A stretch of 64,000 nucleotides of DNA from Candidatus Falkowbacteria bacterium (GCA_003518055.1 DOZJ01000006.1:136912-200911); one strand, 5' to 3'; numbered from the stretch's first letter, positions 1 to 64,000 are shown. Notes: generated by a model from the letters alone, not told the origin. A program made the numbers and translations.

Positions 1-125
1 GGCGGGTAATTTGGGGATTAGGGCTTTTAATTACACGACATTTGAAGAAATGAGGAACAAGATTAGTGAATTAATTCGTAATTAGTTTTTGCGTCCTCCC
101 ACTAAAGTGGGCCAAAGTTTATTTT

Positions 126-1223
126 ATGGCAAAAGATTATTATAAAATATTGGGCGTGGAAAAAAACGCCAGTCAGGAAGAAATAAAAAAAGCTTTTCGG
201 AAAAAAGCTCATGAATTTCATCCAGACAAGCCGACCGGCGATGAAGCCAAGTTCAAAGAGGTAAATGAAGCTTACCAAATTCTTGGTAATGAAGAAAAAC
301 GAAAACAATTCGATCAGTTTGGAGATGCGGCTTTTTCCGGCCAGGGTTTTGGCGGCACGGGGATGAATTGGGATGACTTTAGGCGTCAGGCGCGGCAGGG
401 CGGCGGAGGGGCGCAAAACGTTAATTTTGATTTTGGGGATCTCGGAGATATATTTGGGGATATTTTTGGTTTTGGCGGGTCAAGACGCGGCGCGTCAAGG
501 GCCCAGCATGGAGCTGATATTCAAATGACGCTGAATTTGGAATTCAAAGAAGCGGTTTTTGGGGTAAAAAAAGATATCCGGGTGTCGCGGCACGTGAAAT
601 GTTCTCATTGTCATGGGAATATGGCGGAGCCGGGAACGCCGATCAAAACTTGCGGTACGTGCGGCGGCGCCGGCCAAGTGATTCAGATGCGCCGGACGAT
701 GCTCGGTCAATTTCAAACAGCGAGTGCGTGTCCGGAGTGCGGCGGTGAAGGCAAACTGGTTGAAACCAAATGTTCGGTTTGTTTTGGCGTTGGAGTGGTG
801 CAGGATGACAGCAGGCTTGATGTTTCAATTCCGGCCGGGGTGGAGAGCGGTATGACACTGCGAGTACCCGGACAAGCTCATGCCGGGATAAACGGCGGAC
901 AACCGGGAGATATATATTTGCAGCTTCGAGTGAAAAAAGATTTACGATTCACGCGTGATGGTTTTGATATTTTTGTTGAAAAAAATATTTCCATGGTTCA
1001 AGCGGCTTTGGGCAGTTCAATCGAGGTGGAAACATTGGAAGAGCCGATTGAATTAAAAATTCCGGCCGGCACCCAGCCGGATTCCAAGTTTCGATTAAAA
1101 AGTAAAGGGGTGCCAAAAATGAACACCGGCGGCCGCGGCGAGATGTATGTGGTGATAAAAGTGGAGGTTCCCAAACGATTAAGCCGGAAACAGAAAAAAA
1201 TCTTGGAGGAATTTGATGAATAA
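126..1223 (+). CDS. dnaJ: Molecular chaperone DnaJ
   Basis: N-terminal J domain (YYKILGV...HPDK), Gly/Phe-rich linker, four CxxCxGxG zinc-finger repeats and a C-terminal substrate-binding domain. 365 aa. Confidence 0.9.
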   Translation: MAKDYYKILGVEKNASQEEIKKAFRKKAHEFHPDKPTGDEAKFKEVNEAYQILGNEEKRKQFDQFGDAAFSGQGFGGTGMNWDDFRRQARQGGGGAQNVNFDFGDLGDIFGDIFGFGGSRRGASRAQHGADIQMTLNLEFKEAVFGVKKDIRVSRHVKCSHCHGNMAEPGTPIKTCGTCGGAGQVIQMRRTMLGQFQTASACPECGGEGKLVETKCSVCFGVGVVQDDSRLDVSIPAGVESGMTLRVPGQAHAGINGGQPGDIYLQLRVKKDLRFTRDGFDIFVEKNISMVQAALGSSIEVETLEEPIELKIPAGTQPDSKFRLKSKGVPKMNTGGRGEMYVVIKVEVPKRLSRKQKKILEEFDE

Positions 1224-1324
1224 GATGGGGTTGGTGGCTATTCTTGGTAACACAGAGCATGACGAGATTTTTTGGTTGTTCGGGGATAATGGTTTAATTT
1301 TATATTATAATTGGAAACTAAAAT

Positions 1325-1831
1325 ATGCCGGAAATAATCCTGTTGGCGGTGTGTGTGGCCTTGTTTGCTAAATATTTAATGCTCAACGCGCCGTTTGTGC
1401 CGACCCACAAAGTGGATTTGCAGCGAATTGGCGATATGGTTGAGCATTATGACATCAAACGATTGGTTGATTTAGGATCTGGCAACGGCCGGATAATCGG
1501 CTATTTGGCTAAAAGGTTTCCGGAAAGAAATTTCGCGGGGATTGAAATCGCGCCGCTGCTTTTTTCCCTGACCAAAATTCGGTTTTGGCGGATGAAAAAA
1601 ATAAAAATAATTTTGGGATCGGTTTTTAATCATGGTTGGCGTGATTATGACGCGATTTTTGTTTTTTGGATGCCAAAGGCGTTTGAAAAGAAAATTGAAA
1701 AAATAAAACAAAGACTGATTCAAGGACAGGTGGTGATTTCTTATGCTTTCCCCATTCCGGGGTTATCAGATCATTTGGTTGAAAAGAATGTTGAGGTCAA
1801 ACAGCTGCCGATTTATGTTTATAAAATATAG
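1325..1831 (+). CDS. Small class I SAM-dependent methyltransferase-like protein
   Basis: VDLGSGNGRIIGYL glycine-rich motif I. 168 aa. Confidence 0.45.
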   Translation: MPEIILLAVCVALFAKYLMLNAPFVPTHKVDLQRIGDMVEHYDIKRLVDLGSGNGRIIGYLAKRFPERNFAGIEIAPLLFSLTKIRFWRMKKIKIILGSVFNHGWRDYDAIFVFWMPKAFEKKIEKIKQRLIQGQVVISYAFPIPGLSDHLVEKNVEVKQLPIYVYKI

Positions 1832-1894
1832 GAAGGAGAGGGGGAAAGGGGGCGGAAGAGGGCAGGAGGGGGCGGAAGAAAATATAAAAAAAGA

Positions 1895-1922
1895 CTCACA
1901 TTGATATGTGAGATTTTATTTT
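1895..1922. terminator. Bidirectional rho-independent terminator between convergent genes
   Basis: Perfect hairpin CTCACAT-TGAT-ATGTGAG, with an A-run upstream and a T-run downstream. Confidence 0.5.
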
Positions 1923-2482
1923 CGGTATTGGTCGTAAATTTCTCGAATCAGCTCATCGGCTTCGGCCGGTGATTCGATGTATTGGAATTTGATGGCGGTG
2001 TTGAAGCCGGGGGCGATAAAGAAAGCCATTTCGGTGTGTTCACCGTGTTCGGTGTTGAGAATCAGGCGCGGCGTCATGCCTTGGGGTGTCTGATTGAGCT
2101 GGATGCGGGGAATAAATCCATGATCATCGGTCCAGACATTCTGAATCAAGAGATCGCAGATCACTGCGTCGCCCGGTTCGGCGTCGCCAAAGAAAGTCCA
2201 TTTCACGACCATATGTTTGCCGGTCAACTCCAAAACTTTTTTGGTGTGGGTAATCCAGCGAATGACCGGTTTCCCACTGGCAGTTTTCCCCTTTTCAACC
2301 CGGGCGTAGGGGTCATCTTCGTTTGGGATATAAAGGAAAACGCGTTTGATTGAGAATAAATTATGGATTTCCCTGCCGTTTGTTGGCGGCTGGCCGTCAA
2401 CTTCTTCGCCCGTTGGTTCAACCACAACGTCATCCATGGCACCGTTGTCTTCAAAATCATTCTGATCGGATACACCAGACAT
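1916..2482 (-). CDS. Hypothetical protein (moderately GC-enriched)
   Basis: 188-aa ORF with RBS AGGAGT 8 nt upstream of the ATG. GC is visibly higher than in neighbouring genes. No recognisable domain. Confidence 0.45.
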   Translation of the reverse strand: MSGVSDQNDFEDNGAMDDVVVEPTGEEVDGQPPTNGREIHNLFSIKRVFLYIPNEDDPYARVEKGKTASGKPVIRWITHTKKVLELTGKHMVVKWTFFGDAEPGDAVICDLLIQNVWTDDHGFIPRIQLNQTPQGMTPRLILNTEHGEHTEMAFFIAPGFNTAIKFQYIESPAEADELIREIYDQYRK

Positions 2483-2699
2483 TTGATTACTCCTATGGTT
2501 GGGGCAAATTGTCCCGAGGAGATCTCGGGATAAAAGGAACGGTTCAATATATTATAGTGAGCCAGGCGGGCTTTTGTCAAGGGGGCTTGCGGGTTTACGG
2601 GTATTTTGGAAATTACGGAAATTTCGGAAATAAGAAGGGGTTTTGGTTAAAGTAAACACTTGTAGTATTCGTAATCATTCGTAAATTTGCAATATAAAA

Positions 2700-2736
2700 A
2701 AAACCGCTCACTATTTAGGTGAGTCGGCGGGTAAGT
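2700..2736 (-). terminator. Rho-independent terminator of the GC-rich minus-strand gene
   Basis: Minus-strand reading CCGACTCAC-CTAAATA-GTGAGCGG followed by TTTTTTT. Confidence 0.5.
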
Positions 2737-2796
2737 TCACGTTGTGAGCTTTTTGGGATTGCCTCAGGTTTGAGGCTGTGGGGGAGTGCGGTCTTG

Positions 2797-3486
2797 CTAG
2801 CCGCGGCGCTGGACGGTCGGCTCTCGGTGGGAGTCCGCGAGGAGCGTCCGGAGGTTGACCGTGGGCGGGTTGAGCTCGCGCTGCTTCTGGTACTCCTCCT
2901 CCTCGGCGTCCTTGCGGGCGCGGAAGCAGGTGGGGCAGCAGATCGGCTCGCACTTGGCCTTCTCGCGGAGCTCGGTCGGGGTGAGGGTGTTCTGGAAGCT
3001 GCCCGGGCAGTCGTCGGCCTCGTGCACCTCGCACACGTGGGTGTGGAGAGCCTTGAACTTCAGGTTCTTGCGGCCGCCGAGCGCGATGTTGCCGCTGGCG
3101 TTGTCCTCGACGACCACCATCTTGGTGGTGGGGACGACGTTCGGCGTCTCGATCAGGTTGACGTAGCGGACGTCGCCGTGCGCCGTGGACTTCTCGTAGA
3201 CACGGACCGTGCAGACCGCGGTGCGGCCGGCGAGCAGCTTGCCGAAGAGGAAGTAGTTGATCACCAGCGTCTTGCCGGTCTTTTCCAGCAGATGGCGGGT
3301 CAGGCCGACCCACTGGAGATGCGGCGGGATCGGGGTGCCGTCGGGCAGGGTGGCGTCGGTGACGACGCGCACCGGCTGCTGATTGGGCATCAGCTCGGGG
3401 ACGCTGATCTGAACGGCGTGCTTCTCGTAGATGAGGTCGTGAGGGATGTTCTCGGGGTAGGTGTAGGGGCTCTGGAGCTCGCTCAT
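2797..3486 (-). CDS. Hypothetical Cys-rich protein in a high-GC (~65%) island
   Basis: Of three overlapping ORFs in the GC-rich block, this frame has protein-like composition, RBS GGAGGA before the ATG (MSELQSPYT...), its own terminator and a consensus promoter. C-terminal CxxxxC/CCPTC cysteine cluster. The other two frames are Ala/Arg/Gly/Leu-rich antisense artefacts. Confidence 0.55.
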   Translation of the reverse strand: MSELQSPYTYPENIPHDLIYEKHAVQISVPELMPNQQPVRVVTDATLPDGTPIPPHLQWVGLTRHLLEKTGKTLVINYFLFGKLLAGRTAVCTVRVYEKSTAHGDVRYVNLIETPNVVPTTKMVVVEDNASGNIALGGRKNLKFKALHTHVCEVHEADDCPGSFQNTLTPTELREKAKCEPICCPTCFRARKDAEEEEYQKQRELNPPTVNLRTLLADSHREPTVQRRG

Positions 3487-3564
3487 CGGATCCTCCGTAA
3501 AATGGCCCGTTTGGGCGTCATGTGGCGGCAATGCGCCGCGGGGATGGAATGTACAGTATTAAGC

Positions 3565-3593
3565 ATTATATCATATTTTTGACAAAAAGTCAA
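3565..3593 (-). promoter_or_regulatory. Sigma70-type promoter TTGACT-17-TATAAT for the GC-rich gene
   Basis: Minus-strand reading TTGACTttttgtcaaaaatatgaTATAAT. Lies directly downstream of repeat copy L. Confidence 0.5.
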
Positions 3594-3600
3594 TAGTTGG

Positions 3601-3652
3601 GGGTCGGGGGTAGGGTTTAGGGAACCATTGTGATGATTTTTGCCTAAAATAA
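3601..3652. repeat. Promoter-proximal repeat copy L (GGGTAGGGTTTAGGGA...TTGTGATGATTTTTGCCTAAAAT)
   Basis: About 50-nt near-identical copy of the sequence at 4033-4084. Each copy sits just upstream (minus sense) of a consensus promoter. Confidence 0.6.
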
Positions 3653-3653
3653 A

Positions 3654-3682
3654 ATAAAAAAATCGGCTAGATTTCTAGCCGA
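3654..3682 (-). terminator. Terminator of small membrane protein A
   Basis: Perfect hairpin CGGCTAGAAATCTAGCCG followed by a T7 run on the minus strand. Confidence 0.6.
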
Positions 3683-3692
3683 GAGGTGGGCT

Positions 3693-3962
3693 TCAGACTC
3701 GCCATTTGAGTCGATTGAATCTTGAGTGATTCGAGCGAAAGATAAAGAGTTCCCAGCTAAATACCAGCAGCGGTGGATTGATTAGCCAGATAGCTTTACT
3801 GCTGACGGCAAAGGCAATGACATCGATGACTCCGAGTAGAATTACGTTGGCCCAATAGAAGGTGAAAAAGGTGTTTTGGGTCCAGTGATAGGCGAGAGCC
3901 AGCTTCAACCAAACCACAAACAGAACTACAAGAAACAAATGCAGGCCAAGTAGAATGGTCAT
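3693..3962 (-). CDS. Small integral membrane protein A, with basic/aromatic C-terminal tail
   Basis: 89 aa, 2-3 predicted TM helices. RBS GGAGGAACC before the ATG. Consensus promoter and perfect terminator. Paralogous to the 5678..5932 product. Confidence 0.5.
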   Translation of the reverse strand: MTILLGLHLFLVVLFVVWLKLALAYHWTQNTFFTFYWANVILLGVIDVIAFAVSSKAIWLINPPLLVFSWELFIFRSNHSRFNRLKWRV

Positions 3963-4002
3963 GGTTCCTCCATCGTGGTTTAACTGTGGAATTGTATATT
4001 AT

Positions 4003-4031
4003 ATTATATCAATAATATTTTCTTTTGTCAA
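4003..4031 (-). promoter_or_regulatory. Consensus sigma70 promoter TTGACA-17-TATAAT for membrane protein A
   Basis: Minus-strand reading TTGACAaaagaaaatattattgaTATAAT. Confidence 0.55.
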
Positions 4032-4032
4032 T

Positions 4033-4084
4033 GGTAGCGGGTAGGGTTTAAGGGAGAGTTGTGATGATTTTTGGCTAAAAATTT
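4033..4084. repeat. Promoter-proximal repeat copy R
   Basis: GGGTAGGGTTTAAGGGAGAGTTGTGATGATTTTTGGCTAAAAA, a near copy of 3601-3652. Confidence 0.6.
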
Positions 4085-4099
4085 GGTGTTTTATTTACT

Positions 4100-4133
4100 C
4101 CCGTAGTGGTCGGTCGCGACCGACCACTACGGG
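4100..4133. promoter_or_regulatory. Perfect 34-bp palindrome CCCGTAGTGGTCGGTCG|CGACCGACCACTACGGG
   Basis: Exact dyad symmetry and GC-rich. Immediately upstream of the dus promoter. No flanking T-run, so it is probably not a simple terminator and may be an operator. Confidence 0.45.
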
Positions 4134-4143
4134 GATAGTTGAA

Positions 4144-4172
4144 TTGAATTTTTGGGGAAATTTGGATATAAT
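4144..4172 (+). promoter_or_regulatory. Promoter TTGAAT-17-TATAAT for dus
   Basis: TTGAATttttggggaaatttggaTATAAT. Confidence 0.45.
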
Positions 4173-4218
4173 TGTTAAATAATGAAGAATGTTCATGTAC
4201 TAAATAACAGTCGGAAGG

Positions 4219-4246
4219 TTACCCTTCGAGAACCTCAGGGTGACAA
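4219..4246. repeat. Hairpin repeat H1 (CCCTTCGAG-N-CTCAGGGTGACAA)
   Basis: Same about 28-nt imperfect-hairpin motif recurs at 4708-4737 (inside dus) and, reverse-complemented, at 49881-49910. Confidence 0.55.
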
Positions 4247-4274
4247 GAAGTAAAGGTGGTACAGAAAATGTTTT

Positions 4275-5243
4275 ATGAAAACTTTTTGGGACAAACTACC
4301 GCGGCCGTTTTTGGCCTTGGCGCCGATGGCGGGAATTTCAGATTCGGCTTTTAGACAGATGTGCTTGAAATACGGCGCTGATGTTGTTTATACTGAAATG
4401 ACGGCATTTGATGCGCTGCATTATGGCAGCGCAAAGACGCTTGAAATGTTGAAATTCAATAAACGCAAAGAGCGACCGATTGTTATTCAGCTTTTTGGTA
4501 AACGGCCGGAGACTGTTAAAAAAGCCGTGGAGATGGTTGAAACGGCCGGATTTGACGGGATTGATATTAATTTTGGCTGTCCGGCCAGAAAAGTGGTAGC
4601 GCATGGCGGCGGCATTACACTCCTGCGAGATTTGAATTTGGCGCGCGAGATGGTGCAAGCGGTCACAGAAGCGGCGACGGTTCCGGTGTCAGTTAAAACC
4701 AGAACGTCTATCCTTCGAGTGACTCAGGTTGACAAAAGGGTAACTGTGTTTGATTTTATTGATAAAATAAAAGATTTGCCGGTAAAAGCGCTCATGATTC
4801 ATGGGCGCAGTTATGAGGGTGGATTTTCTGCTCCGATTGATTTTGACGTGATTAAACAAGTAAAGGAAACATTTAACGGCGTGGTCATCGGCAATGGCGG
4901 CATCAATACGCCGGAGCAAGCGATGGAGATGTTGAATAAAACCGGTGTTGACGGTTTGGGTTTGGCGCGAGGTCTTTATGGTCGACCGTATTTGTTTCAG
5001 CAAGCCAAGGAATATTTAAATAAAGGAAAATACAAAGAAGTAACATTAAAACAAATAAAAAAAATTGCGGTTGAGCACACGGAGTTATTGGCGGAATTGA
5101 AGGGAGAGTCAGGGATGTTTGAAATTCGGAAACATTTGTTGTGGTATTTCCGAGGGTTTCCAAATGCAGCGGAATGGCGGCAAAAGTTGGTCCGGGTGGA
5201 AAGTGTGGATGAGGTGGAGGGAATATTAAAAACGATGGTGTAA
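4275..5243 (+). CDS. dus: tRNA-dihydrouridine synthase (Dus family)
   Basis: LAPMAGISD...QLFG...GFDGIDINFGCP...IHGRS motifs of FMN-dependent Dus enzymes. 322 aa. Contains in-frame hairpin-repeat copy H2. Confidence 0.8.
   Translation: MKTFWDKLPRPFLALAPMAGISDSAFRQMCLKYGADVVYTEMTAFDALHYGSAKTLEMLKFNKRKERPIVIQLFGKRPETVKKAVEMVETAGFDGIDINFGCPARKVVAHGGGITLLRDLNLAREMVQAVTEAATVPVSVKTRTSILRVTQVDKRVTVFDFIDKIKDLPVKALMIHGRSYEGGFSAPIDFDVIKQVKETFNGVVIGNGGINTPEQAMEMLNKTGVDGLGLARGLYGRPYLFQQAKEYLNKGKYKEVTLKQIKKIAVEHTELLAELKGESGMFEIRKHLLWYFRGFPNAAEWRQKLVRVESVDEVEGILKTMV
4708..4737. repeat. Hairpin repeat H2 inside the dus coding region
   Basis: ATCCTTCGAGTGACTCAGGTTGACAAAAG. Matches H1 and H3. Sits in frame (encodes ...SILRVTQVDKR...). 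Confidence 0.45.
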
Positions 5244-5352
5244 CTGGAATTACAAAAGTTTGGCGGGTAGGTTGGTTTTACAAAAGGACACAATAACCGC
5301 TGAAGTGTGATAGTTGGTGATTTTTACAAAAATTTGGCGGGGTAACTGGAAC

Positions 5353-5490
5353 TACCCACCTACGCTCTTACTTCCACCTACGCATAACGCTTATGCCTTC
5401 GCTAAAGCTATGGCATACAGGTCGGTGGACAGGGCGTAGAGCTACGGCGCCTGCCTGCCGGGAGGCAGGGGCGCGGCGGAAGTAACGAGG
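5353..5490. repeat. GC-rich dispersed repeat R1 (CCCACCTACGC / GCTAAAGC / CGGCGGGCAGG family)
   Basis: Shares the CCCACCTACG, GCTAAAGC and CCTGCCGGGAGGCAGG/CGGCGGGCAGGC cores with copies at 9570-9690, 38322-38440 and 49880-50021. Here it is frameshifted and non-coding. Confidence 0.6.
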
Positions 5491-5555
5491 GAAGAGTAAA
5501 GAGTAAAGAGGGATCGAAGATTGGTTGACTGTTAACTCGCCACTGATAATTTTTT

Positions 5556-5600
5556 TAAAAGACAAGACCCCCGGACCGTAGTCTCGGGGGCAGAACGTGG
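5556..5600 (-). terminator. Terminator of small membrane protein B
   Basis: Minus-strand reading CCCCCGAGACTACGGTCCGGGGG followed by a T-rich tract. Confidence 0.4.
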
Positions 5601-5677
5601 CCTTTGGCCAGCGTGGGTTTGATGGGATTATCCGTGGACGTGCCTGTTGGCGGGATGGTAGGGGGGGGCTGTGAGTT

Positions 5678-5932
5678 TCAGCGGATCAGATTTCTTATCC
5701 ATCGGCCGAAATAGCGGATGATTTCCCAAAGCGAACGAAAGAACAATTCTATAAACCAGAATACCACACGAAACGGCAACAAGGCAACAAAGACAAATGA
5801 ATTGCTGGCATGCTTCTTGATTTTTTTCCAGTTTTTCTCGCCCATGATCGGACGAAAGATAAAGGCGACGCCGACCAGAATCAGGTAGTAGGCGATAATA
5901 CGCCAAGCAAGAAACTGCCATTCGTTGGTCAT
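5678..5932 (-). CDS. Small integral membrane protein B (paralog of A)
   Basis: Start MTNEWQ with RBS GGAGGAACC. TM helices and a basic aromatic C-terminal tail (WEIIRYFGRWIRNLIR). Alignable with protein A (TQNTFFTFYWANVILLGV versus TNEWQFLAWRIIAYYLILVGV). Confidence 0.5.
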   Translation of the reverse strand: MTNEWQFLAWRIIAYYLILVGVAFIFRPIMGEKNWKKIKKHASNSFVFVALLPFRVVFWFIELFFRSLWEIIRYFGRWIRNLIR

Positions 5933-5957
5933 GGTTCCTCCTAGATTAGAATGTGTT

Positions 5958-5986
5958 ATTTTATCATATAATAATAATTTTGTCAA
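5958..5986 (-). promoter_or_regulatory. Promoter TTGACA-17-TAAAAT for membrane protein B
   Basis: Minus-strand reading TTGACAaaattattattatatgaTAAAAT. Confidence 0.45.
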
Positions 5987-6103
5987 ATGAGCGTGGGCTT
6001 AGACTGATTTACATTTTGGGATTTGACTGGTACAATAATCGTGAGTAATCTCGGGTAATTTTCAGGTAATAATCATTGTTTACAGAAAAAAATATAAATT
6101 AAT

Positions 6104-6823
6104 ATGAAAACAAAAACGACAACGAAAACCGGCAGTGATGAAGCGGAAAAATTAAAAAAAGACATTGTTGATGAAAATTCAGAATTGGATACAGGTTCAG
6201 AGACAATCGCTGATGAGGAGATTGAATCTGACGATGAAGATGAAGTGACAGCCAAAAAGCCCGACGGGGTTAAAAGATCAATAAAGGAAGATATCCTTTC
6301 GGTTTTGCCGCCGATTAAAGAGGTGGGAGCACCGGCCGGAGTAGTTGAAGTCAAGGAAAAAACAACCGAAGCATTGGAACAAGAAAAATTGGCATTGGAA
6401 AAAGAGCGGGAGGCGGTAAAAAAAGAAATTGAAGCTGACAAGGAAGATCTGGGTACGGTAGCGTCAGCGGCGGTCGCGGCGGCCACTCAGGACAAAAAAA
6501 ATCCAGTAATGGTGGAAGTGGAGGGAGTGCTGGAAGATGGTCTGGATCCTTATTTTTTGAAAATGACCCCGGCGGAAAAAGCTGAGTTCAAAAAAGTCGG
6601 CGAGGAAACGGCCGGCAAGGTAATGACGCTGTTGAAGGAAACAAAAGTAAAAGTGGTGAAAATTTTGGAATTGATTGCCAACTGGCTCAAAATGATTCCC
6701 GGAGTAAATAAATATTTTTTGGAGCAGGAGAGCAAGATTAAAACTGATACATTATTAAAAATGAAAGAGGAGGGGATGTTTGACCAGCCAGAGGCTCAAA
6801 CGGATGAAAACAAAATCAGCTAA
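6104..6823 (+). CDS. Highly acidic coiled-coil protein, first gene of the mreB operon
   Basis: 239 aa, Asp/Glu/Lys-rich, low complexity. Stop lies 2 nt before the mreB start. Confidence 0.45.
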   Translation: MKTKTTTKTGSDEAEKLKKDIVDENSELDTGSETIADEEIESDDEDEVTAKKPDGVKRSIKEDILSVLPPIKEVGAPAGVVEVKEKTTEALEQEKLALEKEREAVKKEIEADKEDLGTVASAAVAAATQDKKNPVMVEVEGVLEDGLDPYFLKMTPAEKAEFKKVGEETAGKVMTLLKETKVKVVKILELIANWLKMIPGVNKYFLEQESKIKTDTLLKMKEEGMFDQPEAQTDENKIS

Positions 6824-6825
6824 TT

Positions 6826-7833
6826 ATGTTTATCAAGAAAATTGGTATTGACCTTGGTACGACTTACACCCTCGTGCATTTACCGAAAAAGGGAATCGTG
6901 ATCAATGAACCGTCAGTAGTGGCGGTTTCGATTACGGACAAAAAAATTCTGGCGGTTGGTGATGAAGCGAAAGAGATGATCGGGCGCACACCCGAATCGA
7001 TTATCGCCTCGCGGCCGCTCAAAGACGGCGTGATTGCCGATTATAAAGCAACGGAGGCGATGCTTCGTTATTTTATTAATAAAGCACTTGGCGGAATTAA
7101 ACTGTTTCGACCGGAGGTGATGGTGGCGGTGCCGGCCGGAATCACTTCAACTGAACGTAGAGCGGTGATTGACGCGACAATCGCGGCCGGCGCGAGGGCG
7201 GCGTATATTATCAAAGAGCCGATCGCAGCGGCCATCGGCGCCAATATTCCGATTGGGACGGCCAGCGGTCATATGATTATCGATATCGGCGGTGGCACTA
7301 GCGAAATCGCAGTTATTTCACTTGGCGGTATTGTGGCGGCCAAGTCGGTTCGTATCGGCGGCAATCGGTTTGATAATGCCATTTCCGAGTTTATTAGACG
7401 AAAATACGGGTTGGCGGTAGGCGAGCGAACCGCGGAAAATATTAAAATTGAAATTGGCAGCGCGCTTTACGCCGAGGATCCGGATATTATGGATATCCGC
7501 GGCCGAGATATGATCAGCGGTTTGCCGAAAACGGTTAGCATTACGTCAAATGATGTGACTGAAGCGCTGCAGAAAGATTTGGAAGGAGTAATTCAGGCAG
7601 TCAAAGAGGTGTTGAATCAGACGCCGCCGGAGCTGTCAGCCGATGTGATTGATAAGGGAATTATCATGTCCGGCGGCGGCAGCCTGCTGCGCAATATTGA
7701 TCAATTGATTTCCCGCGCCATCGGCGTGCCGGTTTACGTGGCGGATGATTCTCTACTCTGCGTGGCCAAAGGTACGGGGATTGCGCTTGATAATTTGGAG
7801 ACTTATAAGCGGTCGATTTTGGCGACGCGATAG
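6826..7833 (+). CDS. mreB: Rod-shape-determining actin homolog MreB
   Basis: Collinear with bacterial MreB throughout (IGIDLGTTYT..., NEPSVVA, DIGGGTSEIAVIS, GGGSLL motifs). 335 aa. Confidence 0.9.
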   Translation: MFIKKIGIDLGTTYTLVHLPKKGIVINEPSVVAVSITDKKILAVGDEAKEMIGRTPESIIASRPLKDGVIADYKATEAMLRYFINKALGGIKLFRPEVMVAVPAGITSTERRAVIDATIAAGARAAYIIKEPIAAAIGANIPIGTASGHMIIDIGGGTSEIAVISLGGIVAAKSVRIGGNRFDNAISEFIRRKYGLAVGERTAENIKIEIGSALYAEDPDIMDIRGRDMISGLPKTVSITSNDVTEALQKDLEGVIQAVKEVLNQTPPELSADVIDKGIIMSGGGSLLRNIDQLISRAIGVPVYVADDSLLCVAKGTGIALDNLETYKRSILATR

Positions 7834-7837
7834 TTTT

Positions 7838-8374
7838 ATGACATATACGGATGCTTCATTACTCACGAATAGTATAATGTCTTCCTATGTAGAGTTGGTT
7901 GTTGGGATATTTGCAATTCGTCAGAATGGAATAGGAAATTTGTTTTGTTCTATTGGTGAGTTAAGTGTTGAATCCTCATTTAAACACCAACACTTTATAA
8001 TAGGATTACAGGATTTTATTTCAAAAATTACAACGGATGAATATAAAATGTTACACATGCAGACTGCTTTTAGACAGTTGAATCGAATGTTTATTTTATC
8101 GATGTGGGAAATATTGGTGGGGCATAATCGATATAATGATATTTGTAATGAGGAGGAAATCCAGTTTTTTCGACATATAAGAAATGGGTGTGCTCATGAT
8201 AATAAGTTAAATTTTAAGCAACTAGAAAAAACAGCTAAATGGAGAACTGTTGAGTTGAAGAGTTCTGATATTGCTAGGTCGATTTTTCCCGATGTTCTAA
8301 AAGATGGGGACCCAATTTTGTTATTAATAGATATAAATAATAAATATTTTACCCCGATTAATTTTTATAAGTAA
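7838..8374 (+). CDS. HEPN-superfamily protein (Abi_2 / AbiD-AbiF-like R-N-x3-A-H motif), predicted RNase
   Basis: FFRHIRNGCAHDNKL matches the R-x4-6-H HEPN signature in its Abi_2 RN..AH form. Start is 4 nt after the mreB stop. Gene is visibly more AT-rich than its neighbours. Confidence 0.45.
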   Translation: MTYTDASLLTNSIMSSYVELVVGIFAIRQNGIGNLFCSIGELSVESSFKHQHFIIGLQDFISKITTDEYKMLHMQTAFRQLNRMFILSMWEILVGHNRYNDICNEEEIQFFRHIRNGCAHDNKLNFKQLEKTAKWRTVELKSSDIARSIFPDVLKDGDPILLLIDINNKYFTPINFYK

Positions 8375-8385
8375 CTTTTAAATTA

Positions 8386-8862
8386 ATGAATTACGCTTTT
8401 ATTGATAGTCAAAATTTAAACTTGGGAGTTCAGGAGTTGGGTTGGAGGTTGGATTGGAAAAAGTTTAGGATATATTTAAAACATAAGTATAAGGTTGAAA
8501 GAGCTTATTTGTTTATTGGTTTTGTTGAAGATAATGGCAATATGTATCGGTTGTTGCAGTCGTACGGTTTTATTTTAGTCTTTAAGCCGACTTTGAAAGA
8601 TGGGAAAGGAAATATAAAGGGGAATGTTGATGCTGATTTAGTTTTGCGAGCAATGGTTGACAAGGAAGAATATGACCAAGCGATAATTGTTACAAGCGAT
8701 GGCGATTTTTATTGTTTGGTAGAGTATTTATACGGAAATAATAAGTTGCGTTGTGTTATTAGTCCGTGCAAGAAATATTGTTCAACATTACTTCAAAGAG
8801 CGGCAAAAGAGAAGATACATTATATGGATAATTTGTGTAAGAAATTGCAGTATTTAAAATGA
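8386..8862 (+). CDS. NYN-domain (LabA/DUF88-like, PIN-related) predicted ribonuclease
   Basis: YAFIDSQNL...VDADLVL...IIVTSDGDF reproduces the three acidic motifs of NYN/LabA nucleases. 158 aa, AT-rich. Confidence 0.6.
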   Translation: MNYAFIDSQNLNLGVQELGWRLDWKKFRIYLKHKYKVERAYLFIGFVEDNGNMYRLLQSYGFILVFKPTLKDGKGNIKGNVDADLVLRAMVDKEEYDQAIIVTSDGDFYCLVEYLYGNNKLRCVISPCKKYCSTLLQRAAKEKIHYMDNLCKKLQYLK

Positions 8863-8905
8863 AAAAGCACCGCTATTAGACTAACCTGAATAGAAGTGCT
8901 TTTTC
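8863..8905 (+). terminator. Terminator after the HEPN-NYN pair
   Basis: AAAGCAC...GTGCTTTTT stem-loop followed by a T-run. Confidence 0.4.
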
Positions 8906-9030
8906 CTATTGATTCCATTATAATTATAGCAAAATTAAGTAATTTGTCAATGTATCCACAGGGTTATAGTAGTTTTGGCTAAATTAATGGAGACCCTGAA
9001 ATAAATTCAGGGTGACGGATTGGAAAATAT

Positions 9031-10245
9031 ATGAAAATCGGCATTGATGCCTCGCGGGCGAATAAGCCCATAAAGACCGGCGTGGAGTGGTATTCATACC
9101 ATATAATTCAAGAACTCAAAAAAATTGACAGCGACAATCAATATTTTTTGTATACCAACACGCCGCTTGATATGGGGTTGGAGAAGTGTCCGGGGAATTT
9201 CAAAGAGGTGTGGCTCAAATGGCCGCTTCGCTATATGTGGACTTTGATTCGGCTCAGCTGTGAAATAAAATTCGGGAAAACCAAACCGGATTTGTTGTTT
9301 GTGCCGGCTCATACGCTGCCGCTGGTTAATCCATCCAAATCGGTGGTAACCATTCATGACATCGGATATGAACGCTTTCCGGATTTGTACAAATGGCCGC
9401 AAAGATTTTATCACAAATGGAGCTCAAGATTTGTAAAAAAACACGCGACAAAAATTTTGACCGTGTCGGAATTTTCCAAAAAAGAAATAATGGAAGTGTA
9501 TGGCGTGCCGGAGGAAAAAATCGCGGTGGTTTATAATGGGTATGATAAAGATGTATATGGGTTAAGGGGGCGTGAGGGGGCTGAAGAGGGTGGGGTTACG
9601 AAATTACCCACCTACGCTGATGCTCCGGCGGGCAGGCAAAACATTACCCGCCTACGCATGGGCTACGGCGGGCAGGCAAAAAGTTACGAAAACAAGACTG
9701 CTGTAAATGGGCAGTATATGATGTTCGTCGGCCGGTTGGAGGCGAAGAAAAATATTGAGCGTCTGCTTGACGCGTTTGTGACTTTCAAGGCCAAAAATCC
9801 TGAGGATAAACACAAACTGGTGTTGGTTGGCAAGCCAAGGCCGGAGTTTCAGCAAAAGATGATGCGGCTCGCCCTTGAAAATAAAGATAATGATATTATT
9901 CATTTTGAATATTTGAAGGCGGCCGAGGTGGCGTCGTTGTTGCATCGGGCGGATTTGTTTGTGTTTCCGTCGTTGTATGAAGGTTTTGGCATTCCGGTGC
10001 TGGAAGCCATGGCCTGCGGCTGTCCGGTGATTTGCGCCAATACGACATCTTTGCCTGAAGTCGCGGGTGAAGCCGCGATTATGTTTGATCCCGAACGGGT
10101 GGATTTGATCGTAAAGGCGATGGAAACCGTGCTTTTTAATCCCACCGTTGCGGTGGCGTTGAAGGAAAAAGGTTTGGAGCGCGTCAAGGCGTTTTCATGG
10201 AATAAAGCAGCGAGGGAGATAAAGGAGATTATGGAAAAAATATGA
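9031..10245 (+). CDS. Glycosyltransferase family 4, carrying an in-frame repeat insertion
   Basis: C-terminal EGFGIPVLEAMACGCPVI...E GT-B retaining-GT motif. A low-complexity insert (GLRGREGAEEGGVTKLPTYADAPAGRQ...GYGGQAK) is encoded by repeat R2. Confidence 0.8.
   Translation: MKIGIDASRANKPIKTGVEWYSYHIIQELKKIDSDNQYFLYTNTPLDMGLEKCPGNFKEVWLKWPLRYMWTLIRLSCEIKFGKTKPDLLFVPAHTLPLVNPSKSVVTIHDIGYERFPDLYKWPQRFYHKWSSRFVKKHATKILTVSEFSKKEIMEVYGVPEEKIAVVYNGYDKDVYGLRGREGAEEGGVTKLPTYADAPAGRQNITRLRMGYGGQAKSYENKTAVNGQYMMFVGRLEAKKNIERLLDAFVTFKAKNPEDKHKLVLVGKPRPEFQQKMMRLALENKDNDIIHFEYLKAAEVASLLHRADLFVFPSLYEGFGIPVLEAMACGCPVICANTTSLPEVAGEAAIMFDPERVDLIVKAMETVLFNPTVAVALKEKGLERVKAFSWNKAAREIKEIMEKI
9570..9690. repeat. 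GC-rich dispersed repeat R2 (tandem half-units) in frame within the GT4 gene
   Basis: TTACCCACCTACGC...CCGGCGGGCAGGCAAAA occurs twice in tandem, preceded by a G-rich GGGGGCGTGAGGGGGCTGAAGAGGGTGGGG leader. Confidence 0.6.
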
Positions 10246-10389
10246 GCGTAGTCTCCCTGAATCTTGTACCGGATTAGATCCGGTATTATTTCAGGGTAGC
10301 GACTTGTTTGTTTATAGTTTGAAACGAGTTCAGACTGACAAGGACTCGTGGGTTTATATGGAAATAAGAGTTTTGTGGTATAATTTATT

Positions 10390-11433
10390 ATGTCAGATCC
10401 CAAATTACAACTGGATTGGCAGGTGATTGGGCATGAACCGATTCTGCGGTTTTTGGAAAATAGTTTGGTCAAACGCTCACTGGCTCACGCCTATATTTTT
10501 GCCGGTCCGGCCAAAATCGGCAAGACAACAATCGCGAAACGATTTTGCCGCTTTGTTATTTGCGAGAAATTTACCAAATTGGATTTTTCGGTAAATGATC
10601 TTGCTCAGCTCGGATGTGGTGAGTGTAATCCATGCCGGATGAACGCCAAAGGTCTGTACGCTGATTTTCATATTGTTGAAAGAGAATTAAATAAGTCTGG
10701 AGTATTGAAGAAAAATATTTCGATTGAGCAGATTCGGAATTTGCGGTCACGGCTTAATAAACGATCATATCAAAATTCATATAAGGTGGTGTTAATTCCC
10801 GAAGCGGAGGCTTTGAGTGTGGAGGCTGGTAATGGGCTGCTTAAGTTTTTGGAAGAACCAACGCCCAAAACAATTTTGATTTTAAATGTTACGGACAAAA
10901 ATTTGGTTTTGCCAACCATATTGTCGCGGTGTCAGACCCTGCAGTTTGCGCCGGTGCCAAGAGAGACGGTTTATCAAGATCTTTTATCTCGCGGTTTGAA
11001 TAATAATGATGCGTGGGAGATAGCGGCATTATCAGCCGGACGGCCAACGGTTGCGGTTCAATTGGCTGAAAATAAGGACGTCTTTGATGAATATAAGAAA
11101 AATATTTCCGATATTTTTGGCTTATTGACGGTGAGTTTGAGCGAAAGGTGGTTGAGACTCGACAGCCTGCTTGGCCGGGCTGAGCAAAAACAAAAATCTT
11201 TAGCTATTATGCAGAATTTGTCGGCGATTTTCCGTGATTTGCAGTTGATTCAGATCTATCAGGATAATTTGATTCAGCATGTATTTTTGCGTGATGAATT
11301 ATCAGTATTGGGAAGACGGAACGTTTCTTGGTTTAAGAAAATCAAGCAGGTTCAGCGCGGAATAGATTTGGTTGAACGAAATGTCACTCCCCGGTTGGTT
11401 TTGGAAACCATATTGATGACTAATGAAGATTAA
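10390..11433 (+). CDS. holB: DNA polymerase III delta' subunit
   Basis: AAA+ clamp-loader fold: HAYIFAGPAKIGKT Walker A, CGECNPC zinc module, SRC-like SRCQ motif. Confidence 0.75.
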   Translation: MSDPKLQLDWQVIGHEPILRFLENSLVKRSLAHAYIFAGPAKIGKTTIAKRFCRFVICEKFTKLDFSVNDLAQLGCGECNPCRMNAKGLYADFHIVERELNKSGVLKKNISIEQIRNLRSRLNKRSYQNSYKVVLIPEAEALSVEAGNGLLKFLEEPTPKTILILNVTDKNLVLPTILSRCQTLQFAPVPRETVYQDLLSRGLNNNDAWEIAALSAGRPTVAVQLAENKDVFDEYKKNISDIFGLLTVSLSERWLRLDSLLGRAEQKQKSLAIMQNLSAIFRDLQLIQIYQDNLIQHVFLRDELSVLGRRNVSWFKKIKQVQRGIDLVERNVTPRLVLETILMTNED

Positions 11434-11476
11434 AATTGATAAAAATATTTATTTAATAAAAAATAAAGACAAAAGT

Positions 11477-12553
11477 ATGGGACGTAAAATTATTTTAACC
11501 GGATTAATTTTAATGTTGTCAGTGACTCTCACCGGCTGTATTTCATTTGGGAAAAAAGAAACAGCGGCTGGCAGTGGTGTGGGCGCAGTTGCCACCGGCG
11601 ACAGAGGAGATACTTGGGTTGCGAAATATAAATTGATGACTCCCGGCGCGATTGAGGCCAATATCGGCGGTGTTAATGTCACGACGATCGAGATGGATCC
11701 GACTGATACTAACGCGATTTATATGGGTACGCGCGGTAATGGTTTGTATTATTCTTATAATGGCGGTGACGGGTGGGATCACGCGGATGTGTTGTCCAAA
11801 GTCGCGGCCGGACAGATCAATTCAATATCGATTGACGCCAAAGATAAATGCAGCGTGTACGCGGCGGTCACCAATAGAGTGGTTAAAACCAGTGACTGCA
11901 ATCGAACGTGGCAGCAGGTGTTTAACACGGCTAAAGCTGATGAGGCGGTAGTCGATGTGGTGGTGGATTGGTTTAATACTTCTATCGTTTACGCGGCGGC
12001 AAAAGACGGTTCAGTGTATCAGAGTGCTAATGCCGGCGCCAGCTGGGCTAAATTGGCGGATGTTGAGCAAGAAATCAAAGAATTGGAAATCAGTTCAAAA
12101 GACAGCCGCGTGTTATTTATGACAACTGTGGCGGCCGGATTGTACAAATCAACTGATGGCGGTAAAAGCTGGCTGAGTATGAATGAGCGGATGGAATCTT
12201 TGGGCGGCAAGTATCGCAATGGTTACGCGGTGGCAGTGTCGAAAAATAATCCGGGCAAAGTATTTTATCTGTCGCGTCTCGGGCTGCTTCAGAGTTTTGA
12301 TAACGGTGAAACTTGGTCAAAAATCGCATTATTAACCGGTGAAAACGAAGCGACGTTCAATGCTCTCGATGTTTCAGTCAAAGATGATAATTTGATCTTT
12401 TTGGTCAGCGGCAGTACACTTTATCGCACGGTGAATGGCGGTCAGACGTGGGAAACGAGGAAGCTTCCAAGCACGGCAATTTTAACTGATTTGGATGTTC
12501 ATCTGGCAAATGACAAGCTGTTGTTTGTCGGGTTCAGTGCGCCGCAGAAGTAG
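11477..12553 (+). CDS. Lipoprotein with BNR/Asp-box beta-propeller repeats
   Basis: Lipobox LTGC. Repeated S-x-D-x-G-x-(S/T)-W motifs (TDGGKSW, NGGQTW, DNGETW, NAGASW). Confidence 0.55.
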   Translation: MGRKIILTGLILMLSVTLTGCISFGKKETAAGSGVGAVATGDRGDTWVAKYKLMTPGAIEANIGGVNVTTIEMDPTDTNAIYMGTRGNGLYYSYNGGDGWDHADVLSKVAAGQINSISIDAKDKCSVYAAVTNRVVKTSDCNRTWQQVFNTAKADEAVVDVVVDWFNTSIVYAAAKDGSVYQSANAGASWAKLADVEQEIKELEISSKDSRVLFMTTVAAGLYKSTDGGKSWLSMNERMESLGGKYRNGYAVAVSKNNPGKVFYLSRLGLLQSFDNGETWSKIALLTGENEATFNALDVSVKDDNLIFLVSGSTLYRTVNGGQTWETRKLPSTAILTDLDVHLANDKLLFVGFSAPQK

Positions 12554-12555
12554 CG

Positions 12556-12592
12556 TTTAGCGTATAGGGTATAGCGTATAGAGTGAAATAAT
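12556..12592. repeat. AGCGTTTAGCGTATAGGGTATAG repeat copy
   Basis: Same motif forms the arms of a long imperfect palindrome at 34795-34915. A weaker copy lies at 59330-59390. Confidence 0.45.
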
Positions 12593-12625
12593 ATTTCAAA
12601 ATTAGAAATTAATTGTTAATATTTT

Positions 12626-13183
12626 ATGGCCAATCAATACATTGCGAAAAATCAGGAGGACGTGGACAAAGCGATTGATCATTTTAAATCGGAAATTTCA
12701 TCTCTGCGTACCGGTCGAGCCAATCCGGCGTTGGTTGAGAATGTTTTTGTCGAGTGTTATGGCGTAAAAACTCCGATCAAGCAATTGGCGAGTATTTCAG
12801 TTCCCGAGCCGCGGGTATTGCGGATTGAACCGTGGGATAAGAGTTTGTTAAAAGAGATTGAAAAAGGGATAAGCGCGGCTAATATGGGTTTTCAAGGGGT
12901 GATTGACGGTAATATTGTCCGTGTGACCTTGCCTCAAATGACCGAGGAAAACCGCAAGGATTTGATTAAAATTTTGAAAGAAAAATTGGAGGCAGCGAGA
13001 GTGGCGGTGCGGTCGATTCGGGAAAGAATCAAGGAAGATATTATGGAGGCGGAAAAAAATAAAGAATTGAGAGAAGACGATAGATTTGAGTTTATCAAAG
13101 AACTTGATCGGGAAATCGAAATGTGGAATAGGAATTTGGAAGATATCGGAGAGGCAAAGGAAAAAGAAGTTATGACGGTTTAA
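12626..13183 (+). CDS. frr: Ribosome recycling factor
   Basis: 185 aa, collinear with RRF (...VECYGVKTPIKQLASISVPEPR...). Confidence 0.9.
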   Translation: MANQYIAKNQEDVDKAIDHFKSEISSLRTGRANPALVENVFVECYGVKTPIKQLASISVPEPRVLRIEPWDKSLLKEIEKGISAANMGFQGVIDGNIVRVTLPQMTEENRKDLIKILKEKLEAARVAVRSIRERIKEDIMEAEKNKELREDDRFEFIKELDREIEMWNRNLEDIGEAKEKEVMTV

Positions 13184-13213
13184 TCGCAATAATTATTTTT
13201 GAAATAAAATTAT

Positions 13214-13960
13214 ATGCAATTTGATAAACCATTATCTACTCCAAGTACTGCGGCTGAAATGAAAAAGCAGGAGCTGCCAAAAATGGAGTCAATTAAACTG
13301 CGGTTAAAAGTTTTACGGCATTTTACGGAGCTTCGTGAGGTTGAGGATACGAGTTATGATTATAATAGAATACAGTGGTACGATGAAAATGATAAATTGA
13401 AGCTTCCAATGCCTGAACAATATGTTAAAGATCTCAATGAGGTTTTGGAACCAATGAAAGTTGATCTGGCTGAATATATGAGGGTAATGTGTAAGAAGCA
13501 AAATAAGGATTTTGCAAAGGAATGGTCATTGGTTGAGAAATTGATGTCTACCGTAATAGAGCCTTCACGTATAAACAGTGATTTTGGCCCGGGTGGAGAA
13601 TGGATAGAAAGTTTGGGTAGTTTGGAGCGTATCTACGAGAATGAATTGGATGATATTGAACCGATTTACACCTATGTGTCAAATTATTCTGTATCATTGG
13701 CTGATTTTGCGGCAGACCCGGATGAGTACGAATCTCATTCAACCGCAGCCTACAAAGTTTTGGGTGATTTGGCGATTAGGGTGAGATACAATCAAGATAT
13801 TGATTTTAAGGCAGATTATGAAGTGACAGATTTGGAAATGTTTCATACTGATCTCAAGAAATCTATGGACCGTCTCGCTGATGAGGCTCGGGAGCTTGAG
13901 GAAAAACTAGCTCGGGTAAATGAAGAAAAAGAGCGCCGGATGAAGTTATTACAAAAGTAA
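13214..13960 (+). CDS. Hypothetical protein
   Basis: 248-aa ORF in the operon between frr and glyQS. No recognisable domain. Confidence 0.4.
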   Translation: MQFDKPLSTPSTAAEMKKQELPKMESIKLRLKVLRHFTELREVEDTSYDYNRIQWYDENDKLKLPMPEQYVKDLNEVLEPMKVDLAEYMRVMCKKQNKDFAKEWSLVEKLMSTVIEPSRINSDFGPGGEWIESLGSLERIYENELDDIEPIYTYVSNYSVSLADFAADPDEYESHSTAAYKVLGDLAIRVRYNQDIDFKADYEVTDLEMFHTDLKKSMDRLADEARELEEKLARVNEEKERRMKLLQK

Positions 13961-15340
13961 ATGACTATGAAAAATACGAACGATAATTTAATGGACAAAA
14001 TCGTCAGCTTATGCAAACGGCGCGGTTTTATTTTTCCGTGCTCGGAAATTTACGGCGGTTTTGCCAATTCATACACCTATGGACCTTATGGCGTGGAATT
14101 GAAGCGCAATATCAAAGATTTGTGGTGGAAGATGTTTGTGTCTGACCGTGAGGATATGGTTGGCATTGATGGGCCAATTATTCTCCACCCGAAAGTATGG
14201 GAGGCGTCGGGACATACGACGAATTTTAACGACGCCATGGTTGACTGCAAAAAGTGCAAAAATCGGTTTCGCGCCGATCATTTGGTGGACGAGGCGACCG
14301 GTGAAGATATGGAGGGCAAGCTGGATGAAATGACAGCGGTTTTTGCGTCAGGTAAAATCAGTTGTCCGAATTGTGGCAAAAAAGATTGGACTGAGGTGCG
14401 CAGTTTTAACATGATGTTTGAAACTAAAATGAATACGGTCAGTGGCGAAGAAGCTAATATGGCTTATTTGCGGCCGGAAACCGCGCAGGCGATTTTTATT
14501 GAATTCAAAAACGTGATTGATTCCACTAGGGTGAAGCTGCCTTTTGGGATCGCGCAAATCGGTAAAGCTTTTCGTAATGAAATCGTGGCTGGAAATTTTA
14601 TTTTTAGGTTGAGAGAATTCGAACAGATGGAGATTGAATATTTTATCAATCCAAAGATGAAATGGGAAAAGATGTTTAATGATTGGTTGGTGTTTCAGGA
14701 AGAATTTGCGTATCGTTTGGGAGCCAAGAAAGAAGATTTGCGTCATTATGAGCATCCGGATGAAAAACGCGCGTTTTATTCCAAGAAAACGATTGACATC
14801 GAGTACAATTTCCCGTTTGGTTTCAAGGAATTGTTTGGATTGGCTCATCGTTCGGATTATGATTTGAAGCGTCATGCGGAATTTTCCGGTCAAAAATTGG
14901 AATATCTGGATCAGGAAACGAATGAAAAATTCATTCCTCACGTGCTCGAGCCGACATTTGGTTTGGATCGCAGCATTTTGGTGGCTTTATTGGCCGCGTA
15001 TAGAGAAGAAGAAGTTGAAGGTGAAGTCAGAACCGTGATGGCTTTCCCTAAAGATATCGCGCCGGTTCAGGTGGCGGTGTTTCCTTTATTAAAAAACAAA
15101 GAAAATCTTGTCGCCAAAGCGCGGGAAGTTTTTGGTATGTTGAAAAAAGAATTCCGGGTGGAATTCGACGACAACGGCAACATCGGCAAGCGCTACCGCC
15201 GGCAGGATGAAATCGGTACACCGTATTGTGTCACCATTGATTTTGATACGCTGGAAGACAATACCGTGACAATCAGAGATCGGGATACGATGAAGCAGGA
15301 ACGGGTCAAAATTTCCGATTTAGCGGAAGGTTTAAGTTGA
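13961..15340 (+). CDS. glyQS: Glycyl-tRNA synthetase (alpha2 dimeric type)
   Basis: Class II aaRS motifs, insertion-domain Zn cysteines and a C-terminal anticodon-binding domain. 459 aa. Confidence 0.9.
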   Translation: MTMKNTNDNLMDKIVSLCKRRGFIFPCSEIYGGFANSYTYGPYGVELKRNIKDLWWKMFVSDREDMVGIDGPIILHPKVWEASGHTTNFNDAMVDCKKCKNRFRADHLVDEATGEDMEGKLDEMTAVFASGKISCPNCGKKDWTEVRSFNMMFETKMNTVSGEEANMAYLRPETAQAIFIEFKNVIDSTRVKLPFGIAQIGKAFRNEIVAGNFIFRLREFEQMEIEYFINPKMKWEKMFNDWLVFQEEFAYRLGAKKEDLRHYEHPDEKRAFYSKKTIDIEYNFPFGFKELFGLAHRSDYDLKRHAEFSGQKLEYLDQETNEKFIPHVLEPTFGLDRSILVALLAAYREEEVEGEVRTVMAFPKDIAPVQVAVFPLLKNKENLVAKAREVFGMLKKEFRVEFDDNGNIGKRYRRQDEIGTPYCVTIDFDTLEDNTVTIRDRDTMKQERVKISDLAEGLS

Positions 15341-15690
15341 AATATGGAGCGTCAAGAGGTCAAACAATCAGATGTCTTGAAAGAATTGGAACAGTTGAAA
15401 ACGCCGGTAAGACGCTTTACGGAACAGGCGGCGCGTTCAGAGGGGGTGGATTTGGTGAAATCGAGCGTCGGTTGGTTTTGGAGTTGAAGTCAAGGGGGTA
15501 TCTTCATGGCCGCCAAGCCAGATCTTGGGTTGAGGCTGGTGGTGATCCGACAAAAGCGATGCATAATTACAAATTTTACCATTTTGCCATTGGTAGCAGT
15601 CTTGGGTTAGATAAATCCCTTTGGCCGCTGTATGATGATTTCCCGGGAGATGATTCAGTAATAAAAATTTTAAATAGTTGGGTTAAATGA
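15337..15690 (+). CDS. Hypothetical protein
   Basis: ORF overlapping the glyQS stop. No recognisable domain. Confidence 0.3.
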   Translation: MKYGASRGQTIRCLERIGTVENAGKTLYGTGGAFRGGGFGEIERRLVLELKSRGYLHGRQARSWVEAGGDPTKAMHNYKFYHFAIGSSLGLDKSLWPLYDDFPGDDSVIKILNSWVK

Positions 15691-15857
15691 TAATCAAATC
15701 AGGCTTAGCGGCCTGTTTTTGTTTTACGTTGTAAATCGCCTAATGATTTAGATGTGAAGAAAATAATTGAGACATGTTTCTTCTTATATGAGTTATTTTA
15801 TTGAAAGAAATAAAAAGGCTATATTGCTTAAAATAAGTCTAAATTAGACTTTATCGG

Positions 15858-15886
15858 TTGACATTTTTGGTAAAATGTGATATCAT
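15858..15886 (+). promoter_or_regulatory. Promoter TTGACA-17-TATCAT for the GC-rich Zn-ribbon gene
   Basis: TTGACAtttttggtaaaatgtgaTATCAT, followed by RBS GAAGGGAGGGGA. Confidence 0.5.
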
Positions 15887-15936
15887 GATAGGTCACCTAA
15901 TCGTGCGAGTAGCACCATTACGAAGGGAGGGGAGCC

Positions 15937-16476
15937 ATGAACGGCGGAATCGAGATTCTGTGTCCGAAGTGCGGCAGCTACGCCCACAATGGGCGGGACA
16001 ACTTCTGCGCCTCCTGTGGGCACCGGTTCGAGGCCAAGGACCGCGTCAAGCGGATCGGCGAGCTGCGCGACGAGGGAGTCTATCGGATTTCGATGGAAGC
16101 CTTCGAGGCAGAGTGTAACTGTGAGCCGCGGGAAGGTGGCTACCTCGACAGCTTGGTTGGCCGACATGCCACAGCCGTCCTGATCAAGCTGAAGTATCCG
16201 CGAGAGACCCACCCATACCTCTGCGGCTACTGTGGCAAGCGCGTCTCGGATTCGACCGACGGCAAGTGCGACACCTGCGCTCAGCAGCTGTGGGTGGAGC
16301 GGACCGACGAGTCCGAAGCCCGCTGGTGCTGGAACATGGAGTCGTACGGCACAGCGGTCAACTGTACCTGCGGCCTCGAGGTCTGGACCGACATGCCAGA
16401 GTGCCCCAAGTGCCGCAAGCCGATCGACGAGATCGTCGAGGCGGCATCGGAAGATGACGCAGACGACGACGATTAG
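15937..16476 (+). CDS. High-GC (~62%) multi-zinc-ribbon protein with acidic C-terminal tail
   Basis: Five or more CxxC pairs (CPKCGS...CASCGH, CGYCGK, CDTC, CTCG, CPKC) and a terminal EDDADDDD. Codon usage is G/C-rich at third positions, unlike its neighbours. Has an AT-rich host-type promoter and RBS. Confidence 0.55.
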   Translation: MNGGIEILCPKCGSYAHNGRDNFCASCGHRFEAKDRVKRIGELRDEGVYRISMEAFEAECNCEPREGGYLDSLVGRHATAVLIKLKYPRETHPYLCGYCGKRVSDSTDGKCDTCAQQLWVERTDESEARWCWNMESYGTAVNCTCGLEVWTDMPECPKCRKPIDEIVEAASEDDADDDD

Positions 16477-16630
16477 AGCTTGGTTAGTTCGTCATTTCAA
16501 GTGACAAGGATAAATTTAATCTTTGATTTGTGAGAAGGTTGATAAACAGCCTTCTTTTTTGTTAATTTATTGGCTTTGATAAAGTTAAGTGATATAATAT
16601 GAATGAGTTAATTTATATTTATTTTTAAAA

Positions 16631-18397
16631 TTGTCTATGTTTGCAACAACCAAAGAAAAAGTTTATTTTATTGTTTTAATTGTGCTCGGGGTTTTGCTGG
16701 TGGTGTCAAACGCGGTGACGGTTTATTTTTTGGTCAGTCAAAATGATGATGTTTTACCGAATCAGGAAGATTTGACGAACGATCAAGGAGTAAATACCGA
16801 TGTGCCTGTGCCTAATAACGAAGATCAAAACGAACCGGACACTATTGTAGAAGATAATACTTCCGGTCAGCTGGAGGTCGAGTGGTTTGAGTTTCCGGCC
16901 AATGACACCGCGAAAAATTTTATCCCTTATACCTGGTATAGCGGCGATGAAGCCAAACAAAGAGAATTGACGCAGATGGTTGGATCATCGACTAAAGCGG
17001 GCCAAATCACGTCCGGTCAATTTAATAATTCACCTATTTATTTGGTTGAGGTCTATCCCGATGGGATAGGGTTTAGCAATGATTATTTTTGGTTAATTGA
17101 CGATCAAGAGAATAATCAATTGGTGGTGCTGGACAAGTATTCTACCTATTCAGGGGTAACTGAGTTGAGTAAATTGTTTGTTTTTAACAAAGATTTGACG
17201 ATTAAAAACTGGGACGCGCCGGAAACAATCAATATTCCAGGTAGTTCCTATAAACTGGTTCGGGCGGAAATGAGATCGGTGCGGTTAATCTCGAGTTATA
17301 ATTTAACGCGGCAATTCAAATACAATAATGATGATTATGTTTATTGGGATCAGAATTCCGGATGTTTTATCATCAAACGTCAAGGAAATACGGTCCAGGA
17401 TTATTATTTGGACGTGGAATTCATGACTGGCAATAGGGAAAGCGGCGGCTTGGCGCTTACTAACCAGATTTTGAAGTTTCGCTGGAACGGCGGAGCAAAC
17501 AATGATAAAGAATATGAGACGACCAGAATGACCGGCTGCGGTTCGGCCGGATGTTATTCTTATGTGACTAATTTGAAAGAAAGCGAATTGATAAAGGTGG
17601 GAGAAACAGCTACCGATGGTATTTTATATGCCTATAATACAAACATTAAATTTGAAGATTTGGATAAAGGACACAGGCTATGGAGTTCTTATAAATCATA
17701 TTATCCGGGTTATGATGAAGAAAGCGGTGAAACCTTGGAAAAAGATAATTTTGCCAACTATTTATCCGATTATCCACTGTTATATTGGAAAGATCCGTTT
17801 GGCCGCTGGATGGAATTTATCTATATCAAATATCAACCGGCGGTGGAATGCGGTAAACCGGTGATTTATTTGTATCCGGAAGAAGATATGAATATTGACG
17901 TGAAAGTTGAGCCGACCGGAGGGATCAAAATCAGCGAGCCGAATTATGGAGACGGCTGGTCAGTCAAAGCGTCCACCGATAGCCAACTGTTTAATTTGAG
18001 TGACAAAAAAACTTATCCGTATTTATTCTGGGAAGGCTATGGGTACAAATATACTCAGCCGGATAAAGGCTATGTGGTAAAACAGGCGGAAGTAAAACCG
18101 TTTTTAATGCACATTTTGGGTCAACTTGGGTTGAGTGAAAAAGAAACCGCTGATTTCAATGAGTTCTGGGTGCCAAAAATGCAGGAAAAGCCATATTATT
18201 TCATCACCTTTCTGCCTCAGACGGAATTTGATAAAATCGCGCCGTTAACCGTTACGCCAAAGGCTGATACCACCATCCGCGTCTTTATGGATTACAAGGG
18301 TTTGGATGAATGGCAAAATGTTGAGCCGCTTAATATTCGAACACCGAAAAGAAATGGCTTCACGGTAGTCGAGTGGGGCGGCGCGCTGCATGACTAA
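16631..18397 (+). CDS. Membrane-anchored large extracellular protein, hypothetical
   Basis: N-terminal TM helix. 588 aa. Confidence 0.5.
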   Translation: MSMFATTKEKVYFIVLIVLGVLLVVSNAVTVYFLVSQNDDVLPNQEDLTNDQGVNTDVPVPNNEDQNEPDTIVEDNTSGQLEVEWFEFPANDTAKNFIPYTWYSGDEAKQRELTQMVGSSTKAGQITSGQFNNSPIYLVEVYPDGIGFSNDYFWLIDDQENNQLVVLDKYSTYSGVTELSKLFVFNKDLTIKNWDAPETINIPGSSYKLVRAEMRSVRLISSYNLTRQFKYNNDDYVYWDQNSGCFIIKRQGNTVQDYYLDVEFMTGNRESGGLALTNQILKFRWNGGANNDKEYETTRMTGCGSAGCYSYVTNLKESELIKVGETATDGILYAYNTNIKFEDLDKGHRLWSSYKSYYPGYDEESGETLEKDNFANYLSDYPLLYWKDPFGRWMEFIYIKYQPAVECGKPVIYLYPEEDMNIDVKVEPTGGIKISEPNYGDGWSVKASTDSQLFNLSDKKTYPYLFWEGYGYKYTQPDKGYVVKQAEVKPFLMHILGQLGLSEKETADFNEFWVPKMQEKPYYFITFLPQTEFDKIAPLTVTPKADTTIRVFMDYKGLDEWQNVEPLNIRTPKRNGFTVVEWGGALHD

Positions 18398-19268
18398 GCT
18401 GAATAAAATATTATTGTTAAGTGTAATTCTCCTTGGATTTTTTCAAGGAGGATTACTTTTTTTGGGTTTGAATCGCGTTGATGTCAGTCCGGCCGGAACT
18501 CATCGCAGTTTATACGTCTCCAAGAGTTTTTATGATGATGCTTATCGGCTGGCGGGTGATGGGTTTGATTTAAATGATGATGAAGTCGTGGCGGCGATTG
18601 TGCCGCACCATTTATTCGTTAAAGATCGATCAGCGGCGTTGTTCAAGGCTTTGTCTAGATTTGATTTTCAGCGAATTATTATGATCGGGCCGGATCATTT
18701 GAATGATGCTAGGGCGTCGATTGTAATCTCAGATTATGATTGGCAAACACCATACGGCAGTTTGTCGTCTGATTCACGGTTGGTCTCAAAGATTTTAGAC
18801 GCTGGTCTGGCGGCCACTGATGAACAGGCGATGGGGGCGGAGTTTGCAATCAGTGGGTTGGTCCCGTTCGTGAAAAATAGTTGGCCGGAAGCTGATTTTG
18901 TGCCGATAATCATTGGAACCGACGCGGAGAGAGAAAATCTAGATAAACTGGTTGATTTTCTGGTTGAAAATTCAAATGGCAAGACATTGCTGTTAACCAG
19001 CGTGGATTTTTCTCATTACAAATCACCGGCCGAGGCGGAAGCGCAAGATAAAATTTCAGTGAAAGCGATTGAAGATTTTGATTTTGAAAGAGCTTTTACA
19101 TTGGATGTGGATTCTCCCCAGTCGATATACATGATTCTAAAATATGCCGCGCGTATTGGGGCAAATTTAACGCAGTTGTTGTCTCATACAAACACCGGAT
19201 TGATTCAGCCGGAGAGTTCACAGACGGCGGTCACTCACAATATAATTGTTTTTACCAAACCAAGATAA
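18390..19268 (+). CDS. MEMO1/AmmeMemoRadiSam-system-protein-B-like protein
   Basis: AAIVPHH motif typical of the Memo/extradiol-dioxygenase-B fold. Overlaps the upstream gene by 8 nt. Confidence 0.35.
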   Translation: MTKLNKILLLSVILLGFFQGGLLFLGLNRVDVSPAGTHRSLYVSKSFYDDAYRLAGDGFDLNDDEVVAAIVPHHLFVKDRSAALFKALSRFDFQRIIMIGPDHLNDARASIVISDYDWQTPYGSLSSDSRLVSKILDAGLAATDEQAMGAEFAISGLVPFVKNSWPEADFVPIIIGTDAERENLDKLVDFLVENSNGKTLLLTSVDFSHYKSPAEAEAQDKISVKAIEDFDFERAFTLDVDSPQSIYMILKYAARIGANLTQLLSHTNTGLIQPESSQTAVTHNIIVFTKPR

Positions 19269-19345
19269 TTATTGTTTTTGTTTGATGAAAACAGCCGGCA
19301 TGATTGATTTCTCGAAATTATAAAAAAGACTTGATAAGTCTTTTT

Positions 19346-20089
19346 TTAGTAATCGCGGTCGAAATGTTTTTGGGAGATGAATCTTGGCTGCTCCGGATCT
19401 ACTTGCCAGCAGTTGAATTCTTGTTCCGCGGCACAGAGGGGAAAACAGGTATGGTTTTGACAGTACCCTTGATGTTCGGCCGCGGTCAGGCAGGGCAAGA
19501 CGGTTTTGTCTTTGTCATTGAGGTCGCATTCGGGAGCAAAAGGAACGGCGGCTGGCGCTTCGATCGGTTTGGTTACGGTTACGGTCAGCTCATATTCGAT
19601 AAAATCTGAATCTGATGCTGATTCAGAGTCAGAGTCAAAGTCTGAACACTCACTTCGCATCTTCTGCTTGATCATGGTGATAAATGTTTCATCATAATCT
19701 TCTTGATTTTGATCCATTCCTTCCGCCATAGACAGAATCAGTGAATAAGCCCAGCAGCAACGTTTGGCAGCGGCCAAGGCGATTAGTTGAAACTGGTGAT
19801 CTAAAATGGTTTGTTCTGCCGGGTGCAGATCATTTAGATGCTCGGCGCAGGTTGGCTCCATTTTTAACAGTTGAAGTGATTGGGTGTGTCGATACATCTG
19901 CTGCAAGGTTGAAATCAGCTGAACGCAATCATATGATTGTTTTTCGGTTGATGCCGACAAAGCAACGACGCTTTTGACGTGAAAATTGATTTGTTCTGCG
20001 CACTCACTGCTGTCAAAGGTCTGGGCGTTTAATCTGATGGCGAGAATGACCCCCAAGATGAGCAACGGAATCGGCAGAAATTTGCGCAT
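19346..20089 (-). CDS. Secreted Cys-rich protein with acidic Ser/Asp tract
   Basis: Signal peptide, more than 12 Cys, and a SDFDSDSESASDSDF tract. 247 aa. Confidence 0.5.
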   Translation of the reverse strand: MRKFLPIPLLILGVILAIRLNAQTFDSSECAEQINFHVKSVVALSASTEKQSYDCVQLISTLQQMYRHTQSLQLLKMEPTCAEHLNDLHPAEQTILDHQFQLIALAAAKRCCWAYSLILSMAEGMDQNQEDYDETFITMIKQKMRSECSDFDSDSESASDSDFIEYELTVTVTKPIEAPAAVPFAPECDLNDKDKTVLPCLTAAEHQGYCQNHTCFPLCAAEQEFNCWQVDPEQPRFISQKHFDRDY

Positions 20090-20250
20090 GATTTGCCTCC
20101 TGTTGGTTGGGAGATATTATGATATTAAAAGCGATAATTTCTGTCAATGAGGCATTTATGATTCACGGGGGTGATTGGGCTTGAATGTTTGACAGATTTT
20201 AGTATTTATGTTAATGTTGTTTGTTCAGTTCAACCACAAAAGGAGGAGAG

Positions 20251-21048
20251 ATGTTTACAGTTATTACTGTCATCATGGTTATGATCAGTTTGATGGTTCA
20301 TGAATTCGGTCACGGCTGGGCGATGACGCGGCATCAGATTCCGATCAAGGAAGCCGGAATCGGTTTTGGCCGGAAATGGATTCCTCACTTCTGGTTCGAG
20401 TGGCGTGGGGTGCCGATCAAGGTGACGCCGCTTATTCTCGGCGGTTATGTGATGCCGGCGGAAGAAAGCGAGAAGTTGATTGAGAATGCGTCATACAAGG
20501 TTAAGGCGGAAATTTTCGGCGCTGGGGTTCTAGGCAATATTTTGTTTTTTTATGTCATGCAGGTGCTGGCAATCATCATTCATCCCGAGTGGGGTTTTGA
20601 CTGGATTTATTTGGGCCTGCCGTTTTGGGCCATTACAAGTATTGTCGCTGTTATGCTGTTGTTCAGGAGATTTTGCTTTGAATGGTTGTTTATTATGATC
20701 GGTTTGGCGCAATTGGGATTTTTGGTTTATGCCTTATTCATTCATAATCCGTTCGAAGTGATGGCCGGTCCGGTCGGAGTGGTGAATCTGGCGGTGGTTC
20801 ATCCGGCAGATGATTGGACCGTGACTATGGCTGATGTGTTCAGTCGAGCCGGTTTGATCTCGTTGTTGATTGGTTTGACCAATATGTTGCCGTTGTTTCC
20901 CTTGGATGGCGGCCGGATTATGGCAGCGTTGTTTCATCGATTCAACTGGAATCGGGTCAAGAATTTTTATACAGTGATTAGTTCTTTGGCTATGCTGGGG
21001 CTGATTATCTTGGCGTTGACCTCGGATGTCGTGAAGTTGTTGAGATAA
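20251..21048 (+). CDS. Site-2 protease family (M50) intramembrane metalloprotease
   Basis: HEFGH in a TM helix plus an LDGG second motif (NMLPLFPLDGGRIM). Multi-TM protein. Confidence 0.7.
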   Translation: MFTVITVIMVMISLMVHEFGHGWAMTRHQIPIKEAGIGFGRKWIPHFWFEWRGVPIKVTPLILGGYVMPAEESEKLIENASYKVKAEIFGAGVLGNILFFYVMQVLAIIIHPEWGFDWIYLGLPFWAITSIVAVMLLFRRFCFEWLFIMIGLAQLGFLVYALFIHNPFEVMAGPVGVVNLAVVHPADDWTVTMADVFSRAGLISLLIGLTNMLPLFPLDGGRIMAALFHRFNWNRVKNFYTVISSLAMLGLIILALTSDVVKLLR

Positions 21049-21082
21049 AGTTAACTTTCCCCACAATGGTAGGAGAAAAAAC

Positions 21083-21694
21083 ATGAGCGCCAAACGAGTA
21101 CCGGTTAGAGTACTCCCAATGGATTTGTTTGACGGCAAATATACTCGGTATTTGGGGTTTCAGCACGTTCCGGTGATTCATGAAGATAACGTGGCGGCCG
21201 CTGTGCAGGAGATTATGGTTTTTCTAAACCAAAATCGTGTAAATAAAGAACACAATGATGGAGCTGAGTTTTTGCGGGCATTTGCCAGTGAAATCTTGTT
21301 TGTCTGTACCAGAAAGCAGGTTGAAGTCATGGAGTTGGTGCGTGACTTTGACGCGCTGAAACCGAGTGACCTTATGCAAGCCGTCAGATCGGAGATGCGC
21401 GGTTGGCATCAGAGAAGGTATCATTCGGTGTTGGCTAATTGGAAGAGTTTGAAGCAGCTGGGGTTGGGGCTAATGGATGCATGGTATCTCGGTACGTGTT
21501 TGTTGGAGGCGTTGCGGCACGCGGCTGGAACCGCGGATTCAAGAGAGGATTCCAAGCAGTTCCTGGTTTGGTGGGAGTTGGTGAGTTGTAGAGTGGATTT
21601 GATTGGGATGGAGATGTCAATCATTGATGGTACGCGAGACACGGTGGCTAGAATGGTGAGTAATGAACAAGCGAGTGTGATTCGATACTGGTAA
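21083..21694 (+). CDS. Hypothetical protein
   Basis: 203-aa ORF. No recognisable domain. Confidence 0.4.
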   Translation: MSAKRVPVRVLPMDLFDGKYTRYLGFQHVPVIHEDNVAAAVQEIMVFLNQNRVNKEHNDGAEFLRAFASEILFVCTRKQVEVMELVRDFDALKPSDLMQAVRSEMRGWHQRRYHSVLANWKSLKQLGLGLMDAWYLGTCLLEALRHAAGTADSREDSKQFLVWWELVSCRVDLIGMEMSIIDGTRDTVARMVSNEQASVIRYW

Positions 21695-21776
21695 AATATT
21701 AAACAGCTAATAAATATTAGTTGTTTTTTTGTTTTTTATGGTATAATTTTTTTATAAATAATCTAGTTCATCTGTT

Positions 21777-22775
21777 ATGCGGCATGTGGATGTAGTAACA
21801 ATCGGCAGCGCGATCAAGGACGTGATGTTTTATACTAATCATGGAGAATTGATATCCAATAAAAATGATTTGACAGCGCAGACGCTGTTGGCTTTTGAAT
21901 ATGGCGCCAAGATTGAGATTGATGAACTTTATCTCAATTACGGCGGCGGAGCGCTGAACGTGGCGGTCGGGTTGAAAAATTTCGGTTTAAAAGTAGCGCC
22001 GCTGGTCAATATCGGTGATGACGCGGCCGGACGGGAGATATTTAATTTTTTGAAACATAAAAGGATAAATACCGGTCTCGTGACGATTGATAAGACGCAT
22101 CCGACCGGATTCTCATATATTGTGAGTTTGAGATCTGATCGCGACCATACGATTTTTACCTATAAGGGAGCCAGTGTTTTTCTTGATACTTCACACATTA
22201 GTCATTTGACAGCGGATTGGTATTATATTTCAGCGTTGTCAATGCGGTTTTGGGCCAAGGAGATTGACCGGGTAATCGATATAAAAAGGTATCGAAGCCG
22301 AAAAAATTTGACTGAGCCAAAGATAGTTTGGAATCCCGGTCGACGGCAGTTTGATGAATCTTTGAAGATGCTTAGAATACTTCCGCATATCGATTTATTG
22401 ATATTGAATAAAGATGAGGCCATTGAGCTGGTGTTGAAGGTTTTGGGCCGAGGCGTTGAACGACAGCGGATCAATCAATCACGGTATTTGCTTGATGAGC
22501 TTCGACGGCTTGAGATAAAAAATATTGTCATTACAGCCGGGGCGAGAGGCGCCTATGGGCTTGATGATCGAGGCCGATATTATTTCAAGGCCAGTTTAAA
22601 GCGCAAAAAAGTTGATACGGTTGGCGCGGGCGATGCATTTGCTTCCGGTTTCGTGGCTGCTTGGCATCAAACAGGGCGGTTTGATCGAGCCATGGAATGG
22701 GGGATCAAAAACAGCGGCGCGGAATTAACAGAGGTCGGCGCCCAAAATGGTTTGTTGAAAGGAAAAATAAAATAA
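21777..22775 (+). CDS. PfkB-family carbohydrate kinase
   Basis: GGGALNVA N-terminal motif and a GAGDAF C-terminal ATP-site motif. Confidence 0.75.
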   Translation: MRHVDVVTIGSAIKDVMFYTNHGELISNKNDLTAQTLLAFEYGAKIEIDELYLNYGGGALNVAVGLKNFGLKVAPLVNIGDDAAGREIFNFLKHKRINTGLVTIDKTHPTGFSYIVSLRSDRDHTIFTYKGASVFLDTSHISHLTADWYYISALSMRFWAKEIDRVIDIKRYRSRKNLTEPKIVWNPGRRQFDESLKMLRILPHIDLLILNKDEAIELVLKVLGRGVERQRINQSRYLLDELRRLEIKNIVITAGARGAYGLDDRGRYYFKASLKRKKVDTVGAGDAFASGFVAAWHQTGRFDRAMEWGIKNSGAELTEVGAQNGLLKGKIK

Positions 22776-22933
22776 AAGATAAAAGACACTGATACCAAGT
22801 GTCTTTTTGTTTCAAAGATAAATTTAGCGTTTTTTAATTTTATTTTAGGCATGACCCAATTTATTCTATGATAAAGTCGATATTTTAGGATGTTCAAAAT
22901 CAATCAGTCATGATATATTGTTTTTAGCGAAAT

Positions 22934-24508
22934 ATGTATAAAATACTCAGCAAAAAAATTCATTCAATCGCCGGCGGAGCGTTGGTAGTGGCGGTTTTAG
23001 GTATAATCAGTCGGTTGTTTGGCGTCATTCGCGATCGAATCTTGGCGGGCGAATTTGGCGCGGGCAGCGAATTGGATATCTATTACGCGGCTTTTCGTAT
23101 TCCTGATTTAGTATATAATTTTGTAATTTTTGGCGCGATTTCAGCGGCATTCATTCCGTTGTTTACCAAGTTGGTGGTAGATGATGATGCGGTTGAATAC
23201 GGTAAAAATAAAAAGGCTTGGGATTTTTTGTCAAATGTTATAAATGTTTTTTCAGTCATGTTGATTATTGTTTGCGGAGTGTTATTTATTTTTGCCAGAC
23301 CGCTCATGTCGGCCATTACTCCGGGATTTACATCAATTGAGGTGACCGCAATCGTTTTATTAACTCGGATAATGTTTTTGAGTCCATTGCTTTTGGGTAT
23401 TAGTGGAATGATCGGCGGTGTGCTGCAGGTGTATAAAAGATTTGTGATATTTTCTCTGGCGCCGATTTTTTATAATCTTGGGATTATTTTTGGGGTTTGG
23501 TGGCTGGTGCCGATTATGGGTTTGCCGGGGCTGGCCTGGGGGGTGGCGTTGGGCGCGGGTCTGCATTTGATCATTCAGCTGCCGGCTTTGAGGCGGTTGG
23601 GATATCAATATCGGACAATTTTCAATTGGCGGGACAAAAATTTACGGTCGGTTTTTGTCTTGATGCTGCCGCGAGTGCTGGGCTTGATGGCTTCTCAAGT
23701 AAATCTGATTGTGATTACGATTTTCGGTTCTTTTTTGGCTTCCGGAACAATTACGATTTTTAACTTAGCCAGTAATTTACAATATTTCCCGATCTCTTTG
23801 GTCGGAATATCATTGGCGGTGGCGTCATTCCCGGTTTTGACGCGCAAATTTGCTCAAAGCGATGATGCCGGTTTTCGGGAGACTCTCGGAGCAACATTTC
23901 GTTTGATATTGACGGCGATAATTCCAATTTCAGTTATTTTTATTTTATTAAAATGGGAAATCGTGGCTTTGGTTTTAGGTACAGGTGAATTTTCTGCTCA
24001 GGATATTGCTCTGACCGCGAATGCTTTGGCCCTTTTTAGTGTTAGTTTGTTCGCGCAGGCATTGCTGCCGCTGCTGGCTCGGGCGTTTTACGCTAGACAC
24101 AATACATGGCTGCCATTTATTGTCGGTTTATTAAGCGCCGGAGTTAATGTGTTTTTGTCATGGCTTTTGGCTGATGCTTATGGAGTTTTGGGGTTGGTTT
24201 GGGCGTTTAGTTCAAGTTCGATATTTAATTTTATTTTATTGTTTGTATTTTTACGTTATCATGCCGGCAATTTTGATGATAAAGCATTAATTTCAACTTT
24301 ATTTAAGTCGTTAACCGCCACCGCTGGAATGGCGGTGGTAGTGGTGACTTCACAAAGGGTTATATTTGAATTATTTGTTTTGAATCAATTATGGCGAATT
24401 GTTGTGGCAACCGGTTTGCTGGTAATTTTGGCTATGGTGGTTTACGTCGGTATAGGATGGCTGTTAAATATGAAGGAGTTGAAAGAGATTTACAAGAAAA
24501 TGATATAA
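22934..24508 (+). CDS. murJ: Lipid II flippase MurJ/MviN
   Basis: ISRLFGVIRDRILAGEFGAGSELDIYYAAFRIPD signature. About 14 TM helices. 524 aa. Confidence 0.85.
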   Translation: MYKILSKKIHSIAGGALVVAVLGIISRLFGVIRDRILAGEFGAGSELDIYYAAFRIPDLVYNFVIFGAISAAFIPLFTKLVVDDDAVEYGKNKKAWDFLSNVINVFSVMLIIVCGVLFIFARPLMSAITPGFTSIEVTAIVLLTRIMFLSPLLLGISGMIGGVLQVYKRFVIFSLAPIFYNLGIIFGVWWLVPIMGLPGLAWGVALGAGLHLIIQLPALRRLGYQYRTIFNWRDKNLRSVFVLMLPRVLGLMASQVNLIVITIFGSFLASGTITIFNLASNLQYFPISLVGISLAVASFPVLTRKFAQSDDAGFRETLGATFRLILTAIIPISVIFILLKWEIVALVLGTGEFSAQDIALTANALALFSVSLFAQALLPLLARAFYARHNTWLPFIVGLLSAGVNVFLSWLLADAYGVLGLVWAFSSSSIFNFILLFVFLRYHAGNFDDKALISTLFKSLTATAGMAVVVVTSQRVIFELFVLNQLWRIVVATGLLVILAMVVYVGIGWLLNMKELKEIYKKMI

Positions 24509-24601
24509 AAGACGATTTAAATTGATAAAATGGCTAAAGGGGCTGTTTTTTTTATTACACTAGTAAATGGTTACTGACTTGGAAAGTTCATCTGGTTCGG
24601 A

Positions 24602-24630
24602 TTGACAATTTGTGAATTATCTGATATCAT
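24602..24630 (+). promoter_or_regulatory. Promoter TTGACA-17-TATCAT
   Basis: TTGACAatttgtgaattatctgaTATCAT. Same -10 variant as at 15881. Confidence 0.4.
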
Positions 24631-24676
24631 TCATGGTTCAACTCAAAACTGAACGTCAACACAACAGGGGGTGGTG

Positions 24677-25021
24677 ATGAGCAACGGTAGACAATTTCTC
24701 ACTATTTGCTTTTTGCGACATTTGTACACGGTTACGCGTCAAGAAGGAGATGGTATTGAATCTGTTGACTCCTCGCTTGATGTTTCCTTGTTTTGTCCGT
24801 ATTGCGGCACTGCGGCCATTTGGTTTGGGCGATTGGGCGTTGGCGGGGATGGGGTCGAGGAAACAGATATTGAGTATCGTTTGATTCCGATTCGGCTGGG
24901 AGAAGAAGAAGTTATAGTTAAGAGTGTCAAGGCGATGCCGGCCAAAAAGCTTGGTTGGTGGAAAGATGGTCCTTGGCGGCGGTATTGGACTGCCACCGGA
25001 CGGATTGAGACGGTTGAATAA
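24677..25021 (+). CDS. Hypothetical small protein
   Basis: RBS AGGGGGTGGTG before the ATG. One CxxC pair. Confidence 0.35.
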   Translation: MSNGRQFLTICFLRHLYTVTRQEGDGIESVDSSLDVSLFCPYCGTAAIWFGRLGVGGDGVEETDIEYRLIPIRLGEEEVIVKSVKAMPAKKLGWWKDGPWRRYWTATGRIETVE

Positions 25022-25155
25022 GCGGCTTGAATCAGGGCTGCTTTTTTGATAAAAGGGCATAGTTATATATACAGCAACATTTTATCAGTTTTTGACGTTT
25101 AGTTTATTTGAAGGGAGTTGATTTAACTTAATAAATCAGGTATAATTGGTTTATT

Positions 25156-26979
25156 ATGACTGAAAAAATCCGTAATTTTTGTATCATCGCACATATCGAT
25201 CATGGGAAGTCAACATTGGCTGACCGGTTTTTGGAATTGACGGAAACGGTTGAAAAGAGAAAAATGCACGATCAATTGCTCGATCAAATGGATTTGGAGC
25301 AGGAACGGGGGATTACGATTAAGTTGCAGCCGGTTCAGATGAATTATAAGGGTTATGTTTTGAATTTGATTGATACGCCTGGTCATGTGGACTTTTCTTA
25401 TGAAGTATCCAGGTCTCTGGCGGCGGTTGAAGGCGCGATTTTGTTGGTTGATGCTACTCAAGGCGTGCAGGCGCAAACGGTGGCCAATTTGTATCTGGCG
25501 ATTGAGCAGGGATTGGAAATTATTCCCGTGGTTAATAAAATCGATTTACCGGCGGCTGATGTGAACAAGGTCTCCCAAGAAATAATTGATTTGATCGGGT
25601 GCAAACGCGAGGAGATATTAACTGCTTCGGGTAAGACCGGCGATGGGGTTTTGGCCTTGCTCGATCAGGTGATTGAAAAAGTACCAGCCCCAAATGAAAG
25701 TTCGGACAAAGATTTACGGGCGTTGATTTTTGACTCTTATTACGATGAATATAAAGGCGTAGTGGCTTATGTGCGGATTTTTGACGGACAAGTAAAGTTC
25801 GGTGATGGGTTGTATTTTTTTGCCACGCAGGCAGATGGGGAAGTCTTGGATGTTGGAGTGCTCAAGCCGCAATTGAAGACTCTGGGACATTTGGGCAATG
25901 GTCAGATTGGTTATCTGGTGACAGGGCTAAAAGATATTGAGTTGTGTCGCGTCGGTGATACAATCACCCTGAGCAAGAAAAGTGTTCAGCCGTTGGCCGG
26001 TTATAAAGAAGTTAAACCGATGGTTTATGCCGGTATTTTTTGCGAAGAAGGCAATGAATACAATGAGCTGCGGGACGCTATCAATAAGTTAAAATTAAAT
26101 GATGCATCGTTGATTTTTGAACCGGAAAATTCCCCTGTTTTAGGTTTTGGTTTCCGTTGCGGATTTCTGGGGTTGTTGCATTTGGAGATATTTACCGAAC
26201 GATTAAGACGAGAGTTCGGATTGACGATTGTCATTACCACACCGAGCGTAGCTTACAAAGTAACGCAAAAAAATGAGTCAAAGATTGACATTAGAATAAA
26301 AAAAGAACAAATAATTGATTCACGGACTTTTGTCATGAAAAATCCCAATGAATTTCCCGATCCGTCGGCGATTGAACATATTGAAGAACCAATCATGAAT
26401 GTTGATATTTTGTCGCCAAAAGAATATATCGGGAACATCATGACATTGGTTCAGGATTCTCGAGGGGTGTATTTAAATACTGAATACATTGGAGAAGACC
26501 GGGTCATACTACATTATCATATTCCATTGGCCATGGTCATTGTCGATTTTTATGATAAATTAAAGAGCACATCGTCGGGTTTTGCCTCAATGAATTATGA
26601 AATTTGGAAATATGAAAGAGCTGATCTGCAAAAAATGGATGTTTTGGTTGCGGAAAAGCCGGTTGAGGCGTTTGCGACGATTGTATATCGGGATTCAGCT
26701 TTTAACACGGGTAAAGTGATTGTAACGTCACTCAAGGAAACTATTCCCAAACACCAATTTGTAATCAAATTACAGGCGGCAATTGGCGGCAAAGTGATTG
26801 CGTCAGAAAGAATATCGGCCATGCGCAAGGACGTAACAGCCGGGTTATATGGCGGAGATCATTCTCGAAAACAGAAATTATTGAATAAACAAAAAAAGGG
26901 AAAAAAGAAAATGATGGAAATGGGCGTGGGCAAAGTGAATATCCCGCAGGAAGCGTTTATTAAAGTGATGAAGCGGTAG
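25156..26979 (+). CDS. lepA: Elongation factor 4 (LepA)
   Basis: GTPase motifs AHIDHGKST and DTPGHVDF. C-terminal LepA-specific domain. 607 aa. Confidence 0.9.
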   Translation: MTEKIRNFCIIAHIDHGKSTLADRFLELTETVEKRKMHDQLLDQMDLEQERGITIKLQPVQMNYKGYVLNLIDTPGHVDFSYEVSRSLAAVEGAILLVDATQGVQAQTVANLYLAIEQGLEIIPVVNKIDLPAADVNKVSQEIIDLIGCKREEILTASGKTGDGVLALLDQVIEKVPAPNESSDKDLRALIFDSYYDEYKGVVAYVRIFDGQVKFGDGLYFFATQADGEVLDVGVLKPQLKTLGHLGNGQIGYLVTGLKDIELCRVGDTITLSKKSVQPLAGYKEVKPMVYAGIFCEEGNEYNELRDAINKLKLNDASLIFEPENSPVLGFGFRCGFLGLLHLEIFTERLRREFGLTIVITTPSVAYKVTQKNESKIDIRIKKEQIIDSRTFVMKNPNEFPDPSAIEHIEEPIMNVDILSPKEYIGNIMTLVQDSRGVYLNTEYIGEDRVILHYHIPLAMVIVDFYDKLKSTSSGFASMNYEIWKYERADLQKMDVLVAEKPVEAFATIVYRDSAFNTGKVIVTSLKETIPKHQFVIKLQAAIGGKVIASERISAMRKDVTAGLYGGDHSRKQKLLNKQKKGKKKMMEMGVGKVNIPQEAFIKVMKR

Positions 26980-27348
26980 TTTAAAGCGAGAAAAGCGAGA
27001 TAAGCAAGACAAGCGAGAGAAGTTAGTATGTTGAGTTTATTTATGTGGTTTTGCTTATTTCTCTTAAAACTTTCTTGCTTAATTGGCTTGTGAAAAAAAG
27101 ACTACTCGGGTTGGAGTAGTTTTTTAATCGTCGAGGCTTATGTTTGTCGGTTTTAGACAGTCTTTGAAGGATGTTTTGATTGTGGTTATGTCAATGGTAC
27201 TGGAGAGTGTTTTAATAAAACGCTGGCGCGAATGTAAACATTATCATGGAAAACAACATAAAGATAACGATGACCGTCCACACGATTTTTTGGGCTTTTT
27301 TCATACAATATAGTAAAATAAGTTTATGATTTATAACAATTAGACTTT

Positions 27349-29076
27349 ATGCTGGAAAAGAGGTGGCGGGTGTCCGAACAACCACCGGATAATTTTATTA
27401 AAGAATTTTCCGATTATAATCCAATCTTACGTCAACTATTATATACGAGAAATCTCAAGAGCGCAAAGCAGATAGAGGCTTTTTTGCGTCCGCGGTATGA
27501 GGCGCTTCATGATCCGTTTCTTTTCGCGGATATGTCCAGGCTGGTATCTCGGATATATCAGGCCATTGATACTGGTGAAAATATCATAATTCATGGAGAT
27601 TATGACGCGGACGGCGTGACCAGTACGGCCGTGATGTATGAAACGTTGAAGGCGCTTGGAGCTCGGGTTGATGTATTTATCCCCCATCGGGAAAAAGACG
27701 GTTACGGCCTTCGGCCCAAAACAATCGATCGGCTCATCAATGAAGGTTATAAATTGTTGATCACGGTTGATTGTGGGGTGACTAATGTGGCAGAAGTCAA
27801 AATGGCGATGGATGCCGGTTTGGATGTGATTGTGACCGATCATCATGAACCTTTGGATATTTTACCAGAGCCATTAGCCTTGATAAATCCCAAAGTTGAC
27901 CCAAATTATCCCTTTCAGTATTTATGCGGTGCTGGCGTGGCGTTTAAAGTGGCTACGGCGTTAATCAAAAATTATCATGGTTCTGATAGCTGGGCGAATT
28001 ATGGCGGGCCGGAGGGTTTTTTGAAATGGCTGCTGGATTTGGTGGCAATTGGTACGGTCGCCGATGTAATGCCGCTCGTTGATGAAAATCGGGTTTTGGT
28101 TAATTACGGTCTGATCGTGTTGCGACAAACAAGGCGGCCGGGAATCAGAAAATTGGCGGCGGAAGCCAATATTGATCTGGCGGCGGCTGATAGTTATACC
28201 ATCGGTTATCAAATCGCCCCCCGACTAAACGCGGCCGGTAGAATTGAACATGCCAGAGAAGCCTTTGAACTTTTGACCACTATGGATGAGGATGAAGCTT
28301 ATAAATTGGCGCACAAACTTCAAGAAACCAATTTGGGGCGGCAAAAAATTACGGATGAGGTTATGATAACGGCCAAGGAGAAATTGGTACAGCAAGAGGG
28401 GCAAAAAATGTTATTTTTGTATGATGAAAATTGGCATCCGGGTGTGGTTGGTCTCGTGGCCGGCCGAATCGCGGAGGATTATTACCGGCCGGTTTTGGTG
28501 ATGACGATGATTGATGGCCAGATTGTCGGTTCCGGCCGGAGCATCAGCGATTTTAATATTACCGAGGAGCTGATGGCGGCGGAAAAGTATTTGGCTCGCT
28601 ATGGCGGGCATGCGGCTGCTTGCGGTTTTACTCTGAAAAACAAAGATGAGTTGGCGGACTTTACCAGTTTCTTGGCGGATCGGGCGCGGCAGAGCTTGAC
28701 GGATGAACATTTAATTCCGATTATTTATGCTGAAACCGAGTTGGCGATGACTGAGATTAATCTTGATTTGGCTGAGCGGTTGAAAACCTTGTCACCGTTT
28801 GGCGAGGGCAATGAAAAACCGAGATTTATTTTGCGCGACTTGATGGTTACATCGTTGGATTTACTTGGAGACAAGGAACAGCATTTGCGGTTGATGGTCA
28901 GGAATGGCCATAGTCCGGCGGTGAAGAAGGTGATGGGATTTGGTTTGGGTAAAACTTGGGGCGGAGTGCTCAACGCGGGGGATAAAATTGATCTTATGGT
29001 TGAATTGAGTGTTAATGAGTGGAATGGCAGTCGAAACGTGGAAATGAAAATTGTGGATTTGAAATTAAAAGCGTAA
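27349..29076 (+). CDS. recJ: Single-stranded-DNA-specific exonuclease RecJ
   Basis: DHH family motifs (IIIHGDYDADG, VIVTDHH) and a DHHA1 domain. 575 aa. Confidence 0.85.
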   Translation: MLEKRWRVSEQPPDNFIKEFSDYNPILRQLLYTRNLKSAKQIEAFLRPRYEALHDPFLFADMSRLVSRIYQAIDTGENIIIHGDYDADGVTSTAVMYETLKALGARVDVFIPHREKDGYGLRPKTIDRLINEGYKLLITVDCGVTNVAEVKMAMDAGLDVIVTDHHEPLDILPEPLALINPKVDPNYPFQYLCGAGVAFKVATALIKNYHGSDSWANYGGPEGFLKWLLDLVAIGTVADVMPLVDENRVLVNYGLIVLRQTRRPGIRKLAAEANIDLAAADSYTIGYQIAPRLNAAGRIEHAREAFELLTTMDEDEAYKLAHKLQETNLGRQKITDEVMITAKEKLVQQEGQKMLFLYDENWHPGVVGLVAGRIAEDYYRPVLVMTMIDGQIVGSGRSISDFNITEELMAAEKYLARYGGHAAACGFTLKNKDELADFTSFLADRARQSLTDEHLIPIIYAETELAMTEINLDLAERLKTLSPFGEGNEKPRFILRDLMVTSLDLLGDKEQHLRLMVRNGHSPAVKKVMGFGLGKTWGGVLNAGDKIDLMVELSVNEWNGSRNVEMKIVDLKLKA

Positions 29077-29235
29077 AGAAATCGGATTTGTTTCTGGGAG
29101 TTATTTCGGGGTATGAATTTAGTTCATGTTTGATTTATAATTTTAAATAATTACTGAAACCATGTTATGCAATAGGGTGCCGTGAACTCAACACACGGTT
29201 TAGGCTGACGAAAAAAAACAATTTAAAATAATAAT

Positions 29236-29640
29236 ATGAAACTGAAAATTTATTCTGATGGCGGTGCTCGAGGTAATCCCGGACCGGCCGGAATCGGCGT
29301 GGTGATTTATAATCAGGACGGCGACGTTGTACATGAAATTAGTAAATATATTGGCGAAACCACCAATAATCAAGCGGAATATCAGGCGATAATTGCCGGG
29401 TTGAAATACGCAAAATCAATCAAAGCGCCTGAGGTTGATTGTTATCTTGATAGTGAATTGGTGGTCAAGCAAGTAAATGGCGAATACAAAGTTAAGGATC
29501 AGAATTTAGCTGAGCATTTTTTAACCATTTGGAATTTGAAAAAGTATTTCAAGACAATTCGATTCAGCCACGTGAGGCGTGAACAAAATAAAGCGGCGGA
29601 TAAACTGGTCAATCAGGCGCTTGATCTTCGGAGCAAGTAA
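29236..29640 (+). CDS. rnhA: Ribonuclease HI
   Basis: DGGARGNPGPAG...TNNQAEYQA...D motifs. 134 aa. Confidence 0.85.
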   Translation: MKLKIYSDGGARGNPGPAGIGVVIYNQDGDVVHEISKYIGETTNNQAEYQAIIAGLKYAKSIKAPEVDCYLDSELVVKQVNGEYKVKDQNLAEHFLTIWNLKKYFKTIRFSHVRREQNKAADKLVNQALDLRSK

Positions 29641-29709
29641 ATCATTTGACGGTTGATTTTTTTTGTGTTAATCTTTATTGTTCTTCAGCCCCAAGGAGAG
29701 GAGAGATAA

Positions 29710-30477
29710 ATGACTCGAGAAGAAGCCAAGAGTTTGGTGTTGCGGCGGTTGAAGTTGGCTGATGTATGGGAGCCGTCGACATGGATAATCCTTTCGGGGC
29801 TGGTTCTTGTGGGATCACTCTTTGTTTATGCCACCTATGATGGATCATTTGAAACAAAGGATTTGTCGCTGGTAGTCTTGTTGATTCATCTCGGAGTTTG
29901 GTTGGTTGTAAACGCGTTTTTTTCTGTCCGATGGTTTTGGTTTAGAAAACTGGCAAAAGAGTTTGACGCAAGATACGGGGTTGGTCGATATTTTGAACGA
30001 GAGACATTTAGAGATGAAATTTATGCTCTGGGCGAGTTTGGCTCGGATGGGGAAGTCGATGAAATTATTGCTTTCCGCCTGAATCGTTTTCCTCCAGGAT
30101 TTCACAGTTTTGGTCGGTTTTGTACTACGGTTTATAGTGATCATTATGAGGTGCCGTTGGAGGTGCCGGTTGGGCAGAAAAAGCCGCTGTTTATTGAAGT
30201 GGAGTTTAAATTTAAGAACGGTACGGTTGATGAAATGATGGCAGGAATTGAAGCTGGCCGGAAGCCGTATTCGGTTGATGATCCGGATGATCTGATTCAT
30301 CATGTGATTCAAGCGGCAAGGATTATCCCTGAAGAGTTGGGTGATTTTGAACCAAAAGAATTAGCCGCGGCTGAATTGAGGTTGCAGGATATTGTGCTGC
30401 GGCATCGGGAAAAGTTTGAGCCGCCCGGATTGAAGCTGACCGGAGTCAAGCTAAAAGGAATTTCCAGACAATTTTAA
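29710..30477 (+). CDS. Hypothetical membrane protein
   Basis: Two N-terminal TM helices. 255 aa. Confidence 0.4.
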   Translation: MTREEAKSLVLRRLKLADVWEPSTWIILSGLVLVGSLFVYATYDGSFETKDLSLVVLLIHLGVWLVVNAFFSVRWFWFRKLAKEFDARYGVGRYFERETFRDEIYALGEFGSDGEVDEIIAFRLNRFPPGFHSFGRFCTTVYSDHYEVPLEVPVGQKKPLFIEVEFKFKNGTVDEMMAGIEAGRKPYSVDDPDDLIHHVIQAARIIPEELGDFEPKELAAAELRLQDIVLRHREKFEPPGLKLTGVKLKGISRQF

Positions 30478-30672
30478 CAGATAAAGTTGGTAAAAGCCGA
30501 CTTTTTTGTTTTAAGCGAAAATTTATTTGCATTATTTATTAATGATTGGTTATTGTTTATTTGTGATTGTTTATTGTTTATTTATGATTAAATTCGCTGT
30601 GGTGGATAATTGTTTTAATTTTCAGCCCTTTGTGGTATAATTTTATTGAATAGAATAACTATTTAGCAGTTT

Positions 30673-31767
30673 TTGCATATGGGTTTATTTAAAAAAAGCC
30701 AGGATGAGAAAAGTTATCTTGGTGTGGATATCGGCGGCAGCAGTATAAAATTGGTTGAGTTGTCAAAATACAAAAATCGTCCGCGGTTGTTGACATATGG
30801 TTATCTTGAGCGATCGACCAAGTCAGCGGATGAAAGTTTGCTTGAGAATCCGACAGCGATGGCTGAGGCGATAAAAAAAGTGGCTGATCAGGCCAAAGTT
30901 CAAACCAAGGATGCGATAACTGCGCTGCCGGCGTCTTCGGTTTTTAGTACGATTTTGAATCTTAACGGCTTGACGCCCAAGGATGTCGCGTCGGTTAAAA
31001 AAGTCACTGAGGCGATTGAAAAAGAAGCCACCAAGGTTTTGCCCATGCCGGTTGATGAGATGGTGTTGGATTGGAAGATTGTCAAGCAAAACGGCGAGGG
31101 CGATAACGGAAACAGTGTTCAGGTTTTGTTGAACGCGGCTTCAAAGAGTTTGGTCAAAAAATTCATTGAAATTTTCAAGAAGGCGGGTTTCAATCTTTTG
31201 AGTTTGGAAACAGAATCGTTTGCCATGTCCAGAGCGCTGGTTGGTAAGGATAAGTCAACGGTGATTGTGATTGATATTGGCGCGTCCAATACTGATATTT
31301 CGATTGTTGATAATATGATTCCTCATATGAGCCGGTCGGTTGATGTCGGCGGTTATACCATTACCAAAGCATTGGCTGAATCCATGGGGATCTCAATTGA
31401 TCAAGCAGAACAATTTAAACGAGATTTGGAGCATTATGTCGGGGAATTGCCTGAAGGCAGAAAGATTCCTGAGGTGATTGAGAAAATCATGGAGCCGATT
31501 GTTAATGAAATCCGTTATTTGTTGGATTTTTTCGGCAAGCAGCCGGGTAATGAGGGTAAAAATGTTGATCGCTTGATTTTGTCCGGCGGAACCGCTAAGA
31601 TATTTAACCTACCGGATTATTTTACTGAAATGTTTAACATCAGAACTTTTTTGGGTAGTCCGTGGGCGAGAATTATATATCCGGATGATTTGAAGCCGGC
31701 GCTTGATCAGGTTGGATCACGGTTGACGGTGGCGGTTGGCTTGGCTTTGAGGGAGCTCGATAAGTAA
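30673..31767 (+). CDS. pilM: Type IV pilus assembly ATPase-fold protein PilM
   Basis: Actin-like fold: LGVDIGGSSIKLVEL...VIDIGASNTDISIV. Precedes the pilin genes. Confidence 0.75.
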   Translation: MHMGLFKKSQDEKSYLGVDIGGSSIKLVELSKYKNRPRLLTYGYLERSTKSADESLLENPTAMAEAIKKVADQAKVQTKDAITALPASSVFSTILNLNGLTPKDVASVKKVTEAIEKEATKVLPMPVDEMVLDWKIVKQNGEGDNGNSVQVLLNAASKSLVKKFIEIFKKAGFNLLSLETESFAMSRALVGKDKSTVIVIDIGASNTDISIVDNMIPHMSRSVDVGGYTITKALAESMGISIDQAEQFKRDLEHYVGELPEGRKIPEVIEKIMEPIVNEIRYLLDFFGKQPGNEGKNVDRLILSGGTAKIFNLPDYFTEMFNIRTFLGSPWARIIYPDDLKPALDQVGSRLTVAVGLALRELDK

Positions 31768-31824
31768 GTGCTAATATAACGTTCGAATTATACATTTCCA
31801 TTTCTAAGCGCAACATTAGTAACT

Positions 31825-32292
31825 ATGAAAAAAAGAAACGGATTTACGCTTATAGAGATTTTAGTGGTGGCCGCGGTTTTGGCGATTTTGTTTTTGATTG
31901 GTTTGATGTCATTGAATGGGATCAAGGAAAAGGGCCGCGATGCCAAGAGAATTAATGATTTGATCAATTTACAGCAGGCAATGGAAATTATTTTTGAGCA
32001 ATCGGGGAATTATCAGATGGCCTGCGGTGGCGGAAATTACGTTGGCGCGGTTAGCGGGTGCAAGGGCGATGGTGATGAGTTTTTACTGGACGAATATTTA
32101 AACGCGATTGACGCCATTAGTGATCCCTTGGAGCGAGTTACTGCCTGCGATGCCGGTTGTTCAAGCGGGCAATGCAATTATGCTTTTCAGGTAATCGAAA
32201 ATAATACTTTTGCCGTGACTTTTTGGCTTGAACGCAATGTAGGTGAATTTGGGCCGGGCTGTCATGTGTTGACTGAAAGGGGCATAAAATAG
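31825..32292 (+). CDS. Type IV pilin / pseudopilin
   Basis: Class III signal KKRNG|FTLIEILVV with Glu+5. Cys pairs in the C-terminal domain. Confidence 0.7.
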   Translation: MKKRNGFTLIEILVVAAVLAILFLIGLMSLNGIKEKGRDAKRINDLINLQQAMEIIFEQSGNYQMACGGGNYVGAVSGCKGDGDEFLLDEYLNAIDAISDPLERVTACDAGCSSGQCNYAFQVIENNTFAVTFWLERNVGEFGPGCHVLTERGIK

Positions 32293-32294
32293 TT

Positions 32295-32747
32295 ATGAAA
32301 ACGCAAAAGGGATATTCGATAATTGATATATTGATAACCATTGCTCTGGTGGTGTTGGTAGTTTTAATAATTTTGGTAATGTTTTATTTTGTCAGCAAGG
32401 ATTCTCGAGATGTTAAACGAATCAGTGACATGGATGCAATTCGAAGCGCGATGGCCAGAGTGAAGGTTCAAACTGGGACGTTTATAGACTCTGGCTGTGG
32501 TGTCGGGGCGGTCAGCGAGTGCCAATCCGGTTTGTTGTCAAGAGTTTTACCGACAGTGGCCAAGATGAGTGACCCGAAAGGAAGAGTCTTGTGTACTCAG
32601 AATTGCACTGAGGCCTGCGAATATTCTTTTGTTACGGCTCCGACAGAGGCTGAATTTTCAGTTTTATTTTATTTGGAAACCGGAGCTGGTAATTACAGCC
32701 AAAAAGGGTGTTACGTTTTGACTCAGGATGGGATTAAGCTACGCTAA
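32295..32747 (+). CDS. Type IV pilin-like protein
   Basis: KG|YSIIDILITIALV prepilin-like N-terminus, hydrophobic helix and C-terminal Cys pairs. Confidence 0.55.
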   Translation: MKTQKGYSIIDILITIALVVLVVLIILVMFYFVSKDSRDVKRISDMDAIRSAMARVKVQTGTFIDSGCGVGAVSECQSGLLSRVLPTVAKMSDPKGRVLCTQNCTEACEYSFVTAPTEAEFSVLFYLETGAGNYSQKGCYVLTQDGIKLR

Positions 32748-34023
32748 TATTATGTCGACACGAAGAGAATTTATTTTTTTTATCACAGCCATTTTGGTGC
32801 TGATTTTTGCGTTATTTCAAGCCAGTGAAGCGGGCGCGGCGGTTTTGGATGTCAAGGTTTTATATTTGGATCAAAGTACGGTGGCTCGGGGATATACGGT
32901 CAAAAGCGCGGATGAGAATTTTTGGCTGCCGGTATTGCCGAGTTTGTATTCTGAACCGGTGACAGTGAAAATCGAGACATTATCGATAGGCACTCCAATC
33001 CCTGATGATAGACAAGGTGTCAGTCAATCATATATTTATGACATAAAGAAATCCGAGCCCGGAGTTTTTGATAAATCGGTTATTGTGGCCGTCAAAATGA
33101 CTCAGCCGTCGGAGACGGCGGTCGTGTGTTTTTATGACCGATCGCAGCAGCGTTGGCGTGAGTTACCGACGACGATCGATTCTGTGCGTGGTTTAGCTAT
33201 TGCCAAAACCGTGTTTCCTTACGCTGAAGTGATGGTGATGACTGAGGGGCAGGAACAAGCACCAGTGCCGGTGATTTTATCTTTGGAAGAACAGTTGACG
33301 GCGCAATCGGCGATTGTGATTGATCAAGATGGTAATGTTTTATTTGAAAAAAATGCCGATGAGGTTCGGCCGATAGCCAGTTTAACGAAATTGGTGACAG
33401 CGGCAGTCTTTCTGGATTATAATCCGGGTTGGGATAAACAGGTGACGATTGTGGCGGCCGATAATGTCGGCGGCGCGAGTGTGCCGTTTGAACCCGGTGA
33501 TGTGGTTTCGGCCAAAGATTTGTTCTACGCCACCCTGGTTGGCTCAAAAAATAACGCGGCTAGAGCTTTGATGCGGGCGTCCGGGTTGAGTGAAGTCGAA
33601 TTTATCTCCGCCATGAATCAAAAAGTAAAAAGCTGGGGATTGATAAATACGAAGTTTGTGGAGCCGACTGGATTGAGCGAATTGAATGTGTCAACGGCGA
33701 GAGAAATGATGGAAATTTCCAGAAAAACATTGAGTCAATACGAATATTTACAGGCTTCAACCACGTTGTGGTATGAAATAAAATATACCCGCGGCGCGGA
33801 GGCGAAAACTTTTTGGTGCCGCAATACCAATCAGAAATTACTTGAACGCGATTTGTATGTGACCGGCGGTAAAACCGGATTTACTTATGAGGCGGGATAT
33901 AATTTGGTTACCAAGGCGCGATTGACAAAAGACTCCAATCGAGAATTGATCGCATTGGTTTTGGGCGCTAAAATCAGTATGAATTACGAAGAAGTTTATT
34001 TGCTGCTTAAAAAGTTTTTATAA
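32728..34023 (+). CDS. Serine-type D-Ala-D-Ala carboxypeptidase (S11, PBP5/6-like) with N-terminal extension
   Basis: SxxK active site ASLTK. Downstream S-x-N-like and KTG motifs (GGKTGFT). Confidence 0.7.
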   Translation: MGLSYANIMSTRREFIFFITAILVLIFALFQASEAGAAVLDVKVLYLDQSTVARGYTVKSADENFWLPVLPSLYSEPVTVKIETLSIGTPIPDDRQGVSQSYIYDIKKSEPGVFDKSVIVAVKMTQPSETAVVCFYDRSQQRWRELPTTIDSVRGLAIAKTVFPYAEVMVMTEGQEQAPVPVILSLEEQLTAQSAIVIDQDGNVLFEKNADEVRPIASLTKLVTAAVFLDYNPGWDKQVTIVAADNVGGASVPFEPGDVVSAKDLFYATLVGSKNNAARALMRASGLSEVEFISAMNQKVKSWGLINTKFVEPTGLSELNVSTAREMMEISRKTLSQYEYLQASTTLWYEIKYTRGAEAKTFWCRNTNQKLLERDLYVTGGKTGFTYEAGYNLVTKARLTKDSNRELIALVLGAKISMNYEEVYLLLKKFL

Positions 34024-34027
34024 TTAT

Positions 34028-34738
34028 ATGCATAGTGAAGGTAATGGAATGCAACCAATCAAAGAAGAATCTCCGATCCAAGTGCAGGCTGAGGTTAAGC
34101 CGGAGAAAAAGAAAATTGACGGATCGGTCAGGGTTAATATAACGGCTATAGCCGCTTTGGTGGTGGCTTTGGCGAGTCTATTTTATTTTGTTTATTTGAA
34201 TTCAAATCAAAAGGTTCAGATCGCGGAATTGGATTTACGTTTGAGTAAGGTTGAGAATACAGTCAAGGATGTTCGGGCGGATACGCAGGAGCTTCAGGAG
34301 AGTACGGAGACAACGGCCATCAGCGCTGACGGGCTGGTAGTGAAGTCATTTGTCAGTACCAAGGGCGGATATCAATTTAATTATCCGGAAGCTTGGAAGA
34401 TTGAGACTTTTGAGTTGAATGAGGTGGTTCAAAATGTTTATTTCGGCCCGGGCGCGACCGTTGAGAAAGGTCTTGGCCAGGTGAAAATGATAAAGTACGA
34501 CAAAAGCGTAGATGCTTATTTGGCTGAAAATGAATCTGAAGTTGAGTTTGAAAATACCACCAGAGGCGTGATCAATGGGGTCAGTGTGACCAAGGCTGAT
34601 TTTAAGTCCGGTAAGGTGAATGGATTCGCGGCTTTTTTTATCAAAAATGGGACGATATATTCTCTCCAGCTCAATAGCATTGACCCGAAAGATAAAGTTT
34701 TGTTTGATGTGCTGGTCAAGAGTTTTGAAATCAAATGA
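34028..34738 (+). CDS. Membrane-anchored hypothetical protein
   Basis: Single TM helix. 236 aa. Confidence 0.4.
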   Translation: MHSEGNGMQPIKEESPIQVQAEVKPEKKKIDGSVRVNITAIAALVVALASLFYFVYLNSNQKVQIAELDLRLSKVENTVKDVRADTQELQESTETTAISADGLVVKSFVSTKGGYQFNYPEAWKIETFELNEVVQNVYFGPGATVEKGLGQVKMIKYDKSVDAYLAENESEVEFENTTRGVINGVSVTKADFKSGKVNGFAAFFIKNGTIYSLQLNSIDPKDKVLFDVLVKSFEIK

Positions 34739-34794
34739 TCGGAGTCGTGTTTGAACTGAAATTTATCACTCGTCGTTGACTCGCGGCGGGTTTT

Positions 34795-34915
34795 TTGTTA
34801 TTATAAGAGCGTTTAGCGTTTAGGGTATAGGGTATAGTGATTAGATACTTACGCTATATTCATTATATATACAGTTATCTTATTATAAGCGCTAACCGCT
34901 ATACGCTAAACGCTT
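34795..34915. repeat. Long imperfect palindrome built from AGCGTTTAGCG/TATAGGGTATAG repeat arms
   Basis: Left arm GAGCGTTTAGCGTTTAGGGTATAGGG. Right arm CGCTAACCGCTATACGCTAAACGCT, followed by TTTTTT. Confidence 0.5.
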
Positions 34916-34919
34916 TTTT

Positions 34920-36005
34920 ATGATATTCAAACTCAAGAAAAATATTACGGTGGCTGTGGGTATGAGCGGCGGTGTAGATTCGTCAGTCGCGGCGGCACTA
35001 TTGAAAAAACAAGGCTATAATGTCATTGGCGTATATTTTATTACTTCAGCCCAGACTACCAGCGGCAAAATTAGGGATAACATCTGCTGCTCGCTCGAAT
35101 CGATGATGGATGCGCGTAAAGTCGCTCAGCAGCTTGGGTGTAAATTTTATACTATTAATTTGCGGACCGTTTTTAAACAAAAAGTTTTTGATGATTTTAT
35201 TCATGAATATGAATCCGGTCGAACGCCCAATCCGTGTATTCATTGCAATAAATTCGTAAAATTTGGCGAGGCGTTGCAGAAGGTAAAGGCGATTGGGGCT
35301 GATTATTTGGCGACCGGCCATTATGCTCGGGTCAAAAAGTCGCGGGATGGAAAGTTTCATCTATACGAGGGCAAGGATAAAAAAAAGGATCAAACATATT
35401 TTTTGCATTCATTAACGCAAGAGCAGTTGGCGCATGTCATTTTCCCCTTGGCCAAACTGATCAAACCGCAAGTTAGAAAATTGGCGGCCAAGTTTAAGTT
35501 GCCGACGGCCAGTAAAGTTGAATCACAGGAAATTTGTTTTATTCCTGACGGTGATGTGGCCAAATTTTTACGCGAGTATATTGAATTCAAGCCGGGGGAT
35601 ATCATTGATGTTGAAACAAAAAATAAAATCGGCCGACACGATGGGCTGCAGCAGTATACGGTTGGGCAGAGAAAAGGTATCGGTCTGCCCGGTGGCCCGT
35701 GGTATGTCGCGAAATTGGATATAAAAAATAGTATCTTGTGGGTGACAACCGATCTCAATGTGATAAATAAAAGTTTCATGCGGCTCAAAGATATTCATTG
35801 GATTACCGGTGAACCGAAATTACCAACCAGAGTTACGGTAAAAATACGTTACAATTCAGAGCCAGTGGCCGTAAAAGTAAACCCAAAACAAAACGGTTTT
35901 TATCTTGTAGAATTCAAAAAACCGCAAAAAGCTATTGCCCCGGGTCAATCGGCCGTATTTATGAAAAAAAATGAGTGTCTGGGTGGAGGGATAATCGATG
36001 AATAG
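34920..36005 (+). CDS. mnmA: tRNA-specific 2-thiouridylase MnmA
   Basis: PP-loop SGGVDSS, catalytic Cys and a C-terminal beta-barrel. 361 aa. Confidence 0.85.
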   Translation: MIFKLKKNITVAVGMSGGVDSSVAAALLKKQGYNVIGVYFITSAQTTSGKIRDNICCSLESMMDARKVAQQLGCKFYTINLRTVFKQKVFDDFIHEYESGRTPNPCIHCNKFVKFGEALQKVKAIGADYLATGHYARVKKSRDGKFHLYEGKDKKKDQTYFLHSLTQEQLAHVIFPLAKLIKPQVRKLAAKFKLPTASKVESQEICFIPDGDVAKFLREYIEFKPGDIIDVETKNKIGRHDGLQQYTVGQRKGIGLPGGPWYVAKLDIKNSILWVTTDLNVINKSFMRLKDIHWITGEPKLPTRVTVKIRYNSEPVAVKVNPKQNGFYLVEFKKPQKAIAPGQSAVFMKKNECLGGGIIDE

Positions 36006-36089
36006 TATAGGCTGGTTTAATTTGCCAGTTGACAAATTATCGGTATATAGTATGTTGATGAGTTCATTTACAAGCCAAGGAGGGGCTCC

Positions 36090-36269
36090 ATGATTCAAAA
36101 ATTAGTTGCCATTTTAACGGTTCTGACTTTGTGGCTCGTGTATTTTCTTGTTTATTTACCAACGACAAAAGATTCAATCTACGTGGAAGCTTATGTGGGA
36201 ATTCTGGTTTTTACTGCTACTTATTGTGGGGTGAAGATCATTAGAATTAAGAATAAAGACAATAAATGA
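36090..36269 (+). CDS. Small 2-TM membrane protein (tandem paralog 1)
   Basis: 59 aa, RBS AAGGAGGGG. C-terminal motif ATYCGVKIIRIKNKDNK is shared with the next ORF. Confidence 0.4.
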   Translation: MIQKLVAILTVLTLWLVYFLVYLPTTKDSIYVEAYVGILVFTATYCGVKIIRIKNKDNK

Positions 36270-36314
36270 TACTTGTTTTTTCTGTCTCTCAACTACAGCC
36301 CAAAGGAGTACCGC

Positions 36315-36509
36315 ATGATCAGAATTCGCACCATTATAATTATTCTAGTTGTTTGCTGGTTGATCTTTGGCGTTATTTGGCGATTTATTGCCAGCTCGTT
36401 TATTTGGGGGTTTATGTTCGTTTTGATGTTGTTTGCCACGGCTTGCGGGGTGATTGCGATTAGACAAAAAATCAGGGGAAATAAAAACCGCGATTTACGG
36501 TTATTATGA
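36315..36509 (+). CDS. Small 2-TM membrane protein (tandem paralog 2)
   Basis: 64 aa, RBS AAAGGAG. C-terminal motif ATACGVIAIRQKIRGNKNRD. Confidence 0.4.
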   Translation: MIRIRTIIIILVVCWLIFGVIWRFIASSFIWGFMFVLMLFATACGVIAIRQKIRGNKNRDLRLL

Positions 36510-36587
36510 GAACGAAGAAAATCGTTCTTTTTTGTTTGAACTTTGAATGTGGTGGTGGTATGATTTTGTATCCCCAAAGGAAAACGG
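36508..36587. repeat. Direct repeat DR-a (terminator hairpin GAACGA..TCGTTC + T-run + RBS module)
   Basis: About 80% identical over about 78 nt to DR-b at 37093-37170. Confidence 0.5.
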
Positions 36588-36694
36588 TTTTTATCTCGTA
36601 GAATTCAAAAAATCGCAAAAAGCTATTGCCCCGGGTCAATCGGCCGTATTTATGAAAAAAACGAGTGTCTGGATGGAGGTATTATAAATGAATA
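36576..36694 (+). pseudogene. Duplicated 3' end of mnmA (about 120 bp, frameshifted fragment)
   Basis: More than 90% nucleotide identity to 35884-36003, with a 1-nt deletion in the A-run. Located about 570 bp downstream of the intact mnmA stop. Confidence 0.6.
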
Positions 36695-36804
36695 ATTAAT
36701 CTGATGTTATCTTGATGTTTTTGGTATTTTAATTAACCCTTGACAATCATATACAATCTGGTAATATATGTAATCTTGTCCCCAGCAAGCAAAAGGAGGG
36801 GCCG

Positions 36805-37086
36805 ATGTCAGGATGTCAGTGTCATTGTGCTACGGTTGAAGTTCAGACCAGAATTCATTTTTTCTTTAAGGAAGATGAGGTCACGATCAATTTTCAACCT
36901 AGAAAGGCTGACCCTGTGGTTGAGGATCGCAATCTTGATCGGGCGTGGTCTATGGCGCCGGAATATGTTAAAGCGGTTGTTTTTTATGATCTGGTAGTGG
37001 CGACGACTCAAGAATTGAACGAAGCATGTCATAAGGTTGTCTGTACCAGCCAGCCGATTCGAGTGTCGCAGGCCTTTACTCGGTGA
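36805..37086 (+). CDS. Small Cys-rich hypothetical protein
   Basis: 93 aa with MSGCQCHC N-terminus. Own promoter TTGACA...TAATAT, RBS AAAGGAGGGG, and terminator GAACGATAAGATCGTTCTTTTT. Confidence 0.35.
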   Translation: MSGCQCHCATVEVQTRIHFFFKEDEVTINFQPRKADPVVEDRNLDRAWSMAPEYVKAVVFYDLVVATTQELNEACHKVVCTSQPIRVSQAFTR

Positions 37087-37092
37087 TGATTT

Positions 37093-37170
37093 CAGAACGA
37101 TAAGATCGTTCTTTTTGTTTGACATTGATAAGTGGTCGTGGTATGGTTGTCTGTTCCCAAAGGAAGGGGG
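37093..37170. repeat. Direct repeat DR-b
   Basis: Second copy of the terminator-RBS module. Confidence 0.5.
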
Positions 37171-37177
37171 AAAAACG

Positions 37178-38218
37178 ATGACAACGAATATTGCGAGCGG
37201 ACTGAAGGGCGTTATTGATAATTTTAATGAAAAACCGTTTTTAATTGTGGTTACACAAGTTGATCCTGATGCTTTGGGTTCTGCTTGTGGTTTGGCTGAA
37301 ATTATTCGGATTCTTGGCGGTAAAGTGGAATTGGTTTATTGCGGATATGTTGCTCATCCGCAGAATCGAGCCATCTTCAATCGATATAATTTGGAAACGG
37401 TTTTTAAGTCAATTGCGGATTTTACGACCTTTGACGGCTATAATGTTTGTTTGGTTGATTCGAGTACAATCGGAGACGTGAGGCTGGGACCGTTTAAGCG
37501 GACGTTCAAACCGGTAATCGTAATCGATCATCATCGTGGTCATGATTTTGAGTGTCCGGAGGTTCCATATTGTTTGATTGAAGAGGTCGGAGCTTGCGCC
37601 ACGTTAATCGTGGAAATCATCAATGAATTGAACTTGGTTTTTGATGAGAGCAAGAAATATTTGAGTTACCTGTTGGCATTGGGAATTTATACTGATACCA
37701 AGAGCTTGATTAGCGCAGGGGAGAGAGATCGTACGGCTTTTGGCGAAATTACCAAGAATATTTCTGAAACTGAACTTTCAAAGATGATTGAGTATCCTCT
37801 GCCCGATACATATTATCGGAATATGAAGCATGCGCTTCAGAGAATGGAGCAGCGGGGATCTCGGGTGTTGACCAACATCGGTTATATTAAGCCGGATGAA
37901 GGTGATGATCTTTCAACAATTGCTGATTTGTTAATTCGCCATGACGGTGTCAGTTTGGTTGTGGTTTGGGGTGTGATTGGCGATAAGGTGAGAATCAGTT
38001 CTCGCAATCGGGACATTTCTGTTTCTTTACTGACTTTTATGAAAGAGCGGTTTGGTGAACGTTCAGGTGCCAAGTTGACGCCTGATGGCCGAGGCGAGGG
38101 AGGGGCGATTCTTGATTTGAATTTCTATACTTTCTGGTTGTGTGACACCAATAGGAGCGTAGTTGCTGATGCCGTTAATTTGAAGCTGCAATCGCTAGTA
38201 TTCCCGACAGAAGAATAG
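37178..38218 (+). CDS. DHH/DHHA1 phosphoesterase, NrnA-like nanoRNase / pAp phosphatase
   Basis: DHH motif VIVIDHHRGHD and glycine-rich DHHA1 motifs. 346 aa. Confidence 0.6.
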   Translation: MTTNIASGLKGVIDNFNEKPFLIVVTQVDPDALGSACGLAEIIRILGGKVELVYCGYVAHPQNRAIFNRYNLETVFKSIADFTTFDGYNVCLVDSSTIGDVRLGPFKRTFKPVIVIDHHRGHDFECPEVPYCLIEEVGACATLIVEIINELNLVFDESKKYLSYLLALGIYTDTKSLISAGERDRTAFGEITKNISETELSKMIEYPLPDTYYRNMKHALQRMEQRGSRVLTNIGYIKPDEGDDLSTIADLLIRHDGVSLVVVWGVIGDKVRISSRNRDISVSLLTFMKERFGERSGAKLTPDGRGEGGAILDLNFYTFWLCDTNRSVVADAVNLKLQSLVFPTEE

Positions 38219-38321
38219 ATAAGACGTAATTAAGAGCTAAAAATGCTCTTTTTTCATTTGCAAAACTTAGTAGAATAAGATAGAATGTTTGTATTAACTA
38301 CAACTTGTCACATTGAGTTTG

Positions 38322-38440
38322 CCGAAGGGTACGACATGCTTCCCGCCTACGTTACACCCTATGCTAAAGCTTCGGGTGTCAAGAAAACTCCGGCGGGCAG
38401 GCGAGAGCCTTCCACCTTCACTCAAGTTTCGGTGGACAAG
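38322..38440. repeat. GC-rich dispersed repeat R3, in frame upstream of alaS
   Basis: ATGCTTCCCGCCTACGTT...GCTAAAGC...CCGGCGGGCAGGCGAGAGCC. Encodes MLPAYVTPYAKASGVKKTPAGRREPS, contiguous in frame with AlaRS. Confidence 0.6.
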
Positions 38441-38457
38441 CAGTATGACAAAAAGAA

Positions 38458-40309
38458 TATGACGACTCACGAGCTCAGAAAAAAATATTTAGACTTTTTT
38501 AAAAGTAAAGGGCATGCCATCATTCTTTCCGCCTCTTTGATTCCGGAAAATGATCCAACGACATTATTTACCGGTTCCGGTATGCAGCCGATGGTGCCAT
38601 TTTTGCTTGGGCAAAAACATCCGCTTGGGACAAGAATTGCGGATTCGCAGCGGTCTTTTCGAACGCAAGATATAGAAGACGTGGGCGACAATAGACACAC
38701 GACTTGTTTTGAAATGCTTGGTAACTGGAGCCTCGGAGATTATTTTAAAGCAGAGCAAATTCCGTGGATGTTTGAATTTTTGACAGAAGAATTAAGGCTT
38801 GATCCCAATCGATTATACATTACCGTCTTTGGCGGCCAGAAGGAAATCGGGATTGACCGTGATGATGAAGCGGTTGAATTGTGGCAAGAGCAATTCAAGA
38901 AAAAAGGGATTGACGCTAAGGCGCTCGATGATGCGAAAGTTGATGGTATGCGCGACGGCCGGATTTTCTATTATGATGAAACCAAAAACTGGTGGAGTCG
39001 AGCTGGTATAACTTCAAATATGCCGGTCGGTGAACCGGGTGGCCCCGATTCGGAGATATTTTGGGATTTTGGCGTTGAAAGAAAAATACATGAAAATTCT
39101 ACTTACAAAAATGAAGAATGCCATGTAAATTGCGATTGCGGCCGATTCGTGGAAATCGGGAACAATGTTTTTATGCAATATATTAAAGCTGAAACTGGTT
39201 TTGATGAGTTATCGCAGCGAAACGTGGATTTCGGCGGTGGATTGGAACGCATGACAATGGCCACGATTGATTCACCGGATATTTTCCATATTGATTTGTT
39301 TCAAGTGGCGATAAAAAAACTGGAAGAACTCAGCGGAAAAAAATATAATGATAATGTTGAGGATGACAAAGCCTTTCGAATAATTGCCGATCATCTGAAA
39401 GCGGCGACCCTCTTAATTTATGATGGTGCGATTCCATCAAATGTGGATCAAGGTTATTTCACCCGCAGATTAATTCGACGGTCAATCCGTTATGCCAATC
39501 AATTGGGTATTACTAAACATTTTGCGATCGAAATAGTGGGATCATATATTGAATATTATTCTCAGGTTTACAATATTGCAGAAAAGAAAAATTTTATTAT
39601 TCAAGAAATTCTCAAAGAAGAAGAAAAATTCAGCAAAACTTTGGAGCGGGGAATCAAAGAGTTTGAAAAAATGGCGGAGAAAAAACAGATGAGCGGCGAG
39701 GAAGCGTTTGTTTTGTTCTCAACCTATGGCTTTCCATTTGAAATGACAGAGGAGTTGGCCAAGGAAAGCGGATTTGAAATTGACAGAGTCGCCTTTGATG
39801 CCAAATTTGCCAAGCATCAGGAACTCTCCCGTCAAGGCGCGGAAAAGAAGTTTAAGGGTGGGTTGGCTGATCATTCGGAGAAAACCACAAGATTGCATAC
39901 CGCCACTCATTTGCTTCATGCGGCGCTCCGAAAAGTTTTGGGCGATCATGTGTTTCAGAAGGGCAGCAATATTACGGAAGAACGGCTTCGATTTGATTTT
40001 TCCCATCCGGAAAAGATGACACCAGAGCAGCTTGAACAAGTTCAGACGTTGGTTAACGGCTGGATAAAAGCCGATTATCAGGTGAGCTGTGAGGAATTGC
40101 CTTACGATGAAGCCAGAAAACGAAATGTGATGGGTTTGTTTGACGATAAATATGGTGATATAGTAAAAGTGTATTCGGTTGGCGATATCTCAGCTGAAAT
40201 GTGTGGCGGACCGCATGTTACTCATACCGGTGAGCTTGGACAGTTTGAAATAAAGAAAGAAGAAGCCAGTTCGGCCGGTGTCAGAAGAATTAAAGCAATA
40301 TTAAATTAA
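38458..40309 (+). CDS. alaS: Alanyl-tRNA synthetase (catalytic + editing domains, no C-Ala domain)
   Basis: Class II core (FTGSGMQP, GNWSLGDYFK) and editing-domain HxxxH...CGGxH. The upstream in-frame ATGs at 38285/38336 would add a repeat-encoded extension. Confidence 0.8.
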
Positions 40310-40318
40310 TATCAAAAT

Positions 40319-40579
40319 ATGGGGGAACGAAATATCCCAAGACGAGAGCCGTCATTGCATGACCCTGATAGAGTAGAAACTTTTATTAGAGTGGCACAGT
40401 TAATAGAAGCCGGACGTTTGCGTGAGGTGCCGGCGCAAGATTTTGGTGTTTACGTCGATATTTTTGGCCGGAGTTTAGACCAATTACGACGCGATGATCC
40501 GGATACATATGAAGAATTCCGTCGAAAGTTGCAGGTTAGATTTGAGGCGTTTAAGGAACTTAATCGAAATATTTTATGA
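40319..40579 (+). CDS. Hypothetical protein
   Basis: 86-aa ORF. No recognisable domain. Confidence 0.3.
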   Translation: MGERNIPRREPSLHDPDRVETFIRVAQLIEAGRLREVPAQDFGVYVDIFGRSLDQLRRDDPDTYEEFRRKLQVRFEAFKELNRNIL

Positions 40580-40845
40580 CAAAAAAATGTGATCAATGCG
40601 GTGCGCCGATTGAAGGTTTTTTGGCCAAAATTTCGGCTCTGCTTGGAGTAAAAAAATCAGAGGCCAATCCAAATCAATGCAATAAATGTGATGCGCAGCC
40701 GGCCAATGAATCAAACACTGATCCAAATAAATCAGTCGAAATTACGCCGGCGTCGAATGGCGATGTGGCGGATGAAATTATCGATGAAAAAGATATGGTA
40801 CCAACCGAAAACGTGGATTCAGCGGCTGAAAAACATGAAATGTAA
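40576..40845 (+). CDS. Small zinc-ribbon protein
   Basis: CDQCGAP...CNKCDAQP cysteine pairs. 89 aa. Confidence 0.35.
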   Translation: MTKKCDQCGAPIEGFLAKISALLGVKKSEANPNQCNKCDAQPANESNTDPNKSVEITPASNGDVADEIIDEKDMVPTENVDSAAEKHEM

Positions 40846-40888
40846 ATGATAGAAAATAGAAAACACTCTGGATTCAGAGTGTTTTTTG

Positions 40889-41254
40889 TTAGTCTGGAAA
40901 TCCGCAGTCAATAAATGCAAAATCAAGCGGATTGTCATCTCTGCGGGCTGATCTTGGTCGTTTGCTGCGGTGGTAGCGATCCCAGGCTTTTTTAGTTTCT
41001 TGCTCTCTCCACTCTCGCCAAACTCCTCCGAAAAGCTGATTGAAAAGCTTGAAAATGATTTTTTTATTTTCAAATTTTTTTAGATGAGTTTGGTAAAATG
41101 GATAGTAATTCTCATCATAAAATTTGGCGAGAGCTAATAATCTATTTCTGAGCGCTAGTAGCTGGCAATGGATAAATGTGTCTCTTTCAAAACGGGCGAG
41201 ATGGCGGTTATAAAGTTTATATACTAAACTGGCGAGCCAAAGCCGTAGATTCAT
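40889..41254 (-). CDS. Hypothetical basic protein
   Basis: 121-aa ORF divergent from the four-helix-bundle gene. No recognisable domain. Confidence 0.35.
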   Translation of the reverse strand: MNLRLWLASLVYKLYNRHLARFERDTFIHCQLLALRNRLLALAKFYDENYYPFYQTHLKKFENKKIIFKLFNQLFGGVWREWREQETKKAWDRYHRSKRPRSARRDDNPLDFAFIDCGFPD

Positions 41255-41404
41255 GATGCCTCCTTGTGGGTCGGTGATGTTGATAACTTAGCATTTTTGC
41301 GTTTTTTGTCAAGGTAGCATTAAGCGTGATTTGTTGGTAAAATATAGTTCACGGTTTAAAGTCGTAACGCGTAACTCGAGATCCGTAATTCGTTTGAATA
41401 AAGT

Positions 41405-41779
41405 ATGGCTTATGATTTTTATGATTTAGATACCTGGAAAGTTGCTCATAGCTTTGTGATGGATATATACGAGTTGTCAAAATGTTTACCTAATGATGAA
41501 CGTTTTGGTTTAATTAGTCAGATTCGGCGTGCAGCTGTTTCTATAACTTCTAATATCGCTGAAGGGCATTCTCGCTTTTATTTTAAAGATAAAGTAAGAT
41601 TTTATTATTATGCAAGGGCTTCTGCAGCGGAAGTGTTGAGCCAACTTTTTATTTTTCGGGATTTGGGCTATTTGAATGAAAGCGAAATGACTAAAATGCT
41701 AGAAAAATGTAATAGAGTTAGAATGTTAATAAATGGCATGATTAGGGCAATCGAAACAGAAAATCAGAATGAGGTTTAA
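41405..41779 (+). CDS. Four-helix-bundle protein (the TIGR02436 / 23S rRNA intervening-sequence protein family)
   Basis: LISQIRRAAVSITSNIAEGHSRF...ARASAAEV matches the family signature (L.SQ.RRAAVSIPSNIAEG...ARGS..E). Confidence 0.8.
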   Translation: MAYDFYDLDTWKVAHSFVMDIYELSKCLPNDERFGLISQIRRAAVSITSNIAEGHSRFYFKDKVRFYYYARASAAEVLSQLFIFRDLGYLNESEMTKMLEKCNRVRMLINGMIRAIETENQNEV

Positions 41780-41804
41780 AATCAGTTCGAGCGAATATCG
41801 AATT

Positions 41805-44381
41805 ATGAATGACGAAAAACAAAATTTATCTATGCCCGAACCCACTCCAATGTTCAAACAATACAATGACATCAAAGAAAAATATTTGAATGATATTCTC
41901 TTTTTTCGTATGGGGGATTTTTATGAGATGTTTGGGGAGGACGCAAAGGTGGCGTCAAAAATTTTGAATATAACTTTAACGAAAAGAGCCAAGGGGACGG
42001 AAAATGAAATCCCGATGTGCGGTATTCCTTATCACGCGGCTGAGGGGTATATCGCCAAATTAACTAGAGCGGGGAAACGAGTGGCTGTATGCGAGCAAAC
42101 CAGCGATCCGGCGTTGCCGGGGATTGTCAAACGGGAAGTGGTTCGGATTGTTACTCCGGGTACTACTATGGATGACAGTGTTTTGGAGACCGGGCACAAC
42201 AATTATATTTTGAGTTTAATCTTGCAAAAAGATATCTGGGGTTTGGCATTGTGTGATTTGACGACAGGGGAGTTCCAAGCGAGCGAATTCAATGACTTTG
42301 AAATTATAAAAACCGAGGTTAACCGATTGGCTCCAAGTGAAGTGGTGGTGGTTCCGGAATTGTTCAATGATTCCCGTTACCATTCATATATTAAAACGTT
42401 GAAAAATATTCAGGTTTATACCTTGCCTCCGTATGTTGAAGCGGAGAAAGGTTTGATTAAACAGTTTAAGGTGAAAAATTTAGCTTCATTTGGTTTGGCG
42501 TCTTTACCCATGGCGATCGAGGCGGCTGGTTTGCTTTTAGCGTATCTTTCCGAGATGCAAAAAACATCACTTGAACATTTGCTGACAATCAAGAGATACG
42601 CGGCGGAAAATTATATGGTATTGGATCAGTCGACGATTCGTAACTTGGAATTGTTTCAAAACAATTGGGATTTTTCTCGTCGCGGCAGTTTGATCGAAGT
42701 GATTGATCGCACTCAGACGGGTATGGGCGCCCGGCTGCTGCGTCGTAACATGATTTTACCGTTTATCAGCGTGAATCAAATAGAAAAAAGACATGAGGCG
42801 GTGGCGGAATTGATCGACCAGCCGATAATTTGCAGCGATATTGGACTGAATTTAAAGCAAATGGCTGATTTTGAACGCTTGATTGGACGGATCGGGTGCG
42901 CTCGAGCTAATGCCAGGGATTTGGTGGCGCTTAAAAACAGTTTGTTATTGGTCGAACCGATTGTTAAGGTTTTGGTTGAGGTAAAATCAGAGGCATTATT
43001 GTCAATCAGAAATACTTTGCCTAGAAATGAAGTTTTGATTGATTTGATTCAAAATACGTTAGTGGATGAACCGCCGATCTTTTTAACTGAGGGCGGCATG
43101 ATTAGACCGGGGGTACATCAAGAATTAGATGAACTCCGTCAAGTGTCACATGGCGGCAAAGAGTGGCTGATGCGCTATCAATCTGAGCAGGTGGAATATT
43201 CTGGTATTTCTTCTTTAAAAGTTAAATATAACAAAGTTTTTGGATATTACATTGAAATCAGCAAAACAAATTTAGACTCGGTGCCGGAAAAGTATATCCG
43301 GAAACAGACTTTGGTCAACGCCGAACGGTTTATCACGCCGGAATTGAAAGAATACGAAGACAAAGTTCTTGGGGCGGAAGATAAAATTAGCCAGATTGAA
43401 TATCAATTGTTTAATGAATTGCGGGAAAAGGTGGTGAAATATTTTGCCGGCGTCCAAACAACCGCGCAATTAATTTCTGAACTTGATGTGATACTCAGTT
43501 TTGTCATTAGCGCGAAAGAACGGAAATATTGCCGGCCGCAGATGAATGATCGTGATGAAATTCGAATTGTTGATGGTCGTCATCCGGTGATTGAAACCAT
43601 TGAAGAGTTTTATGTCCCCAACGACACGGTTTTGGATCATGAGGCCAACGAATTGGTGATATTAACCGGTCCCAATATGAGCGGTAAATCCAGTTATTTG
43701 CGGCAAGTCGCGCTGATGACATTAATGGCGCAGATTGGATCATATGTTCCGGCCAAAGAAGCTAATTTGGCGGTGGCTGATCGAATTTTTACTCGGGTTG
43801 GAGCCAGCGATAATTTGAGCCAAGGTGTTTCAACTTTTATGAATGAAATGCAAGAGGCGGCCAACATTCTGAATAACGCGACAAAGCGTTCGTTGATAAT
43901 CTTAGATGAAATCGGGCGCGGCACCTCGACTTTTGATGGGGTGAGTATTGCGTGGGCGATTGTCGAATATATTCATGATATGATTCGAGCCAAAACTTTG
44001 TTTGCCACTCATTATCATGAACTGACCGATTTACCCAACAAACTTCAAAGAGCGGAAAATTATTGTGTGGCGGTGTCTGAAAAAGATGGCCGGGTGATTT
44101 TTCTTCATAAAATTATCAAAGGTGCGACCAGTGACAGTTATGGCATAGAAGTTGCCAAACTGGCCGGTCTGCCGGCCAAAATAATCGATCGAGCCGAAGA
44201 AGTGCTTCGCGAGCTGGAAGAAAAATCAAATATCCAAATCGATAAACCGGTCCAAACAAGTTTACAATTGTCACCGAGAGAAGAAAAATTAACGCGCGAA
44301 ATCGCCAAGGTCGATCCAAATAATTTAACCCCGATTGAAGCGTTGCAGCAGATTGAAAAATGGAAACGGGAGCTAGAGTAA
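41805..44381 (+). CDS. mutS: DNA mismatch repair protein MutS
   Basis: N-terminal mismatch-binding domain (FFRMGDFYEMFGEDA), Walker A GPNMSGKSS, and a DE...TH motif. Confidence 0.9.
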   Translation: MNDEKQNLSMPEPTPMFKQYNDIKEKYLNDILFFRMGDFYEMFGEDAKVASKILNITLTKRAKGTENEIPMCGIPYHAAEGYIAKLTRAGKRVAVCEQTSDPALPGIVKREVVRIVTPGTTMDDSVLETGHNNYILSLILQKDIWGLALCDLTTGEFQASEFNDFEIIKTEVNRLAPSEVVVVPELFNDSRYHSYIKTLKNIQVYTLPPYVEAEKGLIKQFKVKNLASFGLASLPMAIEAAGLLLAYLSEMQKTSLEHLLTIKRYAAENYMVLDQSTIRNLELFQNNWDFSRRGSLIEVIDRTQTGMGARLLRRNMILPFISVNQIEKRHEAVAELIDQPIICSDIGLNLKQMADFERLIGRIGCARANARDLVALKNSLLLVEPIVKVLVEVKSEALLSIRNTLPRNEVLIDLIQNTLVDEPPIFLTEGGMIRPGVHQELDELRQVSHGGKEWLMRYQSEQVEYSGISSLKVKYNKVFGYYIEISKTNLDSVPEKYIRKQTLVNAERFITPELKEYEDKVLGAEDKISQIEYQLFNELREKVVKYFAGVQTTAQLISELDVILSFVISAKERKYCRPQMNDRDEIRIVDGRHPVIETIEEFYVPNDTVLDHEANELVILTGPNMSGKSSYLRQVALMTLMAQIGSYVPAKEANLAVADRIFTRVGASDNLSQGVSTFMNEMQEAANILNNATKRSLIILDEIGRGTSTFDGVSIAWAIVEYIHDMIRAKTLFATHYHELTDLPNKLQRAENYCVAVSEKDGRVIFLHKIIKGATSDSYGIEVAKLAGLPAKIIDRAEEVLRELEEKSNIQIDKPVQTSLQLSPREEKLTREIAKVDPNNLTPIEALQQIEKWKRELE

Positions 44382-44494
44382 AAACGGTTAATTATTTAAA
44401 TTAAATTTTTAATGTTGACAAAAGTTATTTTTGTTTGTATATTTTTTTGAAGTCATATTAAGTATTATCCACACCACCAAGAAGGGAGGCCGAG

Positions 44495-44842
44495 ATGCTA
44501 GCGGGTGTAGCGACTCTTGGAGCCCTCGTTATTGTTTTTTCCTTGATTTGTTTTGTTTTTATTATCGGGGCGAATACCTCGACCAATTCTCCAAGGGCGG
44601 CTTTGGGGGCTTTGGCCATGATTTCTTGGGTGATTACTACCTCTTTGCTGATTATTTTCTTTATTTTTGTCGTGGGCAGCGGTTCAATGGTAGTGGTTCT
44701 TCTGGGTTGTTTGGCGTTGTTTTTTCAGCTGGTAATGGCTTTGAGTATGTTTGGGGGTGAACTCGCTATCGCTTTGTCCAGTATTATTTCTTTGGGCATG
44801 AATATTTCGTTTTATGTGGTTACTTTGGCTAATTTGAGTTAA
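44495..44842 (+). CDS. Small polytopic membrane protein
   Basis: Own TTGACA-17-TATATT promoter, RBS AAGAAGGGAGG, and terminator AACAG..CTGTTTTTTT. Confidence 0.45.
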   Translation: MLAGVATLGALVIVFSLICFVFIIGANTSTNSPRAALGALAMISWVITTSLLIIFFIFVVGSGSMVVVLLGCLALFFQLVMALSMFGGELAIALSSIISLGMNISFYVVTLANLS

Positions 44843-45024
44843 AACAGTATAAAAGATGCTGTTTTTTTGATGGCAGACAGATGTCGGTATTTTATTTTGA
44901 AAGAATTGTTTATGATCACGGCGTTAACAGTAGTGTTCGGATTGTCTTGACAAACATGATAAAAAGAATAAGGTAAACTGTTAAGTTCCTTTAAAATTTT
45001 CCACGAAAACAAGGAGGACGAGCC

Positions 45025-45813
45025 ATGCTGTGGAACATAGTAATTTTAGTTTGCGCACTGGTAGCCATTTTGACCGGATTGGGTTTTATCATTTCCCACT
45101 TATTGGCGAGCGGCCGCGGTGAGCAGGCGGATACGGTTTATCGAGTTAGTCGTGGTATTCATGGTTTTGCGCGAAAAGTTGTCGGTATGGGCCGTGATCG
45201 TTTCGGAGTCAATCAGGATGCCGGAAAGTCGGGCCTTAAAAATATGGTGCTATTAACATTGTGGGATATGGTGGAGAAGAATTTGGACCAATGGAATCCG
45301 GCTTTGCAGGTGAAACGTGACTTTGAACAGCTGATTCAATCTACAATGCAGCTAATTGTCGAGGCGCAGATCAACGCGGAAAGATTAGGATCAGCTGAAG
45401 CTCAGGAGTATTTGGTTGAATGCCTGGAAGATTTGCGGACAATAGCGGCGAGACTTCCCCAATTGGAATCAATCGTTGAAACGAAAAATCAGATTATCCA
45501 AATATGGCGTGACGTTGAACTAATCGCCAAGGCGCAGAGTTTTAATGATAGCAACAAGTCTGAAACTGATTCTGCTTCAAGCGCCGGGTCGGCCAAAAGT
45601 TATTATGAGATTTTGGGGGTTGCCTCGGGCGCGACTTTAGAAGAAATTAAGCACGCGTATAAAAATCTAGCGGCGTTGTATCATCCGGACAAGTACGCTC
45701 ATTTGGCTGATGATATGAGGCAGGAGGCTGAACGGCGATTCCGAGAAATTAATTTGGCTCACTCTGTTTTGTCGGATAGACAGAAAAGAAGCGCTTATGA
45801 CCAATCACTTTGA
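45025..45813 (+). CDS. Membrane-anchored J-domain protein
   Basis: N-terminal TM helix, coiled-coil middle, and a C-terminal J domain with HPD (YYEILGV...YHPDKY...RSAYD). Confidence 0.6.
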   Translation: MLWNIVILVCALVAILTGLGFIISHLLASGRGEQADTVYRVSRGIHGFARKVVGMGRDRFGVNQDAGKSGLKNMVLLTLWDMVEKNLDQWNPALQVKRDFEQLIQSTMQLIVEAQINAERLGSAEAQEYLVECLEDLRTIAARLPQLESIVETKNQIIQIWRDVELIAKAQSFNDSNKSETDSASSAGSAKSYYEILGVASGATLEEIKHAYKNLAALYHPDKYAHLADDMRQEAERRFREINLAHSVLSDRQKRSAYDQSL

Positions 45814-45822
45814 CCAAGGAGG

Positions 45823-46617
45823 ATGCTGATGACTGATGATAAACTAGAGCGTGTTGCCTCGGTTGATATTGGACGGTTGCGGCGAAAAAGAATGGCGGAA
45901 CAAACTGTTGGCGCACTTGTGGCTGGAAAAAACATGGTTCCAGATTTGCAATTGGTGGTGATGGCTGATATTACCGGCAGTATGTATAAATACTTTGATG
46001 AAGTAAGGCAAAAATTTGCTGAAATTGTGGCGGCGGTAAAAAAAGAAGTGCCCCGATCACAATTCGCGGTTTTTGCTTATCGTAATCATGGTGATGAAGA
46101 TCGATATGATCAGATATTTTACGCGTCACCATTATCGAGTGATGAAGAAGCAGTTGCGAAGTTTATTCGTGACATTAAACGCGGCGGCGGTGGATCGGAC
46201 GCGCTTACTTGCATGGAAGATTGTCTGCGGGAAGCAAATGGTTTGACGTGGCAGTCAAAAGCGCAGAAAGCGATAGTGATTGTTGGCGACATGCCTCCTC
46301 ATGGAGTGTTGGATTCGCTGGATAAATGTTATCGAGGGATTGATTATCGAGCGGAGATTTCTGCGTTGAAGAATAATGGTGTCCGGATTTATCCGGTTTT
46401 TTGCGGCGACAATCAGCGAGTGAAGGATTTTTATCAATCAATGGCGGTCCAAACCGGCGGCCGATTGATGGATTTGGCGCATATTGGTGAAATTGTTACA
46501 TTACTGGTCGCTGTTTGCATGAAAGAAACAGGCAAGTTGGATAAGTTTTTAGCCGATTTACGGGCGCAAAAACAGCTTAGTCCCGGTCAGGAACGGATTA
46601 TCAAAGCTTTGTTGTGA
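45823..46617 (+). CDS. von Willebrand factor A (vWA) domain protein
   Basis: MIDAS DxTGS (VVMADITGSM), GGGSDA and VIVGDMPPHG motifs. Start is 10 nt after the J-protein stop, with RBS GGAGGA. Confidence 0.65.
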   Translation: MLMTDDKLERVASVDIGRLRRKRMAEQTVGALVAGKNMVPDLQLVVMADITGSMYKYFDEVRQKFAEIVAAVKKEVPRSQFAVFAYRNHGDEDRYDQIFYASPLSSDEEAVAKFIRDIKRGGGGSDALTCMEDCLREANGLTWQSKAQKAIVIVGDMPPHGVLDSLDKCYRGIDYRAEISALKNNGVRIYPVFCGDNQRVKDFYQSMAVQTGGRLMDLAHIGEIVTLLVAVCMKETGKLDKFLADLRAQKQLSPGQERIIKALL

Positions 46618-46764
46618 TAGCGGATAGCTTAAAGAGTTATCCGTTTTTGTTGTTTTAACTATAACTACGGAAGTTAGACCGTGTTATAAAATATATCAGA
46701 ATAGTATTTTATTGTATTTTTTATCTTATTTTAGCTAAATTTCTGTAGTTATAGTTAAAGCCAA

Positions 46765-46793
46765 TTGACAAATATAAAAAACTATGCTGTAAT
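46765..46793 (+). promoter_or_regulatory. Promoter-like TTGACA-17-TGTAAT upstream of the GC-rich noncoding element
   Basis: TTGACAaatataaaaaactatgcTGTAAT. Confidence 0.35.
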
Positions 46794-46828
46794 GGACTAT
46801 TGACAATCAAGATTGGTTTTATTGACGT

Positions 46829-46959
46829 GGGCAGCGCGATTAGTCGCAATTAGGTTACTGTTCGTGAAGTTAGTTTGTTAACTTCGCGCTGCCCAGTTCT
46901 TTTGAGACCAACACCCTGAAAGGAAGTAAAGATTTGATTCTTTCTACTGGGTGTTTTTT
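46829..46959 (+). terminator. Two consecutive strong stem-loops, each followed by a T-run
   Basis: GGGCAGCGCGA...TCGCGCTGCCC (11-bp perfect stem with a nested hairpin) followed by AGTTCTTTT. AACACCC...GGGTGTT followed by TTTTT. Confidence 0.45.
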
Positions 46960-46967
46960 GAAAATTC

Positions 46968-47763
46968 AGGAGCGCCTCCTGGATGGCCCCCACTGCAAAA
47001 TTGATGGGCCGAAATTCATAGGCGTTCCAATCATAGTAATGCCGGAGCATTGGAGAGTCTACCCTGGAGGGTGACTGGTCAGGAATGACCACCAGTGTTT
47101 CCGGCTTGTTGTTCCCCCACGCGGATGCCCTGCGCGCTCGTTCTGAGCCGCCGGTCGTAAGGGGGATGCGACGGAGCTAAGGCTCTTGTCCGCAATCGCT
47201 TCGGGGCGGCATTCATGTCGTTCGGCGGCGGGTTTCGCGGAGATTTGAGCCCGAGCGCTCCGTATTGGGAGAGAGGGTTTTGGCTACCTGGCGTCGAAAG
47301 ATGCCAAAGGATAAGCTGACAGGGGGCAAATCTGTCAGTGGAAATCCGGGGGTACCTAGACCTTCGGAGTGGTGGCTGATCCCACCATCCAAGCCACGTA
47401 CCGGCACAAGCATGCCTACGATTTGGCGGGCCGGTATGGTCGTGTTGAGTGGCAACAATCCCTGATTGTGGCGTATCGGCAGCAGGTCTGTCGGCGTTCA
47501 GTGGGGTGAGCCGCGGCGACATTAGTTGCCAAAGAGGTTGGCGAAGGCTTAGTAGGATGGGTCTTCGCTGAACGCGCCCTCTGGCAGCAAAAAGACAGCA
47601 CAGGCGATTGGGTAGCGCAAACCCGGACGTCTGACGCTCCTCTAGGATAAAATTGGGGATTGCGGTGAAGATGAGAACGTGCCCCCGTTTGATTCCGAGC
47701 CTCTTTCCCCGCGTTTATAAATTTAATCCCGCTGGCGTCACTACGTCTGCGGGCTTTGTTTTT
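46968..47763 (+). ncRNA. Candidate large structured noncoding RNA (about 800 nt, GC about 60%, class unknown)
   Basis: No protein-like ORF on either strand (only Arg/Pro-rich artefacts). Many local hairpins, including UUCG-capped (47356-47372; cgcUUCGggg around 47215) and GNRA-capped (GGCGTC-GAAA-GATGCC, 47290-47305) stems. 3' end has stem CCCGC..GCGGG followed by a T-run. Strand is inferred. Confidence 0.45.
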
Positions 47764-47952
47764 AAAAAAAATATTTGTTTTGTGAATGTAGGTAGAGGGT
47801 TGAAGGGCAACTCCTTTTTTTGTCCACATTGCTAAACGAGTTTTTTGTGGTAAATTGTAGATATCATGGGAAATTTATAGAAAAAAAGAAATTGATTGAA
47901 ATTTATTGGTTGACCATCTAAATTTCCATTTATTTCAAATAATTTCATTATT

Positions 47953-49779
47953 ATGAATAGTGATAGCAAAATAAAAATATTACCACCGGAATTGGTGAAT
48001 CAGATTGCCGCTGGTGAGGTGGTTGAACGGCCGGCTTCGGTGGTAAAGGAATTGGTGGAGAATTGTCTGGATGCTGGGGGGCGGAATATTTCGATTGAAC
48101 TTACTAACGGTGGGGTTGATTTGATTCGAATTACGGATGATGGTTCGGGAATGTCGCCGGAAGACGCTCGGTTATCAATCGCTCAACACGCTACCAGTAA
48201 AATAAAAACTATTGATGATTTGTTCAGTGTCGTGACCATGGGATTTCGCGGTGAGGCTTTGGCCAGTATTTCTTCGGTCAGTCAGTTCAAATTAACCACA
48301 AAACAAAAAGGCCGGATGGCCGCGACGCAGCTGAGTGTATTTGATAATCAGATTGAAACAGTGGAGGTCGGCGCGCCGGAGGGGACTACAATTGAAGTGA
48401 AAAATCTTTTTTATAACATTCCGGCGCGTAAAAAATATTTGAAGACGGCGGTGACGGAATATAATCATATTGTGGATTTGTTTCTGTACTATGTTTTGCT
48501 TCACAAACAGATCAATTGGACGCTCAGCCACAATGGAAAAGTCGTGTATCAATTTACGGCGATAGATGATCACCAAGGTCGAATTTTTGAAGTTTTGGGT
48601 CGAGAGGTGGCGGAGAATTTACTTGATGTTGATTATAATGGCGTGGAATTCAAAATCAAGGGTTTTATCGGCCGGCCGCAGATTGCCAGAAACAATCGCA
48701 AGCTGCAGTATTTGTTTGTGAATAATCGACCGGTAGATGAATATGTAATCGCCAAGCAGATTAAAGATGCTTTTGCCACGTTGATTCCGCATACTTTATA
48801 TCCGGTTTATATTTTATCGCTTGACATTGAGCCGAGTGCGGTGGATGTGAATGTTCATCCACGAAAAATGGAAGTGCGATTTTCCGAGCCGCAAAAGATT
48901 TATAAAATGATATATCGGGTGGTGGCGGAGACACTCGACAAGAATGAATTGACCAAACAGATTCATGATTTTGAGTCTACGTCCGAAGTGATTTTCAAGC
49001 AGCGAGAAAGGTTTCAGGGGGCCAATCAGATGCCGGTTCAAACTAACTGGCGCGGTGGTGAAACCGGTTTAACCGGACAATTTAATTCCCAGATTAGTCA
49101 AAAGTTTGATTTTGTTCCACAGGGGAATCACAATCAGGTTGTTTTGGGCGCAGTTGAAAGTGAAGATTCAAGTATAACTAATCACAGGGGATTTAAAGTA
49201 ATTGGTCAGGTTAATCGGTCATATATTGTGGTTGAAACAAATAGCGGACTCAAAATATATGATCAGCACGCTTCAAGTGAGCGGGTACAGTTTGAGAAGT
49301 TAAAGCAAGACTGGCAAGCGGGGCATGTCAGTCAACAGACATTGCTTTTACCCGAGCAGATTGTTTTTCCGCCGCAGGAAATTCATGTAGTGGAAGGGAA
49401 TTCAGAGTTTTTACAGATTATGGGATTCACGCTGGAGCCTTTTGGCGGTAATACCTACATTTTAAGCGCTGTCCCGCAGCTTTTAATTGACAAAAACGTC
49501 AAAGAAGCGCTGAAAGAGTTGGTCGGGTTATTGCTTGAATCACCAAATTCGGTCGGTAATAATCAGGAAGATATGCCTGATTCGGTTCGCCGCGTCATCA
49601 ATATGATGAGCTGTCGTAGTGCCGTCAAATTTGGAGATGAATTATCTGTACCGGGAATGTATGCTTTGATTGAAGCGCTTGAAGCCAATCCCAGCCAATA
49701 TACCTGTGTTCACGGCCGGCCATGCGTGATAGAATATAAGTATGAAGAATTGGAGAAGCTATTTAAGAGAAGGAACTAG
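47953..49779 (+). CDS. mutL: DNA mismatch repair protein MutL
   Basis: GHKL ATPase motifs (ELVENCLDAG, DDGSGM, GFRGEAL). C-terminal dimerisation domain. 608 aa. Confidence 0.9.
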   Translation: MNSDSKIKILPPELVNQIAAGEVVERPASVVKELVENCLDAGGRNISIELTNGGVDLIRITDDGSGMSPEDARLSIAQHATSKIKTIDDLFSVVTMGFRGEALASISSVSQFKLTTKQKGRMAATQLSVFDNQIETVEVGAPEGTTIEVKNLFYNIPARKKYLKTAVTEYNHIVDLFLYYVLLHKQINWTLSHNGKVVYQFTAIDDHQGRIFEVLGREVAENLLDVDYNGVEFKIKGFIGRPQIARNNRKLQYLFVNNRPVDEYVIAKQIKDAFATLIPHTLYPVYILSLDIEPSAVDVNVHPRKMEVRFSEPQKIYKMIYRVVAETLDKNELTKQIHDFESTSEVIFKQRERFQGANQMPVQTNWRGGETGLTGQFNSQISQKFDFVPQGNHNQVVLGAVESEDSSITNHRGFKVIGQVNRSYIVVETNSGLKIYDQHASSERVQFEKLKQDWQAGHVSQQTLLLPEQIVFPPQEIHVVEGNSEFLQIMGFTLEPFGGNTYILSAVPQLLIDKNVKEALKELVGLLLESPNSVGNNQEDMPDSVRRVINMMSCRSAVKFGDELSVPGMYALIEALEANPSQYTCVHGRPCVIEYKYEELEKLFKRRN

Positions 49780-49879
49780 GTATGAATAAAGACAAGTTAA
49801 AAAATTGAACAGAAATTTTCGTTGCATATAAATAGCGAGTGAGAAGAAAGAAGTATTTAACGATTATTGTATGAAAAGT

Positions 49880-50021
49880 TTGTCACCCTGAGGAACTCGA
49901 AGGGTGAGTCTTTAAACGCTTGTCTATGCTTCCCACCTACGTTAAAACTTCTGCCTTCGTTAAAACTCCGGCAGACAAGCCGGCGGGCAGGCGAGAGCCT
50001 CAGCATGACAAGTTTACTTAA
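49880..50021. repeat. GC-rich dispersed repeat R4 with intact 31-codon ORF (49926..50021)
   Basis: Contains ATGCTTCCCACCTACGTT...CCGGCGGGCAGGCGAGAGCC. Encodes MLPTYVKTSAFVKTPADKPAGRREPQHDKFT, homologous to the R3-encoded extension of AlaRS. Confidence 0.55.
49881..49910. repeat. Hairpin repeat H3 (reverse complement of H1/H2)
   Basis: GTCACCCTGAGGAACTCGAAGGGTGAG. Directly abuts repeat R4. Confidence 0.55.
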
Positions 50022-50026
50022 TTATT

Positions 50027-50740
50027 ATGCATGAACAGCCCACACAACAAAATATCAAGGAAGCGTTATTGAATTTGCCGTCGGTCAAAAAGGTTTTTGA
50101 GCAGCTGGGATATTTTGTCTCTTTGTATCATGAGGCGGAAGAAGGAAAGAAAAACGAGGTCTTGGGGCGGATGAAAAAGTTTTTGCCCCAATTTGATGTC
50201 TTGTTGGATAAAATGGCGGCGGCGGCACATTATTCGATTGATGATTTTGTTAATGATTTGATGGCGACGGATCGGCTTGAAGCTTTGAGACAAGCGTTGG
50301 CCGGCGCTGAAAATAAACGGGATTTTTCCGTCGGTGTCTTTAATATTGATTACAATCCGGCTGAGCATCGTTATGTTTTACATATGCCGCCATATCAGGG
50401 GCAAGATTTTCAGGCCGACTTTACAAGATCCATGTATTTATTGGCGGAGAAGATGGCCGCGGATGAAAAGGTTGAATTGGTTGAGGGCTATTCTTGGATT
50501 TTTAATATTCCTTTTGTCGGCGATTTGTTTAACAATGCCAGATTTGAGGATACAAGAAAAACGGAGCGTAACATGAATACGCGCGGCGAGTTTTCCGGTT
50601 CTCAGCGGTCAGCTTTATTATTCAACAAAAAATCACTCCGAGAGTATTTGCAAACAGGAGAAATGCCCATCACCACTGGACGGGTTTATTTGAGGGATGA
50701 TTTTTTGCGTGATTATTTAGAACCGACAAAAAAACAATAA
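50027..50740 (+). CDS. Hypothetical protein
   Basis: 237-aa ORF. No recognisable domain. Confidence 0.4.
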   Translation: MHEQPTQQNIKEALLNLPSVKKVFEQLGYFVSLYHEAEEGKKNEVLGRMKKFLPQFDVLLDKMAAAAHYSIDDFVNDLMATDRLEALRQALAGAENKRDFSVGVFNIDYNPAEHRYVLHMPPYQGQDFQADFTRSMYLLAEKMAADEKVELVEGYSWIFNIPFVGDLFNNARFEDTRKTERNMNTRGEFSGSQRSALLFNKKSLREYLQTGEMPITTGRVYLRDDFLRDYLEPTKKQ

Positions 50741-50966
50741 GTGGTAATGATTGATGTTTTTATGGTTGTTTTTTTTTGACAAATTTGATTTTGGTGTGTA
50801 TGTGGATAATAATTCGTCTTAAATTTGACAAAATATTCGATTTTAGTTATTATAGTGATACTTATTTAAGCCGTGAGGATAAATAATATTTTTTTGCTAA
50901 TTTACGCTGATTAACAGTGATATAAAGGGTGGCTACACACGTTAATGACGCAAACACCATAAAGTG

Positions 50967-50994
50967 TTGACATTATTTTATTTTACTGTATAAT
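50967..50994 (+). promoter_or_regulatory. Promoter TTGACA-16-TATAAT for infA
   Basis: TTGACAttattttattttactgTATAAT. Confidence 0.5.
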
Positions 50995-51011
50995 TAAGCT
51001 AGCTTTAACGC

Positions 51012-51230
51012 ATGGGAAACAAAAAAGACGTGATTGAAATGACGGGTGTGGTTGAAGAATTGCTGCCGGCGGCCATGTTTCGTATTGCTCTTGACAATGG
51101 CCACGAAATAACCGGTTTGCTGTCAGGGAAAATGCGGATGAATAAAATTCGTATTCTACCTGGTGACAAGGTTAAATTGGAGTTGACTCCATACGATTTG
51201 ACCAAGGGGCGAATCGTATATCGGTATTAA
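51012..51230 (+). CDS. infA: Translation initiation factor IF-1
   Basis: 72 aa, S1-like OB fold (...[16 protein letters not shown]...). Confidence 0.9.
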
Positions 51231-51253
51231 CTTCGAGCTCGATGATCGCGAAT

Positions 51254-51279
51254 AGCGGTTGGGGCCGCTTGTCATTTTT
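51254..51279 (+). terminator. Hairpin + T-run after infA (terminator/attenuator)
   Basis: AGCGGttggggCCGCT followed by tgtcaTTTTT. Confidence 0.4.
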
Positions 51280-51301
51280 ATGTCTAAAAAATATTTTTAA
51301 T

Positions 51302-51415
51302 ATGAAGGTTAGATCTTCGGTAAAAAAAATGTGCAAAGATTGTAAGGTTGTCAAACGCAAAGGGCGAGTGGTGATCATTTGCAAAAATCCTAAGCATAAA
51401 CAGCGTCAGGGTTAA
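51302..51415 (+). CDS. rpmJ: 50S ribosomal protein L36
   Basis: [37 protein letters not shown]. 37 aa, CxxC...C...H Zn ribbon. Not in the ORF track because it is below the 60-aa cutoff. Confidence 0.8.
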
Positions 51416-51500
51416 TTTGGTATACAAATTTACTTGCCAAAGGACCAGTTAGTCCTAAAGGCGGACAAAACTACGAATACTACTAAAATTTTAAATTAAT

Positions 51501-51890
51501 ATGTTACGTATTTCAGGTGTTACACTTCCAAACGAGAAAAGAGTCGAAATCGCTTTGACCTATGTTTATGGTATCGGATTGGCTCATAGTCAGGATATTT
51601 TGGCGCAAGCCAAGGTGAGTCCGGATACCCGGGTCAAAAATTTGACTGAAGATGAGGAAAGCCGAATTCGCCAAGTCATTGAGGCTAACTATAAAATCGA
51701 GGGTGAACTTCGACGCGAGGTTTTGACCAATATCAAGATATTAAAGGAAATTAAATCGTACAGAGGTTCTCGTCACGTTAAGGGGCTGCCAGCTCGAGGC
51801 CAGAGAAGCAAAACGAATTCTCGGACTGTCCGCGGCAATGTTCGTCGAACAGCTGGAAGCGGTCGTAAATTGTCAGCGCAAAAAACATAA
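51501..51890 (+). CDS. rpsM: 30S ribosomal protein S13
   Basis: [26 protein letters not shown]... Confidence 0.9.
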
Positions 51891-51946
51891 TGATAACAAC
51901 GTTAGTTTATAAATATTACCAAATTACGAGTACAAATTAATTAAAT

Positions 51947-52405
51947 ATGGCAGAAGAACAACAGACAACTGAACAACAACCGGTAGCGGAAACAACGGTT
52001 GATGAAAAATCAACCAAAAAAGTGAAAGCGGCAAAGGGACGAAAAAAAGTTATTAGACAAGTTTCTCTAGGCCGGGCTTTTGTTAAGGCTACATACAATA
52101 ACACCTTGATTACTTTTACCGATCAGAATGGCAATGTGCTTGCGACTTCGAGCGCGGGGGAGAATGGCTTTAGCGGTCCACGCAAAGCGACTCCGTATGC
52201 CGCGTCGGTGATTGTCAAGAAAGCCGCGGAAAAAGTTGCTCCTTTTGGATTGAAAGAGGTTAATGTTTTTGTAAAAGGTGTTGGGTTGGGCCGAGAGTCT
52301 GCAATTCGTTCAATTAATGCCAATGGGATTAATATATTATCAATCAAGGATGTGACGCCGATTCCTCACAATGGATGTCGTCGTCGTAAACCTCGAAGAG
52401 TATAA
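51947..52405 (+). CDS. rpsK: 30S ribosomal protein S11
   Basis: Core ...ATSSAGENGFSGPRKATPYAA..., with an N-terminal acidic extension. Confidence 0.9.
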   Translation: MAEEQQTTEQQPVAETTVDEKSTKKVKAAKGRKKVIRQVSLGRAFVKATYNNTLITFTDQNGNVLATSSAGENGFSGPRKATPYAASVIVKKAAEKVAPFGLKEVNVFVKGVGLGRESAIRSINANGINILSIKDVTPIPHNGCRRRKPRRV

Positions 52406-52414
52406 TCGAAGACT

Positions 52415-53059
52415 ATGCCAGAAATAACTACACAACAAGATGCTAAATGCAGAAGCTGCAGACGCTGCGGCCGAAAGCTTTTTTTAAAAGGTGATCGTTG
52501 TCTTACCCCAAGTTGCGCCGTGACAAAGAGAAAGTATGGCCCGGGTATGCATGGTGAAAAGAAAGTGGCCAGCCGAACCTCAGATTATGGCAGCCAATTG
52601 AAGGAAAAACAATCAGCCAGAACTTCTTATAATTTGCGCGAACGACAATTCAAAGCTTATTTTGACAAAGCGGTATCACACGAGGGTGAAACCGGTCAAA
52701 ATTTTTATCAAGTTTTGGAATTGCGTTTAGATAATATCGTAAGACGGTTGGGTTGGGGCAAGTCCATGAAGCACTCCAGACAGCTGGTGAACCATGGTCA
52801 TTTCTTGGTTAACGGTAAAAAGGTATCTATCCCTTCCTATCAAGTGAAAGTAAATGATATAATTACAGTCAAGGAAGCCAGCATGAAGAATCGACAAGCA
52901 TTCGCTGATTTGGCGGAGAGAATGAAGGGCAAGGAAGTCGCTGATTGGTTGTTTTATGATGAAAAAGAAATAAGCGGCAAAGTTGTTGGAGTGCCGAATG
53001 TCAGTAAAGTGGCTTTAGATTTTGACTTGAAAGCGATTATTGAGTTCTATTCACGTTAA
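52415..53059 (+). CDS. rpsD: 30S ribosomal protein S4
   Basis: N-terminal Zn-ribbon (CRRCGRK...C..C) and S4 RNA-binding domain. Confidence 0.9.
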   Translation: MPEITTQQDAKCRSCRRCGRKLFLKGDRCLTPSCAVTKRKYGPGMHGEKKVASRTSDYGSQLKEKQSARTSYNLRERQFKAYFDKAVSHEGETGQNFYQVLELRLDNIVRRLGWGKSMKHSRQLVNHGHFLVNGKKVSIPSYQVKVNDIITVKEASMKNRQAFADLAERMKGKEVADWLFYDEKEISGKVVGVPNVSKVALDFDLKAIIEFYSR

Positions 53060-53142
53060 TAAATAAAACCACCGAGTTGTAACCCAGGTTTATTTGTATC
53101 CGATGGAGGGTAGAGTAGCCAGGGCAGCTCGACAAAATGTGT

Positions 53143-53877
53143 ATGGAGTTATTTCTCCTTCCGTCAAAAATTGAATATAAAAAAGGTGAAAAACCGAATG
53201 AAGCGGTGTTGGAAGTAGAGCCGTTGTATTTCGGATATGGTACCACCATGGCGAACGCGTTGCGTCGAGTTTTGATGTCATCATTGCCGGGAGCGGCGGT
53301 GACAGCGGTGAAAATCAAGGGTGTAGATCAAGAATTTTCAGCGATAGAAAACGTAAAAGAAGATGCTTTGAATATAATTTTAAATTTAAAAAAATTAGCG
53401 GTAAAAGTCCACAGCGATGAACCGATAAAACTCAAGCTAAAAGTAAAGGGTGCAAAGACAGTGACGGCCGACGACATTGAGAAGAATAGCGATGTGGAAA
53501 TTATCAATACTGATTTGGAAATTTTGACTTTGACGGATAAAAAGGGCGAAATTGACATGGAAATTACAGTGGAAAAAGGCAGAGGATATATTCCGGTTGA
53601 GGAAAGAAGCCGCGATGATTTGGAAATCGGGACGATGATGGTTGACTCGGTTTTTTCTCCGGTAAGAAATGTGGGATATCAGGTGGAAAATGTTCGTGTC
53701 GGCGATATTACGGATTATGATAAATTGACCATGAATATTGAGACTGATGGCACGCTCACTCCGGAAGAAGCGGTATCCCAAGCGACTAAAATTTTAATAG
53801 ATCACTTTTCTTTGTTGCAGGGAGACAAAAAAAATGTCGACTTGAACGATGAAGAAGAGCCATCGGCCGCCGAATAA
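53143..53877 (+). CDS. rpoA: DNA-directed RNA polymerase alpha subunit, N-terminal domain only (no alphaCTD)
   Basis: NTD dimerisation/assembly domain motifs (GYGTTMANALRRVLMSSLPGAAVT). ORF ends after about 245 aa. rplQ starts 90 nt later, leaving no room for an about 80-aa alphaCTD. Confidence 0.8.
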   Translation: MELFLLPSKIEYKKGEKPNEAVLEVEPLYFGYGTTMANALRRVLMSSLPGAAVTAVKIKGVDQEFSAIENVKEDALNIILNLKKLAVKVHSDEPIKLKLKVKGAKTVTADDIEKNSDVEIINTDLEILTLTDKKGEIDMEITVEKGRGYIPVEERSRDDLEIGTMMVDSVFSPVRNVGYQVENVRVGDITDYDKLTMNIETDGTLTPEEAVSQATKILIDHFSLLQGDKKNVDLNDEEEPSAAE

Positions 53878-53966
53878 TTTTTAACATAAAGTTTTTAATT
53901 CTATTGCCAAGCCATTCATATCGATATGGCGCGTTAACCAGGCCGGTAGATAAATAACAGCGAAGT

Positions 53967-54320
53967 ATGCGACACAATAAACAAGGAAAAAAATTAGGAC
54001 GAACTCGGGACCCGCGAAATGCCCTGCTTAGAAGTCTGGCGACTAATTTTGTTTTGGCCGGAGGGAAGATTAAAACGACTGAAATCAAGGCTAAAGCGGT
54101 TAAGCCAATCATTGAAAAATTTATTACTGTCAGTAAAGTGAATAGTCTGGTGGCGAGAAGGAAGCTGCTTGAATATTTTTATCAAGAAAAAGCCGTAGAA
54201 AAACTCCTCAGTGAAATCGGACCTAAGTATAAGGATAGAAACGGCGGTTACACCAGAATTATTCATATTGGAGCTCGCAGAGGTGATAACGCTGAAGAAG
54301 TGATTTTAGAATTAGTATAA
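53967..54320 (+). CDS. rplQ: 50S ribosomal protein L17
   Basis: [24 protein letters not shown]... Confidence 0.9.
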
Positions 54321-54331
54321 ATATTTTGAAT

Positions 54332-54682
54332 ATGGTACGACAAACACACACAATTGACGCGACAGATAGAGCCTTGGGCCGTTTGGCGTCCGAGGTGGCG
54401 AGTATTTTGCGCGGAAAGAATAAAGTAACATTTCAACCACACATTGACGGCGGAGATTTTGTGGCTGTAAAAAATGCCGCAGGGGTAAAATTAACCGGTA
54501 AAAAAATGATCCAGAAGGTATATCACCGTTATTCCGGCTATCCGGGTGGTTTGAAAACAACAAAGGCCGGAGATTTGATGAAGAAAAATCCTGAGAAATT
54601 GATTCATGATTCGGTATTAAAAATGTTACCGAAAAACAGACTCCGATCGGAAATGATCAAGCGATTGAAATTTGTAAAATAA
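54332..54682 (+). CDS. rplM: 50S ribosomal protein L13
   Basis: [29 protein letters not shown]... Confidence 0.9.
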
Positions 54683-54697
54683 TTGTATACTTATAGT

Positions 54698-55153
54698 ATG
54701 GTACAAAAAACCACTAAAACTGAAGAAAAAGAAGTAATCAAGGAAGTTGATCCCAAGAAAAGGGCAGAATATTTGTATTCCGTGGGCAAAAGAAAGACTT
54801 CTGTTGCTCAGGTTCGTGTCTTCAAAAAAGGCGAAGGTGAAATTGTGATCAACGAAAAGAAATTGCATGAATATTTTCCGACCAAAGAGCGTCAAGAAAC
54901 AGTAAAAGCGCCTCTAACTTTAATTGGTCAAGGCGATAAATTGAATGTTTCGGTCAAGGTTCTTGGCGGCGGCACCGTTAGCCAATCGGAAGCGATTCGA
55001 CACGGTGTATCCTTGGCGTTGGTGCAGTTGAATCCTAATTTTCGAAAACCATTAAAAAAGGCCGGTTACATTACCCGCGATGCCCGTAAGAAAGAGCGTA
55101 AGAAACCAGGTTTAAAACGCGCTCGTCGAGCACCGCAATGGAAGAAACGTTAA
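54698..55153 (+). CDS. rpsI: 30S ribosomal protein S9
   Basis: C-terminal ...GYITRDARKKERKKPGLKRARRAPQWKKR. Confidence 0.9.
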   Translation: MVQKTTKTEEKEVIKEVDPKKRAEYLYSVGKRKTSVAQVRVFKKGEGEIVINEKKLHEYFPTKERQETVKAPLTLIGQGDKLNVSVKVLGGGTVSQSEAIRHGVSLALVQLNPNFRKPLKKAGYITRDARKKERKKPGLKRARRAPQWKKR

Positions 55154-55264
55154 TTTTTGTCCAATATTGATTTTTCATCAAAAGATTCGCCTGTTAAGGT
55201 GGATCTTTTTTTCAAAGTTTAGACACTTTACCGCAAGTAAATTTATAGATATAATAAAGTTATT

Positions 55265-56710
55265 ATGATGAAAAAAACGGTTGCTCAAAATACGTCATAT
55301 TTAACATTCTCTTATATCGCGCAAAAGCTGTTATCTTTTGTTTATTTTGTGCTAATAGCGAGATTTTTGGGGGTTGAAGATTTGGGAAAATATACTTTTG
55401 CTCTGTCTTTCACCACGATGTTCGCGGTATTTATTGATTTGGGTTTGACGTCGGCTTTGATTAGGGAGATCGCGAAGTATACTGAAAAAGCGAAAGATTA
55501 TATTTCGGCCATAATCGGGGTAAAGCTAATCCTTGGCGTTTTGACTTATGTCGCGGTGGTTATAGCCATAAATTTAATGGGGTATCCGCTGCTGACCAGA
55601 CAATTGGTTTATTTGTCGGCAATCGTAATGGTTATGGATTCAATTACATTATCACTTTGGGGGGTTTTTCGCGGCCAGCAAAATTTAAAATTGGAATCAT
55701 TGAGTGTGATTTTGAATCAATTTTTAATTGTGACCATCGGGTTCGTGATTATATATTTAAATTTGCCCTTGACCTATTTGATGGCTCCGTTTATTGTTGC
55801 TAGTTTGTTTAGTTTAGTATTTGCTTTGACGATGATTAAATTACGCGTCGGTTCATGGCCGCAGATCCACTTTAATCATGAATTGCTGAAGCCGTTGCTT
55901 GTAATCGCGTGGCCGTTTGCTTTGATCGCTATTTTTAGCCGAATATATGGCAATGCTGATTCGGTTTTATTGTCATATTTACTGGGCGCTGACGGCGATA
56001 AAGCGGTTGGCTGGTATCAGGCAGCCATGAAGATTCCATTTGCTTTACAGTTTATCCCTTCCGCGTTTGCCGCGGCGATTTTTCCGGCGTTTAGTCATTA
56101 TTTTCATTCAGACCGGAAACAACTGACTTATATATTCAATAAGACCATGCTGCTTTTAACCATAATTGTGGTTCCGATGGCTTTTGGTTTGGTCAGTATT
56201 GCTCCGGAGGCGGTGGTTATATTATTCGGTTCTGAGTTTATGCCTTCAATTATAGCGCTGCAAATTTTGGCTTTGGGGCTGATTTTTGTCTTTTTGAATT
56301 TTCCCTTGGGGTCGCTATTAAATAGCTGTGATAAACAAGTTTTGAATACGAAAATGATGGGAATAGTATTGGTTATAAATTTGGGTTTGAATTTTATTTT
56401 TATTCCTCATTATCAATATGTAGCGTCCGCCATAATTTTCTTATTTACTCATGGTTTGTTGTTTGCCATGAGTTTACTCGCAGCCAAAGATATTATCCCA
56501 TACAGCAAAAGAAATTTAGTGTTAGTCTTTTTCAGAACAATAGTTAGTTCAATTGCGATGGTGGCCGTGGTTTTGTTTTTGAAGGCGTATATTGGTGTTT
56601 TTGGGGCTATTATCCCGGCGGTAGCGGTTTATTTGGTGGTATTGTATGTTATAAAGGGGTTTACGAAGGAGGACGTAATCTATTTAAGACAAGCCATTGT
56701 GAAAAAATAG
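55265..56710 (+). CDS. Polysaccharide/oligosaccharide flippase (MOP superfamily, Wzx-like)
   Basis: About 14 TM helices. N-terminal pattern of PST-family flippases. 481 aa. Confidence 0.6.
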   Translation: MMKKTVAQNTSYLTFSYIAQKLLSFVYFVLIARFLGVEDLGKYTFALSFTTMFAVFIDLGLTSALIREIAKYTEKAKDYISAIIGVKLILGVLTYVAVVIAINLMGYPLLTRQLVYLSAIVMVMDSITLSLWGVFRGQQNLKLESLSVILNQFLIVTIGFVIIYLNLPLTYLMAPFIVASLFSLVFALTMIKLRVGSWPQIHFNHELLKPLLVIAWPFALIAIFSRIYGNADSVLLSYLLGADGDKAVGWYQAAMKIPFALQFIPSAFAAAIFPAFSHYFHSDRKQLTYIFNKTMLLLTIIVVPMAFGLVSIAPEAVVILFGSEFMPSIIALQILALGLIFVFLNFPLGSLLNSCDKQVLNTKMMGIVLVINLGLNFIFIPHYQYVASAIIFLFTHGLLFAMSLLAAKDIIPYSKRNLVLVFFRTIVSSIAMVAVVLFLKAYIGVFGAIIPAVAVYLVVLYVIKGFTKEDVIYLRQAIVKK

Positions 56711-56713
56711 TTT

Positions 56714-57433
56714 ATGGTACAATATTTTCATAAGGCTGAGAAAATTAAAGCGTACATGTCTGATGGAGCTGATGACAATCTATCGTTAAAGTGGGGCAGA
56801 GCGCATGGTGGAGCAAATAGGACACTTTTTTTATCAAAATTTGGATTAAATGTCAGTAACTTAATCACCGCCGAGCAGGTTCATGGATCTCACGTTGCAG
56901 TGGTTGGAGCTAAAGAGCGGGGAATGGGGTCGGAAAACAAAGATTGGATCAAAAAATGTGATGGCTTGATTACGAGTGAACGGGAGGTGATTTTGGGTGT
57001 AGAAACCGCCGATTGTGCGCCGATTTTGTTTTGGGAGGATAAAAAGGGAATAATTGGTATTGCTCACTCCGGTTGGCGCGGTACGGTCAAGAATATAGCT
57101 CAGCAAATGGTTAATAAAATTGTTCAACTTGGAGGAAATGTGAAAAATATTCAAGTGGAAATCGGCCCGCATATTGGTAAATGCTGTTTTGAGATAAAGA
57201 AGGATGTCGCGGATGAATTTATAAATTGGCCCAAGGCATTGAGTTGTGTTGGGACGAAAAAATATCTTGATTTGACTGCTGTGATTAAGTCGCAACTGAT
57301 ACAGTGTGGGGTGAATAAACGGCGTATTTTATCTTCTAAACATTGTACAGCCCATGAACAAAATTTTTATTCATACCGGAGACAAGGTGTAGATCTTGAC
57401 GGAGCGATGCTCAGTGTTATTATGATGATATGA
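56714..57433 (+). CDS. YfiH/PgeF-family laccase-domain protein (peptidoglycan editing factor / purine nucleoside phosphorylase)
   Basis: GSHVAVV...ETADCAPILFWE...GIAHSGWRG motifs of DUF152/Cu-oxidase_4. Confidence 0.7.
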   Translation: MVQYFHKAEKIKAYMSDGADDNLSLKWGRAHGGANRTLFLSKFGLNVSNLITAEQVHGSHVAVVGAKERGMGSENKDWIKKCDGLITSEREVILGVETADCAPILFWEDKKGIIGIAHSGWRGTVKNIAQQMVNKIVQLGGNVKNIQVEIGPHIGKCCFEIKKDVADEFINWPKALSCVGTKKYLDLTAVIKSQLIQCGVNKRRILSSKHCTAHEQNFYSYRRQGVDLDGAMLSVIMMI

Positions 57434-58572
57434 GAAAAACATTACTTTTAACAATGGATTTTCCACCGGAAATTGGAGGTGTGGCGAATTATTGGGGCAA
57501 TCTATTGCTAAATTTGCCTGAAGACAAGGTGGTGGTATTGGCGCCGGAGAATGATAATTCTTTGGATTTTGATGTCAAACAAAAATATGTAGTTTATCGA
57601 AGACGGTTGTTGACAACGAGTAGCCGTGTTTGGCCACGTTGGTGGCCGTATTTGTGGCAGGTTTATCGACTTTGTCGGGTTGAATCACCGGAGCAGATTA
57701 TTGTCGGACAGGTTTTACCCGGAGGAACTATAGCTTGGTTGATGAAAAAAATATTAAATATTCCATATATTTTATCATTTCATGGTTTGGATATATCAAT
57801 GGCTCAAATGACTAAAAGACGAAAAAAATGGTTTAGATTTTTAGTGAATTCTGCGAGCAAAATTATTGTTAATAGTGATTTTACCAAGCAAAAATTAATT
57901 TTGGTAATGGGTACAGTTAAGGCTCCAATCGAAATTGTTTATCCGTGCGCCTCAATATTACCGCTGAATGAATATTCAGATTTGATATTGAATGATTTCG
58001 TCGATAGATATAGCGTGAAAAACAAAAAAATAATTTTGTCAGTGGGACGATTGGTTGAACGTAAAGGTTTTGATCAAATGATTAGAGTGGTGTCTAACAT
58101 TAGACGAAAAATGCCGTTCATTCATTACTTTATTGTGGGCCGCGGACCGGATAAAAATAGATTGGAATCAATTGTAGTTCATCATAACGCGGAAAAATAT
58201 GTGACGATTTTGTCTGATGTATCTGATGATGAATTACCATATTTTTACAAACTCGCTGATTTGTTTGTCATGCTGCCAAGGGAGTTGGCGGATGGTGATG
58301 TCGAGGGCTTTGGGATAGTTTTTTTGGAGGCCAATCTATTTCATTTGCCGGTTTTGGCCGGGAATAGCGGAGGCGTGCCGGAGGCGGTCGAGAATAACGT
58401 GAGCGGTGTTTTGGTTGATTCAAGCGATATAATGCAGATTCAGCAAGCGGCGGAGTCGCTACTAAAGAATGATGAAAATCGGCGGTTAATGGGTGATTTG
58501 GGATTTGAGAGAGCTCAACGGCTGTACAATTGGCCGGCTCAGGCAAAAAGATTAGAAGCTTTTTTGGGCTAA
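57430..58572 (+). CDS. Glycosyltransferase family 4
   Basis: EGFGIVFLEA...GGVPEAV GT-B C-terminal motif. 380 aa. Confidence 0.75.
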   Translation: MRKTLLLTMDFPPEIGGVANYWGNLLLNLPEDKVVVLAPENDNSLDFDVKQKYVVYRRRLLTTSSRVWPRWWPYLWQVYRLCRVESPEQIIVGQVLPGGTIAWLMKKILNIPYILSFHGLDISMAQMTKRRKKWFRFLVNSASKIIVNSDFTKQKLILVMGTVKAPIEIVYPCASILPLNEYSDLILNDFVDRYSVKNKKIILSVGRLVERKGFDQMIRVVSNIRRKMPFIHYFIVGRGPDKNRLESIVVHHNAEKYVTILSDVSDDELPYFYKLADLFVMLPRELADGDVEGFGIVFLEANLFHLPVLAGNSGGVPEAVENNVSGVLVDSSDIMQIQQAAESLLKNDENRRLMGDLGFERAQRLYNWPAQAKRLEAFLG

Positions 58573-58615
58573 TTTTGGCGATAATTGTGTGATTTTATCG
58601 AGCTGAATAATGAGC

Positions 58616-58803
58616 TTGACGAAATATTTATCTTTTGCTAAAATATAAATACAAATTAATTCCGCAGACTGCAAGTGTCGATAGACTTAAATATCTTGCA
58701 TAGGAACGAATAAGAGCTTACGGTCTTTGAGCCGTTAGTTTTTAGAAGATAAGTCTGCGGGGAACCGGAGATATTTTTTTACTAATTATTCATTTTTAAC
58801 AAT
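58616..58803 (+). promoter_or_regulatory. rplJ promoter (TTGACG-17-TAAAAT) and structured 5' leader (L10-leader-like autoregulatory element)
   Basis: About 150-nt untranslated leader enclosed by a long-range pairing CCGCAGAC (58662-58669) / GTCTGCGG (58753-58760), consistent with an L10(L12)4-binding leader. Confidence 0.45.
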
Positions 58804-59322
58804 ATGGCTAAAACTAAGCAGCAAAAAGAAGATTTTATTTCTTTGCTCAGAGACAAGCTGTCTGAAGCCAAAGGTGTTGTGGTCGTGAGTTACACTGGTT
58901 TAAATGTTCCTAATACCGAGGAACTTCGCAATAAGTGTAAAAACGAGCAAGTCAACTTCATGGCGGTCAAAAAGACCTTGCTAAAGAAGGTGTTGAGTGA
59001 GTTGAAACTTGATGACGTGGAGCTGGATTACTCGGGTAGTTTGGCCGTGGCCTTTGGTCGTGAGGATGAGATCGCTCCGGCAAAAATCTTGAATGATTTT
59101 GCTAAAAAACATGAAGAAATAGTGTTTAAGGGCGGAATTCTAGAATCAAAGATTATCGGGGTTGAAGGCGTAAAGGTATTGGCGGCAATTCCAAGTAAAC
59201 CTGAATTGTACGCAAAACTTGTCGGATCGTTGAATGCTCCGATCAGTGGATTTGTCAATGTGATGGCGGGAAACTTACGGGGTTTGGTGAACGTGCTTAA
59301 CGCAATTAAAAATAATAAATAA
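58804..59322 (+). CDS. rplJ: 50S ribosomal protein L10
   Basis: 172 aa, collinear with L10. Confidence 0.9.
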   Translation: MAKTKQQKEDFISLLRDKLSEAKGVVVVSYTGLNVPNTEELRNKCKNEQVNFMAVKKTLLKKVLSELKLDDVELDYSGSLAVAFGREDEIAPAKILNDFAKKHEEIVFKGGILESKIIGVEGVKVLAAIPSKPELYAKLVGSLNAPISGFVNVMAGNLRGLVNVLNAIKNNK

Positions 59323-59400
59323 TTAACGAAGTGTTTAGCGATTAGAGTTTGTAATTATTAGATACAACGCTATACGTTTAACACTAAGATTGATAACATT

Positions 59401-59844
59401 ATGACAGATGAAAAAAAGCCAGTTGAAGAAACAACTGTAGCCGAAGAAAAGAAGGCGGTTGAAGTACCGGCGAAATTCAAATCTTTGGTAGAGGAAATTG
59501 AAAAAATGTCGGTTATGGATTTGGCTGAGTTGGTCAAAATTTTGGAAGATAAATTCGGCGTGAGCGCGGCGGCCCCAATGATGGCTATGGCCATGGGACC
59601 AGCTGCCGGTGCTGAAGCGGCGGTAGAAGAGAAATCTGAATTTGATATCGAACTTGCTTCAGGCGGTGCAAATAAAATTGCCGTTATTAAGGTGGTTAAG
59701 GAAGTAACCGGTCTTGGTTTGAAAGAAGCCAAAGATTTAGTTGATGGCGCTCCAAAGGTAATCAAACAGGCCGTCAAAAAAGAAGAGGCGGAAGTCATCA
59801 AAACCAAAATTGTTGAAGCTGGCGGGCAAGTCAATTTGAAGTAA
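59401..59844 (+). CDS. rplL: 50S ribosomal protein L7/L12
   Basis: Ala-rich hinge ([19 protein letters not shown]) and a C-terminal GTPase-interaction domain ([20 protein letters not shown]). Confidence 0.9.
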
Positions 59845-59938
59845 GATAAAATTTAGTTATACGATAAAGAGCTCTCCTGTCCGGAGGGCTCTTTTTTTAG
59901 TTTAATTTGGTTTAACTTGAAGTTGCTAGGTAGCTGGT

Positions 59939-62083
59939 TTAAAGAGTGAATTTATATATTCCGCCGTCGGCAATTAGATACCCAGATTGACCGTCAGGGC
60001 TGACCTGAATTGATGTCGTGGTAACGATGCCTGAAAAAATTATTTGACGAATAATCGATCCTTGTTTGTCGGTAATGATTAACCGGTTGTTGGCCGGATC
60101 AGAAAGGAAAAGATTGTTTAGCTCCGGTGTGGTGAAAATATGATTGGCGGCGTTGGTTGTGGGATCCAAACTCGGTGAATTGATAGTGTCAGGAGCCCCG
60201 GCGTAATATTTTTGAAGTTTTCCCGTTTGATTGAGGGTGTAAATACTACCATCAACAGTGAGATCAGAAAAGCTGGAAAAATCGGTTTCAGCAGACAACC
60301 AGATCGTACTAGCGCCGGTTCCCAGATTATTCGTTTTGACAATTTGTGATTGAGTTAACAAGTACAGATTACTGTTGTAAATTTTGAAACTGATGGGTTG
60401 ATTGTCCAATGTTTTTATGGGTTGAAAGCCGTTGGGAGTAAATTTAACCATCCGATTGTCTTTGGTTATCATAATGACATTTCCGTTGTTGTCGTTGTCA
60501 GCCAGAGTGATGTCAGCCTCATAATTAATGATCTTGTCGATAGTTTTGGTTTGAGAATTGACAGTAGCGACGGTTTGGCCGTTGCCGAAAAGGTAAAGCT
60601 CATTCTGAGCAATCAATATTTTGGTGGTCGATAATTTTTCGCCATTTATTTCAAGCGACATGATTTTTTCCGGCACGATGTTTTCAATATGGGAAATTTT
60701 ATTTTTCAGGTCAATAATTTTTGTCTGAAGCTCTTCGTAGTTTATTTTTTGATTGTTGGTGTCCTTAGGTAATTGGCTTAGTTTGGCGGCGGCTTCGGTA
60801 ATGAAGACTAGGCTTTGATCTTGATTCTTGTAGATATAATTAGATTCGGCATCGGCAATCAAGGTTTTGACCGATTCAATTTGAGTTTTGTAGGTGGCGG
60901 ACGCGGCGTGGACGTTTTTTTGATATTTTGACCAGAAAATACCGCCGCTTAATAATAGGCCAAACATAATTATAGCCGTAATGATATAAAGACCGTTTTT
61001 GGGTTTTTTTGTCAAGCTGAGTATGTTCTTAATTGAGAATGATCTGGTCTCGACGTTTTTGGGGGTGGTAATGACGTTTCCGGTCTTTTTGAACGATAAT
61101 AAAGCCAATATGGTGGATTTTAATTGGTTTAATGTCCGTGAAATGGCTGTTCGTCCGGATTTATTGGTCGTCGGATCGAGAGAAAATATTTTGGAGATAA
61201 AGATCAAAGCGCGTTTGGCATGTTTGGTAATATTAAGAGCAAAGCTTGGTGTGAGAAGTTTTTCGGTGGTTTGGGTGGTGTTGATGAAACTGGCAATGGA
61301 CCGCTCTGAATCGGATTTGGGGTTATTATCGAGGGCGAGTTCATGTTTTAAAAATATCGTACAATGACTTTGAAAGTTTTTGGTGTGCAATTCTTTTAGT
61401 TGAGTTTTGAAATAGTCTATGGCTTCATTTAAGCTATTGTGACTTATAATATGCAAAATTTTGGCCGGGGATATCAGGTTGTGAACAATTTCGGTCATAA
61501 TGACAATGGTGTCATAAAAGTTGAGTTGGCCGGAGGTGATAGAGGAAAAAATTTTGACTTTATTGTTTATGGTTTGGTTTGGCTGGGGAGCGGAGTCAAT
61601 GATGCTAACCAGTTTATAGTCATTTTTTTTGGTTTTATGAACCACGTACGCGTTTATTTGGCCTTTACTGGTGAAGTAAAGTTGACTTTCCGTGTTGTCG
61701 GTATTCGGCTTCACGATGCCGATAAAATAGCTTAGGTTTTCAAGGATTAAATTGATCTGCCCGATTTGGATTAGTTCGATGATTTTTTGATTGGTTTTGT
61801 TAAGAGCGAATTCAAAAATTGTTTCAAGGTGGCATTTTGTCGGGTCTGGTGAACTGGTAATCTGTTGGTAGTAGCTTTCGTTCAGACCGTTGAGGATAGT
61901 GGTGTAAACTTTTTCCGCTTGATTTGGGTCAGTGGCTCTTATTTCAATAATGCCAAAAAGAAAACCACCGTGTTTTTCTTTGTTTTCCGGAAAAATTTTA
62001 AAATTTTGACAGAAATAATCTGACGATTTTTTGGGATTATCGATGGTTAAATCCTTGATTGACAATAAATGGTTTTCTGGCAT
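59939..62083 (-). CDS. Large membrane protein: cytoplasmic N-domain, one TM helix, extracellular beta-rich C-terminal region
   Basis: 714 aa, TM helix at about residue 365, Asn/Thr/Ser-rich C-terminal half. No confident domain assignment. Confidence 0.5.
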   Translation of the reverse strand: MPENHLLSIKDLTIDNPKKSSDYFCQNFKIFPENKEKHGGFLFGIIEIRATDPNQAEKVYTTILNGLNESYYQQITSSPDPTKCHLETIFEFALNKTNQKIIELIQIGQINLILENLSYFIGIVKPNTDNTESQLYFTSKGQINAYVVHKTKKNDYKLVSIIDSAPQPNQTINNKVKIFSSITSGQLNFYDTIVIMTEIVHNLISPAKILHIISHNSLNEAIDYFKTQLKELHTKNFQSHCTIFLKHELALDNNPKSDSERSIASFINTTQTTEKLLTPSFALNITKHAKRALIFISKIFSLDPTTNKSGRTAISRTLNQLKSTILALLSFKKTGNVITTPKNVETRSFSIKNILSLTKKPKNGLYIITAIIMFGLLLSGGIFWSKYQKNVHAASATYKTQIESVKTLIADAESNYIYKNQDQSLVFITEAAAKLSQLPKDTNNQKINYEELQTKIIDLKNKISHIENIVPEKIMSLEINGEKLSTTKILIAQNELYLFGNGQTVATVNSQTKTIDKIINYEADITLADNDNNGNVIMITKDNRMVKFTPNGFQPIKTLDNQPISFKIYNSNLYLLTQSQIVKTNNLGTGASTIWLSAETDFSSFSDLTVDGSIYTLNQTGKLQKYYAGAPDTINSPSLDPTTNAANHIFTTPELNNLFLSDPANNRLIITDKQGSIIRQIIFSGIVTTTSIQVSPDGQSGYLIADGGIYKFTL

Positions 62084-62174
62084 ATTAAGAAATAAAATTC
62101 TTTGGTCGGTTGACGGTTCAAATCTTAGTGTATTATACTATAATAAATGCCTAATGTAAATATTATGACCCAAT

Positions 62175-62810
62175 ATGCTTGATCAATTATTTGGTTCAAA
62201 AACTAGGGTGAAAATGATAAAGTTATTTCTCAGTAATCCTGAACGGATGTTTTATGTCCGAGAATTGACAAGATTAACTGATTCTCTGATAAATTCGATT
62301 CGACGAGAACTGGATAATTTGTTGGAGGTCGGATTGATAGAAGTCGTTACACCTGAACAGGAAAATGGTTCAGTACCGAAAATCGTCGAGGAGACGGCAA
62401 CTAGAGGCGTTAACGCCAAGAAATATTATCGATTGAATAAACGGAATATATTCAAAAATGAACTGGATGCACTTTTTTGTAAAAACAAAATGATGATTGA
62501 AAAAAGATTCGCCGAAAAAATCAAGGAGGTCGGTCAAGTTAATTATCTGGCTTTGAGCGGAATTTTTGTTGACAACCGTAAATCCCCAACTGATTTGGTG
62601 GTGATTGGATCGTTTGAAAAGAAAGATATGATTAGAGCGATTAATCGGTTTGAACAGGAAATAGGAAAGAGGATTAAATTTACAATCATGGATTTAAAAG
62701 AATATAAACTGCGTCATGATATTGCGGATCGTTTTCTGCTTGACATCCTCGATGAGAGTCAGCAAGATTTGATTATCGTCAATCAATTGTCAGAAATAGA
62801 CAATTTATAG
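62175..62810 (+). CDS. Hypothetical protein with N-terminal winged-helix-like region
   Basis: 211-aa ORF. N-terminus KTRVKMIKLFLSNPERMFYVRELTRL resembles a wHTH. Confidence 0.35.
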   Translation: MLDQLFGSKTRVKMIKLFLSNPERMFYVRELTRLTDSLINSIRRELDNLLEVGLIEVVTPEQENGSVPKIVEETATRGVNAKKYYRLNKRNIFKNELDALFCKNKMMIEKRFAEKIKEVGQVNYLALSGIFVDNRKSPTDLVVIGSFEKKDMIRAINRFEQEIGKRIKFTIMDLKEYKLRHDIADRFLLDILDESQQDLIIVNQLSEIDNL

Positions 62811-62833
62811 TATAATGATGATGATATAATCTA

Positions 62834-64000
62834 AACGATTTTTATGAAAAAATATTTGATGGCGGTTTTTTTTATCGTTATGCTGGCGGGATGTGTGATG
62901 TGGGCTTTTTCCGCTCGGGCGCAAATTGAAGATGCAACTGAGCTCCGTGTTTATAGTCATGGCTTGGAGCTGCAACAGAAGCTGGAATTGTTCGCGGATG
63001 ATTTTCCCGGCTATTTGGATTTCGATTTGATTGATCTCGGAGGTGATGGGATTGATGAAGTTTTGCTTGGAATGGGATATCAAGCGAAACCCACGGTGCG
63101 TTTGCTTCGAAATGATGGCAGTGAGATAAATTCATGGCAGCCGTATGTGGCTGGTTATGAGGGGCGGGTGAATGTGGCTTCTTATGATTTTGATGGTGAT
63201 GGTCTGGAGGAAATTGTGACCTCTCCCGGTGAGGGCGGCGGACCTCAGATTCGGATCTTTGACGGTTATGGCCAACCGAAATTTTCTAATGGATTTTTTG
63301 TATATGATAAAGGTTATCGCGGCGGTGTAGAAATCGCCATCGGTGACGTTAACGGTGATGGCCAAGTGGAAATCGTATCCAGTCTTTATGCTGATGGAAA
63401 GAATATTATTAATTTTTATGATCATTCTGGGACCAAGGTGTTGAGTGATATTGTGATAGATGCTGTTGATGCATTCGAACCCATGAAAATCACAGTTTTG
63501 GATGTGGATTCTGATGGTCTGGATGATATTATTATGGGTTCAAGCGCAGGGATGCGGTCGACCGTTTTAGCCTATAATATTTTTGGTGAGAAAGTTTTGG
63601 AGTTTGATGCCTATGCTTCTGGTTTTAGAGGCGGGGTTGATGTGTCTGTGTCTTATTTCAACGGAGTCCCATATATTACCACCGCGGCCGGATTCAGCGG
63701 CGGACCTCACGTGAGATTTTTTGATGTTAATGGACAATCGAGAATTAATCCGACATTCTTTGTTTATGATAAAGACTTTCGGGGTGGTGTGAATGTGGCA
63801 TATGGCAACTTGATTGGAAATAACGAGGTAGTGGTTGTGCCGCAGACATTGCAGTTAGGCGGTGATTTGCCGGCTGGTTATAAAGTGATTAAGGTTGATT
63901 TATCAGAGCAAAAATTGTACGCCTATACTCGTGGCCGGTTGGAAAAATCGTTTTATATTTCTTCCGGCAAGTGGGGATATGATACGCCGATCGGAACATT
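62834..64000 (+). CDS. FG-GAP/VCBS-repeat beta-propeller fused to L,D-transpeptidase (YkuD) domain; 3' end truncated by the window
   Basis: Signal peptide. Repeated D-x-D/N-G-D-G-x-x-E/D-I motifs (DFDGDGLEEIV, DVNGDGQVEIV, DVDSDGLDDII). C-terminal ...KVDLSEQKLYAYTRGRLEKSFYISSGKWGYDTPIG is the start of a YkuD catalytic domain. Confidence 0.6.

Follow-up and report, generated by a model that had tools for sequence, protein, structure and literature searches.

The element adjacent to mutL in a groundwater Candidatus Falkowbacteria (CPR) genome is non-coding and specifies, on the + strand, a structured RNA that has a core kept by selection and belongs to no known family. A structured non-coding RNA (ncRNA) of unknown class had been proposed at this place in an earlier reading of the DNA (here, the sequence-only reading), and this central claim holds: the fold is confined to one strand, covariation is present, and no family matches. 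Compensatory changes in the core across lineages, taken together with the lack of a match to any known family, argue for a real new RNA, and it is a new family among the orphan bacterial structured ncRNAs. We consider it somewhat better than an even chance (about 55%) that the element is a previously undescribed structured ncRNA gene restricted to a Falkowbacteria-like clade, the product of which is predicted to be stable and to act in trans.

Much of bacterial diversity belongs to the CPR/Patescibacteria, whose genomes are tiny. To our knowledge, almost no ncRNAs have been studied experimentally in this group. A 0.6-1 kb RNA gene without an Rfam match, kept in a streamlined genome and showing clear covariation, is a testable entry to CPR-specific RNA biology. 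Its practical yield will be modest until a function or a partner is known. It should interest RNA and CPR specialists, above all for its covariation-supported core and for the turnover of large RNAs at one locus.

Genomic locus and related loci

All coordinates refer to the window, i.e. the whole 64-kb stretch of DNA that was analysed, unless a related locus is named. MutL of the window is annotated in accordance with its Falkowbacteria host. The genes follow one another on the + strand in the order mutS, small membrane protein, J-domain protein, vWA protein, RNA and mutL (47953-49779). The RNA element is 100% identical in three independent groundwater assemblies and occurs as a single copy within the window.

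Three further lineages carry the conserved core of the RNA (see below): L004 (Falkowbacteria CG10, the nearest other species, with MutL 70% identical), L018 (MutL 54%) and L019 (MutL 53%). It had been asked whether homologs always sit next to mutL or to the J-domain/vWA operon. Proximity to mutL is general, as mutL lies directly 3′ of the RNA in all four core-bearing lineages, while the J-domain and vWA genes accompany it in the window and L004 only.

Predicted transcription unit

The RNA is predicted to be an independent unit of ~ 965 nt (46797-47762) on the + strand, co-oriented with mutL, with its own promoter and intrinsic terminator recognized by their sequence on the strand that folds. 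Transcription would be driven by the promoter (46766-46794) and end at the terminator (47728-47762); the start and 3′ end of the RNA, as well as any processing, are predictions of the same kind.

The promoter, TTGACA-17-TGTAAT with a TG in the spacer (extended -10), was noticed before and is indeed present, with a predicted start at ~ 46797. It has one mismatch to TTGACA-N14-TGNTATAAT. The second position of the -10 hexamer, which is normally invariant, is a G, a point against the RNA gene proposed here. The orthologous promoter in L004 (3863-3891) and the promoter site in L019 (36-64) both match in 12/12 positions and include the TG. Promoter and leader together (46764-46825, 62 nt) are 87% identical between the window and L004.

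The promoter is followed by a 5′ domain (46797-46910), comprised of the conserved leader and a helix UGGUUUUA/UGAGACCA (46814-46821 with 46903-46910) that surrounds a long hairpin at 46828-46895. Its helices are predicted with high probability, and the arms are perfect over 12 nt. The 5′ domain of L004 is arranged likewise (3911-3920/4011-4020 around 3925-4005), its hairpin differing in sequence; changes in the outer helix between the window and L004 are exclusively one-sided. Immediately downstream, a hairpin ACACCC...GGGUGU followed by U6 (46911-46960) is terminator-like and may either be structural or act as an attenuator within the RNA. L004 has a hairpin and a short U-run at the matching place (4024-4090), and no counterpart was found in the promoter-to-core interval of L019. 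Both upstream stem-loops with T-runs are present as described in the sequence-only reading. As the GC-rich body lies beyond these two terminator-like hairpins (46828-46900 and 46911-46960), it may be poorly transcribed, or the 5′ 165 nt may form a separate small RNA.

The body consists of a variable GC-rich 5′ periphery (46968-47279), the conserved core (47290-47438) and a variable GC-rich 3′ periphery (47439-47727). It closes with the previously noted terminal stem and T-run, an intrinsic terminator CCCGC-GGCGU...ACGUC-GCGGG followed by UUUGUUUUU (47728-47762). The orthologous terminator of L004 (4701-4728 and a T-run) differs in stem sequence, and terminators also close the RNA in L018 (611-637) and L019. 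Between the RNA gene and mutL, a second terminator-like hairpin with T7 (47797-47820) and a weak promoter-like site TTGAAA-17-TAAATT (47896-47924, 28 nt before the mutL start codon; 9/12, a consensus match only) were found on the + strand. Comparable promoter-like sites precede mutL in L018 and L019.

This arrangement bears on the question whether the RNA serves mutL in cis, as a long leader or attenuator. Transcription from the strong promoter would then pass through the RNA, the terminators would set read-through into mutL, and the core would act as a ligand or protein sensor. Features in favour of such a leader are the position of the RNA directly 5′ of mutL and in the same orientation in all four carriers, and the tandem terminator-like hairpins within and after it. 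Riboswitch and attenuator leaders likewise lie directly 5′ of one conserved gene in the same orientation, with terminator hairpins and a core of aptamer size. They differ in that the core studied here is 355-550 nt away from the mutL start. Variable sequence and one to three terminators lie in between, and the window, L018 and L019 also have promoter-like sites just 5′ of mutL. Known riboswitch expression platforms are not spaced in this way, none of the known riboswitch classes matches, and we know of no precedent for a leader of 600-960 nt in front of a repair gene. Independence of the RNA from mutL is favoured by the terminators and promoter-like sites that separate them, and we regard the leader explanation as improbable.

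Composition, coding potential and folding

The segment 46968-47763 stands out by its GC content, which at 57.4% is slightly below the previously given ~ 60%, compared to 42.4% in the whole window. The element exceeds the genome background by 13-23 points in every lineage, and stable RNAs in AT-rich genomes are usually GC-rich relative to their background. Codon periodicity is missing: the GC period-3 power of the segment is 1.9, that of mutL 26, and that of the vWA gene 13. A Pfam search with the Arg/Pro-rich artefact ORFs of the element gave no matches. Among its longest ORFs, the one of 147 aa had no homologs in a phmmer search of 1.84 billion representatives, and the one of 137 aa matched only itself in a word-index search of 5.8 billion proteins. 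On these grounds the segment is non-coding, as the sequence-only reading had stated.

In the window, two further GC-rich regions, at 2797-3531 and 15937-16476, are orphan coding cassettes that have their own promoters and look foreign. They provide a reference for the possibility, also raised earlier, that the element is a decayed, horizontally acquired GC-rich protein gene in which hairpins are incidental. The presence of such genes in the window, one of them with a folding z of -3.7 on its sense strand (z of the two islands ranges from -0.3 to -3.7), speaks for this origin. Their period-3 power of 77 and 24 is, on the other hand, far from the 1.9 of the element, the element lacks Pfam matches and homologs of its longest ORFs, and compensatory changes preserve five helices in four lineages. 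The gene remnant is rejected on this evidence and keeps hardly any probability.

Folding is strand-specific. The minimum free energy (MFE) of the + strand is -352 kcal/mol, with z = -7.3 relative to shuffled sequences, while z of the - strand is -1.55. A rerun with 16 shuffles gave z = -4.4 and -0.8, respectively. In addition, 15 G-U cells in the core alignment would become A-C mismatches on the opposite strand, indicating an RNA of the + strand rather than a DNA palindrome.

Homologs and covariation of the core

Searching genome contigs with MutL led only to L004, in which J-domain, vWA, GC-rich element and mutL are arranged as in the window. The two RNAs can be aligned in three parts only: the promoter and leader, a block of ~ 125 nt (47275-47398, 69% identity), and the terminator region. 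Compensatory changes visible in the block motivated a wider search for homologs, in which this core was also found in L018 and L019, again immediately 5′ of mutL.

Global and local MAFFT alignments of whole RNAs were wrong outside the anchor blocks. For this reason, a covariance model was constructed from the window sequence alone and five hand-drawn hairpins, and the homologs were aligned to it by Infernal. The model detected L004 (E 3e-14), L018 (8e-6) and L019 (1e-4), with one match each, on the mutL strand, and no match besides these core loci in the 163 kb searched. A model built from all four sequences, for which the alignment was trimmed, loops were removed and gaps were replaced by N, gave E values of 1e-12 to 4e-27.

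Base pairs are formed in 97.8% of cells in the four-sequence core alignment, and 23 of the 37 pairs are changed on both sides; pairing is somewhat inflated in this count, since the model had aligned the four lineages to the structure. None of 500 shuffled controls reached any of the measures. When partners were slid by 1-3 columns, 38-48% of cells were paired and at most six pairs had two-sided changes. RNAalifold on its own predicts the identical five helices. The covariation that the sequence-only reading had proposed to look for is therefore found across four lineages, and the core has homologs with compensatory changes as a conserved structured ncRNA should.

An exact-motif scan with AAAGGATAA..AAATCCGG..GGAGTGG disclosed two metagenome contigs, both identical to L004, and no matches among viral contigs. 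This pattern is too strict, because homologs carry AGAAGAUAA/UGAUAA and AAAUCU.

Architecture of the conserved core

The core of ~ 150 nt (47290-47438) is composed of five hairpins on the + strand, hpA to hpE, and conserved linkers (AAAGGAUAA, GGAAAU and UCCAAGCCA). The linkers are purine-rich, with the motifs GAUAA, AAAU and GCCAC invariant or nearly so.

The first hairpin, hpA (GGCGUC-GAAA-GAUGCC, 47290-47305), has 6 pairs, with 100% of cells paired in the four sequences and 3 pairs changed on both sides. Linker AAAGGAUAA (47306-47314), in which GAUAA is invariant in all four lineages, leads to hpB (GCUGACAG/CUGUCAGU, 47315-47339). This hairpin has a semi-conserved loop AGGGnAnUU and 8 pairs, 100% paired, 5 of them with two-sided changes. 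The linker GGAAAU (47340-47345), with AAAU invariant, connects it to hpC (CCGGGGGU/ACCUUCGG, 47346-47367; 8 pairs, 96.8% paired, 3 with two-sided changes), which RNAalifold lengthens by the invariant pair U47345-A47368. Next is hpD (G-UGGUGG/CCACCA-U, 47369-47388; 6 pairs, 5 two-sided), for which RNAalifold adds an invariant G-U closing pair. It abuts hpC without a linker, the two added pairs placing both hairpins in direct contact, so that coaxial stacking of the two is likely. Linker CCAAGCCA (47389-47396) follows, its GCCAC conserved in all four lineages and continuing into hpE (CGUACCGGC/GCCGGUAUG, 47397-47438; 9 pairs, 7 two-sided). In hpE the base of the stem is conserved and the interior is variable in length. 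For hpA, hpB and hpE, RNAalifold is in agreement with the drawn helices.

Three hairpins pointed out earlier, GGCGTC-GAAA-GATGCC (47290-47305), CTGACAG/CTGTCAG (47315-47339) and UGGUGG/CCACCA (47370-47387), are thus present and supported by covariation. The two cUUCGg tetraloops reported alongside them have a different explanation. The string at 47362-47367 is in fact the 3′ strand of the covariation-supported stem hpC, and the UUCG motifs near 47200 and 47221 fall outside the hairpin loops of the predicted structure.

Two additional helices were considered. The helix GGAU (47309-47312)/AUCC (47344-47347), which would close hpB, is part of the MFE structure in both the window and L004, and L019 shows covariation in it. 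In L018, however, it is disrupted, and it also competes with hpC. GGCU (47282-47285) and AGCC (47392-47395) could pair over a long range to close the core; this helix was discarded, as it is not consistently possible in L018 and L019.

Taken as a model, the core would fold compactly, with hpC and hpD stacked end to end and GAUAA, AAAU and GCCAC either making tertiary contacts or forming a surface for binding. This fold might be recognized by a protein or a small ligand. Binding of the CsrA type, with the RNA as a sponge, was rejected: GGA in AAAGGAUAA is not conserved (GAAGAUAA in L019, GUGAUAA in L018), and the linkers are unique and not repeated.

Variable peripheries

About 310 nt on the 5′ side of the core and about 290 nt on its 3′ side cannot be aligned even with L004, despite 70% MutL identity, and in L018 and L019 only the core can be aligned with the window RNA. 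In the window, the 5′ periphery is predicted to form hairpin domains at 46969-47028, 47041-47105, 47113-47166 and 47171-47263, and the 3′ periphery hairpins at 47442-47522, 47525-47588 and 47601-47633. Peripheries of different lineages vary in the number and length of hairpins, and the distance from the start to the core is ~ 490 nt in the window and ~ 95 nt in L019. A 9-mer AACGUGCCC (47676, in the 3′ periphery) is common to L004 and L018, at a different position relative to the core and with marginal significance.

Flanks that cannot be aligned and differ in length indicate that the "large" RNA is built of a small conserved core and fast-evolving GC-rich expansions. The description of ~ 800 nt as one structured RNA is accordingly correct with regard to structure, while beyond the closest relative only ~ 150 nt are conserved. 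The flanking hairpins might serve to stabilize or to decorate the core.

Comparison with known RNA families

The window was compared with Rfam 15 (4227 families) at gathering score, and positions 46600-47950 at E up to 10. There was no match in the element at gathering score, and the relaxed search gave five matches at chance level (12-20 bits, E 3-7), none of them in the core. This comparison, suggested in the sequence-only reading, bears out its statement that known families are not matched. The homologous or syntenic loci of L004, L005, L006, L014, L016, L018 and L019 were equally negative in Rfam, and no description of such an RNA was found in literature searches. By eye, the sequence recalls a T-box, domain V of group II introns and the 16S/23S motif GGAUAAC; none of these likenesses has an Rfam match behind it.

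Similarity to the giant ornate RNAs OLE (RF01071), ROOL (RF03087) and GOLLD (RF01998) had been suggested. These RNAs share with the mutL-adjacent RNA the large size (0.6-1 kb), high GC content that stands out against an AT-rich genome, dense hairpins, a transcription unit of their own, and a biochemical function that is unassigned. As a class assignment the likeness is not supported. The corresponding covariance models have no match in the window at gathering score or in 46600-47950 at E up to 10, nor in L004, L018 and L019. While OLE, ROOL and GOLLD conserve most of their 500-800 nt in an ornate structure, conservation here is limited to the core of ~ 150 nt, and the other ~ 800 nt are lineage-specific. 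In addition, ROOL and GOLLD occur in phage or tRNA neighbourhoods and OLE has associated protein genes, neither of which applies to the mutL-adjacent RNA, known from four lineages of one CPR clade.

In dimensions, the core is comparable to raiA motif RNA and other mid-size orphan ncRNAs, which likewise have a unit of 110-160 nt with several hairpins and highly conserved single-stranded linkers. As is predicted for the mutL-adjacent RNA, raiA motif RNA is independently transcribed beside one particular gene. The two have no sequence or model similarity and differ in host phylum and neighbouring gene, and only the mutL-adjacent core is set within hundreds of nt of variable structured RNA.

A divergent, insertion-laden universal RNA (RNase P, tmRNA, SRP or 6S RNA) or an intron of group I or II lacking an ORF was also weighed. 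RNase P RNA (type A/B) is a GC-rich stable RNA in AT-rich genomes as well, and the string GGAAA(N)UCCGG recalls the 5′ strand of its P4 helix: GGAAAUCCGG resembles GGAAAGUCCGG, and a GGCUUAG lies downstream as a candidate 3′ strand. Large insertions are known from CPR rRNAs, which would make a similar divergence conceivable. Yet no Rfam model scores above chance in the window or in homologs, including those for RNase P (at E up to 10), group I/II introns, SRP RNA, 6S RNA and HEARO, and ARAGORN reports neither tRNA nor tmRNA in the whole window. GGAAAU links two local hairpins in all four lineages; GGAAAUCC is the linker entering the base of hpC and takes no part in a long-range P4 helix. The homologs do not keep GGCUUAG (47548), leaving the RNA without a conserved 3′ P4 partner. 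RNase P RNA further differs in size and in the order of elements. The P4 likeness is therefore coincidental, as the sequence-only reading had itself supposed. A patchy distribution with absence from close relatives is moreover unlike that of an essential universal RNA, and we judge an origin of this kind to be very improbable.

The mutS-mutL spacer in related genomes

Comparison of related genomes places the RNA in a variable slot between mutS and mutL. The core is present in four of seven members of one MutL clade (55-61% mutual MutL identity). It is absent from the other three, L005, L006 and L021, according to the core models (run with filters off for L005 and L006), which shows that it is dispensable or replaceable. 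In L005 and L006, the slot holds other GC-rich, ORF-free segments with their own promoter and terminator and folding z of -11 to -16, and in L021 it holds small orphan ORFs. Members of the neighbouring clade, L014 and L016, have a third RNA type based on a repeated 80-nt module, in which 7 of 23 pairs covary; this module was not found in the window. Orphan ORFs occupy the slot in L009 and L020, and an AT-rich gap in L015.

A single family for all mutS-mutL spacer RNAs was considered and rejected, since neither the L014/L016 module model (R1) nor the core model (R3) detects the RNAs of the other, even with filters off. At least three mutually unrelated types of GC-rich RNA share the slot upstream of mutL, in lineages with MutL 50-60% identical.

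These observations touch on the mutL leader discussed above from both sides. That unrelated GC-rich RNAs hold the same position in L005, L006, L014 and L016 would suit a leader, as would the terminator of L014, its T-run leading directly into the mutL start without space for a separate promoter. Against this, relatives with orphan ORFs or nothing in the slot still keep mutL. For the trans-acting RNA that we favour, the position 5′ of mutL would be inherited with the variable slot and would not imply mutL regulation; the product would be stable and abundant.

The RNA could also be the cargo of a fast-turnover island between mutS and mutL, i.e. a selfish, mobile or conflict RNA (for example a component of a defence or addiction system) that is replaced horizontally. 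Slot contents that differ among close lineages (the window-type RNA in some, one of two or three further types in others, and elsewhere small orphan ORFs or nothing) are what such an island would produce, as is the patchy presence of the core in 4/7 of one clade. Contigs of L014, L016, L018 and L019 all end at or just upstream of the RNA, and the window contains the two orphan coding cassettes described above; both facts agree with this scenario. Near the RNA, however, neither repeats or target-site duplications nor an integrase, a transposase or a reverse transcriptase were found, and there is no second copy in 64 kb. Searches of phage, plasmid and viral-contig collections with the RNA element gave no matches, and PADLOC had none for the neighbouring proteins. 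Persistence of the core at one locus, even though MutL is only 53-57% identical, fits vertical descent accompanied by losses. A mobile or conflict RNA is on balance unlikely, and an RNA gene inherited within the clade is preferred.

The slot pattern possibly outweighs the single family in significance, as sister lineages have differing large RNAs or orphan genes beside mismatch-repair genes. Such differences suggest that structured RNAs arise and are replaced here with unusual speed. A bolder proposal, which we advance tentatively, is that the core may be the heart of a new CPR-specific RNA class with its own biochemical activity, as a ribozyme or as a fold that binds a ligand or a protein, and the mutS-mutL spacer a nursery of rapidly exchanged large, highly expressed structured RNAs. 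A nursery of this sort, if true, would be notable in genomes of ~ 1 Mb that have hardly any DNA to spare. Slot RNAs also resemble one another in their promoters. The extended -10 promoter consensus is genome-wide, with 15 sites in 64 kb compared to 0.8 expected, and this likeness hence does not speak for a common origin of the slot RNAs.

Variable occupation of the mutS-mutL spacer

The spacer between mutS and mutL that holds the structured RNA gene in the window is filled by small ORFs in other relatives, at positions 3711-5928 in L009, 2434-3812 in L020 and 3724-4874 in L021. These ORFs lack Pfam families, the sole exception being a 59-aa ORF of L021 with a weak match to DUF3792, below cut-off. 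Lineage-specific genes thus seem to accumulate preferentially in this spacer. The window itself also carries, between mutS and the RNA gene, genes for a small membrane protein, a J-domain protein and a vWA protein (44495-46617), a trio shared only with locus L004 and for which PADLOC returned no match to any of the three proteins. A 115-aa ORF located directly 3' of mutS in L021 corresponds in position to the membrane protein.

RNAs of other types were also predicted upstream of mutL. In a neighbouring clade, loci L014 (118-728) and L016 (200-670) harbour a different GC-rich ncRNA, in which an 80-nt hairpin module is repeated. Each module has GGCACCUGUC as an invariant motif in its interior and ends in the tail GGUUCC(C/U)UUC. 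Comparison of three copies revealed covariation in 7 of the 23 pairs of the module, which was not detectable in the window. In two close relatives, the spacers contain ORF-free GC-rich segments (4590-5100 and 5260-5960 in L005; 4210-4500 and 4760-5450 in L006), equipped with their own promoters and terminators and including hairpins that are very long and almost perfectly paired (z -8 to -16). Their sequences are unrelated to the window RNA.

Among the four RNAs that carry the conserved five-hairpin core, three have in common the 9-mer AACGUGCCC (47676-47684 in the window, 4522-4530 in L004, and 156-164 in L018). Relative to the core, it lies on the 3' side in two of these RNAs and on the 5' side in the third. 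It could be a chance occurrence, or else a motif for tertiary contacts or binding that can change its place.

Four independent short contigs (L014, L016, L018 and L019) stop at the RNA gene or at most about 170 nt upstream of it, with the end of L018 falling inside the gene. This pattern suggests that strains differ immediately upstream of the locus, or that assembly is problematic there.

Promoters

Using the pattern TTGACA-N14-TGNTATAAT with up to two mismatches, 15 near-consensus extended -10 promoters were counted in the 64-kb window, compared to 0.8 expected. Examples are found at 4003-4031 (-), 15858-15886 (+), 24602-24630 (+) and 46765-46793 (+). Judged from these predicted sites, promoters of this organism are unusually near consensus. 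The -10 hexamer of the RNA gene in the window (46789-46794) is TGTAAT, with G at the second position, which is normally invariant. The equivalent hexamer is TATAAT in L004, L005 and L019, so the RNA gene may be expressed at a lower level in the window species.

GC-rich coding islands and known RNAs

A GC-rich coding island at 2797-3531 (-) comprises a 244-aa ORF with 66% GC, rising to 94% at third codon positions, in a genome of 42% GC. Its own promoter (3565-3593, -) reads TTGACT-17-TATAAT. Because the ORF has no match in Pfam, PHROG or PADLOC, and matches only itself among 5.8 billion proteins, the predicted gene is an orphan of foreign appearance. The second island (15937-16476, +; 62% GC) has its own consensus promoter at 15858-15886 and encodes a protein of 179 aa in which several zinc-ribbon motifs occur; its Pfam matches to DZR and Zn_ribbon are weak and all below cut-off.

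No tRNA genes were found by ARAGORN across the 64 kb. The sole Rfam family detected in the window is the ribosomal protein L10 leader (RF00557), located at 58644-58788 on the + strand (56.4 bits).
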